From assembly GCA_011192075.1 (NCBI GenBank), contig DUER01000144.1, positions 1 through 55,836 of the forward strand: a stretch of 55,836 nt of DNA. Reading direction: 5' to 3'. Source of the DNA: Dehalococcoidia bacterium (lineage in GTDB: Bacteria; Chloroflexota; Dehalococcoidia; Dehalococcoidales; S120). Made by a program: the position numbers and the translations under genes. Within the stretch, counting starts at the first letter, position 1; every line of letters starts with the position of its first letter. The notes beneath the pieces were generated by a model. That model was not told the DNA's origin, searched no databases, and was given only the letters and a program-made list of their open reading frames with translations. This document shows positions 1-55,836 of this stretch, piece after piece.

Positions 1-110
1 TCAAGCCCCAAACATTACCCACCTTATTAGGACAATAAAGGAAATACATAACCTATTTTAGAGTCTTGCCTTGGCGCAGGCTAACAGCATCTATCATCTG
101 CCCCTAGCTT

Positions 111-1028
111 TTACTGCTGCTTGGGGGGTAGCCATGGTAAGAACCTCCTCCACTCCCTCTTCTCCCATACCAGCAGCAACTGAGGAGCAATACAAATGGA
201 GCTATAGGTTCCAACAACAATACCAATCAGTAGCACTACAGCGAAGTTCTGAATCGATGCCCCAACAAATAAAAACAGGGCTAATACTACAATCAGTGTG
301 GTTAGGCTGGTGTTCAAGGAACGCCCCATGGTCTCAACCAGGCTGTTGTTAACTACAACCTCAAAGTTGGAGCTTAAACCCCGGCTCAAGTTCTCGCGTA
401 TCCTATCAAAGATTACCACGGTATTATTAACACTATAGCCAATAACAGCTAAAAGGCCGGTAATAAACATCAAATTGACCTCCCAGCCTAGTATGCCACC
501 GAGGATGGAGAAGATGCCTAATACCACCAGCACATCATGCACCAAGGCTATTATGGCACAGGTGCCATAATGGAAAGGCTTGGGCATCCTGCGAAATGCC
601 CAGGTAACATAAAGTAGTACGCCGACAGCAGCTGCAAGACAAGCCCACAATGTATTCCAAAACGTCTCCGTAGCCACCATAGGAGACACAGAAGAAAACG
701 CCATTTCTTCAAGACTACCGAATTTAGCCGTCAGGACATTGGTTAGTCCTGCCTTTTCCTCATCACTCAATGTATCGGTTCGGATATAGAAATTCCCTCC
801 TTCGGTACCCTGAACAATGGCATCGGTATAGCCTAGATGAGCCAATTCCTGCCTCAATTCATCGTGAGCTACCTCCTGCTCGAAGCTCACCGTCATCATA
901 GAGCCGCTACTGAACTCAATCCCGGCCCTGAGACGACCAAAAGACGACAGAGAAATAACACCAACAAGTATCACTACCCCTGATATAAGAAAGAACCGAA
1001 ACCTTTTACCCGTAATATCAAACATCAT
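111..1028 (-). CDS. secF: Protein translocase subunit SecF
   Basis: 305-aa ORF with several hydrophobic spans and the SecD/F C-terminal block (NNTVVIFDRIRENL). It overlaps the upstream secD ORF by 4 nt. Confidence 0.9.
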   Translation of the reverse strand: MMFDITGKRFRFFLISGVVILVGVISLSSFGRLRAGIEFSSGSMMTVSFEQEVAHDELRQELAHLGYTDAIVQGTEGGNFYIRTDTLSDEEKAGLTNVLTAKFGSLEEMAFSSVSPMVATETFWNTLWACLAAAVGVLLYVTWAFRRMPKPFHYGTCAIIALVHDVLVVLGIFSILGGILGWEVNLMFITGLLAVIGYSVNNTVVIFDRIRENLSRGLSSNFEVVVNNSLVETMGRSLNTSLTTLIVVLALFLFVGASIQNFAVVLLIGIVVGTYSSICIAPQLLLVWEKREWRRFLPWLPPKQQ

Positions 1029-2614
1029 TTCTTTCCTGAGTATACGGTGAATAGTGAGCGGCGCTTTGCCAGACGAGTGCCTACGAACAGGCGCAACAAA
1101 GTCCGGGTAACCACAATAGCAGTAAACATGCTTACCGCCACGCCGATAAACAGGGTTAGGGCAAAGCCCATTACCGGAGCGCTAGCCACAATACTGCTGC
1201 CTAACCAGTAGAGAACGCCACAGACAATAAAGGTAGTTACATTGCTGTCCCTGATAGCTGTCCAGGCTCGATTAAAGCCAGCCTCAATAGCTGCCCCTAA
1301 TGTCCGCCCTATTCTCAACTCCTCCTTCATTCGTTCAAAGATAAGCACATTAGCATCCACCGCCATCCCTATAGACAGGACAAAGCCACCCAGTCCCGCT
1401 AAGGTAAGAGTGACACCGCCACCCGGCCATAGTTTGAATACCGCCAATACTAAAACCCCATAAAAGATTAGAGCCAGGCTGGCGAGAAGCCCAGGCAGGC
1501 GGTAGTAGACAAGCATAAAAAGCATAACCAAAATAATCCCAATCAAGCCTGCCATAAGGCTCATATCAATAAAATCGGCACCCAATGTCGCTGACACCTT
1601 CTCTTCATAAAGGGGTGGCTTCTCCAGAGGCATGGGCAAAGCGCCCGAGGTAAGCAGATTAGCCAGGCGTGTCACTTCATCCATGGTAAAATTGCCGGTA
1701 ATAGAGCCCTTACCCTGATATTGCGACTCTAAAATCTGGGGAGATGAAATGAGCACGCTGTCAAGGAAAATACCGAGTGACCGCTGTGGCGACCCATATG
1801 CTCCAGAATCATAGATACGCTTAGCAATCTGGTCGAAGATAATTCCACCTTCCTCATTCCACTCAATATCAATCTGGTACTCGCTGCCGGTGGCCTTTTC
1901 AATGATGCCAGGCGCAGCCTTGTCCAAAAGGTCACCGGTGAGCTGGGTACCGTCGTCACCTCGGGCTGGAATCCAGGACAGAAGCGCCGGTAAACCCGGC
2001 TCGGGCTTACTTAACACTTCCTCGACTCGCCTTTCTACCTCCTCCAAATCAATGGGATTACCCGCCTCATCGGTAAAGCGGAGATTACCCTCTTCATCTT
2101 TATCTAGAAAAGCTATAGGATAATATTCTTCATTTGCCTTCTCACCAACAAATATGCGAGTGCCAGCCACATCTTCATTAAAAAACTCGGTACGGGCATT
2201 CTCCAGATAGTCGCTAAGATAAACCGGATTACCTTCCTCATTTAGTTCCACCTGCCTAAAGTCAAGAAAGCCGGTTTGTTCCACCAGACTCTTTGCAGCT
2301 TCAATATCGGTAAATCCGGGAAGCTGTACTACAATTCGCTCACCTCCCTCTCCGTGGATGACAGGCTCGGTGACGCCATATTTATCAATGCGGTTTTGGA
2401 TAGTTTCAAGGGCCCTATCCATAGCCCTTGCTTTCTCCTCGCCAGTAGCCCCCTCAGGGAATTGAGCCTGATACACCAAGTGGACGCCACCAACAAGGTC
2501 AAGCCCCAAACGCATACCTAGAAATTTTTCCCCTTTAGTGGGTAGGACCGTCCATAGGGAAAGGCCAAAGAGGGCCAAAATGATAACAAGAGCTATTATG
2601 TTTCTTCTAGCCAT
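1025..2614 (-). CDS. secD: Protein translocase subunit SecD
   Basis: 529-aa ORF with an N-terminal TM segment, a large periplasmic-type domain and a C-terminal multi-TM block (ANVLIFERMKEELR). It is directly coupled to secF. Confidence 0.9.
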   Translation of the reverse strand: MARRNIIALVIILALFGLSLWTVLPTKGEKFLGMRLGLDLVGGVHLVYQAQFPEGATGEEKARAMDRALETIQNRIDKYGVTEPVIHGEGGERIVVQLPGFTDIEAAKSLVEQTGFLDFRQVELNEEGNPVYLSDYLENARTEFFNEDVAGTRIFVGEKANEEYYPIAFLDKDEEGNLRFTDEAGNPIDLEEVERRVEEVLSKPEPGLPALLSWIPARGDDGTQLTGDLLDKAAPGIIEKATGSEYQIDIEWNEEGGIIFDQIAKRIYDSGAYGSPQRSLGIFLDSVLISSPQILESQYQGKGSITGNFTMDEVTRLANLLTSGALPMPLEKPPLYEEKVSATLGADFIDMSLMAGLIGIILVMLFMLVYYRLPGLLASLALIFYGVLVLAVFKLWPGGGVTLTLAGLGGFVLSIGMAVDANVLIFERMKEELRIGRTLGAAIEAGFNRAWTAIRDSNVTTFIVCGVLYWLGSSIVASAPVMGFALTLFIGVAVSMFTAIVVTRTLLRLFVGTRLAKRRSLFTVYSGKK

Positions 2615-4103
2615 GACCTTCCTTTAATAAACAATCTATATAAGATAGGACTTCTCCTCTGGTAGTCAGCTCACCGGCAGCTTGTGCCTCACGCACCGCC
2701 TCTAAAAGTTCCCCAATTCTAGGTCCTGGGCTCATGCTAAAGATATTAATTAGGTCATGCCCATCAATGAGCTTAGGTGGGCTAACTAAACTCCCCTCTT
2801 GAAAGCGTTGACCGATTACATACTCCACCACTTGAGTATGTTCCCGCCATTGAGCTAGCTCTAGATGTGGACCTCTGGTGGCTAAATGGTCAGCCAAGCT
2901 CAAAAATAGTGTGTCAATGCCAGCCTCCCCGGTATCACGAAAGTAGCGGTAGATAGCGCGTCGGGTGGGCAATCCATTATGGCTCATCTGCATTGGTCTA
3001 AGGTGATGCCTGACCACAATTTCCACCAGTTTTACCTCTTTGGTGCTAAATCTCAGCCTTTCCAGGATATTAACCACCATAGCTGCCCCATCCTTGGCAT
3101 GACCTAAAAAACGCATCCGACCATTAGCCTCAATAGCCTTAGTTTGGGGTTTGGCAACATCATGAAGCAGTGCCGCCAGTTTGAGCAATATTCCTCTGGT
3201 GCTACCCCAACTAACCTCTAAATCAAAGTGTTGAGCTAGCTTTGCCGACCACGGGGCAACAGCCAAGACCTCCTCACCAGCATATCCCCAGGCTCCCCGC
3301 CTAAGTAAAAAATCAACGGTATCTACCGTCTCTATTGAATGGTCAAAAACATCCCATAAGTGTTCCTTAGGCTGCTTGACCCCCTTTGCTTGAGCTAGCT
3401 CTGGAATTATAGCCATAATTAAACCTAACTCATCAAGGTAGTGCAAAAATTGTCTGGCTTGAGAAACAGCCAATAGCTGAAGCAGCTCTTCTCTTATCCG
3501 CTCGCCAGGTACATGGGTTATAAGGTGAGAGTAGTGCCGAATTAGACTCTCGGTCTCATTATCAATGGTAAAACCAAGCTCTGCTGCCAAACGCACCGCT
3601 CGTAATAAGCGCACCGCATCCGATTTAAAAGCCGTGTCAGCAACAACCCGAAGCACACCCCGTTGCAGGTCGTTCCAGCCATTAAAGGGGTCTATGAGCT
3701 GAATATCTATCTGTTCTTTACCTAACCGGCTAAGGTCAACTGCCATGGCATCTATAGTGAAATCACGCTGCGCCAAGTCCTGCTCAATGTTACCCTTAAG
3801 TGTGCTGAAATCAAGCTCCCACCGACCTTCTTCATTGACCAGAACTACCCTACCCACCCTATTTATACCATCTAACAAGACATACTTACCACCAAGAGCA
3901 GTAGCTATTTGGTGAGCAACCTCTAGGGCATCTCCCTTGACAGTAATATCAATATCAGCCGTACTTCTCTCCAGCAGTACATCACGTAAAACCCCCCCAA
4001 CAAGATACGACTTTATATCCTGCTCAACGAGAAAATTACTTACCGTGGTCAGTGGTAATAAGGCTTGAGGCTTAATCGATAGCTTCAAATCTTTCATCTG
4101 CAT
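2607..4103 (-). CDS. cca: tRNA nucleotidyltransferase (CCA-adding) / poly(A) polymerase family protein with HD domain
   Basis: 498-aa ORF with a nucleotidyltransferase head (LVGGVLRDVLL, DIDITV) and a C-terminal HD-type block (LLHDVAKP, VVRHHLRP). Confidence 0.75.
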   Translation of the reverse strand: MQMKDLKLSIKPQALLPLTTVSNFLVEQDIKSYLVGGVLRDVLLERSTADIDITVKGDALEVAHQIATALGGKYVLLDGINRVGRVVLVNEEGRWELDFSTLKGNIEQDLAQRDFTIDAMAVDLSRLGKEQIDIQLIDPFNGWNDLQRGVLRVVADTAFKSDAVRLLRAVRLAAELGFTIDNETESLIRHYSHLITHVPGERIREELLQLLAVSQARQFLHYLDELGLIMAIIPELAQAKGVKQPKEHLWDVFDHSIETVDTVDFLLRRGAWGYAGEEVLAVAPWSAKLAQHFDLEVSWGSTRGILLKLAALLHDVAKPQTKAIEANGRMRFLGHAKDGAAMVVNILERLRFSTKEVKLVEIVVRHHLRPMQMSHNGLPTRRAIYRYFRDTGEAGIDTLFLSLADHLATRGPHLELAQWREHTQVVEYVIGQRFQEGSLVSPPKLIDGHDLINIFSMSPGPRIGELLEAVREAQAAGELTTRGEVLSYIDCLLKEGHG

Positions 4104-4189
4104 CTAAAGCTAAACTATACTACCAATACGCTAGTTTATCAAGGGGGATACAATAAAGTTGCTTTTTAGCAAATTTTAATTGAAAGTAC

Positions 4190-4590
4190 TTGACAACTGG
4201 CAAAGAATTAAGCAACCATAAGTATAATAACCTATCTGAGCTAGCCCACGTCATGGGAATCTCGGTAAGTCAAATTTACCAGGTGAAAGAAGGCAAGCGC
4301 AACATCAATCAAAATTCATTATCGGGGCGATAAAAGCCTTCCCTGAGCACAACCTTGATGACCTCATTTATCTCACACACGAATCGCCAACTGTCAAGGA
4401 GAAAGAGTCAAAAGACAAAACGCAGCAAGCATTGGAAAAGTTTACCTCAAGTATAAATGAATATGCCCGGCACCTCAAGAGCCACACTAGTGCCCTAAGC
4501 AGCCTTAGGCAGGTATCTCAGGAACTGAGGGAGGCTGCCGAGAAAATAAATAAGGTTGTGAATCACCTATATAGAAGTTTAGTCAATTAA
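4190..4590 (+). pseudogene. XRE-type HTH protein, frameshifted in an A-run (or a homopolymer sequencing error)
   Basis: The frame from TTG 4190 to TAA 4333 reads ..NLSELAHVMGISVSQIYQVKEGKRNINQ. Shifting one base inside AAAA 4311-4314 continues as KFIIGAIKAFPEHNLDDLIYL.. up to TAA 4588-4590. Neither piece is in the supplied ORF track. Confidence 0.45.
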
Positions 4591-4684
4591 CTTTATAGCA
4601 AGAAGCCCCTCAGCTAAAATCGAGCTTCCTCTAGCTTAATTCGTACTTTATGCACACTATTCAGATAACACTAAGCGGCAAGCT

Positions 4685-7129
4685 TCAAACTAGACCCACC
4701 GGGTCAATGTCTACTGTCCAGCCCTGGGGAAAGGGTATCTGCGATAGAAAAGCAGAGAGCTCAGAGCCACGAAGTATGAGCTGCCACCGAAACCGACCCC
4801 TCAGTCTATGAACAAAAGCCGGGGCAGGACCAATTAGACTGAGGTCGGCTATTCCCTTTGAGTCTCTTTCCTCGATTAGAAGGCGCTTCATCCTTTCCGA
4901 CTCTCTCTGACAAAGAGCATCGTTAATGTGGCTATAAACAAGACTTGCCAGTCGGGTAAAGGGAGGGTTATGAAGCTGGCATCGGTAGGCAATCTCTCTA
5001 TCATAAAAAAGGGTATAGCCGTGCTTAGCTGCTGCCCGAATGGCATAATGCTCTGGAGAATAGGTCTGAATGATAACCTGCCCCCCTAAAATGCCGCGCC
5101 CAGCCCTCCCCGCCACCTGACTCAGGAGCTGAAAGGTCCTCTCCCCTGCCCGGAAGTCAGGCAGGTTTAAACTGGTATCAGCACTCACTACCCCAACCAG
5201 AGTAATTAGAGGTAAATCCAACCCCTTGGCAATCATTTGTGTGCCGATAAGAACATCAGCCTGGTGGGTACGGAACTTATCTAATATTTCCCGATGTGAA
5301 TACTTCCCTCTAGTAGCATCACTATCCCAACGCAGCAGCCTGGCTTGAGGAAAAGTATAACTGGCTTCTTGCTCCAGCTTCTGAGTGCCAACACCTAAAA
5401 ATTTTATTCGGCGACTCAAACACCGCGGGCAAACTTGAGGCACCGATATTCTGTAGTTACATTGATGGCAAACCAATATATCCTTATCAAAATGATGGGT
5501 AAGGGCAACCTCACAACGCTTACAACGGAAGATAAAACCACAGCTACGGCATTGAATAAAGCTAGCGGCTCCCCTTCGATTTAGAAATAGCATCACCTGC
5601 TCGCCACTGGCTACAGCTTTAGCCATAGCTTGAGACAGGGCACGACTAAAAAGGCTCCTATTCCCTGCCTTAAGCTCATCCCTTAAATCTACTACCTCAA
5701 CTTGGGGTAGGGGTGAAGCCTCATCGGGGACAACCCGCTCCGGAAGCTGAAGCAGGCAGTAGTCCCCTCTTCGAGCATGGTAAAAAGTCTCTACATCAGG
5801 AGTAGCACTACCCAGAATAATTACCGCCCCGGTTAACTCAGCCAACTTGATGGCTACATCGCAAGCGTGGTAGCGAGGCGATTTGTCCTGCTGTTTATAA
5901 GTCCATTCATGCTCCTCATCAATAACGATGAGACCCAAGTCAGGTTGAGGTGCGAAAATAGCACTCCGAGGGCCTATGACTACATCACATTCCCCGTTTC
6001 TAATTCGCTGCCACTCATCGAATTGCTCACCCAGGGAAAGCTTACTATGAAGCACAGCCACTTTATGGGGAAAGCGCGAGGCAAATCGCTCTATAATCTG
6101 AGTAGTAAGGGCAATCTCGGGAACCAAAACGATGCCCCGCTTACCCAGCCTCACTGCCTCAGCCAGAGCCTGGAGATAAATCTCTGTTTTGCCGCTTCCA
6201 GTAACCCCGTGGAGTAGAAAAACGGTCGGTGAAGCATGGCCCTCTGCCCCCCGGAGCAAGCTTGATTGAATAGACTCGAAGGCTGATTTTTGGGCAGCGG
6301 TAAGGGTTAACGGCTCTGATGGAGTTATACCTTGATAGGAAAGCGGTTCGCGTTTTACCTCAATATGCTGAGCTTTCACTAAACCCCTGCTGAGTAGAGC
6401 ATCAGTCACCGCTTTATCACAGTTAACCCTCTGCCTAGCTTCCACCCAGGATACCGGTTGGGACTGCTGAGTTAAGAAGTCGAGGAGAGCCGCCTGTTTG
6501 ACAGCTTTTTTTTCACGCAGCCTGGCTGCCTCTTGCTGAGCCTCACTCGTCTTAACTGCCAGGCTAAGGTAAAGCTCTTCCTTTGGCCTTACTTTAACCC
6601 TCTCCAGCTCATAACTCCTGACTACTAGACCTCGTCCTACCAGTTGTGAGACAACTGTCTGTGCCTTTTTCTTGCCTAATGCCTTCTCAAGCTCCCTGAG
6701 ACTAACTTTACCTTGTTTCCGAAGTAGCTCAAGGACATCCCTCTTCTCCTGTGTAAGAGAGGATATATCATGTTCATGAGCGGTTGAGAGACTAGAGATA
6801 AAGGTGATTACCTTTCGCTCAAATCCTGGTGGTAGCATTAAAGCCACAGCGTCAAAAAGGGGTGATAGATAATGCTCGCTTATCCAGCGAGCTAATAATA
6901 CATGGAATGGTGACAGCAGAGGACGGGGCTCAATAACACCAGCTATTTCTCTTGCTTCCTCCACAGAAGGGTAATGCTTTAGCTCTAAGACAATACCCTG
7001 GAGAAGCTTATCACCAAAGGGAACCCATACCGCTTGCCCCACCTCAATACTCAGACCGGAGGGAATAGCATAGCTAAATGCCCGACGCTGAGCTACTGGT
7101 GAATTAACACTAACCTCAGCATACCCCAC
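4685..7129 (-). CDS. priA: Primosomal protein N' (replication restart helicase PriA)
   Basis: 814 aa with Walker A GVTGSGKTE, the VIDEEHE box, and a Cys-rich zinc insert (CRSCG..CKRC..CHQC..CPRC). Confidence 0.9.
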   Translation of the reverse strand: MGYAEVSVNSPVAQRRAFSYAIPSGLSIEVGQAVWVPFGDKLLQGIVLELKHYPSVEEAREIAGVIEPRPLLSPFHVLLARWISEHYLSPLFDAVALMLPPGFERKVITFISSLSTAHEHDISSLTQEKRDVLELLRKQGKVSLRELEKALGKKKAQTVVSQLVGRGLVVRSYELERVKVRPKEELYLSLAVKTSEAQQEAARLREKKAVKQAALLDFLTQQSQPVSWVEARQRVNCDKAVTDALLSRGLVKAQHIEVKREPLSYQGITPSEPLTLTAAQKSAFESIQSSLLRGAEGHASPTVFLLHGVTGSGKTEIYLQALAEAVRLGKRGIVLVPEIALTTQIIERFASRFPHKVAVLHSKLSLGEQFDEWQRIRNGECDVVIGPRSAIFAPQPDLGLIVIDEEHEWTYKQQDKSPRYHACDVAIKLAELTGAVIILGSATPDVETFYHARRGDYCLLQLPERVVPDEASPLPQVEVVDLRDELKAGNRSLFSRALSQAMAKAVASGEQVMLFLNRRGAASFIQCRSCGFIFRCKRCEVALTHHFDKDILVCHQCNYRISVPQVCPRCLSRRIKFLGVGTQKLEQEASYTFPQARLLRWDSDATRGKYSHREILDKFRTHQADVLIGTQMIAKGLDLPLITLVGVVSADTSLNLPDFRAGERTFQLLSQVAGRAGRGILGGQVIIQTYSPEHYAIRAAAKHGYTLFYDREIAYRCQLHNPPFTRLASLVYSHINDALCQRESERMKRLLIEERDSKGIADLSLIGPAPAFVHRLRGRFRWQLILRGSELSAFLSQIPFPQGWTVDIDPVGLV

Positions 7130-7204
7130 CAGCTAAGCCTACCTTTTGCTTTTTTAATAAGTAACGCCCAAAAAAGAAGCAAAATCCGCCCATGATGCGG
7201 CTTT

Positions 7205-7573
7205 CTATTCTTGTCCCTTTTGCTTTTCCTTATCTACCCGCTTTTCCTTGATACGAGCCTTCTTAGCACTAAGCCCGCGCAGGTAATAAAGCCTAGCCCG
7301 GCGTACCTTTCCATGGCGCACTACCTCCACCTTCTCCACCAGCGGCGAGTATAGCGGGAAAGTACGCTCTACCCCTACCCCATAAGCAACACGCCTCACC
7401 GTGAAGTTAGCACCGACCCCACCATGCCGAACCTTAATCACCACGCCTTGGAATAACTGGGTGCGCTCCTTCTCCCCCTCTATAATCCTAGCACCAACCT
7501 TTACCGTATCACCCGAAGCAAGAGTCGGAATATTGGGATTTGGTTTCAATTCAATTAGGTATTCATTATTCAT
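7205..7573 (-). CDS. rplS: 50S ribosomal protein L19
   Basis: 122 aa. The L19-like sequence includes GDTVKV, FQGVVI and RRARLYYLR. It follows trmD, as in the canonical operon. Confidence 0.95.
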
Positions 7574-7593
7574 TATGCAAACTCCTAGACCAA

Positions 7594-8340
7594 CTAAGAT
7601 TGTTTCCGCCCATCTATTAGCTGCTTTTCCTCCAAGGATAGATTAGCTTTATCTAATAGCTCGGGACGACGCTCCAGCGTGCGCAGGATAGACCACTCGC
7701 GGCGCCACTTAGCGATTTGAGCATGGTTCCCTGAAAGTAAGACCTGGGGCACTGACCATCCTCTATATGCCGCCGGGCGCGTGTACTGGGGATATTCCAA
7801 CAGCCCAGTGGTATGAGAATCATCTAATGGCGAAGCCTCTGAGCCAAGAACCCCGGGCAATAACCTGACTACAGCATCCACAACCACCATAGCCGCTAGC
7901 TCACCACCACTAAGCACGTAATCCCCGATACTAATCTCATCAGTAACCAGGTGCTGGCGCACTCGCTCATCAACACCTTCATAGCGACCACAGATAAGAA
8001 TTATATGCCTATATCTTGATAGCTCATGAGTAACCTCTTGTGTAAAAAGGCGACCCTGTGGGGTAAGCAGAAGAATTGGCAATGCGTCAGCCCCTTCTTT
8101 AGAGTATATATCTGATTTCATTGACTCTACCGCCTCAAAAATAGGTTCGGGCTTAAGTATCATGCCGGCACCACCACCATAAGCGTAGTCATCAACGGTA
8201 TGATGCGTATCACGAGTATAGTCTCGAATATTATGAGTATTAACACTAACCAACTTCTGGTCAATAGCCCGTTTAAAGATACCCACACTAAACGGGCTTT
8301 GAAACATCTCGGGGAACAGAGTTAAAATATCAATACGCAA
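7594..8340 (-). CDS. trmD: tRNA (guanine37-N1)-methyltransferase
   Basis: 248 aa. The N-terminus [13 protein letters not shown] and the YGGGAGM and RYEGVDERV blocks are typical of TrmD. Confidence 0.95.
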
Positions 8341-8345
8341 CCGCC

Positions 8346-8855
8346 CTAATCCTCCCCGATGTCCGGAGCCAGGTGTTCAGTTACCTCACCTTGAATAATC
8401 TCCACAGCATGAGGGATGATGGGTAATACTACGCTAAGGCACTGGCGAACTGCCTCAGGACTACCCGGTAGGTTAATGATGAGGCACTTCCCCCTAATAC
8501 CAGCCACAGCTCGACTCAGCATAGCCATTGGTGTCAAGCTAAAGGTTTTAGCCCTCATCGCCTCAGTGAAACCAGGCACCACCTTATCCAGTATTGACAT
8601 AGTGGCTTCAGGGGTAACATCACGCTGGCTTAACCCGGTACCACCCGTAGTTAGAATAAAATCCATGCTCCCTTCATCAGCCCAGCCAGCTAGCTTGCCG
8701 GCAATAACATCCCTCTCATCTGGAATAACCTCATACTTAACTATATAACTATCCACTAGCAGAGATAGGCTATCCCTTATTGCCTGACCACTCATATCAT
8801 GGCGCTCTCCGCGAGATGCCTTATCACTGATGGTAAGTATCCCCAATCTAAACAT
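8346..8855 (-). CDS. mog: Molybdopterin adenylyltransferase-type protein (MogA/MoaB family)
   Basis: Carries [29 protein letters not shown] and NLPGSP motifs. ATG 8855 is preferred over GTG 8864 because AGGTGG lies 5 nt upstream of it. Confidence 0.8.
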
Positions 8856-8973
8856 AATAACCACCTTTCCCGAACGAATCTTATTTTACCACATTTAAAG
8901 TGTATAAGAAAATCAGAAAATTCAAAAAATAATTAACCCAAAAGACTTGACAAGACCTAGTGGTTATGTTCTA

Positions 8974-9010
8974 AAATGGTAGGTAGTGGGAGATAGTGGG
9001 GGAAAATGGA
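8974..9010 (+). promoter_or_regulatory. Putative MraZ operator: four 10-bp-phased TGG(G)-type direct repeats
   Basis: Repeats are AAATGGT at 8974, TAGTGGG at 8984, TAGTGGG at 8994 and AAATGGA at 9004, with one more TAGTGG at 8958. They lie downstream of a TTGACA at 8947-8952. The architecture matches the phased TGGG-repeat operators described for MraZ. Confidence 0.5.
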
Positions 9011-9131
9011 AGATTCGCAAATGTTTTCTGGGGAATTTGAGGACAAGATTAATGGAAAGGGTGAGGTAGAAAAGTACCTTACCGTCTACCCACTAGCTGA
9101 GTGTAAAAACTGGCTGTCTGCAATTTATTAG
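9006..9131 (+). pseudogene. Degenerate partial copy of the mraZ 5' region
   Basis: The 41-codon ORF reads MEDSQMFSGEFEDKINGKGEVEKYLTVYPLAECKNWLSAIY. Bases 9021-9068 align with true mraZ 9217-9264, and 9069-9113 align with 9328-9370. The roughly 60-66 nt between those blocks in true mraZ is absent. Confidence 0.55.
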
Positions 9132-9216
9132 TTAGAATGCGCTGCAATGGGTTCAGTTCAGAGCACCAGTCAGTTAGACAATAAAGGTGGGAGAAGCCGG
9201 AGCGGAAGGTTTTAAG

Positions 9217-9645
9217 ATGTTTTTTGGTGAATTCGAGTACAGGATTGACGAGAAGGGAAGAGTACCCATCCCGCCCAAGTTCAGAAGAGAATTGAGAGAG
9301 GGGGTGGTCATCTTAGCCCCAGGGGTAGAGAAGTGCATCACCGCCTACCCAGTAGCTGAGTGGAAAAAGTTAGCCACTACTCTCACCTCCGCTTCCCCCT
9401 CACAGAGCAAATTAAGGCGGCTAAATCGGGCTCTTTTTGCTGGTACCTTCAGTCTTAACATTGACAAACAGAATAGAATAGCCCTGCCCGTTCCCTTACG
9501 ACAGCATGCTGGGATTGAGAACGAGGTCATCATAGCCGGGGCTAATAACTATTTTGAGCTGTGGGATAAAGACCAGTGGCAAGAAGAGAAGGACATTAGC
9601 CAAGAGCAGGTATGGCAAATCATAGAAAGCCTGGAGAGACACTAA
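9217..9645 (+). CDS. mraZ: Transcriptional regulator MraZ
   Basis: [23 protein letters not shown], followed by a second SpoVT/AbrB-like repeat ([14 protein letters not shown]). The start is trimmed to ATG 9217. Confidence 0.9.
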
Positions 9646-10700
9646 TGCATATCCCAGTCTTACTCAAGGAGGCTATTGAGGCACTGGGTGTTCAGCCTGG
9701 GGGTCGCTACATTGATTGCACTGTGGGAGGTGGAGGGCATGCTGCAGCCATTCTAGAACAGAGCTCACCTGGCGGGCAATTATTGGGCATCGACGCTGAC
9801 CCCAAAGCTGTAGAAACAGCTAGAGCCAGGCTTGAAGCCCATAGTAAGTCAATCCTTCTAATCAACGAAAATTTCGCTAATTTACAGGCTATCTGCATCA
9901 AGTATGACTTCTTCCCGGTACACGGTATCTTATTTGACCTGGGACTGTCATCCTTACAGCTCAATAATGATGAGCGTGGTTTCAGCTTCCAACACGATGC
10001 CCCTTTAGACATGCGTTTGAGTCCCAGCCAGAAGGTTACCGCCGCTGATATCATTAACACATTCTCTGAGACCGAATTAGCCCATCTAATAAGAACCTAC
10101 GGTGAGGAAAGATACAGCCATAAAATAGCACCCTACATCGTGCAACAACGCCCCATACAGACTACCCTTCGCCTAGCTCACATCCTAGAGCTGGCTATCA
10201 GAGGCAGAAAGGGTAGGATTCACCCTGCCACCAGAACGTTCCAGGCTTTACGAATAGCCGTTAACCAGGAACTTGAGCACCTAGAAGCAGCCCTAAGACA
10301 GGCCGTTAGCCTCCTCGGGATTAACGGCAGACTGGTCGTCATTAGCTATCACTCCCTTGAAGACCGCATAGTGAAACAGTTCACGCAACGAGAGGCAAAG
10401 GACTGTATTTGCCCCCCAAGCACACTAACCTGCGTTTGTGGACACAAAGCCATCTTGAGGTTAATCAGTAAGAAGGTTATTACTCCCTCTCTGGCTGAGG
10501 TTCAACTTAATCCCCGGAGCCGTAGTGCTAAGTTGAGAGCGGCTGAGCACGTTATTACCCGAAATGAGCAATTATTTTATCATGATATAGCTGAGGGCCT
10601 ACGTTTTCCAGCGGGGATTGAAGCTAGGGGGTGGAGAAGACCGGCTTTGGTGGAAAAGCTGCGAAGGACTTTTGTAGCCCTCCAGATTAATAATTCTTGA
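9645..10700 (+). CDS. rsmH: 16S rRNA (cytosine1402-N4)-methyltransferase
   Basis: [13 protein letters not shown] and [10 protein letters not shown] motifs. The TAATG junction overlaps the mraZ stop. It has a C-terminal tail about 40 aa longer than a typical RsmH. Confidence 0.9.
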
Positions 10701-10784
10701 GACGATGAAAAGCGGAGGTTCAAAATGTGAGAAAAAATCAAACCATTTAAAGGCGACAAGAATTTAGCTAAAAAGGAGGGGCAG

Positions 10785-12002
10785 ATGAAAAAACCGACTA
10801 TGTTAACCTCTATTGATGTTGGTACCACTAAGGTATGTACCATTATAGCTGATATGGATAATGAGCACAATATCAGGGTAGTAGGTGTGGGTATCACCCC
10901 AACCAAAGGATTAGCCAAAGGCCTAGTGGTCAACATTAACGAGGCCAGAGAATCGATCCGTGAGTCAGTGAGAAAAGCAGAGCAAGCCAGCAGCTATAAA
11001 GTAGAATCAGCCTATGTTGGTGTCACCGGCAGGCATGTTAGCTCTCTAAATAACCGGGGGGTGGTATCCATTACCCGAAACGACCGATTGGTGCGTCCCG
11101 ATGACCTCAAGCGAGTACTTGACTGTGCTCGAAGTGTTAAAGTTGCTGACGAAAGAAGACTGCTCCATGTTATTCCCCGGAGTTACACCGTTGATGGTCA
11201 GGCGGGAGTCGCGAACCCAATAGGCATGCATGGCTTCAGACTAGATGTAGAGACACACATCATTACCGCTGCCATAACTTCGATCCAGAATCTGGTAAAG
11301 TGCATCCGGAGTATTGGTATCGATATTGATGACCTCATCCTCGAACCGTTAGCCAGTAGCGAAGCAATACTGACTCAGGACGAGAAGCAGATAGGTGTTA
11401 TATTAGCTGACATAGGTGGTGGTACCACAGATATTGCTGTTTTCAGACAGGGTAGCATCTGGCATACCTCTATTCTGCCTGTAGCCGGTTATCAAATCAC
11501 CAGAGATGTGGCTATTGGTTTGGGGCTTCCTTTTGAGGTAGCTGAGGAGATGAAGAAAAGCTATGGCAGTGCTATGCCAGTTTACGAGGGTAGGAGAGAA
11601 ACCCCACCCACAATATCAGAAGATGGGCATGGTGTCTCCTATCAGGAGTTGTGTGATATTGTCAGAGCTCGAGTCGAGGAAATCTTAAGGCTTATCCTGC
11701 TTGAGCTACCGCATGCTGAATATGAAACATTAGTCCCGGCTGGTCTGGTACTCACTGGGGGCAGCTCTAACCTTTCCGGCATAGCAACACTGGGGCAGGA
11801 TGTACTAAGCCTCCCGGTGAGGGTAGGCACACCTACCGGTATGTATGGTATTGTTGACGCCCTTCACAACCCGGCCTACGCCACAAGTGTGGGCCTCCTG
11901 CTTTGGGGAAGCAAGCATCAAAGCATGCAGACCTGGAAGATCGGTGGATTTGGCGCCAGACTGTGGCGTTTAGTTTCCAGAATTCAGCGTTTGTTTAGCT
12001 AA
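10785..12002 (+). CDS. ftsA: Cell division protein FtsA
   Basis: 405 aa, actin-fold (SIDVGTTKV, ILADIGGGTTDIAVF). A strong SD (AAGGAGGGG) precedes the ATG. Confidence 0.9.
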   Translation: MKKPTMLTSIDVGTTKVCTIIADMDNEHNIRVVGVGITPTKGLAKGLVVNINEARESIRESVRKAEQASSYKVESAYVGVTGRHVSSLNNRGVVSITRNDRLVRPDDLKRVLDCARSVKVADERRLLHVIPRSYTVDGQAGVANPIGMHGFRLDVETHIITAAITSIQNLVKCIRSIGIDIDDLILEPLASSEAILTQDEKQIGVILADIGGGTTDIAVFRQGSIWHTSILPVAGYQITRDVAIGLGLPFEVAEEMKKSYGSAMPVYEGRRETPPTISEDGHGVSYQELCDIVRARVEEILRLILLELPHAEYETLVPAGLVLTGGSSNLSGIATLGQDVLSLPVRVGTPTGMYGIVDALHNPAYATSVGLLLWGSKHQSMQTWKIGGFGARLWRLVSRIQRLFS

Positions 12003-12027
12003 AATAAGTAGCAAAAAGGAGGAGGAG

Positions 12028-13155
12028 ATGGCAAAAACAAGTTTCGTTCCTAACCCAGCCAAGATTAAGGTTATCGGCTTAGGTGGCGGCGGCTCTAATG
12101 CTATAACCCGTATGCTCAGAGAGGAAATTCAAGGCGTGGAGTTTATCTCCATGAATACCGACTCCCAAGCCCTAGCCATTTCTGAAGCCCCAACCCGCAT
12201 CCAGCTTGGAGAAAAGCTAAGCAAAGGATTAGGCGTCGGTGGCGACCATATCATGGGCCAGAAAGCAGCCGAAGAAAGCCGCGATGAACTTAAGGAAGTT
12301 ATCTCAGGGGCTGATATGGTATTTATCACCTGCGGTATGGGCGGTGGTACTGGCACCGGGGCTGCCCCTGTTATTGCTGAATTGGCTAAGCAAGGTGGAG
12401 CCCTCACTATTGCCATAGTTACCAAACCGTTCACCTTTGAAGGTATCCATCGTTGCCAGGTAGCAGAGGAAGGCATTACCCGCCTGTTAACCAAACTTGA
12501 TACCCTTATAATTATCCCTAATGACCGCTTGCTCAACCTCTGTAACTCACAAACAAATGTAGATAATGCTTTCGGGCTTGCCGATGACGTGCTGAGACAC
12601 GGTGTTCAGGCTATCTCGGAGGTTATCCCTGTTCCTGGGCTAATTAACCTTGACTTTGCCGATATCAAGGCAGTAATGAAGGACGCTGGTCCAGCTTGGA
12701 TGTCCATAGGTATCGGTACAGGTAAAAACCGAGCTGTGGACGCAGCTAAGGAAGCCCTAGCTAGCCCCTTGTTAGATGTCTCAATTGACGGGTCAAAGGG
12801 CGTCTTATTCAACATTATTGGTGGTTCCAGCCTCTCCCTATTTGAAGTCAATGAAGCGGCTGAGGTCATCAAGCAAGCAGTAGATGCCGACGCTAACATC
12901 ATCTTCGGCGTGGCTCATGACCCCAATATGGACAAGGAGCTCAAGATTACTCTAATCGCTACCGGATTTGTTTCCAAGACGGGACTGCCAGGAGTCAGCC
13001 AGGAAGACGAACTTAACCAATTCCTTAAAGGCTTGAAGAGTGAAGAGGAATTGGATGTTCCCTCTTTCCTGCGTCGCCCCCTATTCAGCCATCGACGGCA
13101 GGCAATAACTCCGTCTACCAAGCTGGTTAAACCTCCCGCGGTACTTACCGAGTAA
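12028..13155 (+). CDS. ftsZ: Cell division GTPase FtsZ
   Basis: 375 aa with the tubulin signature GGGTGTGAAPVIA and N-terminal GLGGGGSNA. A strong SD is present. Confidence 0.95.
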   Translation: MAKTSFVPNPAKIKVIGLGGGGSNAITRMLREEIQGVEFISMNTDSQALAISEAPTRIQLGEKLSKGLGVGGDHIMGQKAAEESRDELKEVISGADMVFITCGMGGGTGTGAAPVIAELAKQGGALTIAIVTKPFTFEGIHRCQVAEEGITRLLTKLDTLIIIPNDRLLNLCNSQTNVDNAFGLADDVLRHGVQAISEVIPVPGLINLDFADIKAVMKDAGPAWMSIGIGTGKNRAVDAAKEALASPLLDVSIDGSKGVLFNIIGGSSLSLFEVNEAAEVIKQAVDADANIIFGVAHDPNMDKELKITLIATGFVSKTGLPGVSQEDELNQFLKGLKSEEELDVPSFLRRPLFSHRRQAITPSTKLVKPPAVLTE

Positions 13156-13207
13156 AGGTCAACGCAAGAACAAGGTTCTTGCGAGGTAAGCTCTGGGGTC
13201 AGTAAAA

Positions 13208-13281
13208 AGGCTGTAGGTGCTTAAAGCATTGAGGAGAAGCCGTGGCTTCCTAGGTGCTAAAACTCTACAGCCTTCCTATTT
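13208..13281 (+). terminator. Putative compound hairpin terminator after ftsZ
   Basis: AGGCTGTAG (13208-13216) pairs with CTACAGCCT (13265-13273). There is an inner GAAGCC/GGCTTC hairpin, and TCCTATTTT follows. Confidence 0.4.
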
Positions 13282-13319
13282 TGTCTACACCACCTTGGAA
13301 TAAATTAACCACATTACAC

Positions 13320-13372
13320 TTGACAAACACTATATATTGTGGTATAGTGCTTCTATTCTCCTATATGGTGTA
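13320..13372 (+). promoter_or_regulatory. nrdR-nrdJ promoter overlapped by NrdR boxes
   Basis: TTGACA (13320-13325), 17 nt, TATAGT (13343-13348). The spacer contains ACACTATATATTGTGG (13327-13342), a close match to the palindromic NrdR box. A weaker box TCTCCTATATGGTGTA (13357-13372) lies 30 bp downstream. Confidence 0.6.
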
Positions 13373-13375
13373 GTT

Positions 13376-13915
13376 ATGAACTGTCCTTATTGTGGCTATC
13401 ACGATTCTAAGGTTATAGATTCTCGTGATGTCAGTGAAGGTATACGCCGCCGGCGTCAGTGCCTAAGTTGTAGTGCTCGTTTCACTACCTATGAACGACT
13501 ACAACCAGCTAGCCTCTTTGTTATTAAGAAAGATGAGAGGCGTGAGGAATTTAACCGCAATAAGGTGCTAACCGGTATTCGCAAAGCATGTGAAAAACGA
13601 CCGCTACCTGCCGGCATAGTTGATAAGCTTGCCGACGATATAGAAGCCGAGCTCTACCATATGAGTAAGGCTGAGATACCCAGTGCTGTCATTGGTGATA
13701 TGGTAATGGAAAGGTTAAAGAACCTGGATTACATTACCTATATCCGCTTTGCTAGCGTCTACCGGGAGTTTACCGACATCACGGCACTAAAACAAGAAGT
13801 AGACACTCTAGTGAGTAGGGAAACCAAAACATCTGTCCCTACTAGCCAGCTGCCTCTACTCCCTGATAACAAATTACAGGTACCAACTAAGAGCCATCGA
13901 AGGAGTCGGAAATGA
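13376..13915 (+). CDS. nrdR: Transcriptional repressor NrdR
   Basis: MNCPYCGYHDSKVIDSR zinc ribbon plus an ATP-cone. The ORF-track start at 13337 falls inside the promoter, so ATG 13376 is used. Confidence 0.9.
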   Translation: MNCPYCGYHDSKVIDSRDVSEGIRRRRQCLSCSARFTTYERLQPASLFVIKKDERREEFNRNKVLTGIRKACEKRPLPAGIVDKLADDIEAELYHMSKAEIPSAVIGDMVMERLKNLDYITYIRFASVYREFTDITALKQEVDTLVSRETKTSVPTSQLPLLPDNKLQVPTKSHRRSRK

Positions 13916-16452
13916 ACAAAGCCAATCAATCACAAAAAAGATCACCAGTCAATTGCACCCAGATTGCCAAGGCTATCTTTGCCGCTGCCGAGTCTATGGG
14001 TATGGCTAATAGACATCAAATAGAGCAACTCACTGGTCAGGTGATTGAACGCCTGGAACAGCCACAACCGTTACCTGGAATGGAACACCTGGTACCAAAA
14101 CCTCATCAAAAAAAGAAGCGTCCAATCCCAGACTCCGACATCCAAACTATAGCCAGAGACATCTTAGCTACTGAAGAGCCGACTAAGCGAGAGGAGGTTC
14201 AACCCAAAATGGAAACTACCATGGTCAAGCCAAAGGTTCGGCTCACCGGTGGCATTAATCTTACTGAAAACGCCCTTCGTGTTCTGGAAAGAAGGTATCT
14301 CAAGAAAGATAAGCAAGGACAGGTTATCGAGACACCCGATGAGATGTTCTACCGAGTAGCCCAAGCTATTGCCTCGGCTGAACTCATCTACGACCCTAAG
14401 GTAGACGTTAAGGCTAGGGAGGAAGAATTCTATCAGTTGATGGCAAATCTAGAGTTCCTGCCTAACTCCCCCACCCTGATGAATGCCGGGAGAGAGATAG
14501 GGCAATTGTCAGCCTGCTTTGTCCTTCCCGTAGAAGACTCGATGGACTCTATCTTTAATGCGGTAAAGTATACCGCGCTCATCCACAAGAGTGGCGGAGG
14601 TACTGGCTTTTCCTTTTCCAGACTAAGACCAGAAACAGATAGGGTCGGCTCCACCGGAGGTGTAGCCAGTGGTCCGGTTTCCTTCATGCGAGCCTTTGAC
14701 ACTGCCACCGATGTTATTAAACAGGGGGGCATGCGCCGTGGAGCTAACATGGCTATCCTCAATGTTGACCACCCCGATATTATGAAGTTCATTGTAGCTA
14801 AGGAGGACCCCACCGCTTTTACCAACTTTAATCTCTCGGTAGCTGCAACCAATGAATTTATGGAAGCAGTCAAGACCGACACTGACTACAATCTAATAAA
14901 TCCACACACCGAGGAGGTAGTGGGTAAGCTTAATGCCAAAGAGGCGTTTGACAAGATAGTGGACATGGCCTGGAAAACAGGAGACCCTGGCATTATCTTC
15001 ATTGACCGGATAAACCAGGATAACCCTACCCCTCACCTAGGCAGGATTGAAAGCACCAACCCTTGTGGCGAGCAGCCCTTACTCCCCTATGAATCATGTA
15101 ATTTAGGCTCTATTAATCTAACTAAGATGCTACGAACCACCAACGGAACTGCTGATATTGACTATCCTAAGCTAGCTGGGATAGTAAAGGTTGCCGTCAG
15201 GTTTTTAGATAATGTCATTGACGTCAATAAATTCCCCCTACCCGAAATAGATGAAATGACCAAGAAATCGAGGAAGATAGGGCTGGGGATAATGGGGTTT
15301 GCCGATATGTTAATCCAGTTAGGTATTCCCTACGACTCAGAGGAGGCATTGCAGCTCGCCGCTAACATTATGCGTTTCATAAATGATGAAGCTTATAAAG
15401 CCTCGGTGGAATTAGCCAAGGAGCGCGGGGTCTTTCCTGCCTTCAAGGACAGCATTTATGATGTCCCCGATGGTCTCGGACTAAGAAATGCATCATGCAC
15501 CACCATAGCTCCCACCGGAACCCTGAGCATAATAGCTGGTTGCTCCAGCGGCATTGAGCCCCTTTTCGCCCTGAGCTATACCCGAAATATCATGGATGGT
15601 GCCCAACTGGTAGAAGTAAACCCCTATTTTGAACAAGTTGCCAAGAACGGAGGCTTCTACTCCGAAGAGCTTATGCAGCAGCTAGCCGCCGGGGCAAAAC
15701 TCCACGATACAGATGGCGTCCCTGACCAAATCAAACGGTTATTTGTTACCGCCCACGATATAAGCCCGGAATGGCACGTTAAGATGCAGGCTGCCTTTCA
15801 GAAGTTCACCGATAGCGCTGTTTCCAAAACAGTCAATTTCCCACGGGAGGCTACCAGAGACGATATAACTAAGGTATATATGTTTGCTTACCAAGAGGGA
15901 TTAAAGGGAATAACTATTTACCGGGATAGAAGCCGTGACGCCCAGGTATTGACCACGGGCAAGGAAGAGAAAATCGAAGGCGCTGGACGTACCCCCCGGA
16001 GGAGATCAAAAACAACCACCGGGATAACCGAGAGGGTAACCACCGGCTGCGGTTATATCTATGTAACGGTGAACTCGGATGAGCGAGGGATATGCGAGGT
16101 CTTCTCCACCCTGGGTAAAGCCGGAGGCTGTGCCTCAGCCCAACTTGAAGCCACCTGCCGACTTATCTCGCTGGCGTTAAGGTCGGGAATAGATGTTGCC
16201 TCAGTGGTGAGACAGCTCCGTGGTATTCGCTGCCCCTCCATCGCCTGGGAGGAGGGCAAGGCAATGCTCTCCTGTGCTGATGCCATTGCCGGCGTACTGG
16301 AAAAACATATAAGTGGTGATGATAACAAACCTAAACTGGAGGACTACGGCTTAGTCAAGAACCTGGCCGGGCAGTGTCCCGACTGTGGAAACCTGCTCGT
16401 CTACCAAGAAGGCTGCTTCATCTGCCCCAGCTGCGGCTATACCAAGTGCTAA
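13912..16452 (+). CDS. nrdJ: Ribonucleoside-triphosphate/diphosphate reductase, class II (adenosylcobalamin-dependent) type
   Basis: 846 aa with the active-site block [22 protein letters not shown] and a C-terminal Cys4 finger (CPDCG..CPSCG). There is no nrdB-like partner. The ATGA junction overlaps the nrdR stop. The first ~100 aa are an unassigned extension, with internal ATGs at 14209 and 14221. Confidence 0.85.
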
Positions 16453-16460
16453 GATAAAAC

Positions 16461-17754
16461 ATGAAAATACTTACCGTCAACGTTATAGGTTTACCAAGTG
16501 GCTCAAGTGGTAACTTGATTGACGCACGAGTCTTTCAGGATTATGATGCCGTGGTAGTTGACCCAGAAAACCTAGATACATCATATGGACATGGCGCGTT
16601 CACCATAGCAATCGTGAGAATGGAATCTTAACATCGGAATAAGGGGGTATTCTATCAGCAATAAACGAGATAAGGCGTGAGCAAGTTAATGGGTTACTCC
16701 AACGTGGAGGCATTATAGTCTGTTTTCTTGAACCTCCAAAGAAGTACAGCTATAAGTGGCGCTACCAAGGAAAAGACTGCTCGTCTTCTGAGACCAGCTA
16801 TGATTGGTTAATGACACCAAGTGATATATATAGGGAACTAGGAGAAATTAAGTACTCAAAAGGTAATACTATTGATTATATAGATTCAGGACATCCCTTT
16901 TCGGAGTATCTAAATACCAAACCTCCATGGTCAGCGTATATTGACAAAGATGCTTGCGAGAATTGGAAGATACTAGCAAGTGCTTTCGGAACTCATGCAG
17001 TTTCTCTAACAAAAAGAGTAGGGCTTGGACATATCATATTACTGCTAAGCTACTATGATTACCACAATGGCGAACTGCTAGAACGCTGCATTATCAAACT
17101 CCTGGGGGACAGAGAAAGCACACCTGAGCCTAGCTGGGCTAAGGATATCCTAGTTCCTGGACAGCAAGAGCTTATTTCTAAGATTATAGAAATCAGTGAC
17201 CAGATTGATACCTTAGAGAAAGGGCGAAAAGAACTAATTGATGAGAAGGCAAATTTGGAGCGGTGGAAGCACCTGCTGTATGAAAAGGGCAAACATCAAC
17301 TAGAGCCTGTGGTTCGTGATGCACTAGCATTACTTGGCTGCACGGTCAAGCCTCAACCTGACAAAGATAGCGATGGCGCAGTTGCTTGTGATTACGGAAC
17401 TGCGTTACTTAAGGTGGTAGGTTCAAAAGGAATAATAAGGATTGAAAAACTTGGGGAACTGAAAAAAATATGGGTAACTTTATTACGCAAAAAGGAACCA
17501 ATGTTAAAGGTATATTAGTAGGTAATCCTTTCTGTGAAGAACCTTCAGACAATAGACCACCAAAGGATAGCCAAAAGCAATTGTTTGCAAAGGAGCTAAT
17601 TGAGAGCGCTGAACGACAAGATATAACAGTTTTGCTCTCTACTGATTTGTATAAAATTGTGAGTCATGTTCTAAGTGGTGAACTCCCCGAGACAGAAAAA
17701 CGATCGCTCCAAGAACGCATATTCAACGGTAATGGGTACGTAAGACTGGACTAG
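16461..17754 (+). pseudogene. Disrupted AT-rich gene of unknown function (three reading-frame segments)
   Basis: Segment a is 16461-16631 (MKILTVNVIGLPSG..DYDAVVVDPENL). Segment b is open from 16643 (GGILSAINEIRREQVNGLLQRGGIIVCFLEP..) but has no start codon before 16811, and runs to 17518. Segment c is 17470-17754. Read together they give a ~430-aa protein: an N-terminal alpha/beta-like domain, a coiled coil, and a C-terminal part (DSDGAVACDYGTALLKVVGSKG .. KGILVGNPF) that looks restriction-endonuclease-like. That last assignment is tentative. Confidence 0.5.
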
Positions 17755-17875
17755 TAGGAATCCCAGAGACCGCGATAAATTATTACTACTCAATTGCTTC
17801 ACACTACCTCCAGTCGTAATTTCCCTCATAGCCTTATATCCTATATAATGAGTTAGCACAAGAGAGGGTTACTGT

Positions 17876-19654
17876 ATGTCAAAACTAAGCAGCCGGTCAG
17901 CAGTGCATAACATGAAGGAAGTAATGAAGGTGTCTCTGGGCGAGGCTGAGGCTGATTTAGCCATAGTTAATGGTAATATTGTAAATGTTTATACCGGGGA
18001 GGTGCTGGCCGGGGATATTGTCCTCATCAAAGGGGACAAAATTGCTTATGTAGGCAAAAATGCCGATAAATCTATTGGTTCCATAACCCAGGTCATCGAT
18101 GCTACCGGAAAGACCCTTATCCCCGGACTTATTGATGGGCACACTCATCTTGACTTCATCTACTCAGTGAGTGAACTTGCCAAGTACGCAATTAAAGGTG
18201 GCACTACCACTATTATTACCGAGGTCTCCGGGTTTGTTTTCCCGCTGGGATACCAGGGAATAATAGAATTCTTGAGGTCAGCCCGGAATCAACTAATAAA
18301 AATCTTTGTTACCGCTCCATCAATGGTAACGATAAACCCGGCAGCTAAAGAGCACCTCCTCAATGTTGACCAACTCCGCCGGCTACTTAGAAGAAAAGAG
18401 GTCCTAGGTTTAGGTGAGTCTTACTGGGGTCCAGTGGTTGAAGGCGACCCCAGGACCATCAACCTTATTGCAGAAACAATGAAGGCAGGCAAGAAGGTTG
18501 AGGGGCACAGCGCTGGTGCCAGGGGGAACAAGCTGCAAGCCTATATTTCGCTGGGTATCACCTCCTGCCATGAGCCAGTTACTACTGCAGAGGTTCTGGA
18601 AAGGCTACGAGCAGGGCTTACCGTCTTTGTCAGGGAGGGCGTAGCTAGAAGTGACCTTGAGGCTATCTCAAAAATAAAGGACGAAAATATTGATTTCAGG
18701 CGGCTGGCACTAGCCACAGATGGACTAGAGCCAGACCAGCTTATTAACAACGGATATATGGAATTCATTGTCCAGAAAGCAATTAACCTTGGCTTCGAGC
18801 CTATTGTGGCAATACAAATGGCGACAATAAACGTTGCCCAGCACTTTGCTATAGACGACACTATCGGTGGCATCGCCCCGGGCAAGTACGCCGACATCAT
18901 AATTATCCCAGACCTAAAAACTATCCAGCCCGAGTGCGTCATTAGTAATGGGCTGATGGTAGCTAAGGATGGCGAACTGCTAGTACAGCCAAGAAAACAC
19001 GCCTACCCCAAATCAACTCAAAACAGCATCCACCTGCCCAGTAATTTTACCGCCGAGGACTTCGCCATCCCGGTAAAAAGCAGTCGCAGCCAAGTTAAAG
19101 TAAGAGTGATAGATTTAATCACTGACTCCCTCACCAGAGAAGCCATTATAGATATGCCAGTATCAGACGGTCTGGCACAACTGGACATAAGCCAAGATAT
19201 ATTGAAGATAGCCGCTATTGAACGGACTTATCAGCAAGGCAAGACCTTCGTTGGCTTCGCTAGAGGAACTGGACTTAAATATGGTGCCATTGCTTCCAGC
19301 ATGCCTACGGATTGCTGGGATATGGTGGTAATAGGAGCCAGTGACGCCGACATGGCACAGGCAGTAAATAGGATTAGAGAATTACATGGGGGCACTGTGG
19401 TTTGTGCTGACAACAAAGTATTAGCTGAACTAGCACTTCCCATAGGTGGTGTAGTTTCTCTGGAACCCATGGAGACCATAGCCGATAAGCTTCGTAATAT
19501 CCAGCAAGCGGTGGTTAACCTTGGCTGTGTTCTACCTAATATAAGCAACACCTTGGCCTTCTTAGCTTCAGAAGCGGTTCCCTTCCTGCGAATATGCCAA
19601 CAAGGGCTGATAGACATTAGACAAAACCGAATCATTGATTTAATGGTTGATTAG
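17876..19654 (+). CDS. ade: Adenine deaminase (amidohydrolase superfamily)
   Basis: 592 aa. Amidohydrolase metal motif LIDGHTHLD. Length and domain layout fit adenine deaminase. Confidence 0.75.
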   Translation: MSKLSSRSAVHNMKEVMKVSLGEAEADLAIVNGNIVNVYTGEVLAGDIVLIKGDKIAYVGKNADKSIGSITQVIDATGKTLIPGLIDGHTHLDFIYSVSELAKYAIKGGTTTIITEVSGFVFPLGYQGIIEFLRSARNQLIKIFVTAPSMVTINPAAKEHLLNVDQLRRLLRRKEVLGLGESYWGPVVEGDPRTINLIAETMKAGKKVEGHSAGARGNKLQAYISLGITSCHEPVTTAEVLERLRAGLTVFVREGVARSDLEAISKIKDENIDFRRLALATDGLEPDQLINNGYMEFIVQKAINLGFEPIVAIQMATINVAQHFAIDDTIGGIAPGKYADIIIIPDLKTIQPECVISNGLMVAKDGELLVQPRKHAYPKSTQNSIHLPSNFTAEDFAIPVKSSRSQVKVRVIDLITDSLTREAIIDMPVSDGLAQLDISQDILKIAAIERTYQQGKTFVGFARGTGLKYGAIASSMPTDCWDMVVIGASDADMAQAVNRIRELHGGTVVCADNKVLAELALPIGGVVSLEPMETIADKLRNIQQAVVNLGCVLPNISNTLAFLASEAVPFLRICQQGLIDIRQNRIIDLMVD

Positions 19655-19689
19655 ATTTTGCCCAGAGGGTGAGACAGATAGAACATCCT

Positions 19690-19782
19690 GTGGGCTGGGA
19701 TGAAATCAAAAGAGCCACTCAGCGGCTTTCTATCGCTGAAAGAAATGACTTTTACGCAATGGTAAAGAGGACAGATAAATAA
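19690..19782 (+). pseudogene. Relic copy of the 5' end of the downstream radical SAM gene
   Basis: GTG GGC TGG GAT GAA ATC AAA AGA GCC.. (VGWDEIKRATQRL) matches ATG GGC TGG GAT GAA GTC AGA AAA GCT.. (MGWDEVRKARQQL) at 20581. By my hand alignment, 33 of 42 nt are identical. Confidence 0.5.
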
Positions 19783-20036
19783 CAAGCAGAGCTAGTCAAT
19801 TATGTAAAGTCTCTCAAAGAACCTAATTACTTTAATGCCTATGTCCCATCGCCTATCTTGCCCATTGAAGAGCAGTATTAAAGATGAGCTACTCTGTGGA
19901 CGTAAATGAACTGCTGCCTGTAGGTATCATATCCCCCCATCCGCCATTAATCCCACGCTTGTCGCAATTTTATCCCGGAGACTATATAATTGATTCGGTA
20001 AACATAATCCAAAATAGTACAGAAAGGAGGTGATAT

Positions 20037-20576
20037 ATGAGTGATAGGACAGATAGGGTAATGATATTCATTGATGGCAGCAACATGTACCATTCTCTTA
20101 AAAATTTTTTTAAGAGGACTGACATAGACATCGGTAAGTTTTGCGATAAGCTCTTGGACAAGCGCCGACTGGTAAGAATCTATTACTATAATGCCAGGGT
20201 AGGACTAAGGGAAGAGCCAGAACGATACCATGACCAGCAAAAATTCTTCGCCGGTGTAAATACCATACCGTACTGTGAATTGCGTCTAGGACGTCTGGTT
20301 TACAACAATTGGCCAGCTGGCCCACCCTATGAAAAAGGAGTTGATATACTATTAGCTACTGATATGATAACTCATAGTTTTAAGAACAATTATGATGTGG
20401 CTATTCTTGTTGCTGGCGATAATGATTTTGTAGGTGCCATCCAGGCGGTAAAGGATAACGGGAAGAACTTAGAAGTAGCCCTATTTGGTAAGGAGCGAAC
20501 TTCCATGCAGTTAAGGACAGTAGCCGATAGAGTAATAGCTATAAACGCTCGGCTGCTAAATAAGTGCTGGAAATAA
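20037..20576 (+). CDS. NYN/LabA-like domain protein (predicted RNase fold)
   Basis: 179 aa with MIFIDGSNMYHS, LATDM and ILVAGDNDFVGAIQ motifs, typical of LabA/NYN (PIN-like) proteins. A strong SD (AAAGGAGGTG) is present. Confidence 0.8.
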   Translation: MSDRTDRVMIFIDGSNMYHSLKNFFKRTDIDIGKFCDKLLDKRRLVRIYYYNARVGLREEPERYHDQQKFFAGVNTIPYCELRLGRLVYNNWPAGPPYEKGVDILLATDMITHSFKNNYDVAILVAGDNDFVGAIQAVKDNGKNLEVALFGKERTSMQLRTVADRVIAINARLLNKCWK

Positions 20577-20580
20577 GCCT

Positions 20581-22182
20581 ATGGGCTGGGATGAAGTCAG
20601 AAAAGCTAGACAGCAGCTTGCCCGAGAGCAGGGCACTATCTTCAAAGATTGGGGCGGTAGAATCCCTATCGCCCTTATCTACCCAAACTCCTACTACTTA
20701 GGTATGTCCAACCTTGGAGTTCACGCTATCTATAGCCTGTTAAATAACTACAGTGAAATCGTTTGTGAAAGAGCCTTCTGGGAGAGAGACAATAGGGATA
20801 AAAAATTGCCCACCTTATCCCTCGAATCCCATCGACCGCTTTCCGATTTCACCATCCTTGCCTTTTCTATCAGCTATGAGCTTGACTACTTTAATGTAGT
20901 TCAAATCCTTAAAGCCAGTGGCATACCCTTATATGTTGCTGACCGTGATGAGAGGCATCCTATAGTTATTGCCGGCGGTCCCTGCATCATAGCTAATCCT
21001 TCACCCTTATCTCCGTTCTTTGACTGCCTGTGTATTGGTGAGGCAGAGGCAATACTCCCCGCCATGCTTCCCATATTACACGAGGGCATTAGCGGCAAGC
21101 GTGACGACCTGCTTAAAGCATTAGCTTCCCTCCCCGGTGTTTATGTGCCTTTAATGCACCGTGAAAGTCCTGTGGTTCGCCAATGGGCAAGCCGCCTGGA
21201 TGACTTTCCCATCGCCTCTACCATACTCACCCCGGATACCGAGCTAGGTAACTTATACCTTATTGAGGTGGAGCGGGGCTGCAATTGGGGTTGTCGCTTT
21301 TGCCTCACCAGCCAAGCCTTTCGCCCCATGCGCTTTCGCTCTATAGATAAGCTAATCGCCCAGGCCAAGCTGGGACTTAAACATACCAAGCGTCTGGGAT
21401 TAGTCGGTGCTGCCATCCCAGACCACCCCCAGGTAGAGGAGCTAGTGACTGGGCTGCATCAAATGGGAGCTGAACTCTCCATCAGCTCACTACGAGTAAG
21501 ACCCCTCTCCCGCATAGTATTGAGAGAAATGGCTAAAAGCGGAGCTCGAACTATTGCTCTTGCCCCTGAGGCTGGCTCCCAGCCCCTGCGTCAGGTTATA
21601 AAAAAGGGTATCTCCGAGGACGACATCCTGGAGGCAATGGACAAAGTCGCCGAGCAGAAGCTAAAACAGCTTAAGCTCTACTTTATGATTGGTTTACCTT
21701 CAGAGACTGATGAAGATATAGAGGAAATCATAAACTTGACCCTTACCTGCAAGAATTCCCTTGACAGGCAGCGAAGCGGTTGCCACATTAGCCTCAATGT
21801 TGCTCCCTTTGTACCCAAGGCAGGCACACCTTTCCAGTGGCTACCCATGGCGCCCATGCTTACCTTAAATCGCCGCTTGTCCCTACTCAAAAGCGGCTTG
21901 CCACCGAAAGGGATTAAGCTCAAATGGGAAAGTCCAGCCTGGAGTCAGGTTCAAGGGATTTTGGCCCGAGGCGATATTAAATTAGCTGAGGTGCTGGCCA
22001 ATACTGAAGAGGCATCGCTATCAGGCTGGCGCCAAGCCGTAGCCAAATGCCATTTAGATATTGACTTTTATGCTCACCAGAGGTGGGATACTAATCAGAA
22101 ATTACCCTGGGCAATGCTGGAATCAGGTACCGAACCCGCTCACCTTGAAACTGAGCTGAGAAGAGCCTTGCCTCAGACCTGA
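20581..22182 (+). CDS. Radical SAM protein with N-terminal B12-binding-like domain (uncharacterised family)
   Basis: 533 aa with the CxxxCxxC cluster motif EVERGCNWGCRFC. The N-terminus IALIYPNSYYLGMSNLGVHAIYSLLN resembles the widespread uncharacterised radical SAM family that is often fused or linked to DUF2344. That family call is from memory. Confidence 0.8.
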   Translation: MGWDEVRKARQQLAREQGTIFKDWGGRIPIALIYPNSYYLGMSNLGVHAIYSLLNNYSEIVCERAFWERDNRDKKLPTLSLESHRPLSDFTILAFSISYELDYFNVVQILKASGIPLYVADRDERHPIVIAGGPCIIANPSPLSPFFDCLCIGEAEAILPAMLPILHEGISGKRDDLLKALASLPGVYVPLMHRESPVVRQWASRLDDFPIASTILTPDTELGNLYLIEVERGCNWGCRFCLTSQAFRPMRFRSIDKLIAQAKLGLKHTKRLGLVGAAIPDHPQVEELVTGLHQMGAELSISSLRVRPLSRIVLREMAKSGARTIALAPEAGSQPLRQVIKKGISEDDILEAMDKVAEQKLKQLKLYFMIGLPSETDEDIEEIINLTLTCKNSLDRQRSGCHISLNVAPFVPKAGTPFQWLPMAPMLTLNRRLSLLKSGLPPKGIKLKWESPAWSQVQGILARGDIKLAEVLANTEEASLSGWRQAVAKCHLDIDFYAHQRWDTNQKLPWAMLESGTEPAHLETELRRALPQT

Positions 22183-22340
22183 GGGGGCTATAAACCTTAG
22201 ACAAATTAAGGCAAGATAAAGGATTCCCCTACATTCGCTTAACTGCTAAGTCCAGGGTCTACCCGATAGATAACGAATTCGTTTTTTGAACTATTGACAA
22301 AGCTCCAAGGTAGGGCTACATTAAAGTTCCAGCATGTGAG

Positions 22341-22374
22341 CTTCCCTAAGACAATAAGAATTGTCTTAGGGAAG
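22341..22374 (+). promoter_or_regulatory. Perfect 15-bp-stem hairpin/palindrome abutting the RBS of the decayed FAD gene
   Basis: CTTCCCTAAGACAAT-aaga-ATTGTCTTAGGGAAG, immediately followed by GAAGGAGG and ATG 22387. A possible promoter lies upstream: TTGACA 22294-22299, 17 nt, TACATT 22317-22322. Confidence 0.5.
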
Positions 22375-22386
22375 AAGGAGGTAACT

Positions 22387-23726
22387 ATGGCTAAAAGATA
22401 TGATATGATCGTGGTTGGTGCTGGTCCAGCCGGTTTTCTGGCAGCCAAGGCAGCCGGAGGAAATAGGCTCGACGTAGCCCTCCTGGAAAGGAAACCTGAC
22501 CCTACACAACTCACCAGAGCCTGTGGTCAAAGTCTAATTTCTATGAACGAATATTTTTTTAAGGATATAGTGGGATACAACGCTAGGGATAAATGGCTCT
22601 TTTTCCCCGTTTATGGTTTTTCCTTCAAATATGATGGCCCCTACCAGAATATATACAGTCGGCAGACGTATACTGCTAATGGTCACAAAGTACAAGCTGG
22701 TGACGGCAAAGAACAAAGAAAAAACGGAGACCATGGGAGGATAGGTCTTACCTTCGATAAGGAAATACTATTCCAGTGTCTGCTAGAAGAAGTGAAGGCG
22801 TGCTGTGTTGATGTCTTTTCCGGAATAAATGTGTAGAACGTAACCGCTACGGCTGATGGGGTAAGGGTTGAGGGAAGCGGACAGAGCTTTGACGGCAGCT
22901 ATGTCATTGCTGCCGATGGAGCCAACTCACAGGTAGCTGAGGTGACAGGGTATAATAAAGACCGCACCTATTACTTCAACCTTTACGGCCTGTCGTGGTA
23001 TATGCCCGGTGTAGAGCTTCCGGAGCCCAACACAGCCATATCTAGTTATGGTCTCCCGCAGGGAATTGCTACCATGCTCTTCCTAGTACCTTGAGCCAGT
23101 GAGGGGGAATGCAACTTCATAGTAGTAGCCAATGACCCCAGACTAGACATTGAAGCAGTCGCTGATTACTTTATGAAGCGGGAATCCTGTGCCTCGTGGT
23201 TTAAGAACGCCAAAATAATGAGAAAATTGTCTGCGGTGAATAATATCTATTCTCCCATCATCAAAGCCCATAGAGACCGTGTTTTAGTCGCCGGAGATGT
23301 GGGTGCAACTATGGAACTGGAAATAACGGGAGCCATGATCAGCGGTTGGAAGGCAGGGCAAGCCATCACCACTGCTGTCCAGGAGGGAAACCTGGGATTA
23401 GAAGTCACGGCTCTATCCCCCAGTATGCTAACTGGTGGAAGGAGACCTATATCAACTATTACAATGCTGAAGCTTTCGCTAAAATGCTTGCCCTTCCCTA
23501 TGCCTTAGCCACGGAAGAGGCGATAGACTACGTTTTTGGCCTTATCAGGGAAACCTTGTGTCCTTGTTATAACCCCTTTACAACGCCAATAAGAGAAGCC
23601 TTGACAAAGATGGTCCCTATCATCCAGCAGGATAAGCCTGAAGTGTTCCAAAAACTACAAACAGCGGGGTTACCAACTAATCAACTTTTTGCTGAACTAA
23701 TCAAGCTCAGTAAACCGGTATTATAG
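22387..23726 (+). pseudogene. FAD-dependent oxidoreductase (geranylgeranyl-reductase-like), decayed paralog of 53946-55283
   Basis: Collinear with the intact 445-aa paralog; the first ~160 nt look roughly 80% identical by eye. It carries in-frame TAG 22834-22836 and TGA 23092-23094, and a frameshift near 23420-23440. The total length of 1340 nt is not a multiple of 3. Confidence 0.8.
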
Positions 23727-24790
23727 CCTATCTTTACTGGGAAGCCGATGGTGTTGAGGGAGCTTCAAGCAAAGAAATATGGAATTCCAAAAGACTCAAG
23801 GAGGGTACGACTACCATAGGTATGAAGTATAGCCAACTTTGGCAAGGCGGTGGGAAGGCAGCCTGGATATTTCCCTCGACTATGGTTGTTACGTAGAGTG
23901 CCAGAATAGGCATATTCAGATATAATAGCACCCCTTCTAAAACTGAATTAAAAATTCACTACCACTTCACCAATACAAGATAACCCCATCCCTAAACCCC
24001 GTCTCACTTCCCTTTCTGAAGTCGCAACTACATTCCGCGCCGACATGGGTTCATCACGAATCAGCCTCTCTGCTCCTAGTGTGGTCTAGACTAGTACTGA
24101 ATTACTACTGTTTACACCCCCATTTGGGCTATTCACCTGGCAAGTAAAATAAGTTTAAAATTACTACAGCACTTTTATGGTATTCAAGGTAGGTTATAGG
24201 CACTTATTACCAGTTAAGCCAAATCGGGTAACGAGGTTAGTGAAGATAGTTACTCGCATTAAGGAAATCCTGTTTCGGTTCAGATAGTTGACCATATCCC
24301 CCACCAGTGCTATGCCTACTTGTGGGTGAGGGGAGGCTCACTCGGCCACTAGATAGTTGTGCTTCAGCTGCCGTAGCTCCCTCACTACCAGATCGATTAA
24401 ATAGAAGAAGACACAGACCAGAAAGAGGTAGGCATGGCTGAACGTGGGGTTTCTTCATATAGAGCCACCAAATACCAAGGATCAGCTAGGAAAAGAGAGT
24501 TTAATTTTAAATAGTTCAACCCAACACCAATAATTTTAGCTATAAATATTCGCATTATTATGCTTAGTTCCCCAATATAAGCAGCTTGGTTTTCAGATGG
24601 TAGGGAATGAAGGATAGTAATAAGACAAGAGAGCAACTCATGGATGAATTGGTAGAAATGCACAAACGGGTTGCTGAGTTCGAGACATTAGAAAGCGAAC
24701 GCAACCGGGTAGTGAAAACACTAAACATCAAGATTTGGATTGATGGTGAGAATAAAAGAATCGAGGGGACTATTCCAATAACTACGGGTG

Positions 24791-25246
24791 TTATTGCAAC
24801 AACTCAGTTACTACCGCATTTATCTCTCGCCCATCCGCTCTGCCCTTAAGCTGGGAGATAAGCTTGGGCATAACCTTCACTTTGTCGCCAGGTCCTTGTG
24901 CTCCCACCTCCTCAATAACTCGGCGAGCTTCAGCTATAATCTCCTCCCGAGACATCTGTTGAGGTAAATACTCCTGAAGCACAGTTAGCTCAGCCTCTTC
25001 CTGAGCCACTAAATCCTGACGGTTTCCTTGCTTAAAAGCTTCGACACTCTCACGACGCTGTCTAGCCTCTTTAGCGATAATGCCCAGAATGTCATCATCA
25101 TACAAAGTAGTTTGCCGAGCAATTTCAGTATTTTTAATGGCAGCCATCACCAATCGGATAACCGAAAGCTTCACCTTATCCCTATCTCTCATCGCCTGCT
25201 TGAGGTCGCTGGTTAGCTTTTGTTTTAAAGCAGATTCTGCTGCCAC
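24791..25246 (-). CDS. yqeY: GatB/YqeY domain protein
   Basis: 151 aa. LKQKLTSDLKQAMRDRDKVKLSVIRLVMAAIKN is typical of YqeY. It lies directly downstream of rpsU, as in Firmicutes. Confidence 0.85.
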   Translation of the reverse strand: MAAESALKQKLTSDLKQAMRDRDKVKLSVIRLVMAAIKNTEIARQTTLYDDDILGIIAKEARQRRESVEAFKQGNRQDLVAQEEAELTVLQEYLPQQMSREEIIAEARRVIEEVGAQGPGDKVKVMPKLISQLKGRADGREINAVVTELLQ

Positions 25247-25278
25247 CTTCAGCCCCCAACAGAAATTCTATAGTCGCC

Positions 25279-25452
25279 TTAAGGACTCTTGCGCCGCTTA
25301 ACCGGTTCCTTACGCTTACGCTTAACACTAGGCTTCTCATAGTGGTCTCTACGCCACATCTCACCTAGAATATTATCTTGCTGTACCCTTTTAGTAAACC
25401 GCCTAATTAAACTCTCAAAATTCTCATTCTGCCCAGCCACTACCTCAGTCAC
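25279..25452 (-). CDS. rpsU: 30S ribosomal protein S21
   Basis: 57-aa ORF absent from the supplied track: VTEVVAGQNENFESLIRRFTKRVQQDNILGEMWRRDHYEKPSVKRKRKEPVKRRKSP. It has a GTG start preceded by AAGGGGAG. Confidence 0.9.
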   Translation of the reverse strand: MTEVVAGQNENFESLIRRFTKRVQQDNILGEMWRRDHYEKPSVKRKRKEPVKRRKSP

Positions 25453-25495
25453 ATAGCATCACTCCCCTTATTATCACCTACTCATAATAACCAAG

Positions 25496-26140
25496 TTAAC
25501 ACCCTCTGTCAACTAAAGGCAACCAGATGCCACCCTCCTCAGCTTCACCAATTAGCTGTATTTTGCCCTGCCAGTGCAAAAAAGCAGTATAAGCAGCTAT
25601 AGCCGCATCACAGAGATGGTGGTTAAACCCATCTATATAAGCAGAAATATTAGGCAACAGACCACTAATACACCGTTTCAAAAATGCTAGACCAGCCGTT
25701 CTTGACTTAGCCGGAATAAACTTACCAAACAGGCAAACCTTGCTGGCATAAGGATAAACCTCGATTACTTCATAACCCATAGCTTCAAGCCCAGCCTTAA
25801 GTCTAATACCACGGTAAACCATGGCTTTAATAATGGACTTTGTGGTAGTGAAATAGCACGGGATGCCCAGCCTAGCTAGCTCCCGCTCACAACTCCTGCC
25901 CTTAACCTCAACTTTTGGCTGACAAGAACAGCTCTCCTCTAGGCAGTGTAACCCTTCAGGCAGGCTAAGCAGAGTATCAATAGCCAACAGCTCGAAACTG
26001 CACCTACTCACCACTCTTAAAATATCTGAATCCTGACGAGGAAAAGTAGAATATATGAGGTTAAGCTCCCTATCCAGCCCAACACAGGCACTTGGTTTAG
26101 CCTCAACCGAGGTAAGGTCAATACCTAAAAAACCAGCCAC
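25496..26140 (-). CDS. Hypothetical protein, possibly DUF429-like RNase H-fold (tentative)
   Basis: The N-terminus FLGIDLTS..ACVGLD and Cys-rich middle fit my recollection of DUF429-type proteins. GTG 26140 leaves a 4-nt gap to the upstream gene, whereas the track start at 26185 would overlap it by 41 nt. Confidence 0.45.
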   Translation of the reverse strand: MAGFLGIDLTSVEAKPSACVGLDRELNLIYSTFPRQDSDILRVVSRCSFELLAIDTLLSLPEGLHCLEESCSCQPKVEVKGRSCERELARLGIPCYFTTTKSIIKAMVYRGIRLKAGLEAMGYEVIEVYPYASKVCLFGKFIPAKSRTAGLAFLKRCISGLLPNISAYIDGFNHHLCDAAIAAYTAFLHWQGKIQLIGEAEEGGIWLPLVDRGC

Positions 26141-26144
26141 AATC

Positions 26145-27548
26145 TTACTTCGGATTCCCAGTCCGGCTTCTCCGTAATATCTCACGAGCGGCCACCGCGC
26201 CAGAAGCTGATGCCTGGATTAAACCACGACTAACGCCAGCTCCATCACCTACAGCAAACATGTTACTAATCTCAGTCTCCAGGCTAGGGCTAAGTTGAGG
26301 TCGATAAGAATAGAATTTAATCTCAAGCCCATAAAGTAAGGTATAGCGCGAGGCAACACCCGGAACTAGCTTATCCATTGCTTGAAGCATTTCCATGAGT
26401 CCACTAAGGTGACGATAGGGAAGGACAAAGCTAAGGTCACCAGGAGTAGCGCTCTTCAAGGTCGGCTGAATTAAGCCTCGCTCGATGCGGGCCGGGGTAG
26501 AACGACGACCTTCCATGAGGTCACCTAGGCGCTGCACCAGCACCCCGCCACTAAGAATATTAGCCAGTCTAGCCAGATACCGACCATAGGCAATAGGCTC
26601 CCTAAATGGTTTAGTAAAGGTTGTGCTCACCAATAGAGCAAAATTAGTATTGTTACTCATTCGGTTAGCATAGCTATGCCCATTAACCGTGATTACCGGA
26701 TCATAACCCCCAGTAGACTCCATAATGACTTCACCGCCAGGACACATACAGAATGTTCTAATTCGGTCGTCAAAGCTCTTTGACAGGAACTCCAGCTTTG
26801 CCTCATATAGGGCAGTGGTCAGCCCCTCCATTACTGCCACCGGCACCTCCACCCTAACCCCAACATCAATAGGGTTAATATGCATGGTTAGCTTTAGTCG
26901 GTTAGCCTCTCTAGATAACCAATCCGTCCCCTCCCTACCTGGAGCTAGAATCAGATAACGACAGTCAAACCTATCCCCAGCCTCAGTTTCAATCCCCCTA
27001 ACCTGACCATTATCAGTAACTATAGAGGAAGCCATTACCTCAAGCCTAAATTCCAAGCGTGAAATAAAGTAATCTTGCATAGCCTTAAGTACCGAAGCAC
27101 AACACTCCGTACCCAGATGACGAACTGGCATTGGTATCAGTCGCAATCCTGCCAAGCAAGCCTTGTCACGCCACTCGTCAACCTTATCCCCAATCCCATA
27201 GAGCTTGTCCGAAGCGCCAAACTCGACGTAGATATCATCAACATACTTAATCAGGGTCTCAGTAACACCCTTCCCCAGGTAATCTCTGAGTCGACCGCCT
27301 ACCTCATAGGTTAGTGTTAACTTACCATCACTAAAAGCGCCAGCTCCACCTAAACCACAAACCAGATGGCAAGGTGAGCAGGAAATGCAAGCGCTACCCG
27401 AGTCACGAGCCGGGCACACCCGTCCATCAATGTCCCTGCCCTTCTCTAGGAGCAGAACGTCTAAGTTAGCTCCCCGTGACAACTCTAAAGCGGCAAAGAT
27501 ACCCGCTGGTCCACCACCGACAATGATAACATCGTATTTTTTAATCAT
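26145..27548 (-). CDS. FAD-dependent protein (uncharacterised NAD(FAD)-utilising dehydrogenase type, COG2509-like)
   Basis: 467 aa with the dinucleotide fold YDVIIVGGGPAGIFAALEL, a Cys cluster CPARDSGSACISCSPC, and C-terminal GDGAG. Confidence 0.75.
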   Translation of the reverse strand: MIKKYDVIIVGGGPAGIFAALELSRGANLDVLLLEKGRDIDGRVCPARDSGSACISCSPCHLVCGLGGAGAFSDGKLTLTYEVGGRLRDYLGKGVTETLIKYVDDIYVEFGASDKLYGIGDKVDEWRDKACLAGLRLIPMPVRHLGTECCASVLKAMQDYFISRLEFRLEVMASSIVTDNGQVRGIETEAGDRFDCRYLILAPGREGTDWLSREANRLKLTMHINPIDVGVRVEVPVAVMEGLTTALYEAKLEFLSKSFDDRIRTFCMCPGGEVIMESTGGYDPVITVNGHSYANRMSNNTNFALLVSTTFTKPFREPIAYGRYLARLANILSGGVLVQRLGDLMEGRRSTPARIERGLIQPTLKSATPGDLSFVLPYRHLSGLMEMLQAMDKLVPGVASRYTLLYGLEIKFYSYRPQLSPSLETEISNMFAVGDGAGVSRGLIQASASGAVAAREILRRSRTGNPK

Positions 27549-27741
27549 TACAATTCAGCCTTGCTATTGTATACTCCCTCGCTCTAGCCGTCAAGGAATA
27601 ATGTGTTCACTAACCCCTATCCCCTTCTTAATAAGGCAATGCTTAAGAGGAGCGTCAGCACCCCCTCTTTTTTTTAATTTTTCCCCTCCCCTATGAAGGG
27701 GGTAATATGGGGGTGAGTCGTTAAAAAGTCCAAAATATTCC

Positions 27742-27770
27742 TTGACATTTGCCAGTTGGCAAATTATAAT
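27742..27770 (+). promoter_or_regulatory. Consensus sigma70-type promoter with palindromic operator in the spacer
   Basis: TTGACA (27742-27747), 17 nt, TATAAT (27765-27770). The spacer is TTTGCCA-GT-TGGCAAA, a perfect 7+7 inverted repeat. The ATG of the HTH gene begins 7 nt after the -10 element. Confidence 0.6.
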
Positions 27771-27776
27771 AAAATT

Positions 27777-28160
27777 ATGGTTGATAGTAGTAACGATTTT
27801 GGCAGAATAATCAAGCAGCAGAGAATTACCTTGCAGCTGACACTCCAACAACTGGCTGATGTGTCAGGAGTATCCCCATCACACCTAGGTCGGATTGAGC
27901 GAGGAGAGCGTTTCCCCTCAGCCCATATCCTGCGAAAAATAGCCCAACCTTTAAACTTTGGTGAGGACGAGCTATTTACTTTAGCTGGCTACCTGTCCTC
28001 CGAGCCGCTAAAAGTAACGGAGAAAGACCCAACCTACAGTAGTGGGCGATTAGACCCCTATGTGGCTGCGGTGCTGTCACAGGAGCCAGTTGAAATTCAG
28101 CGAACTGTTATCGGGATCCTTACCCTGTTGAAAAATATTGGCAGGAGCATGAGCGAATAA
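27777..28160 (+). CDS. XRE-family HTH transcriptional regulator (probably leaderless mRNA)
   Basis: 127 aa with LTLQQLADVSGVSPSHLGRIERGERFPS. The track start TTG 27756 lies inside the promoter spacer, so ATG 27777 is used. Confidence 0.8.
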   Translation: MVDSSNDFGRIIKQQRITLQLTLQQLADVSGVSPSHLGRIERGERFPSAHILRKIAQPLNFGEDELFTLAGYLSSEPLKVTEKDPTYSSGRLDPYVAAVLSQEPVEIQRTVIGILTLLKNIGRSMSE

Positions 28161-28855
28161 TAAGCCGCTAACTGGCAGTCTGGTGCTTATTTATGTAGTT
28201 AGCAAAAGTGGGACAATTCTTCACCTGACTCCATAGCCTCTCTCTTAATACCGACCTTACGATGCCATCGTAGCACATATGTTCTAACCTATCTAAACTA
28301 TTTTGTCACCAAAGACCGAAAAATAGCCGGGTATCCAAGTAACTATCTTTATGTTAATGATGGCACAGAATATTGACAAAAGTGGTATTTATTGTTAGTA
28401 TTGTTTTGATAATGCAATATCTATTGAAAAGGATGGATTAAATCTTAACCCTCAGCATAGCAATCTAATCATCAATGCCCTCAACGCCAGAAGCCAACTC
28501 AAAGTCGAGTTGATATGCCTCGTCAAGGACCTTGGAGCAGAAGCCCTGCTTCCTAGCGTTCCGGTTGCTCTTTGGAGCGCCTCTTTTTCTGTCCGCTTTT
28601 GTTGGCATCTGGTTTCTCTCCATTGTTCAGCAGCCTGGCAGTGACAAAGACAATAGTATGGGCGGTCAGGTCCCATCACTGGCTTTCTATAGCTAGTCTT
28701 AGTAGCTTCATAGCTTTCCCTCTGATACAAGTGCTAAAATATGGTAGCACACATGTTCTATTATGGCAATAAGATTTTGTCACGATCTAAACGTAAATTG
28801 ATATTGTGGCCTAGCTATTGTAAAATAGCCTAGAACCGATATTCATGGGGGATGA

Positions 28856-29551
28856 ATGAGTGTTGCCAAGCAACTTCACCAGCTGCAAGAGATTGACCTA
28901 GAGCTTGAAACCAATGAGCAGGCTCTGAGACAAATTGCCAGCCAGCTAGGAGAAAGCCAAGCGGTGGTCAGGGCTCGAACTAAACTCGCATCAGAGAACC
29001 AGCGCCTAGAGGAATTAAAACGACAGCAGCATTCCTTAGAATGGGAGATAGATGACCTGGTGAATAAACTTGCCCCTGCCCAAGAGAGGCTATATGGGGG
29101 CAGTATAAGAAATCCTAAAGAGCTAACTAACCTCCAGCATGAGGTTGACGGGCTTAAATCCAAGCGTGAGCAATTGGAGGATAAGGCACTTGAGGTAATG
29201 GAACAGGTCGAGTTGATAGAGGCTGGCGTAGCTACCATAAGTAAAGACTCCAAAAGACTGGAGGCTGAGTGGCAAAGCCAGCAACAGCAGCTATCTAATA
29301 ACATGAAGGAGCTCAAAACCACGCTGTCTAACCTGAAGCACAAACGGCAATCACTGTCAACTGGTATCGACCCTGAAGCAATCGAATTCTATGACAAACT
29401 CAAGAAACAGAAAGGTACCGCCGTGGCTAAGGTTGAGCAAGGGATATGCCATGGTTGCCGGATATCTTTATCCGCCGCTGAGCTGCAGCAGGCAAGAAGC
29501 ACTAACTCGGTGCAGTGTAGTAACTGTGGGCGTATCCTGTTCCTGGCTTAG
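28856..29551 (+). CDS. Coiled-coil protein with C-terminal C4 zinc ribbon (COG1579/DUF164-like)
   Basis: 231 aa with a long heptad-rich region followed by CHGCRISL..CSNCGRILF. Confidence 0.8.
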   Translation: MSVAKQLHQLQEIDLELETNEQALRQIASQLGESQAVVRARTKLASENQRLEELKRQQHSLEWEIDDLVNKLAPAQERLYGGSIRNPKELTNLQHEVDGLKSKREQLEDKALEVMEQVELIEAGVATISKDSKRLEAEWQSQQQQLSNNMKELKTTLSNLKHKRQSLSTGIDPEAIEFYDKLKKQKGTAVAKVEQGICHGCRISLSAAELQQARSTNSVQCSNCGRILFLA

Positions 29552-29610
29552 GGATATGCTACCTCCCCAGTAACGAGAGTCAAAGAGGAGCGAGGTTAGT
29601 AAACAATCAC

Positions 29611-29639
29611 TTGAGTTCATCACTTTTATGAATTATACT
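29611..29639 (+). promoter_or_regulatory. Putative promoter of the sufC-sufB-nurA unit
   Basis: TTGAGT (29611-29616), 17 nt, TATACT (29634-29639), about 40 nt upstream of the sufC GTG. Confidence 0.45.
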
Positions 29640-29680
29640 CATATTTGAGCTGGCATAGATATATCGGGGGGAGGGCAAGA

Positions 29681-30412
29681 GTGCTAAAAGTAGAAAAACT
29701 TCAGTCAAAACTAAATGGTAAGTTAATACTTAACGACTTCAACCTGCATGTCAATAGAGGTGAGATACATGGGCTCTTAGGCGAGAATGGAACGGGTAAG
29801 ACCACTGTCGCCTACCTTATAATGGGAGTAAATAATTACCAGCCTACTGAGGGTAAGATTATTTTTGAAGGTCAGGATATTGCTAAGCTTTCTGTTTCTC
29901 AGCGGGCAAAGCAGGGGATAAGTCTAGCCTGGCAAGAACCAGTCCGGATTGAAGGGTTGCGTGTAGGGGACTACCTTAAGCTCAGTGGCAACAATCTTGA
30001 GATTGAGCAGACTAAACGTTGCTTGCGCATGGTAGGAATGGAGCCAGCGCAATATTTGGATAGAGATATTGATAACACCCTGAGTGGTGGTGAAAGAAAA
30101 AGGATAGAGCTAGCTTCTCTCTTAGCTATGCATCCCAAATTAGCCATATTGGACGAGCCTGACTCTGGCATAGATATTATCTCATTACCCCTAATCCTTA
30201 ATGGCATAGCAGAAATGAGTAAGCAGGGCTCATCGGTTCTGTTGATTACCCACAATGAAAAGGTGGTGGAAATCGCCAACAGGGTGTCGGTGCTATGCGC
30301 CGGCAAGATAATTAGAACTGGTGTGCCATTAGAAACTAGCCAGTGGTTCAAGGATAACTGCAGGACATGTGTCCATATTAATGAGCCAGAAGAAGAGGAT
30401 AAAAAGTTATGA
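29681..30412 (+). CDS. sufC: Fe-S cluster assembly ATPase SufC
   Basis: Walker A GENGTGKTT, ABC signature LSGGERKRIELA, Walker B AILDEPDSGID. GTG 29681 is preceded by GGGGGGAGGG. Confidence 0.85.
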   Translation: MLKVEKLQSKLNGKLILNDFNLHVNRGEIHGLLGENGTGKTTVAYLIMGVNNYQPTEGKIIFEGQDIAKLSVSQRAKQGISLAWQEPVRIEGLRVGDYLKLSGNNLEIEQTKRCLRMVGMEPAQYLDRDIDNTLSGGERKRIELASLLAMHPKLAILDEPDSGIDIISLPLILNGIAEMSKQGSSVLLITHNEKVVEIANRVSVLCAGKIIRTGVPLETSQWFKDNCRTCVHINEPEEEDKKL

Positions 30413-31365
30413 TTAGTTACTCCATTGAAAAAGAATATCAGGGGCTCGTTGACGCCTATGAGAAGGCTGGCGGTGATAGGAGCACCCTACTAAGTAAGGA
30501 AGTAGCCAAGCTGGTCATTCACGAGAATAAGGTTCTGGGTGTTGATGGAGTTAATGGGATACAAATAGAAACAAAGGAGACTGAAACCGGTGTTAATATC
30601 TATTTCCTGGTAGAAGAAGGAGCGAAGATACTGCGCCCCGTCCACCTTTGTTTTGGTATCCTTCCTCAGGAAGGGCTGCAGGAAATTATTTTGAAAGTGG
30701 ATGCTCAAGATAACAGTGAGGTAAGTGTGATTGCCCACTGTATCTTTCCCAATGCAGTCAAAGTGATACATAAAATGGATGCGGATATAGAGATTGGAAA
30801 CAATGCTAAGTTTGATTATAAAGAAACCCACTACCACGGTGACTTCGGCGGGATTGAGGTAATCCCTAAAGCTAAGATTACGCTGGGTGAAATGGCTCAA
30901 TATGAAAACACCTTTAGATTAATTCAGGGTTCTGTGGGCACATTGGACTTTGATTTTGAGGTTTTTTCTGGTGCTAGAAGCGTAGCTGAACTCATAGCTA
31001 AGGTCTACAGCAAAAAGGATGATGTCATAAAGATAGTAGAAAAGGTACACTTAAATGGTAATGGTGCCCGAAGCCTGATAAAGACCAGAATAGTATTAAG
31101 AGATAGAGCCAGGGCAGAGGTTATCGGTGAAACCTATGGCAATGCTCCTTATACCAGAGGCCATGTTGACTGCATTGAATTAGTTAATGGGGAACAGGCA
31201 GTAGCCAAGGCAATACCAATTGTCTCGGTAACTGACGAGAAGGCAAAGGTAACCCATGAGGCAGCCATAGGCAGTATAGACAAGAGACAGGTGGAAACCT
31301 TGATGACCAGAGGGCTGGATGAGAACCAAGCGGTGGATGTTATCGTAAAGGGTATCCTGAGGTAG
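30409..31365 (+). CDS. sufB: Short SufB/SufD-family Fe-S assembly scaffold
   Basis: 318 aa with the C-terminal SufBD beta-helix block (..RGHVDCIELV..AKVTHEAAIGSIDKRQVETLMTRGL). It overlaps sufC by 4 nt. Confidence 0.8.
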   Translation: MISYSIEKEYQGLVDAYEKAGGDRSTLLSKEVAKLVIHENKVLGVDGVNGIQIETKETETGVNIYFLVEEGAKILRPVHLCFGILPQEGLQEIILKVDAQDNSEVSVIAHCIFPNAVKVIHKMDADIEIGNNAKFDYKETHYHGDFGGIEVIPKAKITLGEMAQYENTFRLIQGSVGTLDFDFEVFSGARSVAELIAKVYSKKDDVIKIVEKVHLNGNGARSLIKTRIVLRDRARAEVIGETYGNAPYTRGHVDCIELVNGEQAVAKAIPIVSVTDEKAKVTHEAAIGSIDKRQVETLMTRGLDENQAVDVIVKGILR

Positions 31366-31378
31366 TTGGGTAAGAGAA

Positions 31379-32578
31379 GTGTCGTTAGATTTAACCAAGG
31401 TTGCTTCACAGGTTGGGAGTATGGTAGCCAGGCTCAAGGCTAGTGGTGAGGAAAGGCAGAAGCGTCTAAATTATGCCCTAGATGTTCTCCATAACCAGAC
31501 TGCCGACTTGGCTAATTTAATCAGGAAGATTGCCTCCAGCAAGACTACCTGGTTGGTAGCCGGCGTGGTAGACGGGCTTGACCAGCATTATGAAGCACCA
31601 GCCATCCCCACAGAATTCTCCGTCCTAGCTACCGATGGCTCTCATATTGATGTTAACCGACACTGGTCAACAAGGTGTTATCTGATCAACATAGGCTCAG
31701 TCATTCTTCACTACGGTGCTTACCCCAGTGCTACCCTTGATAGTTTCCCCCACCTCTATTTTGACGATGAAGACTTGGTTATTACGCCGGTCGGGGTTAG
31801 AGGCCGTGAGCAACTAATCGAAGGTGCTCTTCTTGGTATCAAGCGCGGCGTGGATGAGTGCCGCCAGTTGTCTGAACTGGCGGCGGAGCTGCTACCGGAT
31901 AGCTCAAATCTGGCCTTGCTCGATGGCTCGCTTATTCTGTGGAGTCTAGAAGCCTACCCTGAATTCGTTACCGAGGCATTGCTGAATAAGGGCTTTCTAA
32001 ACTACCTTGACCAAATGAGACAGCTTAACAATAGTAAGCAGCTTGCCCTTGCCAGCTATATCAGCTTTCCCCACAGTACCGATGTAGTTAATACGCTGCG
32101 GGTGGCTCTTTGCCCCCATGACCCGGCTGATTGCGACCGCTATTGCTCTACTAATGAGAAAAGAGACTGCGATACAGTGGCTGGCATTCGGGACCGTGAG
32201 CTATTCTCTAATATTTTGGCTCGGGGGGAAAGGTCAGCCATCTTTATCAGCGGGTCGTCTATAGTCCGAAAGCACTACGGAGTCCACCAGGTCTATTTTT
32301 TCTACCTCAGGGTCAATAATGAAGTAGCCAGGGTTGAGATTCCCCGCTGGGTGGCAGTGGACGAGGGCTTGCTCACTCTGGTTCATGCCCTAGTTTTAGA
32401 CCAGTGCCACCACGGGCAGGGATATCCCGTAGCCTTAAGTGAAGCCCATGAAAAGGCAGTGGTAACCGTAACTAATAGAGAAAACTTCTGGCAACTAGTA
32501 GAGTCATCCCTGACCAAAGAACATGTGCCCAGCTTTAGCTCAGCCAAGAGCCAGAGCAAGAGAACAAGGTGGGTTTAA
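31379..32578 (+). CDS. nurA: NurA-domain nuclease
   Basis: 399 aa with NurA-type motifs VLATDGSHI and LALLDGSLILWSL. The GTG start lies 13 nt after the sufB stop. Confidence 0.7.
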   Translation: MSLDLTKVASQVGSMVARLKASGEERQKRLNYALDVLHNQTADLANLIRKIASSKTTWLVAGVVDGLDQHYEAPAIPTEFSVLATDGSHIDVNRHWSTRCYLINIGSVILHYGAYPSATLDSFPHLYFDDEDLVITPVGVRGREQLIEGALLGIKRGVDECRQLSELAAELLPDSSNLALLDGSLILWSLEAYPEFVTEALLNKGFLNYLDQMRQLNNSKQLALASYISFPHSTDVVNTLRVALCPHDPADCDRYCSTNEKRDCDTVAGIRDRELFSNILARGERSAIFISGSSIVRKHYGVHQVYFFYLRVNNEVARVEIPRWVAVDEGLLTLVHALVLDQCHHGQGYPVALSEAHEKAVVTVTNRENFWQLVESSLTKEHVPSFSSAKSQSKRTRWV

Positions 32579-32605
32579 GATTATTAGTCTTTGGGAGGTT
32601 ATGAA

Positions 32606-32821
32606 ATGAGCAAAGACTTCATGCGTCTACCATTAAAGCCTTTCTTCGATTTTATGGATGATGAGAGGCAGCAGCTATTCAATCTTATGGAAACCTGCGT
32701 TAAAACAGGGACAAAGCTTATATTGGGGCAGACTAGGTGTTTCTTTTGCGGAACAGAACTTAGTGATGTTTCAGAAAGAAAGCAGGTAGGAATGGGTAAT
32801 CCTTTAATTAGGTGTTGTTAA
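32606..32821 (+). CDS. Small hypothetical protein (71 aa)
   Basis: GGGAGG lies 7 nt upstream of ATG 32606. The region is low GC. I recognise no family (..CFFCGTELSD..). Confidence 0.35.
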   Translation: MSKDFMRLPLKPFFDFMDDERQQLFNLMETCVKTGTKLILGQTRCFFCGTELSDVSERKQVGMGNPLIRCC

Positions 32822-32891
32822 AGATATATATACACTGGTGAAGATGAGGACAAAGAAGTTAAAATAGTTCATCAAAATTAGGAGGAAGCAC

Positions 32892-32963
32892 ATGGGAAGC
32901 AAGGGAAGAAAGAATGTGAAAAAGTCCAAGCAGCCAAAGGAGAAAAAGGGGAAGAACAAATAG
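32892..32963 (+). CDS. Possible 23-aa lysine-rich micropeptide
   Basis: MGSKGRKNVKKSKQPKEKKGKNK, with AGGAGG 7 nt upstream. Coding status is unproven. Confidence 0.25.
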   Translation: MGSKGRKNVKKSKQPKEKKGKNK

Positions 32964-32980
32964 GAAAGAAGACAGGCAAG

Positions 32981-33021
32981 TCTAAACTCTAAATAACAAT
33001 ATCTAAACTCTAAACAATATC
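32981..33021. repeat. Tandem direct repeat, two ~20-21 bp units
   Basis: TCTAAACTCTAAATAACAATA followed directly by TCTAAACTCTAAACAATATC. Confidence 0.6.
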
Positions 33022-33061
33022 AAATGACCAAAATCTAAAAGGGACTTTGTCATGGTAAATA

Positions 33062-33129
33062 TCATTGCGAGCAAAGCGAAGCATTCTCCCCATTAAAGAT
33101 TGCTTCGTCGCTGACACTCCTCGCAATGA
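33062..33129. repeat. Palindromic intergenic element
   Basis: TCATTGCGAG (33062-33071) pairs with CTCGCAATGA (33120-33129). Inner arms are AAGCGAAGCA and TGCTTCG. ATGACCAAAA occurs on both flanks (about 33034 and 33126). Confidence 0.6.
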
Positions 33130-33209
33130 CCAAAACTTTTAGGATTTGGAGTGGAGCGACTTTTTGATTTGATTCTTGTTTGAGTTCACTCCAAGCGGGG
33201 AGGTATGAA

Positions 33210-33245
33210 GTGCAAAGAGCGGGCGAGGTTATTGAAGCCAACTGA
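33210..33245 (+). pseudogene. Relic start of the HAS-barrel gene
   Basis: GGGGAGG SD, then GTG CAA AGA GCG GGC GAG GTT ATT GAA GCC AAC TGA (VQRAGEVIEAN*). Compare ATG CAG AGA GTG GGT GAG GTT ATT GAG GCC at 33794 (MQRVGEVIEA). By my hand alignment, 28 of 33 nt are identical. Confidence 0.5.
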
Positions 33246-33301
33246 TATAAGATGATAGACTTCTTTAGTAGTGATATTATGAAGCTAGTGGAGGTGAAAG
33301 T

Positions 33302-33547
33302 ATGAAGGAGATACTTTTAGCGATTCATATAGAAGCATTGCCTGAGGATGGATTTCTAGCCACCAGCGAGGAGTTACCCAGTCTGGTGACTCAAGGGCGG
33401 ACGGCTGCTGAGGCCGTAGAGATTGCGCAGGATGTAGCCTGCAAGCTCATCCAGTCTTATTATAAGCATGGTGATGAGCTACCGCCTGCATTGCGGGCTA
33501 CTACTCCGGCAAGTGGTGATGTCCGCATCCCGGTGAGTATATCCTGA
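33302..33547 (+). CDS. hicB: HicB-family antitoxin
   Basis: 81 aa. IEALPEDGFLATSEELPSLVTQGRTAAEAVEIAQDV is the typical HicB/UPF0150 fold sequence. An SD (GGAGGTG) is present. Confidence 0.8.
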   Translation: MKEILLAIHIEALPEDGFLATSEELPSLVTQGRTAAEAVEIAQDVACKLIQSYYKHGDELPPALRATTPASGDVRIPVSIS

Positions 33548-33767
33548 TGGGAAGGCTGGCTGGCTTCAGCGCTGATGAGGTAATCCGCAAGTTGAGGCGA
33601 GTTGGTTTTGTCTTTGACCGCTAGGCGAAGGGAAGCCATGAAATATGGTGGAATCCCTAAACTCGTGCCCGCACTACTGTGCCTCACCATCCTGGAGAGC
33701 TTCCCGAGGGGACACTGCGTGCTTGAGTCAAGCCAGGCTCAGTATAGATGAATTTCTGAAGCTTTGA
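33547..33767 (+). pseudogene. hicA: HicA-family toxin, inactivated
   Basis: ATGA overlap with hicB. It reads MGRLAGFSADEVIRKLRRVGFVFDR*AKGSHEIWWNP*TRARTTVPHHPGELPEGTLRA, then needs a frameshift to reach ..LSQARLSIDEFLKL*. That is two in-frame stops plus one frameshift. Confidence 0.7.
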
Positions 33768-33793
33768 GAGGTTCTATGGAAGAGAGTATGCAA

Positions 33794-34378
33794 ATGCAGA
33801 GAGTGGGTGAGGTTATTGAGGCCAGCACCACTGAATTTGTCGCCCAGTGCTATGAACTTTACCAGTCACCTCCTTTAGGTAGCCTGGTAAAGACCAGGGA
33901 TTTGCTGGTGGAGTTATATGGCATAGTCTATAATACCACTACCACTAGCCTTGAGCCTGGGCGGCGCCCCATTGCCCGGGGTAAGGATGAGGCTAGTGAG
34001 GAAGAAATCTACCGCTCTAGCCCTCAACTTCTGGAGCTGCTACGTAGCGAATCCAGTGCTCTAGTGGTCGGTCATAATCAGGGTGATAAATTGCATCACT
34101 ATCTGCCACCTAAACCAGCCCGAATACATGGTTTTGTCTACCTGTGCCCTTCTGAGGAGGTAAAGGAGTTTAGCCAGTCCTTTAATTTCCTCACTATACT
34201 GATTAACACTCACCTGCCCGTCTCCCAAGATGAGCTTATTGCCGCCTGTTTGCGTCAGATGAGCCAGGCATATGAAGACCGCTATGCCTTTTTGGTGGCT
34301 GCGGGCAAGGAGTTAGCCGTATTACTTGGTGGTGAATTTAACCAACTCAAAGCTATTCTGGAGAGGATTAGACAGTGA
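33794..34378 (+). CDS. Hypothetical protein with HerA HAS-barrel-like N-terminus
   Basis: 194 aa from ATG 33794 (the track start is 33764). RVGEVIEASTTEFVAQ..LGSLVKT..LYGIVYN parallels the HerA N-terminal barrel. Its stop overlaps the herA GTG (GTGA). Confidence 0.6.
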   Translation: MQRVGEVIEASTTEFVAQCYELYQSPPLGSLVKTRDLLVELYGIVYNTTTTSLEPGRRPIARGKDEASEEEIYRSSPQLLELLRSESSALVVGHNQGDKLHHYLPPKPARIHGFVYLCPSEEVKEFSQSFNFLTILINTHLPVSQDELIAACLRQMSQAYEDRYAFLVAAGKELAVLLGGEFNQLKAILERIRQ

Positions 34379-35988
34379 CCCAAGAAAACAGTCAAAGACT
34401 AGGCATTGTCGTCTCCGGCTCATTAAATAAGGGGGTGGAAGTCAGGCTGGATAGCTCAGCCTCAGTTGAGGATATGGCGGTGGGGCGCTACGTAACTATT
34501 GAGGGGCAAAAGCAACGTTTCTTCGGCATGATAACCGATGTCAGTCTAGGCGTGATAGACCAGAAACTTACCCTTACTCCGCCTGATGTTTCTGACTCGT
34601 TTACAACCGAGGTATTAGCTGGAACCAGCACCTACGGAATGCTCCATGTCTCTCCTTACCTCACTATCGCTGGCGATGTTACCAGCTTAATTGAGGGACC
34701 ACAGCCTGTTAAGACAGTGCCCAGCCACTTCTCCACAGCAAATCTAGCTTCAGACCAAGACATCGAGCTAGTCTTTGGTAAAGAAGATAAAGAAAGGTTC
34801 TGGATTGGCAATCCCCTCGATATGGAGACCAAGGTCTGTCTTAACCTGCAAGAGTTTGTTAAGCGTTCCAACGGCATCTTTGGCAAGAGCGGTACTGGCA
34901 AGACCTTTCTCACCAGGATTCTGCTTATTGGCCTGCTCCAGAAGAGCCAAGCAGTAAACTTAATCTTTGATATGCATAATGAATACGGTTGGGCAGGGAC
35001 TAGAGAGGGGGGGGCACCAGTTAAGGCATTAAAACAGCTCTTTCCATCAAATGTAGCCGTATTTACTCTTGACGAAGAGAACTCAAGGCGCCGGGGGGTA
35101 AGCACCGACTTTGTGGTCAGGATAGGCTATGATGAGATTGAGCCTGAGGATATAGTATTGCTCCGCCAGACTCTGAATCTTACCGAACTTGCTGTTGAAG
35201 CAGTACATCAACTATTCAGAAAATTTGGTAAAAACTGGCTACAGAGTACCCTAGCCCTAAAAGATACCGAAGAATTACCGGAGGGTCTAAACATACATGA
35301 GAGCACCCTTAATAACCTACAGAGGGGGCTGGCGACTATCAGACGACTTCCTTTCATAGAGACTCATGCTCCAACCAATACTGTAGGAAGTATTCTCAAC
35401 CATCTTGACCGAGGTATAAATGTCGTTCTGGAGTTTGGCAGGTACAGAGATATCACATCTTATATCCTGGTAGCCAATATGCTCACCCGCCGTATCTACG
35501 CCCAATACCAGGAGAGGGTGGAAAAGGCAATGGGTGAAAATACTATCAAGCCCCGTCCCTTGGTAATAACTATTGAGGAAGCACATAAGTTCCTTAATCC
35601 CCAAGTTGCTAACCAGACCATATTTGGTACCATTGCCCGTGAGATGCGTAAATATAATGTTACCTTGCTGGTAATCGACCAGCGACCCAGTGGTATTGAT
35701 GATGAGGTTATGTCTCAAATCGGGACTAAGATAACTTGCCTACTGGACAATGAGCGAGATATTGATAGTGTCTTAGCTGGCACATCAGATAAGGGCGAGC
35801 TCAAATCGGTGTTAGCCAAACTGGCTTCCAAACAGCAAGCACTCATCTTCGGCCATGCTGTGCCTATGCCGATGGTAATCAGGACTCGAGAGTATGGTTC
35901 CCCCGAATCTTACCGGGATTTTATCTCTAGAGGGGAAGCTGAGATTAACAAGCAGGCAGAGAAGGACATAGAGGAGTTGTGGGAATAG
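34375..35988 (+). CDS. herA: HerA/FtsK-superfamily ATPase (DUF87-type)
   Basis: 537 aa. N-terminal barrel (RLGIVVSGSLNKGVEVRL..VGRYVTIE..FFGMITDV), Walker A FGKSGTGKTF, Walker B LVITIEEAHKF. Confidence 0.8.
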   Translation: MTQENSQRLGIVVSGSLNKGVEVRLDSSASVEDMAVGRYVTIEGQKQRFFGMITDVSLGVIDQKLTLTPPDVSDSFTTEVLAGTSTYGMLHVSPYLTIAGDVTSLIEGPQPVKTVPSHFSTANLASDQDIELVFGKEDKERFWIGNPLDMETKVCLNLQEFVKRSNGIFGKSGTGKTFLTRILLIGLLQKSQAVNLIFDMHNEYGWAGTREGGAPVKALKQLFPSNVAVFTLDEENSRRRGVSTDFVVRIGYDEIEPEDIVLLRQTLNLTELAVEAVHQLFRKFGKNWLQSTLALKDTEELPEGLNIHESTLNNLQRGLATIRRLPFIETHAPTNTVGSILNHLDRGINVVLEFGRYRDITSYILVANMLTRRIYAQYQERVEKAMGENTIKPRPLVITIEEAHKFLNPQVANQTIFGTIAREMRKYNVTLLVIDQRPSGIDDEVMSQIGTKITCLLDNERDIDSVLAGTSDKGELKSVLAKLASKQQALIFGHAVPMPMVIRTREYGSPESYRDFISRGEAEINKQAEKDIEELWE

Positions 35989-36105
35989 GAAGCAGCCTAA
36001 ATTGCAGAAAAGAAAGATTGGATTAGCTCAGGTGCACTGGCTGCTCAAGACTCTATTCTTGGAATAAGAAGGCGACTCAAGGCGTAACTTCCCCTTCAAC
36101 CTTTA

Positions 36106-37074
36106 TTAAGTAGCAGGGAAGAAGGCTTTAGCCCGCGGCTTAACTGCCACCTCCCAGGCTTTGACTTGCGGTAGCAGTCTCTCCACATCAGCCCTATGGC
36201 AAAGTTCAGTGCCTGGGGTAAGTACTGCGGCAGTTCCCATAGCCACTGCCAGGCGGCAAGCCTCTATTAGTGGCTCCTCATGAACGAGCTTTAGAGCGAG
36301 CCCAGCGATAGTGCAATCCCCGGCGCCTACAGCACTTTTAACCTTTACCTCAGGTGGCACTGCTTTAACAATCCTTCGCTTGGTAGCAGCAATAAGACCA
36401 CCTTTTCCCCGGGAGATGACCACTACTTCAATACCCGTTTCAACCAGGTTAAGAGCTGCATCAATGATGACTTCTTCAGTGGAGAGCTCTGTTTTAAGCA
36501 ACGCCTCAGCTTCACGAACATTAGGCTTAATGAGGTAGGGCTTGGCCTTTATCCCCTCTTCCAACCACTGACCATCAGAGTCCAGGCTGCATCTTACCTT
36601 GTAGTCCTTAGCTTCCATAATGAAATCATAGTAAATATTACCTGGAACACCACGGGGTACACTACCACCTACTACAATCATATCTGGTTTTGGATGAATC
36701 TGCCTTAACTTGTTCTGGAATCTCTCAAATTCCTCTCTTGAGATGCGAGGACCGGGAGCGTCAATCCTGGTCTGCTGGGAGGTTTTGGTATCAGTGATAA
36801 TAAAATTAGTGCGTGTATCACGTTCAATAGGGGTGAAGCTGAATGGCACCCCTTCTTTATCAAGTAAGATTTCAACCTGTCTGCCTGGGGAACCACCTAT
36901 AAATCCATAGGCTACACTGCGACCACCCATCTCGTGAATAGCCCGTGACACATCAATACCTTTACCCCCGGCATAGAGACGCGAATGTGTCCATCGGTTT
37001 GTCTCATCTACTGCTAACCCGTCAACAGTAATAGTTATATCTAGGCTGGGATTAAGAGTTATAGTGACAATCAT
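36106..37074 (-). CDS. PfkB-family sugar-phosphate kinase (1-phosphofructokinase / tagatose-6-phosphate kinase type)
   Basis: 322 aa with TITLNPSLD, GGKGIDVSRA and AVGAGDCTIAG motifs. Confidence 0.8.
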   Translation of the reverse strand: MIVTITLNPSLDITITVDGLAVDETNRWTHSRLYAGGKGIDVSRAIHEMGGRSVAYGFIGGSPGRQVEILLDKEGVPFSFTPIERDTRTNFIITDTKTSQQTRIDAPGPRISREEFERFQNKLRQIHPKPDMIVVGGSVPRGVPGNIYYDFIMEAKDYKVRCSLDSDGQWLEEGIKAKPYLIKPNVREAEALLKTELSTEEVIIDAALNLVETGIEVVVISRGKGGLIAATKRRIVKAVPPEVKVKSAVGAGDCTIAGLALKLVHEEPLIEACRLAVAMGTAAVLTPGTELCHRADVERLLPQVKAWEVAVKPRAKAFFPAT

Positions 37075-37087
37075 ACTTCCTCCAATT

Positions 37088-38083
37088 TCAATATTCTTTA
37101 TACCACTTTCCCGATGTGTAGGCTAGCTCGTGGGCAGCTAGCCCAAGCTTCTGGTACCACGGTACAGCGTATCTGCTAGCTATCTCAGTCAGTCTCTTTA
37201 ACCTATCTGCCCCCACTGTTGATAGATATTGAACCCTTTCTCGCTCATCATCAATATACATTGCCTCTTGCCAGATAGCACGACCACCTAGAAAACCTGA
37301 GACTCCAGCCTGGCAGGCGATTTCTACCTCCTGGTAAAAAAGTCCAAAGTCCACCCCAGCACTCAGGATGACCCACGGAACCTGGGACGACATATCTAAC
37401 TGGTGACAGAGGTTGATGAGCTCAGCCTTGTCCCACTTATAGCGCAGGTTAGCGGGAAACTCAGCCTTTGGCACATCTATGAATAAAGCGGTGATATCTT
37501 GAGCAGATTTAATCACCAGTTGCTCTTTCAGGACAGCGAACTCCGCTGGATTATTAATCTCGCTACCTATAGGATAGCTCTTTGGTTCTACCAGGAAGGG
37601 AAGGTCATATTTTATACAGTCACTGGCTACCATATTAACTGTGTTTAACTGCTGGCTTGCCGGCTCACTCAAATCTGGTCGATAGTAGACCAAAATCTTC
37701 ACTGCCGAGGCACCCATTCGCTTAATCTTCTCCACATTCTACCCATCAAGCAGCTTAGTTAGGCGGTATTCTTTTCCGCCACCATAGCTAGTGGCTTCCA
37801 GACTAATCAGGAGCCCGGTATCACTAGGTAAAGCACCGTGACTAATGCATTGAGCAGCACTAAATATCGGGTCAATTAGAACGGCACTGGCATATTTAGC
37901 CAGGGCAGAGCACAGCTCCAGCTTGCACTCAACCATTTCGTCACAGTTGACCTCTCCTGGGTGCTCTTCATCAATCATACTACGTAAGGAACCGCGGTGG
38001 TCCATAGCACACATAGCAAAGATGCCATCTGGATTGGCAATCTGTTGTAGCCCTCTTATTTTACCAATGCTTAACCTCTTCAT
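37088..38083 (-). pseudogene. LacD-family class I tagatose/fructose-bisphosphate aldolase interrupted by one in-frame TAG
   Basis: The two track ORFs (37739-38083 and 37088-37735) are in the same frame, giving ..LTKLLDG*NVEKIKRMGASAVKILVYY. As I recall, family members have Trp (TGG) where the TAG at 37739-37741 sits. Confidence 0.7.
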
Positions 38084-38273
38084 ATTCTCTGCCCAGGGTT
38101 ATTATGGAACAAAAGATAACTCCAATCAAGGGTCTTATTAACCTCCTCTATAAGTACTAAAAAATAAACTCTTCTAGAACCTTCTTCTTTCCTTATCCTT
38201 TGAAGGTTTGTCTTTACTCCTAGTCTGGGGTATAATTAACAGGTACCGATTTCCTTTCTCGTAGGATAGAATA

Positions 38274-38912
38274 GTGCCTTGGTTCTGTTATGTGAGCCGA
38301 GTAATAGTAAGAATACTACTTTTCCTGCTGACTCGCTGTCAAGTCAAGGGCAGAGAAAATATCCCTAGGCAAGGTCCCCTGCTAATTGTATCCAACCATC
38401 TCAGTCTAGCTGACCCGCCTCTACTTTACCTTACTGTTGACCGAAAAATGATGTTTATGGCTAAAAACCAGCTATTCCGTCTCAGACTGATTGGTTACTT
38501 GGTACGTAGCTTTGGCGGATTCCCGGTGCACCGGGGGCAACTGGATAGGCAAGCACTACGCCAGGCATATCAGGTATTAGCGGATGGTCTGGCTTTAGTT
38601 GTGTTCCCTGAAGGAATGAGAAGCCGTAGGGGGCAATTACAACCCGCTTTCTTCGGCGTGGCGCTAATAGCCTCCCGTAGTGGTGCCCCTATTCTGCCTG
38701 TAGGCATCTCAGGCACAGAAAAACTTGAGCGCCTATCCTGGTTGTGGCGTCGTCCTCAGATAACGGTTAATATTGGTCACCCTTTTCACCTGCCACCGTC
38801 TAGAAGTAAATTGACCAGAGGAGAGCTCGCTGAGCTTACCCATTCTATAATGCACCACATAGCTGAACTCCTTCCTCAGGAGTATCGAGGTGATTACGCA
38901 GATGAGAATTGA
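38274..38912 (+). CDS. plsC: 1-acyl-sn-glycerol-3-phosphate acyltransferase
   Basis: HX4D motif (NHLSLADP) and FPEGMRS block, with an N-terminal TM segment. Confidence 0.8.
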   Translation: MPWFCYVSRVIVRILLFLLTRCQVKGRENIPRQGPLLIVSNHLSLADPPLLYLTVDRKMMFMAKNQLFRLRLIGYLVRSFGGFPVHRGQLDRQALRQAYQVLADGLALVVFPEGMRSRRGQLQPAFFGVALIASRSGAPILPVGISGTEKLERLSWLWRRPQITVNIGHPFHLPPSRSKLTRGELAELTHSIMHHIAELLPQEYRGDYADEN

Positions 38913-39753
38913 AAAAGCCACCCAAATAGGGTTTTGTTTTGGAGTTAAGCGAGCCATCGATATCGTAGAAAGAACTGCCCGTGAGCGTGGTAGCGTGGAA
39001 ACACTAGGGGCTGTGGTTCATAACCAACAGGTGCTAAAAAGACTAGCTGAGCTTGGAGTTAAGGTGGTCAAGGATGTGGATGACATACATGATAACACCG
39101 TGGTGATTAGTACCCACGGGGTAAGTCCGCAACTAGCAGAGGAGATCCGAGCTCAACATATTGAGATAATTGATACTACTTGCCCCTTTGTTCGCCGAGC
39201 CCAGGTTACCGCTCAGAAACTAGCTGAGTCTGGCTTTTGTGTAATTATATATGGCGATACTAATCACTCTGAGGTAAAAGGCGTTCTTGGTTGGGCTAAG
39301 GGTAGTGGAGTAGCTATGCTAGATGAAAAATTTATAACCAACCTTGACCCTCTGCCTCGCCGTTTAGGAGTTCTATCCCAAACAACTCAAATACCAGCTC
39401 ATTTTACTGAATTTGTAAAGAAGCTTATTGACTCCGCTTTTAGTAAAGATTCTGAGCTGCGCATTATTGATACCATATGCCATGATATTAGACAACGGCA
39501 GGCAGCAGCAGTCAAATTAGCCAGTAAAGCGGACATGATGCTCGTTATCGGCGGTCATAACAGTGCCAATACCAAGCACCTGACTCAGCTATGTTCTATG
39601 GCCACTAAAACGTATCTAGTTGAAACGGCAGAGGAAATTCAGCTGTCTTGGCTTCAAGGGCAATATTACCTAGGGATAACCTCCGGGGCTTCTACTGATG
39701 AGCAGACTATAAATGAAGTATGGATGAAACTAGAAGCCATAGCCCGGGGTTAG
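38902..39753 (+). CDS. ispH: 4-hydroxy-3-methylbut-2-enyl diphosphate reductase
   Basis: GFCFGVKRAI, TTCPFV, DTICHDIRQRQ and GGHNSANT motifs. ATG 38902 overlaps the plsC stop. Confidence 0.9.
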   Translation: MRIEKATQIGFCFGVKRAIDIVERTARERGSVETLGAVVHNQQVLKRLAELGVKVVKDVDDIHDNTVVISTHGVSPQLAEEIRAQHIEIIDTTCPFVRRAQVTAQKLAESGFCVIIYGDTNHSEVKGVLGWAKGSGVAMLDEKFITNLDPLPRRLGVLSQTTQIPAHFTEFVKKLIDSAFSKDSELRIIDTICHDIRQRQAAAVKLASKADMMLVIGGHNSANTKHLTQLCSMATKTYLVETAEEIQLSWLQGQYYLGITSGASTDEQTINEVWMKLEAIARG

Positions 39754-39989
39754 GCACTCCATATTGCTAGGCAGGTAACCGTTCTAGAAATGCCGGCGAT
39801 AGGGTGTATCTTCCCGGTAACTAGGTCACCAATCTCGTTCAGGCTTTCCCCCTCTACTACCGCAATAACATCGTAGGGACCAGTAACAGGATCAACTGAT
39901 TTCACCCCTTCTAACCGCTCAATTGCAGAAGTAACCTCCTTGGTTCTACCCACCGCTGTTTCAATCAGAACGTAAGCCTTCGCTGCCAT
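39750..39989 (-). CDS. Stand-alone Lrp/AsnC-type ligand-binding domain protein
   Basis: 79 aa. AYVLIETAVGRTKEVTSAIERLEGVKSVDPVTGPYDVIAVVEG is typical of the AsnC_trans_reg domain. No HTH is present. Confidence 0.7.
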   Translation of the reverse strand: MAAKAYVLIETAVGRTKEVTSAIERLEGVKSVDPVTGPYDVIAVVEGESLNEIGDLVTGKIHPIAGISRTVTCLAIWSA

Positions 39990-40394
39990 TAGATTCACCC
40001 CCTTCTATAGCTACTAAGCTATTGTCCCCTCCTGGCACAATTCATCTAGCCAGCTCCGTACCTTGACGCCTCCTAATGTTAGCGTCAATCTATTTCTAAT
40101 ACACAATTGGTACAGCATGCAGTGACATAATAACTGAGGAGTTGATAGTAGAGTATATATTGTATTTGACCCTGCCCATACTGTCAACCATAGCATGTAT
40201 TAACCTCACTTCTTTAAGCACGTGTTGCGTCAAAATGAAGTGTTACCGAATGGGGTATAGTTGAAGGTGGCGGAACATAATTACGAGCCGATACATAACG
40301 GCGCCGTAAGATATCTCTAGGACCGATCTTTGGTTTTCTCATCTAGGTCAGATTGTGTAAGGTCAACCCAGTAGCTTTCAAATGGGTCGGACAT

Positions 40395-40421
40395 TCCAGC
40401 TTGGTTTTAGACCAAGCTGGA
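40395..40421 (-). terminator. Strong hairpin downstream of rnpB (no U-tract)
   Basis: TCCAGCTTGGT-tttag-ACCAAGCTGGA has an 11-bp perfect stem and lies about 37 nt 3' of the RNase P RNA end on the minus strand. Confidence 0.3.
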
Positions 40422-40457
40422 ACCAGGTAGGTTCTTAATTCACAAAAAACGCAAAAG

Positions 40458-40810
40458 GTCAAGTAAACCTGTAAGCCGAGTTCTGTACTCCAACTAGAGT
40501 CGGAGTGGTGACCATCTATCTAGCCCTAATGTTACCATCAGGGTCAAGCGACCAACCCGGGGACAGGCCGGGCGTCCTTAAGTCCCTCTATTCGGTCTTG
40601 CTCCAGATGGGGTTTACCCAGCCGACTGGTCACCCAGCCGCTGGTGAGCTCTTACCTCACCATTTCACCCTTACCCTTCCTTGGAAGGGCGGTATGTTTC
40701 TGTGGCACTTTCCGTAGGGTCACCCCTCCTGGGCATTACCCAGCATCCTGCCCGGTGGAGCTCGGACTTTCCTCCCGCCTAAGGCGAGCGGTCACCCAGT
40801 CTACTTGACC
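40458..40810 (-). ncRNA. rnpB: RNase P RNA, bacterial type A
   Basis: The minus strand contains GGAGGAAAGUCCGAGCUCC (P4 5' strand), CACAGAAACAUACCGCC and UACAGAACUCGGCUUAC (P4 3' strand). P1 closes as CAAGUAGAC with GUUUACUUG. Confidence 0.85.
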
Positions 40811-40817
40811 TACTTAT

Positions 40818-40846
40818 ACTGTAGTTTAGGAGGCATCATAAGTCAA
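40818..40846 (-). promoter_or_regulatory. Putative rnpB promoter
   Basis: On the minus strand: TTGACT (40846-40841), 17 nt, TACAGT (40823-40818). The predicted start is about 40810, which coincides with the P1 5' end. Confidence 0.5.
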
Positions 40847-40982
40847 CTTTATTTCTTTTGGGCAACAACTCTTATCTAGTTAGCTATGAATTGTTTTTCT
40901 AGTTATGTTACTTAAAGGACGGACCAATGATAAGCAATCTGTCAACTATCCATTATAGCTGCTCCTTTGCTATAATGAGGCT

Positions 40983-43700
40983 ATGAAAAAACCGCTGCTG
41001 GTGCTTTTTGACGGTAGTGCCCTAGTGCACCGTGCTTTCCATGCCCTACCCCCGTTGACGGTGAGCAAAACCGGGGAGATGATAAGTGTCGTCTATGGCT
41101 TTACCATTATGCTGCTCAAGGTGGTGAACGAGCTGAAACCGAGCCACTACGTCATTGCCTTTGATAAGGCAGCCCCCACCTTCAGACACCAAATGTTTGA
41201 CCAGTATAAGGCACAGCGCCCCAAGACTCCCGACGAGTTGGTTGGCCAACTGGGGCGACTAAGGCAGCTAGTAGAAGTCTTCCACATCCCTATCTTTGAG
41301 CTTGACGGCTATGAAGCGGATGATGTTTTAGGTGCTCTCAGTCACCAGGCTAGCCAAAAAGACATTGATACTATAATCGTTACCAGTGACGCTGATGCTA
41401 TGCAACTGGTTTCACCCAGGGTAAAGGTGCTTTATCCCAAACCCAGGGGGAGCTTTAGCGATACTATGCTCTATGATGAAGCCGCAGTAAGCCAAAAATA
41501 CGGCGTCGAGCCGGAGCAGATTGCCGACTTTAAGGGGCTGGCAGGTGATGCATCGGATAATATCCCAGGCGTTCCCAACGTAGGTCCAGTTACAGCAGCT
41601 AAACTCATCCAGCAATTTCGCTCCATAGACCATATCTATGCCCATATAGACGCAGTAACCCCAACCAAACTCCGGGATACATTGCGACAGAATGAAGCCA
41701 TTGCCCGCCAGAGTAAGGAGCTGGCTACTATTGTTACCCAGACACCGGTTACCCTTAACCTTGATGACTGCCGGGTTAGCCAGTATGAACGGCATCAGGT
41801 AACCGAGCTTTTCCGTGAGCTTGAGTTTTTCAGCTTGCTGCCTAGATTGCCTGAAGTAGAAGATGTAGCGCCCAGAACCACCGCTCGAGTTAAAGCTGAG
41901 CGTCAGCAAGCCTATCATATCATATATACTACCCCAGCCCTTGATGAACTCGTAAGCCGCCTGTCAGCAGCCAAGTCCTTTACCTTTGACCTGGAGACGA
42001 CAAGCTTAAATCCTATGCTAACCGAACTGGTAGGCATATCCCTATCGCTAGCACCTGACGAGGCTTATTATATTCCTATTGGTCATGTTGGTTGGGGGCA
42101 AGTGGAGCAATTGCCACTGGGGCAAGTCATCGACCGACTCAGGCTTCCTCTGGAGGATGCTGCCTTAGCCAAGCTCGCTCACAACGGCAAGTATGATATG
42201 ACAGTGCTGGCTGAACACGGGATAACGGTCAACAACCTGACCTTTGACACTATGCTCGCTGCTTACCTTCTGGGTGAGAAAAGTTTAGGCCTGAAAGCCC
42301 TTGCCTTTGGCAGACTAGGTATTGAGATGACCCCTATCACCGACCTCATTGGTTCCGGGGCTAGGCAGCTCTCTATGTCTCAGGTAGAGGTAAAGCAGGC
42401 TGCCGATTACGCCTGTGCTGACGCTGATATGACCCTGAGACTGGCCGAATTACTAGACCCGGAGCTTCGCCAGCAGGGGCTATGGCAATTATTCTCTGAG
42501 GTTGAGATGCCACTGGTGCCAGTGCTGGTCAGCATGGAAAGGAACGGGGTAGCTCTGGATGCAGAGCTATTAAGGAAGATGTCATACCGCCTCGGTGAGC
42601 AGTTACTCAAGTTGGAGGCTGAGATATATGACTGTGTCGGACATCGGTTTAATATAAACTCCTCCCAGCAATTGAGCGCGGTGCTTTTCCAGGAGCTGAG
42701 ACTGCCGCCAACCCATAAAACTAAGGGGGGTTACTCCACTAGCGCCTCAGTGCTAGAGGAGCTCCGCGGAACTCACCCCATAATAGAATTTATTCTGGAC
42801 TACCGCCAGTTAACCAAGGCCAAATCAACCTATACTGATGCTCTACCTGGTTTAATCAATCACAAAACAGGTCGGGTGCATACCAGCTTTAACCAGACAA
42901 GGACAGCTACCGGTCGGCTTTCGTCAAGTGAACCTAACCTGCAGAATATTCCTATCCGCGGAGAATTGGGGAAACAGGTTAGGAAAGCCTTTATTGCCCC
43001 ACAGGGCTTTTACCTTCTGGCTGGAGACTACTCGCAGATTGACCTCCGTGCCTTAGCTCATCTGTCCCAGGATGAAAGTTTGCTCGGCGCCTTTCATCAG
43101 GATGAAGATATCCATGCTGCCACTGCTGCCCAGCTCTTTGGCGTGGATGCCCCACAGGTAACGCCGGATATGCGCCGCGTGGCTAAGACGGTTAATTTTG
43201 GTGTTATCTATGGTATGAGCGAATATGGGTTGGAGCAGGCGACAGACCTATCACGGGAAGAGGCAGCCCAGTTTATCGCTGCCTACTTTGATAAGCACCC
43301 CGGGGTAAGGCAATATATTGAGTCCACCAAAAAGCAGGCAAGGGACATAGGCTATGTTCAAACACTACTGGGCAGAAGGCGCTCTATCCCTGAAGTTGAA
43401 TCCCCCAACCGACAGGTGAGGGAAGCCGCCGAGCGAATGGCAATAAATATGCCGGTGCAGGGGACTTCTGCCGATATTATAAAGGTGGCTATGATTAATC
43501 TAGGCCGGGAGATAGGTAAGCACCAATTTAAAACCAAAATGCTGCTTCAAGTGCACGATGAGCTTGTCTTTGAGGTACCTGAGGAAGAGTTGGAGTTAAT
43601 GTGCCGGCTCGTTCCTGAAATAATGGCGACTGCTATAGAGCTTAGCGTCCCATTAAAAGTAGACATCAAAGTGGGCAATAACTGGGGAGAGATGGAATAA
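40983..43700 (+). CDS. polA: DNA polymerase I
   Basis: 905 aa with 5'-3' exonuclease, 3'-5' exonuclease and polymerase domains (DYSQIDLRALAHLS, QVHDELVFE). Confidence 0.95.
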   Translation: MKKPLLVLFDGSALVHRAFHALPPLTVSKTGEMISVVYGFTIMLLKVVNELKPSHYVIAFDKAAPTFRHQMFDQYKAQRPKTPDELVGQLGRLRQLVEVFHIPIFELDGYEADDVLGALSHQASQKDIDTIIVTSDADAMQLVSPRVKVLYPKPRGSFSDTMLYDEAAVSQKYGVEPEQIADFKGLAGDASDNIPGVPNVGPVTAAKLIQQFRSIDHIYAHIDAVTPTKLRDTLRQNEAIARQSKELATIVTQTPVTLNLDDCRVSQYERHQVTELFRELEFFSLLPRLPEVEDVAPRTTARVKAERQQAYHIIYTTPALDELVSRLSAAKSFTFDLETTSLNPMLTELVGISLSLAPDEAYYIPIGHVGWGQVEQLPLGQVIDRLRLPLEDAALAKLAHNGKYDMTVLAEHGITVNNLTFDTMLAAYLLGEKSLGLKALAFGRLGIEMTPITDLIGSGARQLSMSQVEVKQAADYACADADMTLRLAELLDPELRQQGLWQLFSEVEMPLVPVLVSMERNGVALDAELLRKMSYRLGEQLLKLEAEIYDCVGHRFNINSSQQLSAVLFQELRLPPTHKTKGGYSTSASVLEELRGTHPIIEFILDYRQLTKAKSTYTDALPGLINHKTGRVHTSFNQTRTATGRLSSSEPNLQNIPIRGELGKQVRKAFIAPQGFYLLAGDYSQIDLRALAHLSQDESLLGAFHQDEDIHAATAAQLFGVDAPQVTPDMRRVAKTVNFGVIYGMSEYGLEQATDLSREEAAQFIAAYFDKHPGVRQYIESTKKQARDIGYVQTLLGRRRSIPEVESPNRQVREAAERMAINMPVQGTSADIIKVAMINLGREIGKHQFKTKMLLQVHDELVFEVPEEELELMCRLVPEIMATAIELSVPLKVDIKVGNNWGEME

Positions 43701-43706
43701 GCCAAA

Positions 43707-44537
43707 ATGCCTGAGCTGCCTGAAGTCGAAACGATAAAGAATGAGCTACTTCCTCACGTTGTCGGTCAATGCATCACCGGCGTTACCCTGTTCTGGGATG
43801 GGATAGTGCGGCAACCGTCGGTTGAAGAATTTTGCTCCCGCCTCATAGGGCAAAGAATAGTGGGACTATCCAGGCGCGGTAAATATCTCATCTTCAACTT
43901 AACCAGCAGTAAAGCATTAATCATGCACTTAAAAATGACTGGTTCGCTACTTTTAGCTTCAGCGGAACCTGAGAAGTTTGTCCGTGCCATAATTCATTTA
44001 GATAACGAAACCGGTCTTTATTTCCGTGACCCGCGCAAGCTCGGGAGGATGTGGCTGGCAGAGGAGGCTAGTTCTATTATGGGCAAGCTTGGCCCTGAAC
44101 CTCTGGAAGCCGACTTTACCCCTGAAATTCTGGCTCAGCGCCTACATGGCCGCAGTGCCCCGATAAAGGCTGTTCTCTGTGACCAGAGCTTTGTCGCCGG
44201 CATAGGTAATATGTATGCCGATGAAGCTCTGTTTGCTACCAAAATCCACCCACTAAGGTCAGGTAAAAGCCTGTCCCGGGATGAGGTAGAGCATCTTCAT
44301 AGTGCTATTCAACGGGTGCTATGGGCAGCTATCGGTAATAAAGGGGCAAGCGTGGATACTTACTTTCGCCCCGGCGGTGAACTGGGGACGGCTCACTTTC
44401 AGTTCCAGGTGGCTCACAGGCTTAGTGGCAAATTGTGCCCGGTTTGTGGCACCCCCATTGAGCGTATTCCTATTCGCCATCGCGGTAGCTACTTCTGCCC
44501 TAAATGCCAGCCAAGTCAAGCCTGCGATATTATTTGA
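43707..44537 (+). CDS. mutM: Formamidopyrimidine-DNA glycosylase
   Basis: MPELPEVETI N-terminus and a C-terminal zinc finger CPVCG..CPKCQ. Confidence 0.9.
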   Translation: MPELPEVETIKNELLPHVVGQCITGVTLFWDGIVRQPSVEEFCSRLIGQRIVGLSRRGKYLIFNLTSSKALIMHLKMTGSLLLASAEPEKFVRAIIHLDNETGLYFRDPRKLGRMWLAEEASSIMGKLGPEPLEADFTPEILAQRLHGRSAPIKAVLCDQSFVAGIGNMYADEALFATKIHPLRSGKSLSRDEVEHLHSAIQRVLWAAIGNKGASVDTYFRPGGELGTAHFQFQVAHRLSGKLCPVCGTPIERIPIRHRGSYFCPKCQPSQACDII

Positions 44538-44550
44538 AAAGGAGGGAAGA

Positions 44551-45822
44551 ATGGGCATAGCTGATAGAGATGAAGTAAAGGAGCTCTTTAAGTACCCTCT
44601 TCTGGAAGCCATAGCTCACCGGAGAGCACGCCGGCTTCCTTTAGGCTGTACCTTAAGCGAGGGAGGACTCCAGCATGCTTCAAAGTAACCTCCGCTGCCG
44701 ATAAGCGACCTGGAGACAGCTATACTGTGCTGGTCCGGGAACGGGGTAACAGGCAGCATCACTGCGACCTGCCCACTCGTACCGGGGGTAACTTATTCGG
44801 CAGTTGGCTTGGTAGGGCTACTCCTTACGCTTGTAACGTGCATAATGTGAAGCTCTTTTTCACCAATGATAACGGCACCTTTGTTTATGACCCGCAAACA
44901 GCAACCAAACCAGTAGAGATTGAGACCGAGGCCGACCGGGAAAAGATAATGACCTATTACCAGGAGAGTTGTATTAAGGTCTTGGATGAGAGAGTAGAGT
45001 TTGTGCCCAAGTCCCTGCTACGAGCGATACACTGGAACACCAATCAACCGGGTACCACTGTCTTTATACCGGTTGTTGACCAGACAGCCGAGTATATCGA
45101 CTTCCTACTCGGTATCTTTGATTATGAGGGTTATGGTTACCAAATGTTCGACGATATGAAAGGACAATTAGCCGGGCTCCAGTACTGGATTGACTCAGGC
45201 AAGCTGAAAGGGCCTAAAGTTAACCTGACTTCCTTTGAGTTTAACATGTTAGGGCTCAATCTGGCTCCGGCATATATGATGCTGGAGAATGTACACCTGA
45301 TAGCCGAGGCGATGGGGCTGGGCTCAGTGGTATTCGGCGGTTATGCTGGAACTGTGATGTTGGGGGGTTACCCCGATGAGTACCGGGCTTGGCTTTCGCT
45401 CTGTTATTAGGAAAGACGGTAGGTCAAACCCGGTTGGTCTGGATGGTGTCTTTGAAGCTTACTGCCCGCCCTACTACCGGAGCATGGACGAGGCAATAGA
45501 CACCTTTGTTGACAAGAAATTTGGCTCCGGTGCTCCCTTTGCCGCTGACTATAAAGGGCTGGTAGCCTTTAAGCACTGGCCGAGAATTCAACCCGACTAT
45601 CACCACCCGTCTAAGGCATCCATAGACCTAGTCAAGGCATTCTGCAGTTATGTCTATGAGACACATGGTCGGTTTCCGGTGACCTCTGATACTATGCTGG
45701 TGCCAATCTGGCTTCAGGTTCACCACCTTGACCTGGACTTCTACGATAAGCACTACCCCAGGGAAATGGTGACCGAGGCGCAGAGACATCACATGGAGCT
45801 GTGGCATAAAGAGTCGGGATGA
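44551..45822 (+). pseudogene. Nitroreductase-superfamily (SagB-like) protein, disrupted
   Basis: ATG 44551 follows AAGGAGGG. There is an in-frame TAA at 44686-44688, then the reading frame changes near 44765 and returns near 45380-45410. The total length of 1272 nt is a multiple of 3, so the two shifts compensate. Motifs: AHRRARR, ENVHLIAEAMGLGSVVFGG. Confidence 0.55.
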
Positions 45823-45837
45823 GCATCAAACAGGGAA

Positions 45838-47328
45838 TCAGCGAAGCTTGGTTATAGCTACTGCAATCCGCTTGAGGCACTGCTTCTTGCCCAGCACAGC
45901 CATAGTTTGAAATAATGGTGGCGCTGCTGTCCTGCCGGTAACGGCTATCCTCAGTGTGCCGAAGAGCTGACCTGTCTTTAATCCCAACTCCTCAGCTAGC
46001 GGTCTCAGCACTGCCTCCAGAGATTCAGCATCAAATGCCTCCAGTAGCTCAATCCTCTCTCGAGCTGTCTCTAGTGCTTTAAATGCTGAACTCTGGCTCA
46101 TATTTTTACCTATGAGCAGACTAGGAGTATAGTCAAGCTCCTCAACGAAGAAGAACTCAGCCAGTTCAGGTGCCTCAGCCAAACTAGTTCGTCCAGCTAC
46201 ATCAGACAGGGTTCTAGCCCGCTCCTGGACGAGGGGCATAATCTGCCTGACATAGTCAATAGACAGGGGGCGCTTCACCCTACGAGGTAAACCATTATTC
46301 AGGAAAGGAAGCACCCGCTGAGTGAAATCTTCCAGGGTTAAGCTACGGATATATACTCCGTTCATCCAATTAAGCTTGTCCCGATTGAAAATGGCGGCGG
46401 TCTGACTAACTCGCTCCAGAGAGAAGTTATCTATTAGCTGCTGCCGGGACAAAATCTCTGTTCTATCATCCAGAGACCAGCCGAGCAGAGCCATGAAGTT
46501 CACCATTGCCTCGGGTAAATAACCCTGTTGCTGATACTCGGTGATGGACACAGCTCCGTGCCGCTTACTTAATTTGGCTCGGTCAGAGCCTAATATCATG
46601 GGGAGGTGGGCAAACTGGGGTGGCTCAAAGCCGAGAGCCTGATATAGAAGCAGGTGGCGGGGGGTGCTGGATAGCCACTCCTCAGCCCGGAGCACATGGC
46701 TTATCTCCATCAGGTGGTCATCGACCACACTTGCCAGGTGGTAGGTAGGATAGCCATCCGATTTTAGCAATATAAAATCATCAAGGGTATTATTGTCAAA
46801 TACCATCTGTCCCCGGATCAAATCATCAAACCTGGTCGGCCCGCTAAGGGGGGTCTTGAAACGAACTACCGGGGTGATGCCTTCGACTTCCTTTAGAGAC
46901 CTCTCTTCCTGACTCAGGTCGCGGCAGTGCCGGTCATAACCTGGCGGTTGCTTGCGCCTGACCTGTTCTGCCCGCATCTCCTCTAGCCGCTGAGGGGAAC
47001 AATAGCAATGGTAGGCATCCCCTTGGGAGACCAGACGCTCGGCTGCCTCACGATATACCTCCAGACGCTGCGATTGAAAATAAGGACCATATTTACCACC
47101 TACCTCAGGCCCCTCATCCCAATCCAGGCCCAGCCAGCGCAGACCATCAAGGATAGTCTGCATCGCGTCCTCAACTTTTCTGGTGACATCGGTATCTTCA
47201 ATGCGGACAATGAAACTACCCCCGTGGTGCCGGGCAAAGAGCCAGTTAAACAGGGCAGTCCTGATATTGCCCACATGGGGATAACCAGTAGGACTAGGAG
47301 CATAGCGGACTCTGAATAAATTAGTCAT
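45838..47328 (-). CDS. gltX: Glutamate--tRNA ligase
   Basis: Class I HIGH-type motif (PTGYPHVGNIRTA) and KMSKS-type motif (KLSKRHG). 496 aa. Confidence 0.95.
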   Translation of the reverse strand: MTNLFRVRYAPSPTGYPHVGNIRTALFNWLFARHHGGSFIVRIEDTDVTRKVEDAMQTILDGLRWLGLDWDEGPEVGGKYGPYFQSQRLEVYREAAERLVSQGDAYHCYCSPQRLEEMRAEQVRRKQPPGYDRHCRDLSQEERSLKEVEGITPVVRFKTPLSGPTRFDDLIRGQMVFDNNTLDDFILLKSDGYPTYHLASVVDDHLMEISHVLRAEEWLSSTPRHLLLYQALGFEPPQFAHLPMILGSDRAKLSKRHGAVSITEYQQQGYLPEAMVNFMALLGWSLDDRTEILSRQQLIDNFSLERVSQTAAIFNRDKLNWMNGVYIRSLTLEDFTQRVLPFLNNGLPRRVKRPLSIDYVRQIMPLVQERARTLSDVAGRTSLAEAPELAEFFFVEELDYTPSLLIGKNMSQSSAFKALETARERIELLEAFDAESLEAVLRPLAEELGLKTGQLFGTLRIAVTGRTAAPPLFQTMAVLGKKQCLKRIAVAITKLR

Positions 47329-47362
47329 TTAATACTTTTCTCAATAGCATCAACCATAAGTG

Positions 47363-47806
47363 TCAACCGATTACAGGTACCCCAACAATATAGGGTGCGA
47401 GACCGTTAGGATACCTACTCATAGATTTACCATAGTTCTTTTTATAAAGCTCTGTTTCTTCATATTTCTGAAGCCAAGCTCTTGCCCCTTCAATAATATC
47501 ATTACAAAATATACACACATCTATATTCAGTGCGTCATTCATAATATTGCAATGAAAAACATATGTGGTAGTAGAGGGTTCAACAAATATTACTCTTGAA
47601 TAACCACTTTTTGGATGTTGAGAGCTTCCTTGATGTAATAACGAACATCGAAAAAGGCAGCAATCCTCGGCCGTTAAAAAACCTGTGTATTTATGAGCAA
47701 CGTATTCATTAAACCAATCTTTATATTTATCGCTATGAGCTAGACCATTTTCAGACCCAATAGCACCGCATATATCTGGTTTAGCTAACGCAGCAAAAAG
47801 CGACAA
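47363..47806 (-). CDS. AT-rich orphan hypothetical protein
   Basis: 147-aa ORF from a TTG start with no SD. The frame stays open upstream to 47881 (YKVGSKLIKDFLEQIETGLKSNLYY..) without an ATG or GTG. It looks markedly lower in GC than the flanking gltX and rluD. Confidence 0.4.
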   Translation of the reverse strand: MSLFAALAKPDICGAIGSENGLAHSDKYKDWFNEYVAHKYTGFLTAEDCCLFRCSLLHQGSSQHPKSGYSRVIFVEPSTTTYVFHCNIMNDALNIDVCIFCNDIIEGARAWLQKYEETELYKKNYGKSMSRYPNGLAPYIVGVPVIG

Positions 47807-47925
47807 ATAATAGAGATTACTTTTTAATCCGGTCTCAATTTGTTCTAGAAAGTCTTTTATGAGTTTGCTCCCAACTTTATATTAATTGATATTACCCCAA
47901 TTCTACCACCCTACTCCCCAAGATT

Positions 47926-48822
47926 CTAGGCTATATTCTCCAGCGCCTGCTCCAAGTCTGGAGGGAGGTCTGAGGTGAATTCTACGTATTCGCCGGTGGA
48001 GGGCAGGTTAAAGCCCAGGTGGCTGGCGTGGATGAATTGGCGTGACACATGTGCTGACCTTACCCCGTAGGTGGTGTCTCCCACCACCGGATAGCCAATA
48101 GCCAACAGGTGAACCCGTATCTGGTGGGTGCGGCCGGTTTCAGGTCTGACTTCAAGCAGGGTATGGTTACCTATATACTTAATGACCTGATATTGAGTGC
48201 GAGCTTCCTTGCCCTCAGTCACTACTGCCATGCGCTTTCGGTTACTGGGGTCGCGCCCGATAGGGGCCTCAATTAGGCCGTTCTCCGGAGTAAGATGTCC
48301 CTTAACCAATACCAGATAGGCTTTTACTACAGCGTGAGCCTTGAACTGGCTTATCAGGTTAGCCTGAGCCACACTATTCTTGGCTACTACTATCACCCCT
48401 GAGGTATCCTTGTCTAACCGATGCACAATCCCCGGTCGCAGGGAATCGCCGGTATCAGGCAGGTTAGGCAAATAGGACAGAATTGCATTAACCAGGGTAT
48501 GACTATAGTGTCCCGGTGCTGGATGGATAGTCAGCCCGGCTGGTTTATCTATGACTAAGAGGTCGTTGTCCTCGTAGATAATATCTAACGGCAGAGCCTC
48601 AGGCGATAGAGGACTGGGTGCAGTAGGAGGTATGATGATATTTACTCTATCACCAAGGTTAAGTTTGAGTCCTGCCTTGGTCACACGGTCGTTAACCGTG
48701 ATATAGCCATCGTCAATAAGCCTTTGAACCTGGGTTCGGGAGAGCTCCGGGTACTTCTGACACACATACTTATCGAGACGAGTATCCTGTTTATCAGCTA
48801 TCAAGCTATATAATTTGTCCAT
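47926..48822 (-). CDS. rluD: 23S rRNA pseudouridine synthase, RluD family
   Basis: S4 domain plus catalytic HRLDKDTSGVIVVAK. The start is trimmed to MDKLYS (48822), next to the lspA stop. Confidence 0.9.
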   Translation of the reverse strand: MDKLYSLIADKQDTRLDKYVCQKYPELSRTQVQRLIDDGYITVNDRVTKAGLKLNLGDRVNIIIPPTAPSPLSPEALPLDIIYEDNDLLVIDKPAGLTIHPAPGHYSHTLVNAILSYLPNLPDTGDSLRPGIVHRLDKDTSGVIVVAKNSVAQANLISQFKAHAVVKAYLVLVKGHLTPENGLIEAPIGRDPSNRKRMAVVTEGKEARTQYQVIKYIGNHTLLEVRPETGRTHQIRVHLLAIGYPVVGDTTYGVRSAHVSRQFIHASHLGFNLPSTGEYVEFTSDLPPDLEQALENIA

Positions 48823-48823
48823 C

Positions 48824-49324
48824 CTAGCGCTTCTCGGCTTGAACCAAGCGAAGGAGAGAGTAAGCGAATAAGATAGCACCAATAGTTACTGCCGAATCAG
48901 CAATGTTAAATGTTGGCCAGATGCCAATGCTGATGAAGTCAGTGACACCGTCAAGGTTAGGGTTCAAGCGGTCAATCAAGTTGCCCACGGTGCCGCCCAG
49001 AATTAAGCCCAGAGCTACCCTGTTTGGCATATTATCTAAGAAGGGGAAGCGACGATAGGCAAAAAGAGCATAGAACAGTAAAACGGCAATACCTACAAAG
49101 GCGGCTATAGTTAAGGCGAATGAATGTCCTTGAAATAAGCCAAAGGCGGCTCCGGTATTATGCACATGGGTTATCCGAAAGAAACCTATCTCAAAAATAT
49201 ATTGCCCTTCAGGATAAGACCTTATCCACAGCTTAGTGATCTGGTCGGCAGCTACTATTAGTATCGCAGTAAGGAAAAGGACCACGTTCCACTGCTTAGC
49301 CTGGAGATGACTTGCCTTTTGCAT
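48824..49324 (-). CDS. lspA: Lipoprotein signal peptidase (signal peptidase II)
   Basis: 166 aa with four hydrophobic spans, plus NTGAAFG and FNIADS motifs. Confidence 0.85.
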   Translation of the reverse strand: MQKASHLQAKQWNVVLFLTAILIVAADQITKLWIRSYPEGQYIFEIGFFRITHVHNTGAAFGLFQGHSFALTIAAFVGIAVLLFYALFAYRRFPFLDNMPNRVALGLILGGTVGNLIDRLNPNLDGVTDFISIGIWPTFNIADSAVTIGAILFAYSLLRLVQAEKR

Positions 49325-49691
49325 TCTTTGCCTTACAACTTAAGCACAGGTTTGCATGGGGAAGGGCTTCTAATCGGTCTGGGTCTATAGGTTGACCGCA
49401 GTCATCACACAAGCCGTAGGTCCCTTGTTCAAACTTGTCTAAAGTATGCTCCACATCAGCTAGCTGGTCTCTTATCCGTTTCTCCAAGGCTAGGCGCTTC
49501 TCTAACTCAAAGCTCTCCGTAGCCTCCTCCTCTCGTTTGCCGAAGGGACTACCCTCCCGTCGCTCACTGGCAGGACGGGCACTCATCTTTAATTGCTCCA
49601 ATTCCTCAGTTAACCGCTTCCGCTCCATCTCCACTCGAGACCGAAGTAGATTGAAGTTAGTAGTCACTTCTTCCTCCTGCTCACCTGTCAA
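49296..49691 (-). CDS. DksA/TraR-family C4 zinc-finger protein
   Basis: Coiled-coil N-terminus followed by CDDCGQPIDPDRLEALPHANLCLSCK. Confidence 0.75.
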   Translation of the reverse strand: MTGEQEEEVTTNFNLLRSRVEMERKRLTEELEQLKMSARPASERREGSPFGKREEEATESFELEKRLALEKRIRDQLADVEHTLDKFEQGTYGLCDDCGQPIDPDRLEALPHANLCLSCKAKNAKGKSSPG

Positions 49692-49781
49692 GTCTGAGAT
49701 AGGCTATTTCTGATTTTACTAACCTAGAACTGACAAGCTATTAAGTTAAATGTTACTTGAGGTAATGATAGGCAGAACAGA

Positions 49782-50252
49782 TTAGTCCAGTATGACCCGT
49801 AATTGGCGGATAGTGCTCACTGCCTGTTCCCGCCAGTGATTGTTGGTGAAGATAAAGGTCTTTCCAGCTATACTATCCAGCTTTTGAATCTTAGGCAACC
49901 ACTGTCTAAGTTCTTGCGGTGTATAGTTATAATCATACCTTTCATAAGCCTGCTCGTGTTGCCACCACTTAGCACTATTGCACCCTTGAAAGCGGATATA
50001 GCCTATCCTACTTGTTACCATAGATAGTGACGGTAATAAGAACCCCTCATCTGTTTTCTCTAAAATGGCTTTTATGCTGGACAGTTTAGGCAATGCGTAG
50101 AAAGTTGAGTCTAACTCATAGGTATTAAATTCATGGGCATAATAGACAAGCCATTCCTGCTTCGGCATACCTACCGGGTAGAAGTTTCCCACCCAATCAT
50201 CATAACTAAACCCTGAAGTGCAAAAATATATCATATCTTTAGTGTATCCCAT
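49782..50252 (-). pseudogene. DUF72-family protein with internal deletion
   Basis: The N-terminal block (CTSGFSYDDWVGNFYP..YAHEFNTYELDSTFY) and C-terminal block (YIRFQGCN..YDYNYTPQELRQW..IFTNNH) are present. The ORF is only 156 aa, against about 250-280 for the family (from memory). Confidence 0.55.
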
Positions 50253-50265
50253 TTACTTTATTTGG

Positions 50266-50337
50266 TCAATACCACGAATTGACTCATAATTAATGTTACC
50301 AAAAGTGGTATCGTTGCCTCAAAAATAGTGTTACCCA
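50266..50337. repeat. Left copy of 72-bp inverted repeat
   Basis: TCAATACCACGAATTGACTCATAATTAATGTTACCAAAAGTGGTATCGTTGCCTCAAAAATAGTGTTACCCA. The reverse complement of 51841-51912 differs at 2 positions. Confidence 0.9.
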
Positions 50338-50349
50338 AAAGGAGGCGAC

Positions 50350-50424
50350 ATGACACGAGCTAGCATACGAGAATACACTGAAGCAGTGCTAGGGCGATAT
50401 TTTGGCGGATCGAAGAAAGTATGA
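50350..50424 (+). pseudogene. 24-codon ORF resembling a DDE/rve-type transposase N-terminus (tentative)
   Basis: AAAGGAGG SD, then MTRASIREYTEAVLGRYFGGSKKV*, starting 12 nt inside the left inverted repeat. The resemblance is from memory of N-termini of the form ...SIREYxEAVRxRYLRAxKKEKGxILDEF. Confidence 0.3.
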
Positions 50425-50439
50425 ATCAAAAAGGAAGCT

Positions 50440-50657
50440 TCATTTCTCGGTTTTTCCATTGCTTCCATATCTATAACCCGGATAGGATTGGCTACATTAC
50501 TCGGGTCGAGAGCTTCTTTGATCTTGGCCAGTATCAGATGGAAACTGGCAAAAGCTGGCCCAAACCTGTTAGCCGAGCCACCGGGATGAACTCTGCCTTC
50601 ATTTACACTTGGTAAAAAGCTACCATCTTTGCACACTGGAAGACATACTGGCGGCAA
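50440..50657 (-). pseudogene. Possible C-terminal fragment of an FAD-linked oxidase-type gene
   Basis: ..FHLILAKIKEALDPSNVANPIRVI resembles the conserved C-terminal ..iKxalDPxxilNPGK tail of that family. There is no matching N-terminal part. Confidence 0.3.
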
Positions 50658-50737
50658 AGGGTGAACTAAAATCTACCGGGGGGTATTGATTGGAGACAGA
50701 AAATACCTATGCTCTAAATGGACTGAAATTCTCTTGA

Positions 50738-50770
50738 GAAAAAGGGCCTCCCCTACTTGACAAGGGGAGG
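50738..50770 (-). terminator. Orphan intrinsic terminator-like hairpin
   Basis: CCTCCCCT (50747-50754) pairs with AGGGGAGG (50763-50770). On the minus strand it is followed by CCC TTTTT. No minus-strand gene lies upstream of it. Confidence 0.4.
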
Positions 50771-50961
50771 GGTAGTGTTATAGATTTTCCAGGTGGGCTA
50801 AAAAATAACCAACTGTTAAACGCAATCAGCTAGACGTAGAATCTTGATAAAGACAACTCAGCTACTTAAGGTGTACAATACTGACTCGAGCATCATGTAG
50901 AGTTCTGTCCACAAAGGTTAACACGGGGCATAACTGCCATTCACAATAAAGGGGAGGAACT

Positions 50962-51828
50962 ATGAAGGAGTTCAAAGATAAAGTTGCAGTCATCACAGGT
51001 GCAGCCAGTGGCATTGGTCATGGCTTGGCCAAACGATGCGCTCAAGAGGGTATGAAGGTTGTTCTAGCCGATATTGATGAGGAAGCCCTAATCGTAGCTG
51101 AACAAGAAATGAAAGCGGCGGGAGCATCTGTCTTAGCTGTGGTAACGGACGTCTCAAAAGCTAGTGATGTCGAAGCACTTGCTCAGAAAACACTCGATAC
51201 TTTCAAGGCAGTACACCTGCTGTGCAACAATGCCGGCGTCGCTGCCGGTACTTCCGTCTGGGAAAGCACACTGGCCGATTGGCAATGGGTCATTGGTGTA
51301 AATCTATGGGGTGTTATTCACGGTGTTCAGGTCTTTGTCCCCATTATGCTTAAGCAAGGCACTGAGTGCCACATTGTCAATACGGCTTCTATGGCTGGGT
51401 TGATATCAATTCCATTTGGGGGGATTTACAGGGTGACCAAGTGCGGTATCATAACACTCTCCGAGACCCTATACCATGAACTGGCACAGAGAGAAGCTAA
51501 TGTTAAGGTCTCTGTCCTCTGTCCGGGAAATGTAATTAACACTCGATTCCTGGACTGCGAACGAAATCGTCCATCTGAATTACAGAATGCTCCAGCCGAG
51601 GAGAAAAGTCTCGAGTATGGGGCTCCAACGGAACCGATAAACCCGGAGCTAATGGATATAATGTCTCCCCGGGAGGTAGCCGACTTTGTCTTCAGTGCTT
51701 TGGGGGAGGAGAGGTTCTATATCTTCCCGAACCCTGGCCCTTTCAGACGTATGGTGCAAATTCGGATGGAAGATATCGCCCAAGAGCGTAACCCAACTGC
51801 ATTCAATGCCGAAGCCTGGGGAATGTGA
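50962..51828 (+). CDS. Short-chain dehydrogenase/reductase
   Basis: 288 aa with TGAASGIGHG (TGxxxGxG), NNAG and YRVTKCG (YxxxK). A strong SD (AAAGGGGAGG) is present. Confidence 0.85.
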   Translation: MKEFKDKVAVITGAASGIGHGLAKRCAQEGMKVVLADIDEEALIVAEQEMKAAGASVLAVVTDVSKASDVEALAQKTLDTFKAVHLLCNNAGVAAGTSVWESTLADWQWVIGVNLWGVIHGVQVFVPIMLKQGTECHIVNTASMAGLISIPFGGIYRVTKCGIITLSETLYHELAQREANVKVSVLCPGNVINTRFLDCERNRPSELQNAPAEEKSLEYGAPTEPINPELMDIMSPREVADFVFSALGEERFYIFPNPGPFRRMVQIRMEDIAQERNPTAFNAEAWGM

Positions 51829-51840
51829 TGGTTCTATTGG

Positions 51841-51912
51841 TGGGTAACACTATTTTTGAGGCAACGATACCGCTTTCGGTAACATTAATTATGAGTCAAT
51901 TCGTGGTATTGA
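51841..51912. repeat. Right copy of 72-bp inverted repeat
   Basis: It starts 13 nt after the SDR stop and is the reverse complement of 50266-50337 apart from 2 mismatches. Confidence 0.9.
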
Positions 51913-52153
51913 GAATGTCTAGATAAAGGACTAAACTCAAGCCCCAACATATGAACTAACCCTAAAAACAACAATATTTTGGTTGGTCACCGTAGGTGGA
52001 AAGGGTGAAAGAAGGACACTAGAGCTGCCACATAATACGGTGGTCCGACCCTTTTTGGTTGAAACAAACAAGGTCAAGGAGATAGAGGTTTCGTGCCATA
52101 TCGACTGCAGTAAACGGAAGGAAACTGTCAAAAGACTCAGAAAGGAGGAAATT

Positions 52154-53731
52154 ATGGCAAAGTGGAGTTCTCAAATAAGAGGAGAGGAAACTTGGCGAGA
52201 TGTAATGGAGTGGCGTGCTCGCATATATCCAGATAAGCTTGCCGTATGCAGTCCAGGTACAAGCAAACAGTCGACATTTAAGGAACTTAACCAGCGGGTG
52301 AACAGCCTAACCAATGCTCTAATTGGCCTCGGTGTGAAAAAGGGAGACAGGGTAGCTGTCTTGGCTACCGATATTCCCGAGTACATAGAGATTGCTAGTA
52401 CATGCAAAGCGGGGAACGTTTATGTACCACTTAATTGGAGGCTCAAAGGGCAGGAGCTAACTTACATTATCAATGATTCTGGAGCTAATACCGTGTTCGT
52501 GGAGGAGCAGTTCTGTGATACCATTCGTTCCATTCATCTCCAACTGCCTCAAGTTAAGCACTTTATCTGTATCGATGGTAGCCCTGAGGACATGCTCAGC
52601 TATAACGAATTAATCGGTAGTTACCCCTCCGATGATCCCGGTGTCGAAGTAGTGGAAAATGACATTCTAACGTTACTATATACTAGCGGTACGACAGGAC
52701 TACCAAAAGGGGTGATACGAAAGCATAGGGATACACTAAGCCACCTTAGAATGATGAATGAGGACGGGCGAATTAGAAATGATGACAGGTGCTTGTGTAT
52801 GATGCCTTTATTTCACGCAGCAATGATCCACGTCAATTTTGCATTTATTATGTGGGGTGCTACCCACTGGCTGATAAAAAAATTTGACCCTGAGGCAATT
52901 TTCGAACTTGTCCAGAGGGAGAAAATGACCTGGTTAGCTGGGGTACCCACAATGTTTATTAGTCTCACTGAACACCCTAGTCGAACTAATTATGACCTTA
53001 GTAGCTTGCGTTATATAGCTTATATAGGATCTCCCATGCCGGTGGAGGCACTAAGGAGAGCAGTGGATGTCTTCGGCCCTATTTTTTCTCAGGGATATGG
53101 GCTGAGTGAAAATACAGGGGAAACCTTACTTACTGCGGAAGACCACCTGATAGCATTAAAGGAACCAGGAAAGGAAAGGATTCTATTTTCGGTAGGGAAA
53201 CCGCTTCTTGGCTGCCAAATGCGACTGGTTGATGACAACGATAACGATGTTCCATTAGGTGGGATGGGTGAGATAATATTTCACAGCGACCATATAATAG
53301 AGGGATATTGGAACAAGCCCGAAGAGACTGAACAAGCCCTGAAAAATGGTTGGCTGCATACCGGTGATATAGGCAAATTGGACGAGGATGGCTATCTCTA
53401 TATCGTTGACCGAAAAAAGGACCTAATCATTAGCGGTGGGGAAAACATTTCCTCTAAGGAGGTTGAGGATGTAATCTATGCTCATCCTGCAGTGTTAGAG
53501 TGCGCCGTAATTGGTGTCCCCAGTGAGAGGTGGGGAGAGGAGGTGAAGGCTATAGTGGCTCTAAGAAAGGGGATGACAGCTACTTCAGAGGAGATTATAG
53601 ATTACTGTGTAGAACATTTGGGTGGGTTTAAGAAGCCCAAGTCAGTAGAAATCCGGGATGAGTTGCCTAAGAATCCTGTGGGTAAGATAATGAAGAAGGA
53701 GCTCAGAGAAAAGTACTGGGCTGCTCCGTAA
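52154..53731 (+). CDS. AMP-dependent acyl-CoA synthetase/ligase
   Basis: AMP-binding motif LLYTSGTTGLPKGV, with YGLSE, TGDIG and IVDRKKDLI motifs. The start is trimmed to ATG 52154, behind AAAGGAGG. Confidence 0.85.
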   Translation: MAKWSSQIRGEETWRDVMEWRARIYPDKLAVCSPGTSKQSTFKELNQRVNSLTNALIGLGVKKGDRVAVLATDIPEYIEIASTCKAGNVYVPLNWRLKGQELTYIINDSGANTVFVEEQFCDTIRSIHLQLPQVKHFICIDGSPEDMLSYNELIGSYPSDDPGVEVVENDILTLLYTSGTTGLPKGVIRKHRDTLSHLRMMNEDGRIRNDDRCLCMMPLFHAAMIHVNFAFIMWGATHWLIKKFDPEAIFELVQREKMTWLAGVPTMFISLTEHPSRTNYDLSSLRYIAYIGSPMPVEALRRAVDVFGPIFSQGYGLSENTGETLLTAEDHLIALKEPGKERILFSVGKPLLGCQMRLVDDNDNDVPLGGMGEIIFHSDHIIEGYWNKPEETEQALKNGWLHTGDIGKLDEDGYLYIVDRKKDLIISGGENISSKEVEDVIYAHPAVLECAVIGVPSERWGEEVKAIVALRKGMTATSEEIIDYCVEHLGGFKKPKSVEIRDELPKNPVGKIMKKELREKYWAAP

Positions 53732-53841
53732 ACCCAGTGCTGGCGAGAGAAGAGGATTGCGACATCGTGCCTACGTACAAACTTAAGAAGGTAGCATAAT
53801 AAGGCAGGCTTGGTTGTACATATGGTTTTTCCCCAGTCGGG

Positions 53842-53898
53842 GCTCCTCGCTGTTAACAATTGGGGGTAGTGACAAGTAGCAAACTGCCAGCGAGGAGC
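53842..53898 (+). promoter_or_regulatory. 11-bp-stem hairpin in the leader of the intact FAD gene
   Basis: GCTCCTCGCTG (53842-53852) pairs with CAGCGAGGAGC (53888-53898), with a 35-nt loop. Confidence 0.35.
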
Positions 53899-53945
53899 AG
53901 GGTGAATGGTTCCGAGCTAGATCCACAGAAATGAGGAGGTGATTT

Positions 53946-55283
53946 ATGGCTAAAAGATATGATGTAATCGTAGTTGGTGCTGGTCCAGCCGGGTTTGTAG
54001 CAGCCAAGGCGGCTGGAGAAAATGGGCTTGAAGTTGCCCTCCTAGAAAGGAAACCTGACGTTACGCAACTCACCAGAGCTTGTGCTCAAACCCTAGTCTC
54101 CATGAACGAGTATATATTTGACGAACTATGCATATACAACGCCAGGGATAAACGAATCAGCTTTCCCGTAAATGGGTTTTCCTTCAAATATGATGGCCCC
54201 TACAAAAATATGTATGCCTGCCATTTCTACACTCCCAACGGCCACATAATAGAACTTGGTGACCTAAAAAAACAAAGAGAGAAAGGGAACCACGGGATTG
54301 TGGGCGTTGCCTTCGATAAGGAAATACTATTCCGCTGTCTGCTAGAAGAGGTAAAAGCCTGTAGCGTTGATGTCTTTCCCGGAATAAACGTGAGTAAAGT
54401 AACCAGAACCACTGACGGGGTAAAAGTCGAGGGAAGTGGAAGGGAGTTTGAAGGAACCTATCTCATCGCCGCCGACGGGGTAAACTCACGTATAGCCCAG
54501 GTGACGGGGTTTAATAAAGACCGCACCTATTACTGTAACTTCTATGGCTTAGTCTATTACATGTCTGGCGTAGAGCCCCCAGAACCCGATGTGATTATAT
54601 TTACCCATGTTTTTGTGAAGGGAGGCGCGGCCATGATCTTTATAATGCCTCGGCCAACGGATGGAGATTACATCGTTACCGGAGCAACCGTTGACTCTGG
54701 AGTAGACCTCGAAGCGGCTTGCGATTACTTTATGAAAAAGGAATTCTGTGCTTCATGGTTTAAGAAAGCTAAGAAATTGAGGGCATTCTCTGCGACATGC
54801 AATTGTTATTCTCCCGTCATTAGTCCCTATAAAGACCGGATTCTCCTCGCCGGAGACGTGGGCTCAACACAGGAATTGGAAAATACAGGAGCCATGATAA
54901 GCGGTTGGAAGGCAGGACAGGCTGCCACCACTGCCGTGCAGGAGGAAAACCTGGGATTAGAAGTTACGGGCATCTCTCAGTATCTTGATTGGTGGACAAA
55001 AGCCTACGTCAACTCCTACAATCATGAGACCTACATGAAAACCTGGGCACTTACCCATATCTTGACCACAGAAGAGGAGATAAGCTACGCCTTCGGCCTT
55101 ATTAAGGAAACCCTACGTCCCTGCTGGAACCCCTATAGGTCGCCACTAGCCCAAGGCTTAAAAAAGGCGATGCCCACTATCCAGCATGAGAGGCCTGAAG
55201 TGCTGCAGAAACTGGGAACAATGAGCTTACCACTTAATAAAATTTTTACTGAGGTGACCAAGCTCAGTAAACCGATATCATAG
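53946..55283 (+). CDS. FAD-dependent oxidoreductase (geranylgeranyl-reductase-like family)
   Basis: 445 aa with YDVIVVGAGPAGFVAAKAA and AADGVNSRIA. This is the intact paralog of the 22387-23726 pseudogene. Confidence 0.8.
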   Translation: MAKRYDVIVVGAGPAGFVAAKAAGENGLEVALLERKPDVTQLTRACAQTLVSMNEYIFDELCIYNARDKRISFPVNGFSFKYDGPYKNMYACHFYTPNGHIIELGDLKKQREKGNHGIVGVAFDKEILFRCLLEEVKACSVDVFPGINVSKVTRTTDGVKVEGSGREFEGTYLIAADGVNSRIAQVTGFNKDRTYYCNFYGLVYYMSGVEPPEPDVIIFTHVFVKGGAAMIFIMPRPTDGDYIVTGATVDSGVDLEAACDYFMKKEFCASWFKKAKKLRAFSATCNCYSPVISPYKDRILLAGDVGSTQELENTGAMISGWKAGQAATTAVQEENLGLEVTGISQYLDWWTKAYVNSYNHETYMKTWALTHILTTEEEISYAFGLIKETLRPCWNPYRSPLAQGLKKAMPTIQHERPEVLQKLGTMSLPLNKIFTEVTKLSKPIS

Positions 55284-55751
55284 CCTATGTTTGCCCAGAA
55301 GGTAACAAGCCAAAACCACAGGTGAAAGAGAAGGTAAAGGGTGAGAATAAAGGTATAATATAGAGATATGTTATCTAGTATATTCCCGGTTGATGTCTTA
55401 CACGACACGTTTAATATTAACCGGGTTCAACCGGGCCTGTGCTCAGATATGCTAAATGAATAAAACCCCAGTAATAAATCTGGGAGAAGTCTTGACAAAA
55501 GCCGACGAGTGTAGTAAAACATAACCTAAAGAATCGAGAGGATAGGGTAAGCAGTAAATCACATTTTAATAGGACGGCTATTGGAGAAGGGGTAAACTAC
55601 CGGGCGGAAGCCATCCTTTAGTTTTGAAGCGTGTTTTAAGGGCAGGCTTTCCTATTAAAAATAAATACTGAGAACAAAGAACAAAGGAGGGCATATATGT
55701 GAAGTTCGGCAATTGGTCAGGTAGCAGACTCAAATAAAAAGGAGGGAACAA

Positions 55752-55836
55752 TTGAAAAGACATCTTATAAAACTGGTAACTGGGCTCATCTTGATAGTGA
55801 TAGTAGGGGCCTTAGTCTTCACCGGCTGCGCTGAAG
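55752..55836 (+). CDS. Putative lipoprotein, 5' partial at window edge
   Basis: AAGGAGGG SD, then TTG start: LKRHLIKLVTGLILIVIVGALVFTGCAE. This is a signal peptide with a lipobox-like FTGC. Confidence 0.5.
   Translation, partial: MKRHLIKLVTGLILIVIVGALVFTGCAE

Follow-up and report, generated by a model that had tools for sequence, protein, structure and literature searches.

What does a bacterial locus that encodes a HerA-type ATPase and a NurA-type nuclease do with a third protein that resembles the N-terminal domain of HerA? This question is raised by a stretch of 55,836 nucleotides from a Dehalococcoidia bacterium (hereafter the window), in which nurA (31379-32578), the gene of that third protein (33776-34378; hereafter the barrel gene) and herA (34375-35988) follow each other on the + strand. 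An earlier note on this DNA had singled out these ORFs as a three-part module, leaving open whether it serves repair or anti-phage defence.

The three genes and the variable spacer

Three traits of a HerA-NurA system, viz. HerA architecture, a NurA domain with its motifs and co-encoding of nurA and herA, are found in the window. NurA (399 aa) matches the Pfam profile PF09376 over positions 2-254 of 254 (E=7e-32, 111 bits, cut-off 21) and contains the motifs ATDGSH, LLDGSL and YPVALSEAH. The protein has diverged strongly from NurA proteins of solved structure, phmmer giving no match among those in the PDB, and any equivalence to their catalytic residues is putative. HerA (537 aa) is composed of a HAS barrel (Pfam E=7e-11, residues 10-102) and a RecA-like ATPase domain with a helical insert (DUF87/HerA central domain, E=3e-30, residues 144-374), and HerA chains from the PDB match it with E=2e-21 to 7e-6. 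The Walker-type motifs GKSGTGKT and ITIEEAH can be read in this protein, so that all four motifs named in the earlier note are indeed present. HerA's own HAS barrel is complete, and no part is missing from the protein that would account for a second barrel.

An ORF of 194-204 aa had been reported ahead of herA. Its start is likely ATG 33776, resulting in a protein of 200 aa, in agreement with a 100%-identical database protein (P0001). The ORF ends at 34378 and overlaps the GTG start of herA at 34375 by 4 nt (GTGA), and no other start lies in frame ahead of the barrel of HerA itself. The coordinates, strand and overlap described for the three ORFs are correct, but the module is not contiguous, as 1.2 kb (32579-33775) separate nurA from the barrel gene and nurA and herA are 1.8 kb apart on the same strand.

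In Dehalococcoidales this spacer is a hotspot of insertion, and it does not belong to the machine. Between loci its length ranges from 0 to 3.1 kb with unrelated cargo, and it is missing or no longer than 43 nt in L053, L058, L059 and L063, where the barrel gene alone lies between nurA and herA. In the window it contains, on the + strand, a second copy of the barrel gene's 5' end (33203-33240; VQRAGEVIEAN followed by a stop), which is 85% identical to 33786-33824 and stands upstream of a hicBA cassette; both copies align to the start of the barrel gene elsewhere. The cassette, which is cargo outside the machine, consists of an intact gene for a hicB-like antitoxin of 81 aa (33302-33547) and a hicA-like toxin pseudogene (33547-33767), the latter having decayed relative to the intact 74-aa copies of L007 and L002 by CAG to TAG and CAA to TAA changes and a 4-nt deletion. 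The hicB-like ORF has no Pfam match, and its putative identity is based on its pairing with hicA and on our reading of the sequence; L002, L007 and L016 carry hicB copies with 84-89% identity at the corresponding position.

Fold, family and constraint of the barrel protein

The N-terminus of the barrel protein had been read as a HerA-like HAS barrel lacking an ATPase domain, and both profile searches with its family and a structure prediction of the protein alone point to the HerA HAS barrel. In the AlphaFold model (pLDDT 96.1, pTM 0.90) a HAS barrel (residues 9-123) is followed by a five-helix domain (residues 126-199). The best 50 Foldseek matches of this model in the PDB are all HerA chains, aligned in their N-terminal domain over ~130 columns (probability 1.00, E 8e-7 to 2e-4), and the N-terminal domains of anti-phage HerA proteins are among the best of them. 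On the sequence level, the barrel protein of the window stays below the cut-off of the Pfam HAS-barrel profile (PF09378; 13.7 bits, cut-off 25.2), but 34 of 78 family members match this profile at E<=0.1 (best E=2e-9), and several database relatives already carry a precomputed match to it. An ATPase or nucleotide-binding domain was not found in the barrel protein. According to the predicted structure, the protein folds as the N-terminal HAS barrel of HerA plus a private five-helix domain; hence, it is not the barrel-only protein that had been assumed, since about 75 C-terminal residues form this additional domain, for which we found no structural relative.

The HAS-barrel family was reportedly defined by Iyer et al. 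in 2004. The "AS" in its name stands for the N-terminal β-barrel crown of the F1/V1 ATP synthase, which forms a collar above the motor domains. To our knowledge, the barrel is always fused to an ATPase domain in F1/V1 ATP synthase subunits, whereas here it is free-standing and has its own helical domain.

The barrel protein is an ancient paralogue of HerA and not a recent copy. In a profile comparison with its cognate HerA the match is weak and in register (E=0.029, 13% identity), and the family has conserved motifs of its own, e.g. PGRRPxARG and LPPxPxRxH. Its 3,729 sequences form 780 clusters at 50% identity, and over these diverged clusters the length is constant at about 200 aa. The dN/dS ratio is 0.06-0.14 for the barrel gene as compared to 0.05-0.09 for herA, i.e. 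the barrel gene is a real gene that is as strongly constrained as herA. With a median pI of 5.9 the family is slightly acidic, which speaks against a simple DNA-binding clamp.

The fold shared with the first domain of HerA would also be expected if the ORF were a piece of a herA duplicate undergoing decay, or it might be spurious altogether. The motifs private to the family and the confident two-domain models argue against this reading, to which we assign practically no probability; it is refuted by a dN/dS of ~0.1, by 780 clusters of near 200 aa and by a model with a pLDDT of 96.

NCBIfam and PADLOC yielded no match to the barrel protein and Pfam only the weak HAS-barrel match. Moreover, a literature search aimed at such a protein found no paper describing one, in line with the earlier impression that it is not described.

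Conservation of the gene order and genomic context

The order nurA-barrel-herA recurs in Dehalococcoidales (47 genome loci), SAR202, Armatimonadota and other lineages, i.e. the triad, whose conservation across Chloroflexota was to be checked, is conserved there and even beyond the phylum. In 32 related genome loci a nurA relative precedes the barrel gene, these being all but L010, L035 and L048 among the loci whose upstream flank covers at least ~3 kb. Translation of the barrel gene and herA is coupled, as had been proposed: the stop of the barrel gene and the start of herA overlap by 4 nt in 37 of the 47 Dehalococcoidales loci, an identity that is not due to chance, and other overlaps occur in four more. 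Overlaps are also found in L055 (Armatimonadota), L053 (SAR202) and L063, and in the compact operons L059, L063 and L058 nurA overlaps or abuts the barrel gene. Three Dehalococcoidales loci and L061 have other DNA between the barrel gene and herA. In distant loci the identity to the window decreases to 34-37% for NurA, 35-43% for the barrel protein and 43-51% for HerA; the barrel gene stays between nurA and herA in lineages with a genomic G+C content of 32% to 68%.

In L051 (Obscuribacterales) and L056/L057 the barrel gene has neither nurA nor herA nearby within the flanks covered (~6-7 kb upstream; downstream only ~0.8 kb for L051). The barrel protein may therefore be encoded apart from nurA and herA or may act independently. 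Such orphan copies would fit a protein with a function of its own, e.g. in general scaffolding or together with another ring ATPase, with its position next to herA being merely inherited gene order. By inherited order alone, however, a 4-nt overlap and an unchanged set of neighbours would not have persisted from 87% to 35% identity and over such a range of G+C content, and seven of the nine distant lineages sampled retain the triad, so that we consider an unrelated function most improbable.

The triad is located in the core chromosome. Its neighbours include SufCD-like genes and genes for PfkB, PriA, FtsA/FtsZ, NrdR, ribonucleotide reductase, PolA and SelB, and this housekeeping synteny is conserved over the whole class; a defence-island or mobile-element context with patchy distribution was not observed. 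A tblastn search of 50,697 phage and 72,556 plasmid records gave no match, nor was there a match among viral folds at E<=0.001. In L059/L060 and in L063 the genes are arranged as nurA-barrel-herA-sbcD/mre11-sbcC/rad50, all overlapping or not more than ~100 nt apart; the SbcD model TIGR00619 matches with 130-143 bits (cut-off 78) and SbcC/Rad50 models match as well. Next to the triad of the window no mre11 or rad50 was seen among the ORFs read up to ~5 kb away in both directions, nor among ten larger ORFs in other parts of the window.

The same data bear on defence. SIR2-HerA (Nezha), DUF4297-HerA and TdpAB likewise rely on a hexameric ATPase of the HerA family, whose HAS-barrel face binds a partner effector, and the locus might be an anti-phage system of this type with NurA as effector nuclease and the barrel protein as sensor or adaptor. 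The top PDB sequence match of HerA is 8wiv, the HerA of a SIR2/HerA complex, "anti-phage HerA" models are among its best matches in NCBIfam and PADLOC, and toxin-antitoxin genes are found in the adjacent spacer as well as near L058, L059 and L061. Yet the anti-phage model NF042943 scores 84.6 bits, far below its cut-off of 800 and no better than repair-HerA models. Pfam and PADLOC reveal no SIR2, DUF4297 or TdpB effector, the partners being NurA and the barrel protein, neither of which has a PADLOC match. The class-wide housekeeping synteny, the lack of copies in the phage and plasmid records and the joining of the triad to sbcD/mre11-sbcC/rad50 in two lineages also argue against defence, which we regard as very unlikely. 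On the question left open by the earlier note, the evidence favours repair.

A candidate third subunit of the HerA-NurA machine

In archaea such as Saccharolobus solfataricus and Thermococcus kodakarensis (PDB 4d2i, 9x1l/9x1m) HerA and NurA are usually encoded together with Mre11-Rad50. The locus resembles this system in that HerA, with HAS barrel, RecA-like ATPase and helical insert, and the NurA nuclease are encoded in one cluster, and the two lineages with sbcD/mre11 and sbcC/rad50 directly after herA recall the archaeal break-repair operon. It is nevertheless distant, as the match of HerA to 4d2i reaches only 5e-16 and none of the solved NurA proteins is matched by the NurA sequence; moreover, the hosts are mesophilic bacteria, and a 200-aa protein composed of a barrel and a helical domain is encoded between nurA and herA. 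No such extra barrel protein is described in the reports on the HerA6-NurA2 complex (PMC9960219, PMC12977600). In Deinococcus radiodurans and Thermus (PDB 7f6d, 7wrw), nurA and herA form a two-gene operon and NurA docks on the HAS-barrel ring (PMC9960219). Like these, the locus is a bacterial nurA-herA pair implicated in end resection, whereas no third subunit is described there. The HerA of the window does not match the Deinococcus HerA sequence in phmmer at E<=0.001 and hence represents a separate bacterial clade.

We consider it fairly probable that a bacterial HerA-NurA machine for end resection in double-strand break repair is encoded here, with the 200-aa barrel protein as third dedicated subunit. 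The partnership of the barrel protein with the machine is well supported, whereas architecture and stoichiometry are guesses. In HerA6-NurA2 complexes of solved structure the NurA dimer docks on a ring face made up of the six HAS barrels, and dsDNA enters HerA from the other side, where the helix bundles lie, to be driven towards NurA (PMC12977600, PMC9960219). From this we infer how the barrel protein may act. Made in step with HerA, it would join the complex via barrel-type contacts, most likely as an extra ring or collar that is either coaxial with the HerA channel or located at the HAS face. Its helical domain may then offer a surface for the docking or gating of NurA and, in loci that encode it, of SbcCD/Mre11-Rad50, and the barrel protein could thereby control the timing of DNA arrival at the nuclease.

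Alternatively, the free barrel might be a decoy or safety cap, i.e. a negative regulator and not a structural part, which mimics the NurA-docking face of HerA and keeps NurA (or HerA) inactive until a DNA end is engaged. Its fold is that of the NurA-docking domain of HerA, its family pI of ~5.9 resembles the negative HerA face that binds the positive NurA face in Deinococcus (PMC9960219), and its gene is in direct contact with nurA in the compact operons. In Dehalococcoidales, however, the tight link is to herA, with nurA being up to 3 kb away, although a decoy for NurA would be expected beside nurA, and we thus regard this alternative as rather unlikely.

Returning to the dedicated subunit, a more far-reaching version has, in our view, an even chance of being correct: Chloroflexota (Dehalococcoidia, SAR202), Armatimonadota and some other bacteria would use a three-protein resection machine, or a five-protein one with SbcCD/Mre11-Rad50, in which a paralogue of the motor's crown domain forms a second ring or adaptor tier between translocase and nucleases and is an obligatory, previously unrecognised subunit.

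Taken together, NurA-HerA, known as a repair machine of two proteins, probably includes a third, undescribed subunit in Dehalococcoidia and related bacteria. Even in archaea the mutual dependence of HerA and NurA and the hand-over of DNA from motor to nuclease are still being worked out (PMC12977600). Here, an extra, strongly constrained protein built from the same domain by which HerA contacts NurA is kept in a large group of environmental bacteria, among them the organohalide-respiring Dehalococcoidia and SAR202, which is abundant in the sea. If the barrel protein were merely a loose neighbour of herA, the finding would be reduced to an annotation note. If it is a member of the complex, however, it would constitute a natural experiment on how this interface is built and controlled and would allow several thousand "hypothetical proteins" to be named and assigned a function; as obligatory subunit it would represent a new way to build or gate a ring-translocase/nuclease complex.

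The barrel gene and its product

nurA (31379-32578) and herA (34375-35988) are both located on the + strand, as is the ORF between them. The 399-aa NurA matches the Pfam NurA profile over its full length (E=7e-32), and the 537-aa HerA contains the DUF87 central domain (3e-30) as well as a HAS barrel comprising residues 10-102 (7e-11). The ORF reading and Pfam thus bear out the two assignments made in an earlier note on this DNA, and all motifs quoted there for NurA and HerA are found in the ORFs. The middle ORF, i.e. the barrel gene, spans 33764-34378 (204 aa) and contains ATG codons at 33776 and 33794 as alternative internal starts. The first of these is consistent with P0001, a database protein of 200 aa that is 100% identical to the product of the middle ORF. 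The barrel gene ends in TGA (34376-34378), which shares nucleotides with the GTG start codon of herA (34375), so that the 4-nt GTGA overlap described earlier is indeed present at 34375-34378. GTG 34375 is the sole in-frame start upstream of the barrel of HerA itself and has a GGAGAGG sequence 10-16 nt upstream. One point has to be corrected: nurA and the middle ORF are not adjacent, as 1.2 kb separate them. A promoter/terminator scan was uninformative, since it detected 5 promoter-like sites where 5.7 are expected and did not detect any terminator.

That the middle ORF is a genuine gene is seen from its family, which is large and unnamed, and from the constraint on its sequence. Word-indexed searching yielded 3,729 homologues, and when 50%-identity representatives were searched exhaustively with HMMER, 780 clusters were obtained at E<=0.001, with nearly all full-length members having 190-210 aa; where the source names the homologues at all, they are called 'hypothetical protein'. 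A second search with the family profile added little taxonomic breadth. In a comparison of 13 Dehalococcoidales orthologues, restricted to values where dS was unsaturated, dN/dS is 0.06-0.14 for the barrel gene vs. 0.05-0.09 for herA. The family is mildly acidic (median pI 5.9), and an alignment of 78 of its sequences shows the signatures GEVIExST, PGRRPxARG, PQLxxLLRT, and LPPxPxRxH. E12, T56, R63, P83, and T91, counted along the 200-aa protein, are nearly invariant, as is the LPPxP motif. Two longer database proteins were considered as natural fusions that might point to an interaction, and were rejected as artefact-like rather than true domain fusions: P0200 (372 aa), in which the C-terminus of NurA is joined to the barrel via an out-of-frame-looking linker, is probably a frameshift read-through, and P0197 (271 aa), a barrel with a fragment of a periplasmic binding protein, is probably an assembly chimera.

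The HAS barrel was reportedly defined by Iyer et al. in 2004. An AlphaFold2 model of the barrel protein based on the 78-sequence alignment (pLDDT 96.1, pTM 0.90) places a β-barrel, interrupted by a short helical insert, at residues 9-123 and five helices at residues 126-199. In a Foldseek search of the PDB the best 50 matches to this model are all HerA chains, aligned over ~130 columns of the N-terminal HAS barrel with E-values from 8e-7 to 2e-4, and they include HerA from the T. kodakarensis HerA-NurA complex, from S. solfataricus and from D. radiodurans as well as DUF4297-HerA, SIR2-HerA, and TdpA. On the sequence level the relationship is faint: the Pfam HAS-barrel profile scores the protein of the window alone below threshold (13.7 bits) and is matched by 34 of the 78 family members (best E 2e-9), and PDB sequences searched with this protein or with the profile of the 78 sequences gave no meaningful match. 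Profile-profile alignment (hhalign) of the family with that of the cognate HerA gives a weak match (E=0.029, 13% identity), which is, however, in register over the whole barrel (residues 2-143 vs. 8-151). The barrel protein is therefore an ancient paralogue of the N-terminal domain of HerA. On account of these values, an origin by recent duplication of the barrel from the cognate HerA was rejected. Hence, the protein does have the fold of the HerA HAS barrel, as proposed from the sequence, but is not a recent copy of it; likewise, it lacks a P-loop, as expected of a protein without ATPase domain, but is not barrel-only, since it carries the five-helix domain. The C-terminal 79 residues modelled alone give a pLDDT of 93.8 and a pTM of 0.81, and Foldseek finds no structural relative of this domain in the PDB (best E 2.9). 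The barrel fold has no match at E<=0.001 in a viral fold library.

Conservation of the gene order

A scan of close relatives with a single-protein query and one genome per species resulted in 50 loci (L001-L050), 49 of which carry a Dehalococcoidia or Dehalococcoidales label or were binned together with such sequences. In 47 loci the barrel gene is followed by herA; two of the others end before herA and one contains an orphan barrel gene. The exact 4-nt overlap of stop and start is found in 37 of these 47 loci, a different overlap (1, 8 or 14 nt) in four, a gap of 20-107 nt in three and inserted DNA of 0.86-6.4 kb in the remaining three (~0.87 kb in L034 and L038, 6.4 kb in L036). Together with a more distant locus, L061, where a gene for a LysR-family regulator lies between the barrel gene and herA, these separations indicate that the coupling of barrel gene and herA is usual, but not obligatory.

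nurA is located at most 3.1 kb upstream of the barrel gene in 32 of these loci, which leaves just three exceptions among those whose upstream flank extends to about 3 kb or more. In L010 and L035 no nurA lies within 7 kb upstream, and in L048, a complete 1.03-Mb chromosome (CP070810.1), what can be recognised of NurA ahead of the barrel gene is limited to its 53 C-terminal residues (6334-6492). Some genomes that retain the barrel gene and herA may have a disrupted nurA or carry it at another position.

Distant family members, looked up one by one, share 33-43% identity with the barrel protein of the window, and the triad is kept in seven of the nine distant lineages sampled. The order nurA-barrel-herA is found in SAR202 (L053/L054), in Armatimonadota (L055), in a high-G+C metagenome contig (L058) and in a marine TARA contig (L062), and L061, with its additional lysR, is a 1.87-Mb Dehalococcoidia contig. 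In L059/L060 and L063 the order is extended to nurA-barrel-herA-sbcD/mre11-sbcC/rad50, with genes that overlap or are closely spaced (up to about 100 nt apart). The sbcD/mre11 products of these loci score 130-143 bits with the SbcD model TIGR00619 (cut-off 78), and the SbcC and Rad50 models are matched as well. The G+C content of the distant triad loci ranges from 32 to 68%, and identity to the proteins of the window is 34-37% for NurA, 35-43% for the barrel protein and 43-51% for HerA. The triad is thus conserved across Chloroflexota, which the earlier note had proposed to check, i.e. in Dehalococcoidales and SAR202, and is also present in Armatimonadota.

Orphan barrel genes (34-36% identity) occur in L051 (6983-7612; Obscuribacterales), L056 (6001-6585) and L057 (4517-5101), with no nurA or herA in the flanks, which cover about 6-7 kb upstream and, for L051, just ~0.8 kb downstream. 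The barrel gene of L051 adjoins genes for ABC permeases and a kinase/TPR protein, and that of L056/L057 an AP_endonuc_2-family gene, nusB, and folD.

Chromosomal setting and the nurA-barrel spacer

The window is core chromosome, encoding PriA, MraW, FtsA, FtsZ, NrdR, ribonucleotide reductase, a PolA-like 905-aa ORF, and GltX. nurA is directly preceded by SufC- and SufD-like genes, with the gene for PfkB downstream of herA, and these flanks recur in relatives; SelB-nurA synteny is common to SAR202 and Dehalococcoidia. tblastn against 50,697 phage and 72,556 plasmid records detected no copy of the barrel gene. Whether the triad belongs to a core or a defence-island context is thereby settled in favour of the former. 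HerA of the window also matches 'anti-phage HerA' models, and a role of the triad in defence was considered, but the scores lie far below the cut-off and do not exceed those obtained with models of repair HerA, a known effector is absent and the context is that of housekeeping genes, rendering such a role unlikely.

Beside pfkB, a 332-codon frame on the - strand (37088-38083) is broken by one in-frame TAG (LLDG*NVEKIKRMGA). Its halves (114 and 215 aa) look like a single aldolase-type gene, which is either a pseudogene or affected by a sequencing error.

In Dehalococcoidales the position between nurA and the barrel gene is a hypervariable insertion hotspot. The spacer ranges from 117 nt to 3.1 kb in L001-L050 and harbors unrelated cargo genes; nurA and the barrel gene abut in other lineages. 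Judged by sequence reading, the cargo comprises a lipoprotein-like family (nine loci), flavodoxin-like (five loci) and LOG/TIGR00730-like genes (four loci), as well as hicBA, zinc-ribbon proteins, a nitroreductase-like and a GNAT-like gene. In the window (spacer 32579-33775) the barrel gene is immediately preceded by a hicB/hicA cassette with an intact hicB (33302-33547). The hicA of this cassette (33547-33767) has become a pseudogene through two nonsense changes (CAG>TAG and CAA>TAA) and a 4-nt deletion as compared to the intact copies of L007 and L002. Together with the TAG of the aldolase-type frame, these stops point to a certain degree of gene decay or to G>A / C>T errors of the assembly. 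Ahead of the cassette, 33203-33240 is a 38-nt duplicate of the 5' end of the barrel gene (85% identical), a layout with hicBA that is shared with L002 and L016.

The spacer of the window has no match in Rfam and contains several further elements. Directly after nurA there is a candidate ORF of 76 aa (32591-32821) with a CFFCG motif and a CC end, which has no match in Pfam or NCBIfam. It is followed by a conserved intergenic element of ~170 nt (32875-33043), which recurs with 67-80% identity in L007, L010, L015, L016 (twice), L018, and L048 and comprises a lysine-rich mini-ORF of 22 codons (32893-32961; MGSKGRKNVKKSKQPKEKKGKNK) and then short tctaaactctaaa repeats; a 266-aa ORF in L028 ends in a similar peptide. 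An imperfect inverted repeat, cattgcgagcaaagcgaagc...gcttcgtcgctgacactcctcgcaatgac (33062-33130), whose minus-strand translation gives an 'LRFARND' pseudo-peptide, has a relative in opposite orientation in L043 and looks like a small dispersed repeat.

A putative third subunit of the HerA-NurA machine

In the solved complexes, the face of the HerA hexamer that binds the NurA dimer is made of six HAS barrels, dsDNA enters at the opposite, helix-bundle face, and ATP hydrolysis drives the DNA towards NurA (PMC12977600, PMC9960219). The barrel protein carries the HerA barrel fold in a free-standing form. Its translation is coupled to that of HerA, its conservation equals that of HerA in strength, and its gene accompanies nurA, herA, and in some cases sbcCD. 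From this we infer that it is probably a stoichiometric accessory subunit of the HerA-NurA complex, joined via barrel-type contacts. It might form an extra collar or adaptor tier, an architecture that we favour, albeit with much lower confidence than the subunit role as such, and its private helical domain would then provide a docking or gating surface. The main competing explanation, that the protein acts as a decoy or safety cap, occupying NurA or the face of HerA before engagement of a DNA end, starts from the same barrel fold and appears considerably less probable to us than an accessory subunit.

Closest to this module are the archaeal HerA-NurA(-Mre11-Rad50) machine and the NurA-HerA pair of Deinococcus/Thermus. 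HerA and NurA of the window are distant from the solved examples: phmmer finds no match between this NurA and solved NurA proteins, and Deinococcus HerA is not among the nine PDB sequences that match this HerA at E<=0.001. The barrel protein, as well as NurA, has no match in NCBIfam or PADLOC, and no paper on a stand-alone HAS-barrel protein or on NurA-HerA of Chloroflexota was found in openly accessible full-text literature, although an earlier mention elsewhere is conceivable. This agrees with the earlier note, in which such a module was not recognised as described. In contrast to the archaeal and Deinococcus/Thermus systems, whose complex is described as HerA6-NurA2 with no third subunit (PMC9960219, PMC12977600), the triad thus represents the known HerA-NurA machine with an undescribed, widely conserved additional component.

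Follow-up and report, generated by a model that had tools for sequence, protein, structure and literature searches.

Truncated left ends of a promoter-adjacent insertion sequence around a host dehydrogenase gene in Dehalococcoidia

Elements that insert beside a landmark

Some mobile elements choose their insertion sites by a landmark and keep a short, constant distance from it. Ty3 does so at RNA polymerase III start sites and Tn7 at attTn7, positions that have been regarded as a “safe haven.” These elements use eukaryotic LTR and Tn7-type machineries, whereas the insertion sequence (IS) studied here can be likened to them by insertion position only. The nearest counterpart known for this IS is the ISAba32 subgroup of the IS1202 family, whose left end (IRL) is placed at a distance of exactly 5 bp from an XerCD site (xrs), with a 5-bp duplication of the target (Siguier, Rousseau, Cornet and Chandler, bioRxiv 10.1101/2022.12.17.520857).

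The window analyzed here is the whole stretch of 55,836 nt of contig DUER01000144.1 (Dehalococcoidia bacterium, assembly GCA_011192075.1). It includes a 1.65-kb unit in which inverted repeats bound a short-chain dehydrogenase (SDR) gene. The original prediction proposed four explanations for this “cassette”: a hollowed-out IS, a MITE-like mobilisable cassette, two solo IS ends trapping DNA, or a recombinase-invertible segment. The evidence favors the third, since both arms are the left end of an IS. Very probably, the cassette is ordinary host DNA lying between two decayed left ends of a Chloroflexi IS. It thus resembles solo IS ends and decayed remnants in general, with truncated ends around unrelated host DNA and no essential difference from them. 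The stumps have an unusual inverted arrangement because the insertion is promoter-directed and orientation-specific.

Stumps, promoters, and the DNA between them

Direct comparison of the arms (50266-50337 and 51841-51912) confirmed the predicted near-identical 72-bp inverted repeats with two mismatches: they are reverse complements at 70 of 72 nt. A repeat search of the window found the same pair and extended it to 101 nt at 85% identity. By our own arithmetic, about 1e-30 such pairs would be expected by chance in 55.8 kb. The IS part of each arm is limited to its inner 63 nt, with IS nt 1 at window positions 50275 and 51903. The outer 9 nt of each (TCAATACCA) are host DNA, made of a 5-bp target and the TTGA of a -35 box. 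This host 9-mer is identical beside both stumps (TGGTATTGA), while a full match occurs in none of 64 other sites and a match at 8 of 9 positions in three of them. We attribute the identity to one promoter/leader family, whose recurrent consensus is matched at 30 of 34 positions by the right promoter and at 21 of 34 by the other promoter of the window; gene conversion or a duplicative event are the alternatives. The features are listed in Table 1.

Table 1. Remnants of the insertion sequence, neighboring promoters, and interior of the unit (window coordinates)
Feature	Position	Strand	Remarks
Third IS remnant: solo right end, outer subrepeat only	40221..40263	-	blastn 92% over 38 nt to IS nt 1281-1318, E = 1.5e-9
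Left-side host promoter	50241..50269	-	-35 TTGACC (50269-50264), 17-nt spacer, -10 TACACT (50246-50241); called by consensus scanner; faces away from left stump
TACCA target pentanucleotide (N5)	50270..50274		between -35 box and left IS terminus
Left IS stump, IS nt 1 to ~145	50275..50419	+	blastn against intact copies
Non-IS interior scraps	50420..50961		minus-strand ORF, hairpin, SDR upstream region
Short-chain dehydrogenase gene, intact	50962..51828	+	NCBIfam and Pfam; host gene
Right IS stump, IS nt 1-63 only	51841..51903	-	both subrepeats, without SD or ATG; inverted; blastn 98.4% to L061 / L068
TGGTA target pentanucleotide	51904..51908		adjoins right stump; register as at other sites; reverse complement of left N5, not direct repeat
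Right-side host promoter TTGAGA-17-TAAACT	51909..51937	+	called by consensus scanner; faces away from right stump

The left stump matches intact copies at 96.8% over nt 1-126 (L061, L068) and at about 90% over nt 1-145 (blastn). It includes two subrepeats of ~26 bp (about 50279-50305 and 50315-50341), an inward -10 CATAAT, a Shine-Dalgarno sequence (SD), and an ATG at 50350. The predicted 24-codon ORF (MTRASIREYTEAVLGRYFGGSKKV, 50350-50424) was found as described, with the SD AAAGGAGG 12 nt past the left arm. It retains 23 transposase codons, after which the frame enters foreign DNA and stops at 50422-50424. The peptide is too short for family libraries and homology searches, and its reading as a truncated transposase N-terminus was instead borne out by intact IS copies, whose 396-aa protein starts alike (MTRASIREYTEAVRGRY). 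The right arm does begin 13 nt after the stop of the intact SDR ORF. Both stumps are now probably functionless, save for weak inward hybrid promoters made of the complement of the host -35 and the CATAAT of the IS.

Both flanking promoters were called by the scanner, and the left one also conforms to the flank consensus of 66 sites, N5-TTGACA-N17-TAnAAT. It probably drives DUF72 through a leaderless mRNA that begins at the ATG of 50234: its -10 lies 6 nt before this in-frame ATG, which opens MIYFCTSGFSY, a sequence that we take to resemble typical DUF72 N-termini. The right one is followed by a conserved leader of ~210 nt, which has no match in Rfam, and then by the acyl-CoA ligase gene (ATG 52154). 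The annotated neighbors are DksA-like, DUF72, SDR, ligase, and FAD reductase genes.

The SDR is a host gene, and not the IS cargo that had been suggested. Its product passes the cut-off of PRK06194 in NCBIfam (349.6 bits versus 308) and also that of Pfam adh_short; no exact-match database entry was found for the SDR and DUF72 proteins. Relatives reached via the cluster representative P0001 include the same unit without IS arms, in L079 before ffh and in L084 as a tandem duplicate. The homology of L079 to the window ends exactly at 51840, the edge of the right stump, and the L079 and L084 homologies show that the SDR upstream region is conserved from at least 50798. The gene that follows the SDR in L079 is ffh and not the ligase; a simple deletion history would remove essential DNA unless the SDR copies are paralogous. 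The remaining interior includes a terminator-like hairpin on the minus strand (50747-50770, scanner) and a 108-aa minus-strand ORF (50331-50657) without family or PDB match. A by-eye reading of this ORF as the C-terminus of an FAD oxidase was dropped, as it was unconfirmed by Pfam, NCBIfam, and PDB sequences.

The third remnant of the IS in the window lies just downstream of the RNase P RNA gene. It is on the minus strand, like the right arm, and we considered whether the two were halves of one split IS. However, they are 11.6 kb apart, with core genes such as polA, gltX, and rnpB in the interval, and their adjacent pentanucleotides are not the same (AAGCA versus TGGTA), so we rejected this reading.

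The insertion sequence and its target

The original prediction named one outcome that would count against it, a 72-mer unique to this locus and without a transposase-bearing relative. This is clearly not the case: the core of the arm occurs in 76 metagenome loci, many with a full transposase, and the link of the repeat to an IS is thus upheld. These loci have unrelated contexts, typically contig ends, and the core is also present in Chloroflexi and Dehalococcoidales MAGs. It is followed by a DDE ORF of 396 aa, and the N-terminal part of this protein matches the 24-aa stump. A scan of genome contigs with the outer 28-mer gave no match, as this probe included the 9 nt later shown to be host flank. 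The complete IS is ~1318 bp long (1316-1344 bp among copies) and encodes a single rve/DDE transposase of 396 aa (405 aa in some copies), uninterrupted and without programmed frameshift in more than 10 copies. Its ends are bipartite, with two subrepeats of ~26 bp each, and in 12 complete copies the termini are CGAATTGAC... and CGTGTTGCG..., beginning with CGAATTG and CGTGTTG. The right end is ~75% similar to the left one (74-79%) with a 1-nt indel, whereas the arms match IS nt 1-63 at 98%. Both arms are thus left ends, contrary to what a hollowed-out IS would have. The transposase scores 29.5 bits against Pfam rve (gathering score 32.6), the rve assignment is precomputed for most homologues, and the motifs D...DSDNGSEF...HVEQKN are present. 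In the region HVEQKNWSVVRR, the position +7 from the catalytic E is V and +8 is R. More than 8000 relatives were found in databases, labelled at most “transposase” or “hypothetical.”

The left end of this IS is almost always found upstream of a host promoter, at exactly 5 bp from its -35 box. Among 66 unique sites, the consensus of the left-end flank is N5-TTGACA-N17-TAnAAT. A strict promoter test at offset 5 was passed by 41 sites, compared with 0-1 at 12 other offsets and a mean of 0.1 for shuffled flanks. The first ORF is directed away from the IS in 46/60 sites, and three copies from outside the probe selection conform to the same 5-bp rule. The N5 is the 5-bp target duplication in three cases: GGAAG (L100), GTCCC (L101), and GCTCA (the L038/L018 pair). 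Ten complete metagenome copies, on short-read contigs, showed no target duplication, which we ascribe to chimeric assembly or to recombination between copies, given that the 5-bp duplication is seen at better loci. A reading of the flank motif as a dif/xrs site was rejected, given that it lacks an 11-6-11 palindrome, has dozens of sites per genome, and is followed by SD-bearing genes.

The IS has much in common with the ISAba32 group. Both are single-ORF rve-type DDE elements of about 1.3 kb, with the transposase-proximal IRL 5 bp from a landmark in fixed orientation, a 5-bp duplication, an unconstrained right-end flank, and common duplication-less copies. The three cases of target duplication agree with the 5-6 bp direct repeats of this IS1202 subgroup, and in length of element and protein the Chloroflexi IS lies at the lower edge of the ISAba32 range (1320-1990 bp, 400-500 aa). 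They differ in the landmark, an XerCD site for ISAba32 and a sigma70-type promoter (TTGACA-N17-TAnAAT) with a gene downstream for the Chloroflexi IS. They also differ in termini (TGT versus CG) and in the residue at E+7 (Q in ISAba32/IS1202 versus V, with R at +8). The hosts of the IS are Chloroflexi, and Acinetobacter was not among the main hosts in a tblastn of its transposase against plasmids.

Among NCBIfam models, the IS481 model NF033577 scores best, yet reaches only 44.5 bits against a cut-off of 224 (E = 1.3e-11). Like IS481 elements, the Chloroflexi IS has one rve-type ORF free of frameshifts, with an HTH region in the N-terminal part of the protein, and it makes a short target duplication. 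However, the terminal inverted repeats of IS3 and IS481 start with 5'-TGT (bioRxiv 10.1101/2022.12.17.520857), whereas the ends of the Chloroflexi IS are not TG-initial and are long (about 65 bp) and bipartite, with two subrepeats. Plasmid elements of rhizobia, Marinobacter, and Sphingobium (“ISNCY family transposase” at NCBI) are 42-47% identical over nearly the whole 396 aa and share subterminal CG(N)ATTG[AC]CTC repeats, two of them at the left end. They differ in having transposases of about 500 aa, with an additional C-terminal ~100 aa, an additional outer terminal module of 25-30 bp, and apparent 7-bp duplications. One copy lies inside a coding gene, and the three such elements examined showed no sign of promoter targeting.

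We found no description of promoter-directed IS insertion in the searchable literature, and the promoter-adjacent target rule appears to be previously undescribed. A tentative reading, which we hold to be possible but rather doubtful, would join these observations: housekeeping promoters of sigma70 type would be the landmark of the IS, a 5-bp staggered cut would be made just 5' of the -35, and the transposase-proximal end would be placed on the promoter side. RNA polymerase bound to the promoter, or sigma region 4, may then be sensed, and not DNA alone. The complement of the host -35 would complete the transposase promoter, as a hybrid TTGTCA-16-CATAAT in which TTGTCA comes from that complement. 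If true, this would be a bacterial counterpart of the Ty3-style targeting of the transcription machinery, and a “safe-haven” strategy sparing core promoters and genes.

History of the locus and its meaning

We give a probability of roughly 0.85 to the 1.65-kb unit being an evolutionary scar rather than a device, left by two IS copies that decayed in place. Two copies of one IS would have inserted, each placing its left end upstream of a host -35 box at a distance of 5 bp, one at the DUF72 promoter (leftward) and the other at the acyl-CoA ligase promoter (rightward). The left ends are inverted and face outward because the left end is always promoter-side and the two promoters diverge. Internal deletions would later have removed the transposase genes and the right ends. 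On the left, IS nt 1 to ~145 would have survived, and on the right nt 1-63; the host SDR unit and non-coding scraps fill the space between the two. We infer the order of these events, the occurrence of two separate insertions, and deletion by spontaneous decay; the same holds for the pre-insertion state, as the search yielded an empty site for neither promoter (among ligase relatives, contigs break off 75-116 nt before the gene or have a different context).

The two insertions could be replaced by a single intramolecular replicative inversion, in which an IS seated at the DUF72 promoter took the ligase promoter of the same chromosome as its target and inverted the intervening DNA before both copies decayed. 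The topology that we derived for this event from the standard model does fit, with left ends outward and promoter-adjacent, and the event would account for SDR neighbors unlike those in L079. We nevertheless consider it unlikely. The related IS3, IS481, and IS1202 are thought to use copy-out-paste-in via circles rather than cointegrate-type replication (bioRxiv 10.1101/2022.12.17.520857), and the diagnostic inverted 5-bp copy beside the internal right end has been deleted, so that nothing specific speaks in its favor. Even less probable is the MITE-like cassette of the original prediction, or a composite transposon, with two IRLs that each retain both subrepeats for transposase binding, the SDR as cargo, and a transposase acting in trans. 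Both arms do have the complete 63-nt bipartite left end, inverted and with outward termini, and hosts of this kind offer abundant sources of intact transposase. Still, the unit was seen in five assemblies and always at this single locus, and neither a second copy nor a direct target duplication around it was found. The direct 5-bp duplication made by this IS, which should flank a MITE or composite transposon, is replaced by reverse complements (TACCA / TGGTA). Moreover, a separate and complete promoter adjoins each end in the canonical register, as two insertions should produce but a single one very probably would not, and relatives have the SDR unit without arms.

It is hardly credible that the repeats serve a DNA-inversion switch as recombination sites, or that they form a palindrome with a structural or regulatory role. 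Repeats of 72 bp at 97% could permit occasional RecA-dependent inversion, and both arm mismatches (arm positions 36 and 41) fall on the same single base pair of a small hairpin. Yet the arm folded as single-stranded DNA does no better than shuffled sequence (z = -0.5 to -0.9), and its sequence is fully accounted for as an IS end. Four independent contigs of the same species (L057, L026, L077, and L078), which come from at least three samples, match the window collinearly at 98.2-99.8%, and none has the inverted form that a recombinase-invertible segment would produce. There is no dedicated recombinase ORF among the annotated neighboring genes, and the promoters lie outside the repeats, such that inversion would have no obvious effect. 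Hence, in the lack of an inverted form, a second copy, or a direct duplication, mobility and inversion of the unit are unsupported.

As the scar of two decayed IS copies, the cassette itself is ordinary IS debris, for which the annotation “IS remnants” suffices. Tracing its stumps exposed an abundant, unnamed IS lineage of Dehalococcoidia and other Chloroflexi with an unusually sharp target rule, the left end 5 bp 5' of the -35 with a 5-bp duplication. Through its insertions, this IS already marks the positions of dozens of native promoters in Chloroflexi that are uncultured and whose promoters are otherwise unmapped. If the specificity rests on RNA polymerase or a sigma factor, the IS would be a tractable bacterial model of integration guided by the transcription machinery, and possibly a tool for promoter-proximal insertion.

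An insertion sequence behind the arms

The original prediction of a near-identical inverted repeat stands: 50266-50337 and 51841-51912 are reverse complements with 70/72 matches, a repeat search extends the pair to 101 nt at 85%, and the chance expectation for such a pair in 55.8 kb is, by our own arithmetic, ~1e-30. Also confirmed are the 24-codon ORF, which starts with an ATG at 50350 behind an SD (AAAGGAGG), and the short-chain dehydrogenase (SDR) ORF (50962-51828), whose stop lies 13 nt before the right arm and whose product scores above the curated NCBIfam cut-off (349.6 versus 308 bits) and matches Pfam adh_short.

A search for other copies found the repeat well beyond this locus. Exact matches to a 29-mer taken from the arm's inner half are present in 76 metagenome contigs with unrelated contexts, and also in Lake Tanganyika Chloroflexi MAGs, one of which has at least 11 contigs ending in the repeat, and in one marine Dehalococcoidales MAG. 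In many of the metagenome contigs, exactly 127 nt separate the match from the contig end, as is characteristic of a multicopy repeat at which short-read assemblies break. In intact copies the repeat is followed by a 396-aa protein (N-terminus MTRASIREYTEAVRGRY; motifs D...DSDNGSEF...HVEQKN), the transposase of an unnamed Chloroflexi insertion sequence (the IS). This protein is weak against Pfam rve (29.5 bits, gathering score 32.6), and its best NCBIfam model, IS481, reaches 44.5 bits, far under the cut-off of 224. Its database relatives exceed 8000, nearly all on 1.3-2 kb contigs and labelled at most "transposase [Dehalococcoidales]". Complete elements measure 1316-1344 bp. The left end reads CGAATTGACTCATAATTAtTGTTACCGAAAGTGGTATCGTTGCCTCAAAAATAGTGTTACC, then an SD, and the right end, read inward, CGTgTTGCGTCAAAATAAAcTGTTACCGAA..GG.....TTGCGTCATAAATCATGTTACCGAA; each has two ~26-bp subrepeats ~36 nt apart. 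Similarity between left and right ends is only 74-79%, with a 1-nt indel.

Remnants in the window were placed by blastn of intact copies (see table), which returned no further IS fragment in the cassette interior. Both arms are the same, left end; the IS-derived part of each 72-nt arm is 63 nt, and the remaining, outer 9 nt belong to the host. The arms differ at just two positions (50301 and 50306; 51872 and 51877), IS nt 27 and 32, the partners of a consensus G.T pair in a small hairpin, TACCG-AAAG-TGGTA (60/75 loci). This pair is now A-T in the left arm and G-C in the right one, with G.T kept in the related strain L026. The solo right end elsewhere in the window comprises 43 nt, the outer subrepeat only, just downstream of a bacterial class A RNase P RNA gene (40456-40807, minus strand; Rfam RF00010, 315.6 bits). 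Its adjoining pentanucleotide, AAGCA, matches neither stump's.

IS remnants and features of the cassette region, with same-species collinear contigs (window positions)
Feature	Position	Strand	Details
Left stump	50275-50400 (to 50419)	+	IS nt 1-126 (1-145 in other copies); 96.8% (about 90%)
Right stump	51903-51841	-	IS nt 1-63; 98.4%
Solo right end	40258-40221 (to 40263 in other copies)	-	IS nt 1281-1318; 92%
Promoter, DUF72 side	50269-50241	-	TTGACC-17-TACACT; scanner call
Promoter, ligase side	51909-51937	+	TTGAGA-17-TAAACT; scanner call; ~210 nt upstream of ligase start codon
Inward hybrid promoter, predicted	50263-50290	+	16-nt spacer
Inward hybrid promoter, predicted	51915-51888	-	16-nt spacer
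Promoter/leader family	51904-52153		also L002, L012, L014, L015, L029, L040, L041, L055, L063, L064, L065
Terminator-like hairpin, strong	50747-50770	-	CCTCCCCTTGTCAAGTAGGGGAGG + T-run
SDR upstream region	from at least 50798		interior, conserved in relatives
Contig L057	48028-51087		Ga0164321; 98.2%
Contig L026	51288-53971		Ga0164321; 99.1%
Contig L077	50735-54534		Ga0499539; 99.2%
Contig L078	50486-52204		ERZ23498475; 99.8%

Left-end insertion beside promoters

We aligned the host flanks of the IS left terminus at 66 non-redundant sites (L001-L102), read outward from the IS. At most independent sites, exactly 5 bp separate the left end from a downstream, outward-facing TTGACA-N17-TAnAAT promoter. 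The first five flank positions (N5) vary, weakly favouring nGGTA; TTGACA occupies positions 6-11 (T 63/66, T 58, G 56, A 49, C 48, A 44), followed by a 17-nt spacer and, at positions 29-34, TAnAAT (T 51, A 53, A 44, A 35, T 55 of 66). A strict promoter criterion is satisfied at the exact register by 41/66 sites, or 48/66 with a spacer of 16-18 nt, against 0-1 sites at 12 other offsets and a mean of 0.1 in shuffled flanks. Counting ORFs of 80 aa or more, the first one points away from the IS in 46/60 sites, at a median of 68 nt past the -10 box, and the right-end flanks gave no motif. Three copies with 82-85% protein identity, found by protein and not by DNA probe, conform to this rule, with a divergent gene on the promoter side.

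N5 is the target duplication: it is GGAAG in L100 and GTCCC in L101, and the sole right end recovered at the end of a Tanganyika contig (L018, GCTCA) pairs uniquely with the left flank of L038 from the same sample. L100 also has a 9-nt tandem duplication at the left terminus (1036-1053; CGAATTGCG CGAATTGCG), whose outer copy fits the promoter register and the 5-bp duplication. The duplication was absent from 10/10 complete copies examined in short-read contigs, which we ascribe either to inter-copy recombination or to chimeras assembled across a high-copy repeat, an argument also made for copies of IS1202-related elements without duplication (10.1101/2022.12.17.520857).

How could such sites be chosen? 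The transposase might recognise TTGACA by itself or be directed there by RNA polymerase or sigma factor bound to the promoter. Direct reading would be in keeping with the terminal subrepeat, which opens with TTGAC at a near mirror-image distance from the junction; selection would then remove insertions outside promoters. In favour of guidance by polymerase, the constant spacer of 17 nt and the presence of a -10 signal point to the involvement of complete promoters. The -35 box is better conserved than the -10 (first T 95% versus A2 80% and T6 83%), which fits the -35 box as the primary determinant. On the strand complementary to the host -35 region, the hexamer 16 nt ahead of the IS CATAAT is TTGTCA in 21 sites and agrees with TTGACA at four or more of six positions in 46/66. 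Together the two boxes form a predicted inward hybrid promoter for the transposase, which may be completed only after insertion beside a promoter.

Origin of the cassette

A consensus scanner independently called an outward promoter beside each stump. On the left, the -10 box lies only 6 nt before an in-frame ATG, which suggests a leaderless DUF72 mRNA; the product would begin MIYFCTSGFSY, which we take to be an N-terminus typical of DUF72, and the true start is likely this ATG at 50234 rather than that at 50252. Family searches identify this left neighbour as a short DUF72 protein and the right one as an AMP-dependent acyl-CoA ligase. Since the DUF72 ORF (49782-50252, minus strand) is just 156 aa long and aligns to the 217-position Pfam profile as two separate stretches, it probably carries an internal deletion. 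A ligase contig, L104 (1-1831), is 99% identical to the window over 1367 nt and returned no alignment for the other ~460 nt, suggesting recombination or chimeric assembly within the gene.

The nine host bases adjoining the two stumps are identical (TGGTATTGA); elsewhere all nine occur at 0/64 sites and eight at 3/64. Gene conversion is a possible cause, but a common leader family probably accounts for the identity, since both promoters resemble it: the right flank matches its consensus at 30/34 positions and the left at 21/34, a score reached by only 2/53 other sites. This recurrent family (gGTATTGACAAAC-N10-AGGACTAAACTCAAGTCCCAACATATGAAATAACC) precedes a variety of genes and often runs into a terminator-like hairpin (AAGGGCAC...GTGCCCTTTTT); Rfam has no match for it, and candidate identities are a small RNA, an attenuator and a promoter that has been propagated.

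Several explanations had been proposed for the cassette. A single hollowed-out IS is contradicted by the arms, since both are left ends. For a recombinase-invertible segment, the inverted form appeared in no contig found; the four collinear contigs span the arm junctions of both sides in the window orientation. A MITE-like mobilisable cassette fares no better: no contig carries the unit elsewhere, and the flanking pentanucleotides, TACCA and TGGTA, are mutual reverse complements, unlike the direct repeat of the IS. The remaining proposal, two solo IS ends trapping DNA, is the one supported: the cassette is explained as host DNA between two decayed left ends that belong to one IS family. Two divergent promoters would each have been hit by an IS turning its left end to the -35 box, and this fixed orientation would necessarily yield inverted, outward-pointing left ends; internal deletions would afterwards have left the stumps.

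The SDR is host DNA whose neighbours differ between lineages, since the unit lacks arms in more distant relatives. Homology of L079 (91% nucleotide identity) to the window stops exactly at 51840, which makes the right stump's inner edge a rearrangement breakpoint; beyond it, L079 (1046-1524) continues to ffh, not to the ligase. In L084 (1-1424) the unit (window 50868-51832) is tandemly duplicated without arms. The SDR region is a rearrangement hot spot. The interior hairpin, with no minus-strand gene upstream, is presumably the leftover of a deleted gene, and a 108-aa minus-strand interior ORF had no relatives detected in Pfam, NCBIfam or PDB sequences.

Relation to known elements

The closest precedent in working is the ISAba32 subgroup of the IS1202 family, found in Acinetobacter, whose IRL lies 5 bp from XerCD sites in fixed orientation with a 5-bp duplication (10.1101/2022.12.17.520857). 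Four features speak against membership in that family: the termini (CG in the IS, TGT in the family), the residue at catalytic E+7 (V versus Q), the landmark (a promoter versus an xrs site) and the hosts, as plasmid tblastn did not place Acinetobacter among the main ones. The nearest annotated relatives, at 42-47% identity, are ~500-aa "ISNCY family" transposases from plasmids of rhizobia and Marinobacter. These elements have the subterminal repeats in common with the IS but also an extra 25-30-bp outer terminal inverted repeat and show apparent 7-bp duplications (GTTGTTT, ACCGCTG). The copies of this sister lineage, L106, L107 and L108, are on plasmids of Marinobacter, Sinorhizobium and Rhizobium; the Marinobacter copy interrupts an aldehyde-dehydrogenase-like coding gene. 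We found no report of promoter-directed IS insertion in the literature, our coverage of which is incomplete and leaves novelty unproven. Taken alone, the cassette is ordinary; its interest lies in the IS lineage that it revealed and in the promoter-directed, orientation-specific insertion of that lineage.
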